A stretch of DNA of 23,473 nucleotides from Aquificaceae bacterium (GCA_039630345.1 JBCNVD010000032.1:1-23473); one strand, 5' to 3'. Counted from the stretch's first letter, positions 1 to 23,473 are shown. Numbers and translations: made by a program. Notes: generated by a model from the sequence alone, not told the origin.

Positions 1-24
1 TGAAGCGTCACCTTAAGGACTTTC

Positions 25-882
25 TTGGTTAACGGGGCTGTTTTTATAGATAAGCCTTCTGGAATAACCTCTATGCAGGCTTTGCAAAGGGTTAAGCGTC
101 TCTTTAGAGTAAAAGCAGGGCATACCGGCACTCTTGACCCAGTTGCTTCAGGGCTTTTGATAATCCTGCTTGGTCAGTCTACCAGGTTTTCTGAGCTACT
201 TATGAGGCTGGATAAAGTCTATCTTGTGGATGCTATCCTTGGCAAAAGGACAGATACTTTCGATAGCGAGGGAAACATTATCGAAATGCGCGAGGTTAAC
301 CTAACATGCCAGCAGGTGCAGGCTCTTTTGGAGAACTTTACAGGAGAAAGACTTCAAAAACCACCGCCATTTAGTGCAAAAAGAGTAGATGGAGAGAGGG
401 CATATAAACTAGCCAGAGCAGGACTTAAATTTGAGCTAAAAGAGTCAAAAATCTTCATAAAAAAAGCGCAGCTGATTAATTGCACCTTGCCTCTAGTGAA
501 GATACTTTTCGAGGTATCCTCTGGAACTTACATAAGAAGCCTTGTAGACGAACTTGGTCAAATCCTTGGCTGTGGGGCTTATGTAGCTGGATTAAGAAGA
601 CTTGAAATAGGCCCATTTTCGCTAAGCGATGCGGTTAAGTTAGAAGAACTTTCCCAAGAGCATATTCAAAAGCCTGACAGAGTGCTATGTTTTTTACCAG
701 AGATTAGACTCTCTAGAGACGAAGCCAGGAAAATCTCAAGCGGCTCTTTTTTACACTATAAATACAATCTCAGTTCCGGGTTTTATAGGTTATATACTCA
801 AGAGAGCTTTATAGGCATTGGTTATTTAGAAAGCGGTCAGTTAAGACCTCACAGACTACTACCTGATGTCAAGAGCCGTTAG
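25..882 (+). CDS. truB: tRNA pseudouridine(55) synthase TruB
   Basis: Motifs IDKPSG.TS, KAGHTGTLDP.ASG (catalytic Asp), PP.FSAKRVDGERAY and SSGTYIRSL. TTG start with AAGGA upstream. Confidence 0.96.
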   Translation: MVNGAVFIDKPSGITSMQALQRVKRLFRVKAGHTGTLDPVASGLLIILLGQSTRFSELLMRLDKVYLVDAILGKRTDTFDSEGNIIEMREVNLTCQQVQALLENFTGERLQKPPPFSAKRVDGERAYKLARAGLKFELKESKIFIKKAQLINCTLPLVKILFEVSSGTYIRSLVDELGQILGCGAYVAGLRRLEIGPFSLSDAVKLEELSQEHIQKPDRVLCFLPEIRLSRDEARKISSGSFLHYKYNLSSGFYRLYTQESFIGIGYLESGQLRPHRLLPDVKSR

Positions 883-1935
883 TCTTTGCTCAAGTTCATG
901 CTCTATCAGGCCAAGTATTATCTCGTCTAATTTACCTTGCATTATTTCTTGCAGTTTATAAAGTGTCAGGTTTATCCTGTGATCTGTTACCCTGTTTTGT
1001 GGAAAGTTGTAGGTTCTGATTTTTTCGCTTCTTTCTGCACTTCCTATTTGCATCCGTCTTTCTCTTGAGAGCTCTTCTTCTCTTTTTTTGTCGTAGAGGT
1101 CTTTTAATCTGGCATACAGGATTTTCATCGCCTTCTGACGGTTTTGAAACTGAGACCTCTCGTCCTGGCAAGAGACTGTAATACCTGTCGGCACATGCGT
1201 TATCCTTACTGCGCTTTCAGTAGTGTTTACATACTGCCCGCCAGCCCCTGATGCTCTAAAAGTTTCAATCTTTAAGTCTTTTGGGTCTATTTGCACCTCT
1301 GTTTCGTCTGCTTCTGGCAAAACCGCAACGGTGGCGGTTGAGGTATGAATTCTGCCACCTGATTCTGTAACGGGTATTCTCTGCACTCTGTGAACGCCTG
1401 TTTCGTGCTTTAAAAAAGAGTAAACCCCATTCCCCTCAATTAGCGTTATAACCTCCTTAAGACCCCCAAGACCGGTGCGATTTGAAGATAGCAAGGTCAT
1501 CTTCCAGTTTTTGCTCTCTGCGTATCTTTGATACATCAGCAGAAGGTCCGCCACGAAAAGAGCTGCCTCTTCGCCTCCAACACCTGCCCTTATCTCAAGG
1601 ATGACGTTTTTCTCATCCCTTGGGTCTTTTGGAATCAGCATAAGTCTTAGTTCTCTCTCTTTGAGTTTTATCTTCTCGCTCAGAGTATTGATTTCCTCTC
1701 TGGCAAGTTCTTGCAATTCCGCAGACTTTAAGAGCTCTTTTGCATCTTCTATTTGCTTTTTCATAAGGCTATACTCTCTAAAAGCCTCGTATATTGGCTC
1801 TATTTCTTTTAGTTCCTTGCTAAGTTTTAGATAGAGCTCTCTCTCCTTTGATAGGTCAAGACTTGCTAAAGTCAGGTTTATCTCTTCGTAGCGCTTTTTA
1901 ATAAGGCTAAGCCTTTCCTGGAGCTCATTTGTCAT
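859..1935 (-). CDS. prfA: Peptide chain release factor 1
   Basis: GAGGQ catalytic motif, RF1-specific PxT (RIPVTES), and EKIRTYNFPQNRVTDHRI. Confidence 0.97.
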   Translation of the reverse strand: MTNELQERLSLIKKRYEEINLTLASLDLSKERELYLKLSKELKEIEPIYEAFREYSLMKKQIEDAKELLKSAELQELAREEINTLSEKIKLKERELRLMLIPKDPRDEKNVILEIRAGVGGEEAALFVADLLLMYQRYAESKNWKMTLLSSNRTGLGGLKEVITLIEGNGVYSFLKHETGVHRVQRIPVTESGGRIHTSTATVAVLPEADETEVQIDPKDLKIETFRASGAGGQYVNTTESAVRITHVPTGITVSCQDERSQFQNRQKAMKILYARLKDLYDKKREEELSRERRMQIGSAERSEKIRTYNFPQNRVTDHRINLTLYKLQEIMQGKLDEIILGLIEHELEQRLTALDIR

Positions 1936-2115
1936 TTATTTGCCTTCTGCCATATAAGCAGGTTTTATCCTAAGTTTGCCGGTATAAAAAGGGTGGCACT
2001 TGTTGCAGGTTTCTATATACACAGTCCCCCCTTTAGTGCTCATTAAGGTAAATTGATTCCCGCATGCACATACAAAGTGAGTTGGTTTCAGCTCAGGATG
2101 GATACCACTTTTCAT
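1936..2115 (-). CDS. rpmE: 50S ribosomal protein L31, Zn-binding type (not in ORF track)
   Basis: Manual translation MKSGIHPELKPTHFVCACGNQF...ETCNKCHPFYTGK...EGK (59 aa). GGAGG SD at 2121-2125. Stop abuts the prfA start. Confidence 0.95.
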   Translation of the reverse strand: MKSGIHPELKPTHFVCACGNQFTLMSTKGGTVYIETCNKCHPFYTGKLRIKPAYMAEGK

Positions 2116-2137
2116 GCCAACCTCCAGACTTGAGATT

Positions 2138-4702
<2,565 letters not shown>

Positions 4703-4706
4703 CTAC

Positions 4707-4712
4707 ATTATA
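4707..4712 (-). promoter_or_regulatory. Candidate -10 box (TATAAT) for alaS, 7 nt before the ATG
   Basis: Minus strand reads TATAAT-GTAGGAT-ATG. No recognisable -35. Confidence 0.45.
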
Positions 4713-4726
4713 TTCTTTAGATTGGG

Positions 4727-5761
4727 ATGAAGCGCTTTTTTGGTCTTACACGCGAAGAACTCAGAAAAGATTTTGAAAAGGAACCCTACAGGGCCGACCA
4801 GCTCCTTGGCTGGGTCTACAAGCGTTTTGAAACAGACTTTGAAAAGATGTCAAACCTACCAAAAACTCTAAGGAAAGAACTCTCCTCAATCTATAGCTTC
4901 TGGAATCTGGAACTTATAGACACTCTCAAAGCCGAAGATGCAATCAAGTTTCTTTTTAAAACCAAGGATGGTCTAAAGATAGAGTCAGTCCTTATTTTTG
5001 AAAAAGACCATCTTACTCTGTGTGTCTCTTCGCAGGTTGGTTGTGCGGTCGGTTGCCGTTTTTGTTCAACTGCAAAAGATGGACTTTTAAGAAACCTTGA
5101 CCCTGACGAAATACTAGAGCAATATATGCAGGTAAGTATCCTCACAGGTCACAGAATAAGAAATGTCGTCTTTATGGGTATGGGAGAGCCACTTGCGAAT
5201 TATGAAAGCGTTAGAAAGTCCGCCCGGATTATGGTAAGTAGCTGGGGTCTTGATCTATCAAAGCGAAGAGTCAGCATATCAACAAGTGGTTTGATAGCCC
5301 AGATTAAAAAGATGGCTTCTGACCCGTTGATGCGAGAGCTCAATCTTGCAGTTTCTATAAATGCCCCAACTCAGTCCTTGAGACTTGAACTTATGCCAAT
5401 TAGCCAAACCAACACTCTGGATGAGCTTTTTAAAACCCTTTATGAGTATCCTTTATCCAAAGGCAGGAGAATCATGTTAGAGTATGTGCTTATAAAAGAC
5501 CTCAACGACTCTCTAGAACACGCCAGTCAGCTATTGCCCTATGTTCTTAAAAAACCTCACAAGTTTAAGGTCAATTTAATCCCCTATAATGAAGAGCCGG
5601 GATCATGCTTTAAAAGACCACCGCTAAAGCGAATCCTTGCCTTTCAGGAAGTTTTAAAATCTCACAAAATAGCGACTCATATCCGCTTTAGCAAAGGAAC
5701 AGAGATTTTCGGTGCCTGCGGTCAGCTAAGAAGCGCTTATAATCCTTCACTGTGCGGTTAA
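4727..5761 (+). CDS. rlmN: 23S rRNA/tRNA m2A methyltransferase RlmN (radical SAM)
   Basis: CVSSQVGCAVGCRFC (CxxxCxxC), MGMGEPL and C-terminal GACGQL. Confidence 0.96.
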   Translation: MKRFFGLTREELRKDFEKEPYRADQLLGWVYKRFETDFEKMSNLPKTLRKELSSIYSFWNLELIDTLKAEDAIKFLFKTKDGLKIESVLIFEKDHLTLCVSSQVGCAVGCRFCSTAKDGLLRNLDPDEILEQYMQVSILTGHRIRNVVFMGMGEPLANYESVRKSARIMVSSWGLDLSKRRVSISTSGLIAQIKKMASDPLMRELNLAVSINAPTQSLRLELMPISQTNTLDELFKTLYEYPLSKGRRIMLEYVLIKDLNDSLEHASQLLPYVLKKPHKFKVNLIPYNEEPGSCFKRPPLKRILAFQEVLKSHKIATHIRFSKGTEIFGACGQLRSAYNPSLCG

Positions 5762-6432
5762 GAGGTTTTTTAAAAGAGCTTGTAATAGTTGTCTCTCTTG
5801 TTCTTTTGGTAAGAACCTTTCTCTTTCAGGCTTATAACATCCCCTCTGGCTCCATGGAGCCTACCTTGCTTGTGGGTGATTTCATACTGGTTAATAAGCT
5901 CATCTACAGGCTAACAGAACCAAGAAGGGGTGACATAATAGTTTTCAAAGCCCCCACCAATCCAGAATTTGACTATATCAAGCGTATAATCGGCATGCCA
6001 GGTGACCACATATACATAAACGGTCAGGACATTTTTATCAACGGCAAAAGAGTTGAAATAAAACCTATTGGCAAAGAGGAATATAGCGGCATGACCCGCA
6101 TAATTTACAAAGAGACCCTGCCAGATGGTTTTACCCATCAAACTGCTTACATACAGGAAGCTGATTTGATGCGCCCTGGCTTTAACGCAACTGTACCTCC
6201 GGAGCACTATTTTGTAATGGGCGATAGCAGGGACAACAGTGAAGATAGCAGATTCTGGGGCTTTGTACCAAGAGAAAACATAGTAGGTAAAGCCTTTATC
6301 ATATACTTCTCAGGCAAAACCCCCTCTCTCAATGCAGGGGATGTCAATTCGCTAACCATCCTCGCAGGTCTTAAACAGCTCTTTAGCGCTATCTTAAACC
6401 CAAGACCAAGCCGTATAGGAAAGCCTATTTAG
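5752..6432 (+). CDS. lepB: Signal peptidase I
   Basis: N-terminal TM helix, IPSGSMEPTL (catalytic Ser), YIKRIIG (Lys) and GDSRDNSEDSR. GTG start overlaps the end of rlmN. Confidence 0.95.
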   Translation: MRLRGFLKELVIVVSLVLLVRTFLFQAYNIPSGSMEPTLLVGDFILVNKLIYRLTEPRRGDIIVFKAPTNPEFDYIKRIIGMPGDHIYINGQDIFINGKRVEIKPIGKEEYSGMTRIIYKETLPDGFTHQTAYIQEADLMRPGFNATVPPEHYFVMGDSRDNSEDSRFWGFVPRENIVGKAFIIYFSGKTPSLNAGDVNSLTILAGLKQLFSAILNPRPSRIGKPI

Positions 6433-8141
6433 ATGCTAATACCCGGCAATTCAGCAAGATACATATGTCTGTAGGCCTCTCTTATTGCCTGTGGTTTAAC
6501 TTTTGCAAAGTGAAGTGCGTATATGGCAAGTCCCGGCAGGGTCTTTGAGTCTACAAAACTCTCAACTACCTTGTCCTCTTCCAAAAACGCAAATTGAGAG
6601 AGAAAGTTAATTACATTCTCCATCTCTTCTGGAGTAACTATACTCTTTGCAGATTTTAAAATTCCAGACACAACATCAACTGCTATGGAGTCTGTTATTT
6701 CAATGCTTCCGGTAAGCAACCTCACAGATTTGAGTCTCTCCAGAGCTTCTTCTAAATCAGAAGTTATTGGATTTCCGTGTAGCGGATATATTCCTTTGGG
6801 TTTTATCCTCTCTATTTTATTTATCGCTGCTTTGAGAGCTTCATAAGATGGCATAGAAAGCCCTGTGTATAGCTCTAAATGTTCAAATTTTGTGCTGGCT
6901 GTGGGGTTTAGCTCGCTTGCGAGCGTTAAAGAGCTCATAAATCTCCCTGTAAAAACTAAACCGCTGGATGTATCATGCATGTAAAAAGACCCTGGAGATG
7001 GAGCAAAGTCTATTCTCTGAAATTCCAGAGAATGCCCTGTTGCTAGTTTTAATCTACCCGAGGGGAAGCTCTCTATAGGTCTTATCCTGCCCATGGGAAT
7101 GCCAAGAGACCATAGCTTGGTGGCAAGGGTCAAAGAAGTTATCACAAACATCTTGTTGTTAGCCTGTAAAAGCTTTAATATGCCCCCGTATTCTTCCGGT
7201 TCTATGCCAAACACTACCAGAGCTCTGAGATTGGAAATATCGCCTACTATCTTCTCTATTTTTGGTTTTATGTGCATATACCCTGCTAGAGAAGGTGGAT
7301 TAATCATAATTGGCACTTTTGTCTCGTCTTTGTGAAAGATACAAAGGTACGAGTTTTTCTGATATATAGATGTTTCGTCTGCTAGTCCAATCCAGTATGC
7401 ACCCTCAGACAACAATATGGGTTCATCCAAGTTAATCGTAACAGCAGGCGTTTCCGCCATCTCTTCAGCTTGAACTGCTACTTTTTCAGGTTTTTCCTCC
7501 GAAGGTAGCTTTTCTAATACACTTAGGAAGAAGTCCCAGTTTGTCTTAAACTCGTGTCCTAAGTTTTTAGGAGAATTCTCATCCGCCTGCTGCATATAAA
7601 CCTCTTCCTGAGTGCTGAAGACTCTTTTTATGTTATCTGGAGAGGAGTCGCTTGCAAGGATTTTTCCACCCGATACATAAACCGTGCAAACCCCCTCTTT
7701 GCCAACTGTTTTGATATAAGCGCTAGTGCCTTTTTTCAAAAACCTTATTATTAAATTGAGTACGCCTATTTCTGCAAGTTCCTTTGGGTTTATATAGTTT
7801 CTGGTAAGACTATGGACCTTAGCAAGAAGTTCCATTGGATTAAACGGCAATACCTCAAAGTTGTCATGACCAAGACCAAGGTTTAATAGCGTCTCCCCAT
7901 CTTCGTAAGTTTCAACTAGAAAAATAGGTAGCACGAATATATCAGCTTTAATAAGTTCTAACCAAAAGTTAAAATCTTCTATTGGTAAAATTAGAATCTC
8001 AGGGTCTCCTCTTTTTGAGAGGTCAATACCCATCTTTTCGTCAAATGCTGCCAAAAGATTATGACCTGTTACAACAAAAATATCTGAAAGGAGTGAAGTC
8101 ATCGTCTTTCTTTTGTCAAGCAAAAGACAGTTGGCACTCAT
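6429..8141 (-). CDS. Multidomain protein: pseudo-receiver + DUF4388/PATAN-like + degenerate metallo-beta-lactamase (ODP/FprA-like) fold
   Basis: REC-like N-terminus (CLLLD...PEILILP...LPFNPMELLAKV), DUF4388-like segment (VYVSGGKIL), and an MBL/ODP-like C-terminal half (EGAYWIG...NSYL...INP...IYPLHG). Domain calls are by eye. Confidence 0.6.
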   Translation of the reverse strand: MSANCLLLDKRKTMTSLLSDIFVVTGHNLLAAFDEKMGIDLSKRGDPEILILPIEDFNFWLELIKADIFVLPIFLVETYEDGETLLNLGLGHDNFEVLPFNPMELLAKVHSLTRNYINPKELAEIGVLNLIIRFLKKGTSAYIKTVGKEGVCTVYVSGGKILASDSSPDNIKRVFSTQEEVYMQQADENSPKNLGHEFKTNWDFFLSVLEKLPSEEKPEKVAVQAEEMAETPAVTINLDEPILLSEGAYWIGLADETSIYQKNSYLCIFHKDETKVPIMINPPSLAGYMHIKPKIEKIVGDISNLRALVVFGIEPEEYGGILKLLQANNKMFVITSLTLATKLWSLGIPMGRIRPIESFPSGRLKLATGHSLEFQRIDFAPSPGSFYMHDTSSGLVFTGRFMSSLTLASELNPTASTKFEHLELYTGLSMPSYEALKAAINKIERIKPKGIYPLHGNPITSDLEEALERLKSVRLLTGSIEITDSIAVDVVSGILKSAKSIVTPEEMENVINFLSQFAFLEEDKVVESFVDSKTLPGLAIYALHFAKVKPQAIREAYRHMYLAELPGISI

Positions 8142-8143
8142 TT

Positions 8144-8416
8144 TTAGATTTCCTCCTTTTTAAATGCAACTTCCATAAGTGAAAGTTGCTCTTTGAGCGT
8201 ATTCATTGCTATAACAAGCATAAAAAAAGCATGCTCTACTCTGAGCAAAGCGGATTGTGTTGAGAGGTCATCCGCCCCTATTCTCAATTCTCGAAATAGC
8301 CTGTAATATTCATCAAAAAAAGTCCCACAATCTAGAAGCTTTAAAGCAAACTCTTTATATAGCTCAGACGCTCTTTCCCTGACATCCATCCTCCGCTCCT
8401 TTAGATATTTTACCAT
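8144..8416 (-). CDS. Hypothetical small helical protein (start may be ATG at 8389, giving 81 aa)
   Basis: ORF fills the gap between tlyA and the 570-aa gene with 2-3 nt spacing. AGGAG lies 6 nt before the ATG at 8389. Confidence 0.75.
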   Translation of the reverse strand: MVKYLKERRMDVRERASELYKEFALKLLDCGTFFDEYYRLFRELRIGADDLSTQSALLRVEHAFFMLVIAMNTLKEQLSLMEVAFKKEEI

Positions 8417-8419
8417 ATT

Positions 8420-9181
8420 TTAAAAAAGTTTGCTCAGTATTTTGTCAAGACCTAAAATCTGGTTACCTCTTCTGCAGCGCAGAAAAAACTCCTCATTACC
8501 CTTTGCACCGGCAGGGCTGGCTTTGATTGCATCAAGAACCTCATATCCAAGTGTTATAACAAATTCAGCGACCTTTAAAACGGCCATCTTTCTGGCTTCT
8601 ACAGATTTGACTATACCTTTTTTAATATGTTTCGGTGATAGCTCAAATTGTGGTTTTACCAGCAATAACATTTCCGCATCTTCTTTTAAAAGTTTCACCA
8701 AATTTTCCAATATTTTCGTGATTGATATAAAAGAAACATCAACTGTCATTAAATCAAAAAGCTCTTCAAACATCTCGGGCTTTAGGCTTCTTGCGTCTGT
8801 TTTTTCAAGCAACACAACCCTGCTGTCGTTTCTTAACTTATAATCAAGCTGTCCTCTCCCTACGTCAACCGCGACAACTTTCCTCGCACCGCTTTTTAAA
8901 AGACAATCCGTAAATCCCCCTGTTGAAGCGCCAATGTCAAGTGCAATCAGGTCTTTTACATCTATTTTAAACTCCTTTAGCGCGCCTTCAAGCTTTAATC
9001 CTCCCCTTGATACATATTTAAGAGGCTCGATTATTTTTATTTCCTGACCTTGTTTTACTCTCTGCCCGGGCTTTTGAGCCGTTTCTCCGTCAACTAACAC
9101 CATCCTGGCCATTACCAGAGCCTGTGCTTTCTGCCTGCTCTCTGCAAGACCCATCTCCACTAGGATCTGGTCAAGTCTCAA
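8420..9181 (-). CDS. tlyA: TlyA-family rRNA 2'-O-methyltransferase (S4 + FtsJ domains)
   Basis: N-terminal S4 domain (MRLD...SRQKAQ), YVSRGG, DIGASTGGFTD, DVSFIS, LVKPQFE and GNEEF. Confidence 0.94.
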   Translation of the reverse strand: MRLDQILVEMGLAESRQKAQALVMARMVLVDGETAQKPGQRVKQGQEIKIIEPLKYVSRGGLKLEGALKEFKIDVKDLIALDIGASTGGFTDCLLKSGARKVVAVDVGRGQLDYKLRNDSRVVLLEKTDARSLKPEMFEELFDLMTVDVSFISITKILENLVKLLKEDAEMLLLVKPQFELSPKHIKKGIVKSVEARKMAVLKVAEFVITLGYEVLDAIKASPAGAKGNEEFFLRCRRGNQILGLDKILSKLF

Positions 9182-9408
9182 GGTCTTAGGGTAAATTTTA
9201 AAAGACCAAGCAAAAATATAAAAATAGCAGGTGATATATCAACCCCGCCTATCGGCGGGACTACTTTCCTTATTCCCTCGAAAAAAGGCTCATATAACTT
9301 CGACAGTATTCTGTAATAGCTTTTGTTTCTGAAATCTTCAAACCAAGAACCAATAGAATAAACTACAGCCCCTATTATTAGAATGTTTATTATAACATTT
9401 AAAACCAT
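9178..9408 (-). CDS. yggT: YggT-family membrane protein
   Basis: Two hydrophobic segments and the signature EP...IRKVVPPIGGVDISP. Confidence 0.88.
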   Translation of the reverse strand: MVLNVIINILIIGAVVYSIGSWFEDFRNKSYYRILSKLYEPFFEGIRKVVPPIGGVDISPAIFIFLLGLLKFTLRP

Positions 9409-9765
9409 TCACTCTATTAATTCAATGATGGCCAGTTCACATCCATCCCCTGGTCTTTTTGTGGCTAACTTGATTATTCTTGTGTAGCCACCGTTTCTTG
9501 ATTCAAACCTTGGCCCTATTTCATCAAATAGTTTTTTAATTACCTTCCTGTCAGGCAATATCTTAAGAGCCAATCTTCTTGATGATAAATCTCCCTTTTT
9601 CGAGAGGGATATTAACCTCTCTATAAAGGGTCTTACTGCTTTTGCTCTTTGAGTTGATGTCTCTATGCGTTCGTATAAAATAACTGCTCTTGCGAGGGAC
9701 CTATAGAGTGCAAGTCTTTGCTCTTTGGTTCTATCAAAATGCTTTTTCTTTACTCTGTGTCTCAT
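9409..9765 (-). CDS. rplQ: 50S ribosomal protein L17
   Basis: MRH start, ERIETS..RAK and [11 protein letters not shown]. Follows rpoA. Confidence 0.97.
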
Positions 9766-9768
9766 TAT

Positions 9769-10716
9769 CTACCTCCTTGATTCTACATCCATACCTAGAT
9801 GAAGACCGTGTTGTCTTAAAGCCTCGCGAATCTCGTTTATTGCTTTTCTGCCAACGCTTTTTGTTGTCTTTAAGTCATCCTCTGTGAGCTTAACCAGATC
9901 CCCTATTGTGTTTATACTCATGCGCTTAAGCGCATTTAGAGCTCTTTGAGAAATATCCAGTTCTTCGACAGGGAGAGATAGCTTTTCCATAAATTCGTCT
10001 GAAGTGATAACCTCTTCAAAGATTGGCAGTTCAAAAGATATGTTCCTGAGAGCGTTTATGTTGGCACTTAAAGTTTCCACTGCTTCTTTTATAGCCTCTT
10101 CCGGGGTTTTACTGCCATCTGTTGTTAGCTCGAGTATTAACTTGTCATAGTCGCTTCTTTTCTCTATGCGTGTTTTTTCAACTCTGAATGTGACATTTCT
10201 AACTGGCGAGAAATCGCCGTCGAGCATTATCCAGCCTGTCTCTGATATTGTTTCAAACTCTTCTACCGGAACATACCCGAATCCTCTTTGGAGTTTTATC
10301 TCTATATGAACTTCCTTCTGTGGGTCTGTTATTGTAAATAGCTTTTGAGATGGGTTTACTACCTCAACAGAGGGTGGCAGGCTTATATCGCTTGCTGTTA
10401 CTATTCCTTCTCCTTTTTTATTTATGTAAAGGAGCTCTACCTCTCCTGAAGACATTTTGAACCTTAATTGTTTTATGTTTGCTATTATCTCGAGGGCATC
10501 TTCTTTGACCCCATCTATTGGCGAAAACTCGTGGTAAATTCCATATATCTTAACAGCCACTACAGAACAACCATAAACGCTTGATAAGAGGGTTCTTCTT
10601 AGAGAATTTCCTATGGTTGTACCAAAGCCTCTTTCAAGGGGTTCAACTACCAATCTTCCATAAGTCTTGCCCCTCTCTTCCCAATAGACTTTAGAGGGAA
10701 ACAAAAACTCACGCAT
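9769..10716 (-). CDS. rpoA: RNA polymerase alpha subunit
   Basis: EPLERGFGTTIGNSLRR, HEFS, DFSPV and an alpha-CTD. Confidence 0.98.
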   Translation of the reverse strand: MREFLFPSKVYWEERGKTYGRLVVEPLERGFGTTIGNSLRRTLLSSVYGCSVVAVKIYGIYHEFSPIDGVKEDALEIIANIKQLRFKMSSGEVELLYINKKGEGIVTASDISLPPSVEVVNPSQKLFTITDPQKEVHIEIKLQRGFGYVPVEEFETISETGWIMLDGDFSPVRNVTFRVEKTRIEKRSDYDKLILELTTDGSKTPEEAIKEAVETLSANINALRNISFELPIFEEVITSDEFMEKLSLPVEELDISQRALNALKRMSINTIGDLVKLTEDDLKTTKSVGRKAINEIREALRQHGLHLGMDVESRR

Positions 10717-10728
10717 AAAAGCGCCTCC

Positions 10729-11358
10729 TTAAACTCTTGAGTAAAACTCGATAATATACTGCAGGTTTATTGGCACTTCAAGCTGGACATCTCTTGGTAT
10801 ATCAATCACGCGACCTTTGAAGTTTTCTCTATCCAGTTCTAACCAGCCTGGTATGCTTTTAGGGCTTATTCTCTCAAGGTTTGATAAAACCTGCGGTATA
10901 TCTCTTGAAGATTGCTTTAGCTCTATAATATCGCCTTTGTTTACTCTGTATGATGGAATGTCGACTGGTTTTGAATTTACAAGAAAGTGACCGTGGGATA
11001 CCAACTGTCTTGCCTGTCTTCTCGTGCTTGCAAAACCAAGTCTGTAAACTACATTATCCAGCCTTCTTTCCAGAAGCTCTATAAGGACCTGACCTGTGTT
11101 GCCTTTTGAGCGGGAAGCTTCATAAAAGTATCTGCGGAATTGTCCCTCTCTTAAGCCTCCATAGAGAAATTTGAGCTTTTGCTTCTCTACTAGGCGAAGA
11201 CCAAACTCTGTGAGTTTTTTGCGTCTTCCTTTTGTTCTTCCGTGCTGTCCTGGGGGAAAACCCCTTCTACTTAATGTCTTTGGGCTTGAGGATTTCCCAA
11301 ATACAGAAGCGCCCAGCCTCCTATCTACTTTGATTGCGGGACCTAGGTATCTTCCCAT
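10729..11358 (-). CDS. rpsD: 30S ribosomal protein S4 (start corrected to MGRY at 11358)
   Basis: PPGQHG, EKQK and LERRLDNVVYRLGFA. The track's longer start overlaps rpsK, and AGGAG precedes 11358. Confidence 0.96.
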   Translation of the reverse strand: MGRYLGPAIKVDRRLGASVFGKSSSPKTLSRRGFPPGQHGRTKGRRKKLTEFGLRLVEKQKLKFLYGGLREGQFRRYFYEASRSKGNTGQVLIELLERRLDNVVYRLGFASTRRQARQLVSHGHFLVNSKPVDIPSYRVNKGDIIELKQSSRDIPQVLSNLERISPKSIPGWLELDRENFKGRVIDIPRDVQLEVPINLQYIIEFYSRV

Positions 11359-11360
11359 TT

Positions 11361-11750
11361 TTATACTCTCCTCTTTGCAGGTGGTCTGCAACCATTATGC
11401 GGAATGGGAGTAAGGTCACGAATGGCTGTTATTTTTATTCCTGCTGCATGGATTGCTCTGAGAGCTGATTCTCTTCCGGCGCCTGCACCTCTTATGCGCA
11501 CTTCTGCCTCCTGAAGACCGTATTCCTGGACTGCACGCTTTGCTGCTTTTTGTGCTGCTACCTGAGCCGCATATGGGGTGCTTTTTCTGGTACCTTTAAA
11601 ACCAGCGGTTCCTCCACTTTCCCAAACAATCACATTGCCTGCCGTGTCTGTTATTGATATTATCGTGTTGTTAAATGTGCTAAGGATGTGAACTATGCCT
11701 TGCGGTACATTGCGTTTTTGTTTCTTTGGTTGTTGTTTTCTCCTTGCCAT
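11361..11750 (-). CDS. rpsK: 30S ribosomal protein S11
   Basis: [14 protein letters not shown] and [11 protein letters not shown]. Confidence 0.98.
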
Positions 11751-11760
11751 TAATTCCTCC

Positions 11761-12141
11761 TTATTTGACTATTTTCTTCTTGGTTCCCCCGACGGTTTTG
11801 CGTTTACCTTTGCGCGTTCTTGAGTTTGTTTTTGTCTGCTGACCTCTTACTGGTAAGCCCTTTATATGTCTTATACCTCTATAGCATCCCATGTCTATTA
11901 GTTTTTTGATGTTCATATTGACTTCTCTTCTTAGGTCGCTTTCGACTATGTAATTGGTTTCTATGAACTTCCTGACCAGATTTAGCTCTTCCGGTGATAG
12001 CTCGCCTAGCTTTTTGGTTGGGGCGATTCCTGTCTTTTGGCAAATCTCAAGTGCGCGAGCGCGTCCTATGCCGTATAGGTATGTAAGAACTATCTCGAGC
12101 TTTTTATTATCCGGTAGGTCAACACCTGCTATTCTTGCCAT
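11761..12141 (-). CDS. rpsM: 30S ribosomal protein S13
   Basis: [10 protein letters not shown] and CYRGIRH..GLPVRGQ.TKTN. Confidence 0.98.
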
Positions 12142-12142
12142 T

Positions 12143-12259
12143 TTAGTTGCCTTGCCTCTGTTTGTGCTTTGGATTTTCGCAAACGACCATAACCCTGCCT
12201 TTGCGTCTTATTACCTTGCACTTTGCGCATATAGGCTTAACTGACGGCTTTACCTTCAT
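12143..12259 (-). CDS. rpmJ: 50S ribosomal protein L36 (not in ORF track)
   Basis: Manual translation [45 protein letters not shown] upstream. Canonical position between infA and rpsM. Confidence 0.97.
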
Positions 12260-12280
12260 CCAAACCTCCAGGAAATAAAA

Positions 12281-12289
12281 ATTATATCA
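12281..12289 (-). promoter_or_regulatory. Candidate extended -10 promoter (TGnTATAAT) for rpmJ-rpsMKD-rpoA-rplQ
   Basis: Minus strand reads TGATATAAT, using the infA stop codon as the TG, 21 nt before the rpmJ ATG. Confidence 0.55.
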
Positions 12290-12526
12290 TACTCTATAAA
12301 CTATCCTGCCCCTTGTTAAATCGTAAGGAGAGAGCTCTACCTTGACCCTGTCCCCTGGCAAAATCCTTATAAAGTGCACCCGCATCTTGCCAGATACATG
12401 AGCAAGGACCTCGTGTCCTGTGTCTAGTTTGACCCTGAAGGTAGCATTTGGCAATGGCTCAAGGACTTCTCCCTCTATTACTATGCCCTTTTCTTTGAAC
12501 TTATCTCCGTCTTTTTTCTTACCCAT
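12287..12526 (-). CDS. infA: Translation initiation factor IF-1
   Basis: [16 protein letters not shown] and [18 protein letters not shown]. Confidence 0.98.
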
Positions 12527-13309
12527 TTAAAACTCCGTAAGCACAACTGGACCAGACTTTGTTATAGCAACTACATACTCAAAATGTGCAGATGGGCTTT
12601 TATCAGCAGTAACTACCGCCCAGATATCTCCGTCGTGAGTTATGTCTTCAGATCCAAGCGACAACATTGGCTCAATAGCAAGCACCATCCCCTGCCTTAG
12701 CTTGTAGTCTTTGCCCTCCTCTTTAAGCGTTTGAACATGGTTAGGCACAAAAGGCTCTTCATGGACCTTTCTACCAATGCCATGACCCCCAAGGTTTTTC
12801 AGAGGGTAAACCCCATACTTTCTTGCCACCTTATCTATAGCATAAACTATATCCGACACCCAGTTTCCAGGTGTGCAAACCCTGACAGCTTCTTCAAGGG
12901 CTTCTTTTGTTGCATTTAGAAGTTTCTTTTTATCTTCACAAATCTCGCCTACGGCGATTGTAAGAGCAGAATCCCCCGCATAACCTTCAAATATTGCCCC
13001 AAAATCAAGGCTTACCAAATCCCCCTCCTTTACAAGAAGTTCTTTTTTGGGAACCCCGTGAACTACCACTTCGTTTATGGATACGCAAATACTTGCAGGA
13101 AATCTATCGTTGCTAAATGGAGGTTTATAGTTTAAAAAAGCTGGTTTAGCACCAAGTTTTTTGGTCTCTTCTCTTGCGATTTTATCAAGCTCTAATGCGC
13201 TTATTCCTGGCTTTAGCGCTTTGCTTACTGTTTTTAATACATTTGTTACCACATCGCAAGCGCGCTTTATTTTTTCTATTTCTTTAAAAGAATATAGCTC
13301 AACAGCCAT
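12527..13309 (-). CDS. map: Methionine aminopeptidase type I
   Basis: CVSINEVVVHGVP, D..GD, GHGIG..VHEEP, AIEPM and SAHFE. Confidence 0.96.
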   Translation of the reverse strand: MAVELYSFKEIEKIKRACDVVTNVLKTVSKALKPGISALELDKIAREETKKLGAKPAFLNYKPPFSNDRFPASICVSINEVVVHGVPKKELLVKEGDLVSLDFGAIFEGYAGDSALTIAVGEICEDKKKLLNATKEALEEAVRVCTPGNWVSDIVYAIDKVARKYGVYPLKNLGGHGIGRKVHEEPFVPNHVQTLKEEGKDYKLRQGMVLAIEPMLSLGSEDITHDGDIWAVVTADKSPSAHFEYVVAITKSGPVVLTEF

Positions 13310-13934
13310 TCAGAGCCCTCTTTAGTTCTGTGTGTAAACTATCAGCATCTTTTGAAGCGTCAAGAATAATTAGCTTCCCTCTATTTTTGTAAAATTCTAT
13401 GACAGGGAAGGTCTCTTCTTTATAAACTTGATATCGCTTTGTTGCAAGTTCTTGATTGTCGTCGGCTCTTTTATAGAGTTTGCCTCCACAAATATCGCAT
13501 ACTCCTTCTGATTTTGGGGGTTTGTATTCTTCGTGATATATTGCCCCGCAACTGCTACAGATTAATCTCCCGCTCATTCTCTTTATTACCTTTTCCATAG
13601 GTGCGTCAAAAAACACAGCCATATCTACGTTTTGATCTCGCTTTGATAAAATTTCTTCTAGCCCAATTGCCTGGTTGAGTGTCCTTGGAAAGCCGTCTAT
13701 TATCACCTTTTTAGGTCCTAAAGTTTCTTCTATAAGACTTAGCATAATATCATCTGGCACTAGCTCTCCATTCAGGACGAATTTTTTTGCCTTTTGACCT
13801 ATGGGGGTTTCCTGCTGTAAAGCTTTTCTGAGTATGTCTCCTGTGGATATATGCAAATAACCACAGTTTTTCTCAAGCAATTTTGCCTGAGTGCCCTTGC
13901 CCGAGCCAGGAGGTCCAAGAAAAAGGACTATCAC
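13299..13934 (-). CDS. adk: Adenylate kinase (Zn-binding LID)
   Basis: P-loop GPPGSGKGTQ, HISTGD, DGFPR and LID CSSC...CDIC. GTG start. Confidence 0.97.
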   Translation of the reverse strand: MIVLFLGPPGSGKGTQAKLLEKNCGYLHISTGDILRKALQQETPIGQKAKKFVLNGELVPDDIMLSLIEETLGPKKVIIDGFPRTLNQAIGLEEILSKRDQNVDMAVFFDAPMEKVIKRMSGRLICSSCGAIYHEEYKPPKSEGVCDICGGKLYKRADDNQELATKRYQVYKEETFPVIEFYKNRGKLIILDASKDADSLHTELKRALNGC

Positions 13935-15226
13935 CTTACTTTTCTCCTGTATTTGCTATAGCGTTGCTGAATAGCCTGAGCTTCCAGTTTATTTAAAGTA
14001 TCCAGAGCAACCCCTACCACTATAAGCGCTGTGGTGCCCCCGAAGAAGAAAGGTATGTTTAGCCAGAGACTAAAGTAAATAGGAACTACTGCAACGATGG
14101 ATAAAAATACTGCCCCAACAAAAGAGAGCCTTGAAAGAACTTGCTCAAGCCCCTTTTGCGTGTCGATTCCTGGTCTAACACCCGGTATAAAAGCCCCTGA
14201 CTTTTTAAGGTTGTCAGCAACATCAACCGGATTTATCAAAACAGCAGTATAAAAATACGTAAAAAACGCAATCAACAACACGAAGATGGCATTATATAGG
14301 ATGGTAGTTGGATTAAAAGCATCGTGTATAGCAGCAGCAATGGGATTTTTGAAAAATCCAAGAACAGTTGAGGGTATTATCAACATAGATTGAGCGAATA
14401 TTATCGGTATAACCCCGGCGGGATTTATCTTAATTGGTAAATAACTAGAAGATTGAACCACCTCCTGCCTTCCTACGAGTCTTCTTGGATACTGTATCGG
14501 GATTCTCCTTTCAGCTTCATGAAAGAAAACTACCCCTAAGACCACCAGTATAACAAAAATAACAGTTCCAGCGACTGCAAAAGGCGATATATCGCCGTTT
14601 TTGAGCATTTCATAAATTCTCACGCCTGCGCTTGGAAAACCTGCGACTATACCTGCAAATATAAGCATCGACATACCATTTCCAATCCCACGCTCTGTTA
14701 TTCTGTCGCCTACCCACATCAAAAACATAGCAGAGGAAACCAAAGCCACAGTGCCTGTAAAGACAAACAAAAACCCTCCATGTGATACCAGAGGGGTGCC
14801 CTTTGGGGATACCTGTCCCTGAAGCCAGAGCGTGATACTAAGAGCCTGAACAAGCGATACAAAAAGGGTTAGATATTTCGTATATTCATTGATTTTATAC
14901 CTCCCATAATCACCCTCTTCTTTATAGAGTTTTTGCAAACTCGGTATTGCAACAGTTAGTAGCTGCATCATAATTGAAGCGGATATATAGGGCATTATCC
15001 CAAGGGCAAAGAGCGTCATTTTGCTTAAATTCCCGCCAGAAAAGAGGTCATAAAGGTAAAAGACTGTCCCCTGGAAACTTTGGAAAAACTCGCTAAGCGC
15101 AGTTGCATCCACCCCCGGAAGCGGTATGTGGCTCCCAAGTCTGTAAATGCCAAACATAAAGAGTGTATAAATAGCCCTTTTTCTAAAGTCCTTGGACTCT
15201 AATAGCTGTTTTAGATGCTCAAGCAT
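13931..15226 (-). CDS. secY: Preprotein translocase SecY
   Basis: LGIMPYISASI, GIGNG.S, AGVIPIIFA, FIPGVRPG and GGT..LIVVGV, with multiple TM helices. Confidence 0.98.
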   Translation of the reverse strand: MLEHLKQLLESKDFRKRAIYTLFMFGIYRLGSHIPLPGVDATALSEFFQSFQGTVFYLYDLFSGGNLSKMTLFALGIMPYISASIMMQLLTVAIPSLQKLYKEEGDYGRYKINEYTKYLTLFVSLVQALSITLWLQGQVSPKGTPLVSHGGFLFVFTGTVALVSSAMFLMWVGDRITERGIGNGMSMLIFAGIVAGFPSAGVRIYEMLKNGDISPFAVAGTVIFVILVVLGVVFFHEAERRIPIQYPRRLVGRQEVVQSSSYLPIKINPAGVIPIIFAQSMLIIPSTVLGFFKNPIAAAIHDAFNPTTILYNAIFVLLIAFFTYFYTAVLINPVDVADNLKKSGAFIPGVRPGIDTQKGLEQVLSRLSFVGAVFLSIVAVVPIYFSLWLNIPFFFGGTTALIVVGVALDTLNKLEAQAIQQRYSKYRRKVR

Positions 15227-15665
15227 TTATTATTTCCGCAACGCCGCCTGCGGCGGTTATTTTTTCCTCTGCAGTTTTTGAAAAAGCGTGGGCTTTTACT
15301 TTCAGGGGCTTGTTAATCTCGCCGAAGGCGAGGATTTTTAATTTTCTACCCTTTTTGATAAGCCCTTTTTGGAGCAAAGCCTCGGGGGTTATATCTTGCC
15401 CTGGTTCGAAGAGTTTTTCCAGAGTTTTTAAGTTTATGATGCTGTATTTTTCCTTAAATCTTGGGCGAAAGCCCCGCTTTGGGACCCTTTTATGCAATGG
15501 GGTTTGGCCTCCTTCAAACCAGGAGGGAAGTTTTCTATCCCCGGAGCGGGTCTTTTGACCTTTGTGCCCCTTGCCACAGGTTTTCCCAAGCCCTGAGCCT
15601 ATGCCTCTGCCTACCCTTACTCTCTTTCTTCTAGAGCCCTCTTTTGGGAAGAGCTGTTCAAGCAT
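15219..15665 (-). CDS. rplO: 50S ribosomal protein L15
   Basis: RVGRGIGSGLGKT.G.GHKGQ and FEGGQTPL..R.PKRGF. Confidence 0.97.
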   Translation of the reverse strand: MLEQLFPKEGSRRKRVRVGRGIGSGLGKTCGKGHKGQKTRSGDRKLPSWFEGGQTPLHKRVPKRGFRPRFKEKYSIINLKTLEKLFEPGQDITPEALLQKGLIKKGRKLKILAFGEINKPLKVKAHAFSKTAEEKITAAGGVAEIINA

Positions 15666-15843
15666 CTTTTAGCTCCTCTATCTTTAATAGATGTTTAACT
15701 TTCACCAAATTACCATAAACAAGCGGGGTATTCTCAAGTATTTTACTCTGACCTCTTTTTTTAAGTCCAAGGCTCTTTAGTGCAGCGACCTGCTCGTCGT
15801 TTTTGCCCGCAAGACCTTTAATAAGAGTTAATTTAAGCCTCAT
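15658..15843 (-). CDS. rpmD: 50S ribosomal protein L30
   Basis: 61 aa with LKSLGL and KVKHLL. Canonical position between rpsE and rplO. Confidence 0.93.
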   Translation of the reverse strand: MRLKLTLIKGLAGKNDEQVAALKSLGLKKRGQSKILENTPLVYGNLVKVKHLLKIEELKDA

Positions 15844-15855
15844 GTTCTTACCTTT

Positions 15856-16443
15856 TTAAGGTATTTGAATGTTTCTTGCATAAAGATTGTATCTAGCGCG
15901 CAGCTCTTGAGGGTCAAGAGAGCGCTCTTTTGCAACCTGAGAGAGAGAGCGAAGTTTTAAAAGCGCGTCAAAAACTGCCCTTACGACGTTATTTGGGTTT
16001 GTGCTACCTTGAAGTTTGGTAAGGACATCGGTATACCCGGCCAGCTCAAATATGGGCTTTGCCGCTCCTCCTGCGACTATACCGGTTCCTCTCCTTGCAG
16101 GCATAACCTTGACAGCTGTTGGACCAAACCTTCCCACTACATCATGGGGAACAGTGCCGTTTTCTATGGGTACTTTGATCAGTTTCTTTTTGCCATCTTC
16201 TATGGCTTTTGCTATTGCTATGGGGACTTCTCTTGCTTTTCCTAGTCCTACGCTTACAAAGCCTCTCTTGTCTCCTACTATCACAAGAGCACTGAAAGAG
16301 AAGCGCTTACCGCCCTTGGTTACCCTGGTTGTGCGCCTTGCATAAATGAGTCTTTCTTCTATTTGCAGCTGTTCGTCGAGCTCATTTATGCCCTGCATTT
16401 GCCTTTTTTGAGTTATTAGCTTCTCCAAAGATACTCCGCCCAT
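15856..16443 (-). CDS. rpsE: 30S ribosomal protein S5
   Basis: VTKGGKRFSFSALVIVGD, GKAREV, GTGIVAGG and GSTNPNNVVRA. Confidence 0.97.
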   Translation of the reverse strand: MGGVSLEKLITQKRQMQGINELDEQLQIEERLIYARRTTRVTKGGKRFSFSALVIVGDKRGFVSVGLGKAREVPIAIAKAIEDGKKKLIKVPIENGTVPHDVVGRFGPTAVKVMPARRGTGIVAGGAAKPIFELAGYTDVLTKLQGSTNPNNVVRAVFDALLKLRSLSQVAKERSLDPQELRARYNLYARNIQIP

Positions 16444-16453
16444 CTAAAGCCTC

Positions 16454-16825
16454 CTAAAACTCAAGTCCCAGCTCTCTGCAAGCCTCTGCAAAGGCCTTTA
16501 TCCGCCCGTGATATAAAAACCCGCCTCTATCAAAAACAACCTTTGAAAGTCCTATCCCCTTTGCCCTCTCTACCAGAAGTTTTGCAAGGACTTTTACATC
16601 CTCTATGGACTTTCCGCCTCTTTTGCCGGCTAGCTTAGAAAAATCTTTATCTATGGTTGATGCAGAGGTAAGAACTTTGCCACTCTCGTCGTCTATTATC
16701 TGAGCGTAGAAATTGTGCGCGCTTCTATAGATGCAAAGTCTGGGTCTTTGCATAGAGCCAGATATTTTTTTCCTTATTCTTAAGTGCCTTCTCTCTCTCT
16801 TTTGGTGTCTGTTTAACTTAGCCAT
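16454..16825 (-). CDS. rplR: 50S ribosomal protein L18
   Basis: RPRL..YRS, YAQIIDD and [14 protein letters not shown]. Confidence 0.97.
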
Positions 16826-16833
16826 TTTTTACC

Positions 16834-17397
16834 TCACTTTTTGCCTTTTCCGCCCTTTCCTCCCTTGCCCGCTGACTTACCGGGTTTTAATTTTAGCTGT
16901 TCGTTTTCGTATCTTATGCCCTTGCCTTTATAAGCGTCTGGCTTTTTAAAACCTCTTATAATGGCACAAACCTGCCCTACTCTTTCTTTGTCTATACCGC
17001 TTATGGTTATTTTGTTTTCTTTCACCTCAACTTTTACATCCTTTGGCACTTCAAAAACCACGGGATGTGAATATCCCAGGCTAAGCTCTAGATTTTGCCC
17101 CTTTAAAGCAACTTTATAACCAAGACCAACAACCTCAAGGGTCTGGGAAAAACCTTCAGATACACCCTTTAGCGTGTTTTTAACCAGTGCAGCCATGGTG
17201 CCATGTATCGCTCTATGAAAAGGGGTGTCAGAGGGTCTTTTTAGCTCTATTTGCCCATCCAAGACATTCAAAGTAATATCTTTGTGAATCTCTAACTCTA
17301 GCTTGCCCTTTGGTCCTTCGGCCAGGAGTTTTTGACCGCTTAAACTTAACTTAACCCCTTTTGGAATAGGTATTGGTTTTTTCGCAAGTCTTGACAT
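16834..17397 (-). CDS. rplF: 50S ribosomal protein L6
   Basis: MSR..K.PI, GPKG, LGYSHP and [10 protein letters not shown]. Confidence 0.97.
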
Positions 17398-17400
17398 AGC

Positions 17401-17802
17401 CTACCTCACAAAAGCTATTATCTCACCGCCTTTTCCCAGCTTTCTTGCCTCGTGGTCTGTCACAATGCCTGAGTCAGTTGAAATTATAGCTATGCCGAAG
17501 CCTTTCTCTACATAAGGTAGCTGATGCTTTGGTTTGTAAACCCTTCTTCCCGGCTTTGAGACTCTTTGAATATCCTCAATTGCACTTCTTTCGCGTTTTG
17601 AATCCAAATATTTAAAACTAATCCTTACAAAAGGCTGGGTTCCGACTTTTCGCTCCAGCCTCTCATAATTTGCTATAAAGCCTTCTCTTTTTAAAACCTC
17701 TAAAATAGCTTCTTTTACCTTAGAAGATGGGATTTCGATGCTCTCTTTTCTTCTCTGGATTCCGTTTTTGATGGCGCTAAACATATCTGCAATCGGGTCC
17801 AT
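17401..17802 (-). CDS. rpsH: 30S ribosomal protein S8
   Basis: MDPIADM, RVSKPGRRVY, GIAIIST and GGE. Confidence 0.97.
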   Translation of the reverse strand: MDPIADMFSAIKNGIQRRKESIEIPSSKVKEAILEVLKREGFIANYERLERKVGTQPFVRISFKYLDSKRERSAIEDIQRVSKPGRRVYKPKHQLPYVEKGFGIAIISTDSGIVTDHEARKLGKGGEIIAFVR

Positions 17803-17814
17803 ATCCTTTCTCCT

Positions 17815-18003
17815 CTACCAGCTTGATTTTCTAACTCCTGGAATTTCGCCTCTTAAGGCGAGGTCTCTAAAACATAACCTGCACATTCCAAAATGTCTTA
17901 AATATCCCCTCGGTCTTCCGCATATAGGACAGCGGTTTTTGTGTCTTACAGCAAACTTTGGAAAGTGCTTTAAATCCTTCTCGACCTTAGCTTTCCTAGG
18001 CAT
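17815..18003 (-). CDS. rpsN: 30S ribosomal protein S14, type Z (Zn-binding)
   Basis: 62 aa with RCPICGR...CRLCFR...[11 protein letters not shown]. Confidence 0.96.
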
Positions 18004-18015
18004 TTGATTCCTCCA

Positions 18016-18579
18016 TCATGCGCTACGAATAGGAAGCCCGAGCAAAACAAGGAGCCAGAAGGCTTCCTCATCTGTTTTGGCACTTGTGTTTATGATAATG
18101 TCCATTCCGCGCACCGCGTCTACTTTTTCGTAGTCAATCTCTGGAAAGACTATCTGCTCTGCTATACCAAAGGCATAATTGCCTCTCCCGTCAAAAGAGC
18201 GCGGATTTAAGCCCTTAAAGTCCTTTACCCTTGGCAAGGCAACGGATATTAACTTATCCAGAAAGTTCCACATTCTATCTTTCCTCAGAGTCACCTTTAG
18301 CCCAACTGGCATACCTCTTCTTAACTTAAAGCCAGCTTCTGACTTTTTCGCTCTTCTGATTGATGGATGCTGTCCAGTTATGGCTTTTATATCCTCAAGA
18401 GCTCTATCTATTTGCTTTATGTCTCCAACTGCCTCGCCAACGCCCATATTCACCACAATTTTTAAAATTTTTGGCACCTGCATTGGATTTTTGTATCCAA
18501 AGCGGTTTACAAGCTGTGGAACTACCTCTTTTTTGTATTTTTCATAAAGCCTTGAGGTTTGCTTCTCCGCTACACTCAT
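18016..18579 (-). CDS. rplE: 50S ribosomal protein L5
   Basis: [28 protein letters not shown] and IVFPEI. Confidence 0.98.
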
Positions 18580-18920
18580 TTTAGCCTCTTTACTTTATCT
18601 ATGATCTCATTACATTTTTTGCAAAATCTGACTTTTACTTTCTCTCCGCCTTCTTCTACTATCTTAAAGCCCACCCTTGTTGGCTTTTTACACTCAGGAC
18701 AAACAAGCATAACATTGCTTATATGAACAGGCGCTTCTATTTCGTAAACACCGCCCTCGCGAACATTCGGTATTGCCTTTAGGTGCTTTTTCACCAAATT
18801 AGTGTCTTTTAGTAAAACCCTGTTCTCTTTACGCAAGACTTTTAAAACCGTTGCGGTCTTTCCCTTTTCTTTTCCCCTCATTACCATGACTGTGTCCCCG
18901 CGCACTATCTTGCTTGCCAT
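18576..18920 (-). CDS. rplX: 50S ribosomal protein L24
   Basis: KOW motif GDTV.V.RGK.KGK and EAPVHISNV, plus a CxxC...CxxC C-terminus. Confidence 0.96.
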
Positions 18921-19285
18921 TAGACCACCTCCGGTGCAAGCGAAGCGAGCTTTGTAAAGCCTCTGTTTCTGACCTCTCTGGCAATCGGACCAAGTATCCT
19001 GGTCCCAAGAGGCTCTCCATATTGATTTAGCAAAACGACCGCATTGTCGTCAAATCTTATGTAGCTCCCATCAGACCTTGGGACTTCCTTCTTCGTCCTT
19101 ACAACGACAGCGCGATAGACCTTCCCCTTCTTGGCAGGGCTATTTGGGGTCGCTATCTTTACGCTAACAACCACCACATCCCCAACTGTAGCATACTGCC
19201 TTGGCGCATAAGGAATCCCAACTATCTGAACGCGCCTTGCGCCCGAATTATCAGCCACATTCGCATAAGCCTGCCTGGGAATCAT
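18920..19285 (-). CDS. rplN: 50S ribosomal protein L14
   Basis: [28 protein letters not shown] and SLAPEV. Confidence 0.98.
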
Positions 19286-19310
19286 CTCAAAAACCCTCGC
19301 AAAGCCCTAT

Positions 19311-19339
19311 ATTTTAAATTTTTTATTTTTATTTGTCAA
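19311..19339 (-). promoter_or_regulatory. sigma70-type promoter for the rplN (spc) operon: TTGACA-N17-TAAAAT
   Basis: Minus-strand -35 TTGACA at 19334-19339 (overlapping the trmD stop), a 17-nt AT-only spacer, and -10 TAAAAT at 19311-19316. Confidence 0.8.
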
Positions 19340-20106
19340 GAATCCGCGCTTCGCGCGTTTAAGAATCTCCTCCCCTCAACTTCAAACCAGCTTTCAAACT
19401 CCTCTCCCCTCTTTAAAGCCTCTATTATAGAGCTCTCAAGGGCAGATAGTTTTTCAGGCACATCCTGAGGTCTATATTTGAGAGTTCTGTCAATCCTTTG
19501 CCACAGTATCCAGAGCTTTATCAGCCCGTGGTTTCCCGAGAGCAAAACCTCTGGCACTTTCATGGATTCAAAAATCGCCGGGCGGGTGTAAATAGGCGCA
19601 CCAACCCATCTGTTAAAAGAGTCTTCTTCCAGACTTCTATATTCGGATAAAACATCTGGCAACAGTCTTGCAACCCCTTCTATAATCGTCATTGCAAATA
19701 TTTCTCCCCCGGAAAGCACAAAATTACCCAAAGAGAGTTCTTGAGTTGCTATTTTTCGCACCCTCTCATCAAGGCCCTGATACCTTCCGCAAATAATTGC
19801 TAAGTTTTGCATTTTACTAAAACTTATCAGGTCTTTTTGCTCCAGATGTCTTGCCCATGGCTGTGGCAATATAATATGGGTGTTTTCAGGCAAGGATCTT
19901 ACTGCCTTAAAAACCACATCCGGCTTAATCACCATACCGGGAAGACCCCCAAATGGTTTGTCATCAACCTGAGATTTTTCATCAAACTTTCTTAAATCTA
20001 CAGGAAAGACCTCAAGAGCTTTTATTTTTATAGCCTTTTGCACCATTCCATAGGCGCAAAAGTCGCTTATCATCTTTGGAAAAATGGTTAAAACAAATAT
20101 CTTCAC
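19336..20106 (-). CDS. trmD: tRNA (guanine37-N1)-methyltransferase TrmD
   Basis: LTIFP, VDDKPFGG.PGMV, ICGRY.G.DERV, SLG.FVLSGGE, YTRP and VPEVLLSGNH. GTG start overlaps the recombinase TGA. Confidence 0.96.
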   Translation of the reverse strand: MKIFVLTIFPKMISDFCAYGMVQKAIKIKALEVFPVDLRKFDEKSQVDDKPFGGLPGMVIKPDVVFKAVRSLPENTHIILPQPWARHLEQKDLISFSKMQNLAIICGRYQGLDERVRKIATQELSLGNFVLSGGEIFAMTIIEGVARLLPDVLSEYRSLEEDSFNRWVGAPIYTRPAIFESMKVPEVLLSGNHGLIKLWILWQRIDRTLKYRPQDVPEKLSALESSIIEALKRGEEFESWFEVEGRRFLNARSADS

Positions 20107-20957
20107 GAGAGAAAGCTCTCTACTATTGCGCGAACTCTTTCTTCACTGTATCTGTAGTAAACATCTATGGTCGTTCTTATGTTGCTATGACCTGCGAGCT
20201 CTTTAACAACCTCTGCGGGAAACCCCATGTTTATTAAGTTTGTTATGTAAGTGTGTCTAAAACTATGAACAGAAAAGCCAAGCCCGAGCCTTCTTGAGAG
20301 TCTGTTTGTAAAAACCTGCAAAGAGCCCGGATTTACGCTCAGGTTTTCTTCGAAGTTTTCAAGCCAGATATCAAGATGCTCATAAAGCCTATAAGTTTGC
20401 TCTTTGTCAGAGAGTATTATAGGAACGGTTCTCTCTTTTTTTCTTTTGGTTGCTTCAGCGCTTAAATGTAGCCAGTAAGTCCCTCCTTGTTTTTTAAAGC
20501 TATTTTTACTCAAGCTTGCATATTCAGAAAGTCTAATGCCGGAACTTAGAAGGATTTTATAAACCTTTTCGTATCTTGTGTTTACAACCGCTTTTAAAAT
20601 AGCGGTTATTTCCTGCTGTGTTAATGCCTTTGGCTTCCTGAGAGGTCTACTTGGCAAAAGCTCTTCTCTGACCTCCTCTATGGCATCCTGAAGTTCAAAG
20701 AACTTCTCCTTCGGAAAGAGACCTCTTCTTTGCAAAAATGTATAAAAGTGCTTTATGGCGGATAGATGCGTAAGCATCGAGGAGACCCCGACCGAAGACC
20801 TGTCAACATAGAGAAAAATATCCGCGGATGTTATATCAAGAGGCGCTTTGCCGGTATCTTTAAGAAAGTGAGTGATGACATTGTGGTAAGTTAGCGTGGT
20901 TCTTTGGCTCTTGCTCTTTGAAAGAGAGCGAAGCCACAGCTCAACTTCAAGCTCCAT
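20103..20957 (-). CDS. Xer-type tyrosine recombinase, catalytically intact
   Basis: N-terminal core-binding domain (SQRT..TY...S.IKHFY.FL). Catalytic R (SGIRLSE), K (TKRKKER), HxxR (HSFRH), H (LAGH) and Y (TTIDVY). 284 aa with no arm-binding domain. Confidence 0.92.
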   Translation of the reverse strand: MELEVELWLRSLSKSKSQRTTLTYHNVITHFLKDTGKAPLDITSADIFLYVDRSSVGVSSMLTHLSAIKHFYTFLQRRGLFPKEKFFELQDAIEEVREELLPSRPLRKPKALTQQEITAILKAVVNTRYEKVYKILLSSGIRLSEYASLSKNSFKKQGGTYWLHLSAEATKRKKERTVPIILSDKEQTYRLYEHLDIWLENFEENLSVNPGSLQVFTNRLSRRLGLGFSVHSFRHTYITNLINMGFPAEVVKELAGHSNIRTTIDVYYRYSEERVRAIVESFLS

Positions 20958-20966
20958 AGTTTTAAT

Positions 20967-21578
20967 TTAAGTGCTTTCCCCTTGCTTAAGTTTTGCTATT
21001 TCAAGTTCCTTTGCCAAAATAACCTGCTCTTTCTCAAGTAGCTTTTTCTGGCATTCTATCTCAGCCCTCTCAAGGGCTTGCTCGAGTTTTTTTATCTTCT
21101 CACTTAGAGAGCTTGTTTGCTCGGCAAATTGTTTGCTCTCCTCTTTGCTCTTTTCGAGTTCTTTTTCAAGACTTAAATAATCCTGTTTTATCTTCTCTAG
21201 CTCTTTTTTCAAAATCAAAATCTCACTCTCTTTTAGAGCAAGCAAAGTCTGAAGACTTGAGAGCTCATAAAGTAGCTTCTCTTTTTGCTCCTGGGATTGC
21301 ATAAGAGCACTGATGTATGTGGCAATTAGCTTGCCCTCTAAACTGCTCCTGAGCTCTTCGATGTTTTTTTCAATCGATTGTCTGGATTGTTTGAGATTTT
21401 CTTCCATAGAGCAAAGATGCTCCCACTCGTCCTGAGATAGATATACATACCATATCCCGTCTGACTCCTTTGCCCCTTTTAATGTCCCTGCCCTTATTCG
21501 GTTTTTGACAGTGTTTAAAGACACCTGAGCCCTTAGCGCGTATTCTGTAGCCCTGACTTTTATTGTGTCATTAGTCAT
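20967..21578 (-). CDS. Hypothetical DNA-binding protein: excisionase/MerR-like winged HTH plus long coiled coil
   Basis: N-terminus ATEYA....VS.NTV.NRIR.G.LKG.K..G.WYV fits Xis/HTH_17-like domains. The rest is E/K/L/Q-rich and heptad-like. AGGAGG SD at 21589-21594. Confidence 0.75.
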   Translation of the reverse strand: MTNDTIKVRATEYALRAQVSLNTVKNRIRAGTLKGAKESDGIWYVYLSQDEWEHLCSMEENLKQSRQSIEKNIEELRSSLEGKLIATYISALMQSQEQKEKLLYELSSLQTLLALKESEILILKKELEKIKQDYLSLEKELEKSKEESKQFAEQTSSLSEKIKKLEQALERAEIECQKKLLEKEQVILAKELEIAKLKQGEST

Positions 21579-21606
21579 AACTGCCTTTCCTCCTGCTTTT
21601 GACGAT

Positions 21607-21635
21607 ATTTTACTCTATGACTTGACTTGTGTCAA
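21607..21635 (-). promoter_or_regulatory. sigma70-type promoter TTGACA-N17-TAAAAT for the HTH-xer-trmD unit, with overlapping palindrome TTGAC-N4-GTCAA
   Basis: -35 at 21630-21635 and -10 at 21607-21612 on the minus strand, 17-nt spacing. Palindrome at 21622-21635. Confidence 0.75.
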
Positions 21636-21667
21636 TTTGTATCAATAGCATTTGTAGCTTACCCTGC

Positions 21668-21695
21668 TGTTAATATAATTACCATTATCCTAACG
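21668..21695. other. dif-like tyrosine-recombinase site: TGTTAATATAA-TTACCA-TTATCCTAACG
   Basis: 11-6-11 geometry with the ATAA-N6-TTAT core of bacterial and archaeal dif sites. Arms are inverted repeats at 8 of 11 positions. Non-coding, about 0.7 kb from the Xer gene. Confidence 0.65.
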
Positions 21696-21705
21696 CAACA
21701 CTCTT

Positions 21706-21745
21706 CGGGATATAAAGGGATATAACGAGACATATCGGGAAATTG
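21706..21745. repeat. Four tandem imperfect 10-bp repeats (CGGGATATAA, AGGGATATAA, CGAGACATAT, CGGGAAATTG)
   Basis: Read directly from the sequence. The first two units are 9/10 identical and the later units decay. Confidence 0.6.
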
Positions 21746-21949
21746 TTAATCACTGCCCTAAGGCACAAGGCAGAGCAGAAATTTTTGCAAACTTGCAATT
21801 TTTGTGGGTTTCTAACAGTGGAGGGCATAAAATCCTGTTGTATATTTTTCTAAGGTTTCTCAAGAAGTCGTAAACTCCTCGATAGACAAGGACTTCAGAG
21901 ATAGAGGGTTTTGTATATCTTGAGAGATTACACTAAGGCTAAAAGTCAA

Positions 21950-22830
21950 AGTATGAGAAAAAGAGAAGCTTATCTAAAATATGCAAGTATAGAGGCAACA
22001 GGAAAGTCCATCTTTTGAAAGTCAACTCTTATAGGCAAAGGGGCACAGAGACTTTCATACAGCACTTCAAAGGAAGTCTCCGAGCGTTTCTTTGAGAAGG
22101 AGAAGGAATAAAAACCCACGAAGCTAAGACCTCAGGGCACAGGAGAAGAAACAAGCGTCCACAACTGGGCAGAAACAAAAGTAAGCTTGAGAGGATGGAG
22201 ACCACCTCTGAGACCTAAGAGTCTCAAGAAAATGCCTCTATACATAACAAAAACTTCGGAGCTGAAGAAACAGATAGAGAGCTTAGGTAGAATAATGCCA
22301 ACAAGATGGAGATTGGATTACGAGTTTAAGAGCTCGGTGGAATATAGGCTATCAGGTGGAAAGATACCTACCGACCCTTTAGCTTATCTGTGTAAGCAAA
22401 GTAGTTGACAAGTTTTAGCTTTATATGGGGCAGGTAAATAATCTTGGGCGTTTATATTGGAACGTTCTGAAGAGGTTATACGAGGCAAACGTTACAAGTC
22501 CTGTATGGAAGACAAGGAAAGGCAAGGATAAGGACATGAGAGAAAGTAGGACGAAGAGAACAGCCTACCAAAACCTGAAGCAAGCGAGACTTGCCGTAAT
22601 TTCCGCCCTGAAGTACAACCACTAAGAGAAGAGGATTGTCTGGATGCATTGACGGAGGAATATAAGCGACTCAGGAAGGAGTACTGGTACAAGAGGGAAT
22701 ACATTACCTATCACTACGACACTTACCGCAAGGAATAGGAGCTTAGAAAGGGCGGTCAGAACTTTGTATTATATCCATAACAAACGGGCTATCTATAGAA
22801 GAATGCCTATATCCTTTACGCAAGACTATG
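21950..22830 (+). pseudogene. Decayed coding remnant, possibly a DDE (rve-type) transposase; boundaries approximate
   Basis: Purine-rich coding-like plus strand broken by many stops and frameshifts. The fragment YQNLKQARLAV....YNH resembles the integrase-core C-terminal helix of IS3/IS481/Mu-like transposases. Confidence 0.3.
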
Positions 22831-23055
22831 GGGAAGACTTCAAACACTGTGACGACTTTTCGCGAAAGGAGAACTCTATCTGCTCGTCTTTACTCTTCTA
22901 ATCTATCTGAGTTCTTCTTTAAGTCTTTTTCTTTCTCAGCCTGTATAATGAGACTTGTAGTGGGAAGCTTTGTAAAGCATAATGGAAAGCTCAGAGCTCT
23001 GATAGGAGCCTAGGTAGAAACCCAAAAGTTAAAATTTTGAGAAAACTGCTTTATC

Positions 23056-23316
23056 ATGGAAGTGCGAGTAAATCTCACTCAACACTTCAAGGACAAGTGG
23101 GAAGAAAGGAAGACATTTATGGAAAGCCAAATAGTGGAGTATGTTGTTAACCCTGATTTGGTGTTGGATGACCCTGACTTTCCTAACAGAAAATGGCATT
23201 TGAAACGAGTGGGGGAAAGATGCTTGAAGGTAGTAGTAGAACAAGAAGGAAATAAATTAATACTTATAACTGCTTACTTTGATAGAACTTTGAGGAGGAA
23301 AGGATTGTGCGGATAA
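23056..23316 (+). CDS. DUF4258-like (RelE/BrnT-like fold) putative toxin
   Basis: 86 aa with LTQHFKDKW.ER...V.NPD...LKVVVE......LITAYFD. Overlaps a DUF2283-like gene. Confidence 0.72.
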   Translation: MEVRVNLTQHFKDKWEERKTFMESQIVEYVVNPDLVLDDPDFPNRKWHLKRVGERCLKVVVEQEGNKLILITAYFDRTLRRKGLCG

Positions 23317-23473
23317 GGTATTACGAAGACACAGACACGCTTCTTATTACATTCAAGGAAGAACCTGTTTATGAGAGTGAGTATATTGAGGGATCAGGTA
23401 TAGTAGTGGACTACAGCCAAAAGGGTGAGGTAGTAGGGCTTGAAATATTTGGCTGGTCTAAGAAGCGAGGAAA
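23307..23473 (+). CDS. DUF2283-like putative antitoxin, truncated by window end (not in ORF track)
   Basis: GTG at 23307 after GAGGAGG. Translation MRIRYYEDTDTLLITFKEEPVYESEYIEGSGIVVDYSQKGEVVGLEIFGW matches the DUF2283 pattern Y..D.D.L.I...D....G.VVG.EI. Confidence 0.8.
   Translation, partial: MRIRYYEDTDTLLITFKEEPVYESEYIEGSGIVVDYSQKGEVVGLEIFGWSKKRG

Follow-up and report, generated by a model that had tools for sequence, protein, structure and literature searches.

The direction and place of dimer resolution without FtsK is the question addressed by the Aquificaceae system that we describe here. The locus lies in a stretch of 23,473 nucleotides from an Aquificaceae genome (referred to as the window; source assembly G000), in which an earlier note had seen a candidate self-contained recombination module formed by a dif-like site, phased repeats, an HTH-coiled-coil protein and a single Xer recombinase. 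Our main reading, to which we assign a probability of roughly 0.55, is an FtsK-free dimer resolution by a single Xer recombinase at dif, together with a RacA/Par/RocS-like tether acting in cis.

The recombinase, the HTH ORF, the promoter, the 28-mer and the repeats were all located where they had been claimed, and the overlap of the recombinase stop with the trmD start as well as the 9-nt gap to the HTH ORF were borne out:

19336-20106, minus strand: trmD, its start overlapping the recombinase stop at 20103-20106
20103-20957, minus strand: Xer-type tyrosine recombinase, 284 aa (Pfam PF00589 and PF02899, catalytic residues, orthology)
20967-21578, minus strand: winged-HTH (wHTH)-coiled-coil ORF, 203 aa (structure model, weak Foldseek matches)
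21579-21667, minus strand: spacer of 89 bp with promoter and TGAY-core repeats (repeat counts against shuffles)
21607-21635, minus strand: sigma-70-type promoter TTGACA-17-TAAAAT (score 11/12)
21622-21635: palindrome TTGAC-n4-GTCAA, overlapping the −35 box of this promoter
21668-21695, no strand: dif-like 28-mer, an 11-6-11 inverted repeat whose far arm is degenerate in this genome
21696-23473, no strand: decayed mobile-type DNA past the dif-like site, ending with a DUF4258 gene and an ORF cut by the contig end
21706-21745, plus strand: four phased 10-bp repeats (period-10 scan of the genome)
23056-23316: DUF4258 gene (Pfam), its partner ORF truncated at the contig end

A partial spc/alpha ribosomal operon, rplN first, was observed directly after trmD (window 19286-19335); in genome G001 the gene after trmD differs from the one in the window.

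A resident Xer-type recombinase of the Aquificaceae

The recombinase consists of core-binding and catalytic domains only, and none of the catalytic residues R142, K171, H231, R234, H257 and Y267 varies among the 36 aligned sequences. It is encoded by the sole PF00589 gene of the source assembly (96% complete), which puts the number of Xer paralogues there at one, a count that the earlier note had proposed to make. In 33 of 36 Aquificaceae genomes we found an xer orthologue, one per genome and with 37-79% identity; the three genomes lacking it are only 66-76% complete. No orthologue was found in two sister families (24 genomes). trmD lies directly after xer in 22 of 30 loci, two of the other eight being cut by contig ends.

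The recombinase scored under every curated Xer cut-off tested (XerA, XerC, XerD and XerS), with 97.3 bits against a cut-off of 220 for the XerA profile NF040815 and 28.5 bits against 267 for the XerS profile. When 1.84 billion proteins were searched with a profile, scores dropped steeply beyond the Aquificaceae, and the top cluster outside the family (E 8.6e-30) had members named from Thermococci. The closest PDB match was P. abyssi XerA (E 4e-14). A tree with XerC/D/S/H/A and phage integrases had also been proposed. In our tree of 45 proteins, the 30 Aquificaceae orthologues formed one clade (100/99) with mostly monophyletic genera, separate from plasmid integrases and from the sister-family Xer, which groups with XerC/XerD; this tree has long branches and contains no XerA, XerH, XerS or XerL rows. 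The sister-family Xer genes are mostly situated behind a ubiX-like gene (L097-L112), likewise without FtsK, and no convincing site was found within about 2.5 kb of them.

Judged from these comparisons, the recombinase is present as one orthologue that was inherited vertically and forms its own Aquificaceae clade. In similarity it comes closest to archaeal XerA, with an archaeal origin as a possible lead. Features of a prophage or ICE integrase were missing, as the range is not patchy, there is no extra arm-binding domain and one site is present at up to 3 mismatches. Together with its being the only tyrosine recombinase of the assembly and with the mostly monophyletic genera, the presence in 33 of 36 genomes upholds the earlier suggestion of a resident recombinase instead of a prophage integrase.

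One dif-like site in genomes in which FtsK was not found

The site consensus TGTTAAYATAA-n6-TTATRTTAACA was derived from the relatives. In the 1.16-Mb source assembly, the 28-mer is the only match to this consensus at up to 3 mismatches (reversed control 0). At up to 2 mismatches, the consensus matched 28 of 36 Aquificaceae genomes, again with a reversed control of 0. Dropping G014 and G029, in which the sole match lies inside a flagellar gene, leaves an intergenic site in 26 of 36 relatives, which confirms the claim of a dif-like 28-mer. The matches inside the flagellar gene (G004, G014, G022 and G029) were regarded as chance and rejected as sites; the second pattern matches in G028 and the G050 matches were left out of examination. 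In five xer-bearing genomes (89-99% complete, multi-contig) no site was found at 3 mismatches, and in the sister families only 2 of 24 genomes had matches to the pattern, AT-rich and with 1-2 mismatches. Site and xer orthologue occupy the same taxonomic range. With 28 bp, an 11-6-11 build and one copy per chromosome, the site has the make-up of XerCD-type sites. G000 yielded no second dif half of the kind that an inserted element would leave.

A scan for exact sites in 185,579 GTDB species genomes gave 38 loci. Among these, 24 were of the Aquificaceae type, with a wHTH gene in 21 cases, an RHH (ribbon-helix-helix) gene in one, a position between two RHH genes in one and a broken RHH gene in one. 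The other 14 are intergenic and belong to other phyla, one of them lying directly before a tyrosine recombinase. In a Peribacteraceae locus (L135:566-1528), the same perfect palindrome is found 11 bp before a tyrosine recombinase gene. The identical palindromes at these 14 loci and the position upstream of a promoter could be taken to mean that the palindrome is a transcription-factor operator and no recombination site. We give this hardly any credence, given that there is one copy per genome, that it precedes unrelated proteins or none, that it has an 11-6-11 build with a variable centre, that its range matches that of the recombinase and that variable mobile DNA lies alongside. We consider it highly likely that the recombinase resolves chromosome dimers at the 28-bp site.

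Furthermore, we searched for FtsK and HerA, as the earlier note had suggested. The FtsK gamma domain (PF09397) was found in none of 61 genomes, a search in which the positive controls scored in 8 of 14 cases. The FtsK motor profile PF01580 gave partial matches only, up to position 108 of 221. By inspection, the best such match in G000 is a HerA-like protein of 682 aa (G000:C38:32781-34829), in which a phospholipase-D-like N-terminus is fused to a HerA-like ATPase.

Strand bias was sampled in six complete genomes and gave a signal in G011 only (permutation p < 0.001, fourfold sites), the other five showing no replichore signal. On G011:C1 the inferred origin is at about 1,186 kb, the skew inversion at about 441 kb and the site at 361 kb, that is, about 169 degrees from the inferred origin and 80 kb from the inversion. 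This single genome fits a terminus-region site that need not coincide with the inversion. The distance to dnaA was dropped as a terminus test because it ranges from 7 to 765 kb across 10 complete genomes, and dnaA of G011 lies about 370 kb away from the inferred origin.

The view of a family without ParB was dropped as well. TIGR00180 (ParB) gave nothing above cut-off in 37 Aquificaceae genomes, and ParB_N domains were present in 25 of 41, so that another segregation system may exist. DivIVA was not found in G000. On contig C29 of G000 (about 22320-22520), an AT-rich stretch precedes seven TGTGACAA/TTGTCAC boxes, after which come a tRNA-like sequence and minC-minD-like genes. This box array is a candidate replication origin or second array; its paired box pattern was not found in 5 relatives.

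The site is linked to a DNA-binding gene and not to xer

The wHTH-coiled-coil protein is predicted to consist of a wHTH (residues 1-48) and a single long coiled-coil helix (49-202; model pLDDT 91.7). Foldseek matched it only weakly to BldC, Xis, RacA and P2 Cox (E > 0.1 throughout). A VIA-align search and a PDB sequence search returned only generic coiled coils and barely probed the head. Pfam gave no DUF536 match. DUF3972 and HTH_17 are look-alikes that serve as leads only. The wHTH proteins end in charged residues and have no aromatic C-terminal tail.

A wHTH gene was detected in 19 of 36 relatives. It adjoins an intact xer in 10 of them and an xer remnant in one (G007), and it is far off in 8. 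At the G007 locus (L031; G007:C6:59577-60690), site and wHTH gene are followed by a broken xer, and an intact xer lies 10 kb off before trmD. Among the 18 loci in which DNA upstream of the wHTH gene is available, the site precedes the wHTH start by 84-97 bp in 17, even where xer is distant. The exception is G002, in which the wHTH gene is inverted 0.9 kb away and a TGAYA-rich stretch is still beside the site. Of the proposed synteny of HTH, xer, trmD and the 28-mer, the linkage between site and wHTH gene therefore holds, while the one between wHTH gene and intact xer holds in only 10 of 19 genomes. The site travels with the DNA-binding gene and not with xer; the idea of a self-contained module whose HTH protein is a dedicated activator is not supported.

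The stretch between site and gene is rich in short repeats. TGAYA occurs 76 times in 17 wHTH spacers, compared to a shuffle mean of 8.9, 6 copies on the far side of the site and 3 copies in 6 RHH spacers. Conversely, YAMTAC occurs 14 times in the 6 RHH spacers and once in the 17 wHTH spacers. These motifs were picked in the very spacers that were counted, the −35 box accounts for one copy and the genomes are related, which limits how the counts can be read. The spacer of the window has two exact TGAYA copies plus variants. The hexamer TTGACA is present in 17 of 17 wHTH spacers; although the promoter of the window scores 11/12, its region holds 4 promoter-like matches against a shuffled mean of 3.9. 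We infer that the TGAY array is an operator or a centromere-like array for the wHTH protein, which likely binds it and regulates its own gene.

An RHH-coiled-coil gene follows the site at a distance of 98-105 bp in genera g6 and g9 (6 of 6). The RHH protein is unrelated to the wHTH protein and replaces it in these 6 genomes, and complete RHH-coiled-coil proteins end in a basic-aromatic tail of the KKRRWFF type. A dif-linked wHTH gene and a dif-linked RHH gene were never seen together in one genome, and no RHH remnant was found in G000. In G015 and G036 the site is bare, with no DNA-binding gene adjoining, and in G025 and L154 there is only a broken convergent RHH gene that points at the site. 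At the level of sequence, the neighbour of the site is exchangeable, being RHH in two genera and absent in some lineages. In the recombinase tree, the wHTH-bearing genera g4 and g11 are nested together with g5, g6 and g9; the ancestor thus probably had the wHTH cassette, which was replaced or lost later.

These findings bear on the role of the wHTH protein, for which activator, directionality factor and tether had been put forward. A dedicated activator touching the recombinase, in the manner of FtsK-gamma or XafT, would agree with the likely co-transcription (in the window and in 10 relatives from 5 genera) and with FtsK not being found. We nevertheless regard it as very improbable: no wHTH gene was detected in 17 of 36 relatives, 14 of which carry xer, the wHTH gene is unlinked from xer in 9 of 19 genomes, and a non-homologous protein takes its place in six. 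Bare sites in two genomes moreover make an essential dedicated activator unlikely. Among the proposed roles it is the tether that fits best.

Probable entry of mobile DNA at the site

The four 10-bp repeats, which had been counted as part of the module, are real, as nowhere else in the genome does a period-10 stretch score as high as at 21706-21745, the sole place reaching 21 of 30 matches. They are not a conserved part, since the unit was found beside none of 25 relative sites and the conserved array is another one, located between the site and the start codon of the HTH gene. One contig of run X1, possibly from the source sample, shares just 21695-21742 and has different flanks. The four repeats are likely part of mobile DNA that abuts the site. 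The DUF4258 gene and its partner at the far end of the window have 69-73% nucleotide identity to the same pair on L083 and L116, two of the mobile-looking contigs that carry RHH relatives.

On mobile-looking contigs we found RHH relatives; a degenerate site with 3-5 mismatches precedes 3 of the 6 copies examined by 118-125 bp, and the other 3 have no upstream site. An RHH homologue is also present on the Aquifex plasmid record NC_001880.1. L116 (G022:C58) is 7.1 kb in size and carries a 741-aa ORF without Pfam match, a site, an RHH gene, the DUF4258 pair and a second RHH gene; it is a candidate small plasmid relying on the host recombinase. In L118 (1020-2035), one perfect site is flanked on both sides by divergent RHH-coiled-coil genes, each with its own short repeats, an arrangement that may be a crossover product. 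We consider it likely that the cassette originated from plasmid stability modules and that the site is a point of entry for mobile DNA. A more far-reaching version, which we put forward tentatively, is that exchangeable dif-tether cassettes have replaced the control by FtsK/KOPS, that any self-encoded coiled-coil protein which binds DNA and has its own repeats next to dif could fill the part, that anchoring to the membrane or division plane licenses resolution and that chromosome and plasmids swap cassettes by recombination at the site.

In plasmids of the cer/psi type, accessory proteins are part of the system, with ArcA as an alternative to ArgR. The wHTH protein could act as such an accessory factor or as an Xis-like directionality factor, its coiled coil bridging two array-bound sites and restricting recombination to resolution. 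The array is indeed one-sided and at a fixed distance, the fold is Xis/BldC-like (weak matches), the cassette on G022:C58 is present with no recombinase among the genes listed there, and the L118 cassettes flank one site on both sides as a crossover product would. However, the 6-bp centre of the site was seen in both orientations relative to the neighbouring gene, and bare chromosomal sites argue against a strict need. Topological filters are known from small supercoiled plasmids and are not known to work on whole chromosomes. This explanation appears rather improbable to us.

Proposed mechanism

In the mechanism that we propose, four recombinase copies would bind two sites and swap strands over the 6-bp centre, as in archaeal XerA; this step is deduced from the site architecture and the catalytic residues. 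On binding to the TGAY array, the wHTH protein would shut down its own promoter and form oligomers by way of its coiled coil, like RacA, pSK1 Par or RocS. The dif region would thereby be positioned for segregation or synapsis, which would replace the spatial role of FtsK/KOPS. By analogy, the best single role for the wHTH protein is that of placing the locus, in the way in which RacA, Par, RocS and RicO place DNA, and it is on this role that our overall estimate is placed. Counting against it are the lack of a membrane tail in the wHTH protein, the failure to find DivIVA in G000 and the weakness of the fold matches to RacA and BldC.

The linkage of site and gene could also be passive, because the gap between site and promoter is just 20-35 bp. 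Xer/dif would then act alone, and its neighbour would be an autoregulated, Par-like plasmid-cassette gene that happens to lie beside dif. The bare sites in G015 and G036 agree with this, as do the repeats, which overlap the promoter like operators, and the recombination by P. abyssi XerA without a partner in vitro, according to the accessible text of PMC2958812. On the other hand, a like spacing is seen for both of the unrelated DNA-binding folds and again on the mobile contigs, the repeats of G002 were kept beside the site after the gene had moved, and the HTH-xer junction was broken repeatedly whereas the site-array junction was not. We therefore consider passive neighbourhood unlikely, although it deserves more weight than an accessory factor, and favour the tether.

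Comparison with known systems

A published account of the Aquificaceae system was not found, and unseen supplements or closed journals may mention these recombinases. The string 'Aquif' is absent from the main texts of PMC3025954 (and its two supplements), PMC5357621, PMC9765430, PMC2958812, PMC8371274 and PMC8138268.

In XerCD/dif/FtsK there are two recombinase paralogues and the FtsK translocase, whereas here there is one recombinase and FtsK was not found. XerS/difSL, XerH/difH and XerL of the Legionellales likewise use one recombinase (PMC5357621, PMC9765430). As far as the accessible parts of the same sources go, they also resemble the Aquificaceae system in that the site adjoins the gene in part of the family and mobile DNA lies beside the site; for XerH and XerL this likeness is drawn from descriptions and not from sequences. 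XerS, in the accounts available, depends on FtsK and acts on a 31-bp difSL with an 11-bp centre, compared to the 6-bp centre in Aquificaceae, where FtsK was not found.

Plasmid cer/psi sites resemble the locus in combining a core with a stretch on one side to which proteins bind, and in being FtsK-independent. They use host PepA and ArgR on about 180 bp (PMC5357621). In the Aquificaceae, the gene is linked and exchangeable, and the stretch, which lies on the chromosome itself, measures about 90-125 bp.

RacA/Par/RocS-type proteins have a three-part plan that includes a MerR-type wHTH and a long coiled coil, as outlined in the available portion of PMC11500499. The wHTH protein shares with RacA, pSK1 Par, RocS and RicO the long coiled coil, as predicted, and repeats in cis (PMC11500499, 10.64898/2026.03.06.710092, as far as accessible); its modelled N-terminal topology would fit a MerR-type wHTH, with the RacA, BldC and Xis matches all at E > 0.1. 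These four proteins act on origins, plasmid centromeres or the nucleoid, and a link to dif is absent from the available descriptions. The C-terminal amphipathic membrane helix of RocS/DUF536 is lacking in the wHTH protein. The basic-aromatic tail of the RHH substitute resembles a membrane anchor, but the RHH fold differs from that of RacA, Par and RocS.

In its presumed operation, the system resembles archaeal XerA/dif, which, in the accessible text of PMC2958812 and PMC5357621, also has a single short recombinase, a near-symmetric 11-6-11 site in one copy, no FtsK and a site that is not exactly opposite the origin (here seen in G011 only). Repeats flanking archaeal dif were merely suggested as possible partner-binding sites in the part of PMC2958812 available. 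Unlike archaeal XerA, the Aquificaceae system is bacterial, scores under the XerA cut-off and has a coiled-coil gene and an array beside the site. Its recombinase and site are defined, and nature offers three states (wHTH, RHH and bare) in thermophiles, so that it could be studied with purified parts; it would also connect work on single-protein segregation tethers with that on site-specific recombination. Judged by its genes and site, the Aquificaceae system is one that would work like archaeal XerA/dif and yet falls short of the XerA profile cut-off and of the features that define XerCD and XerS.
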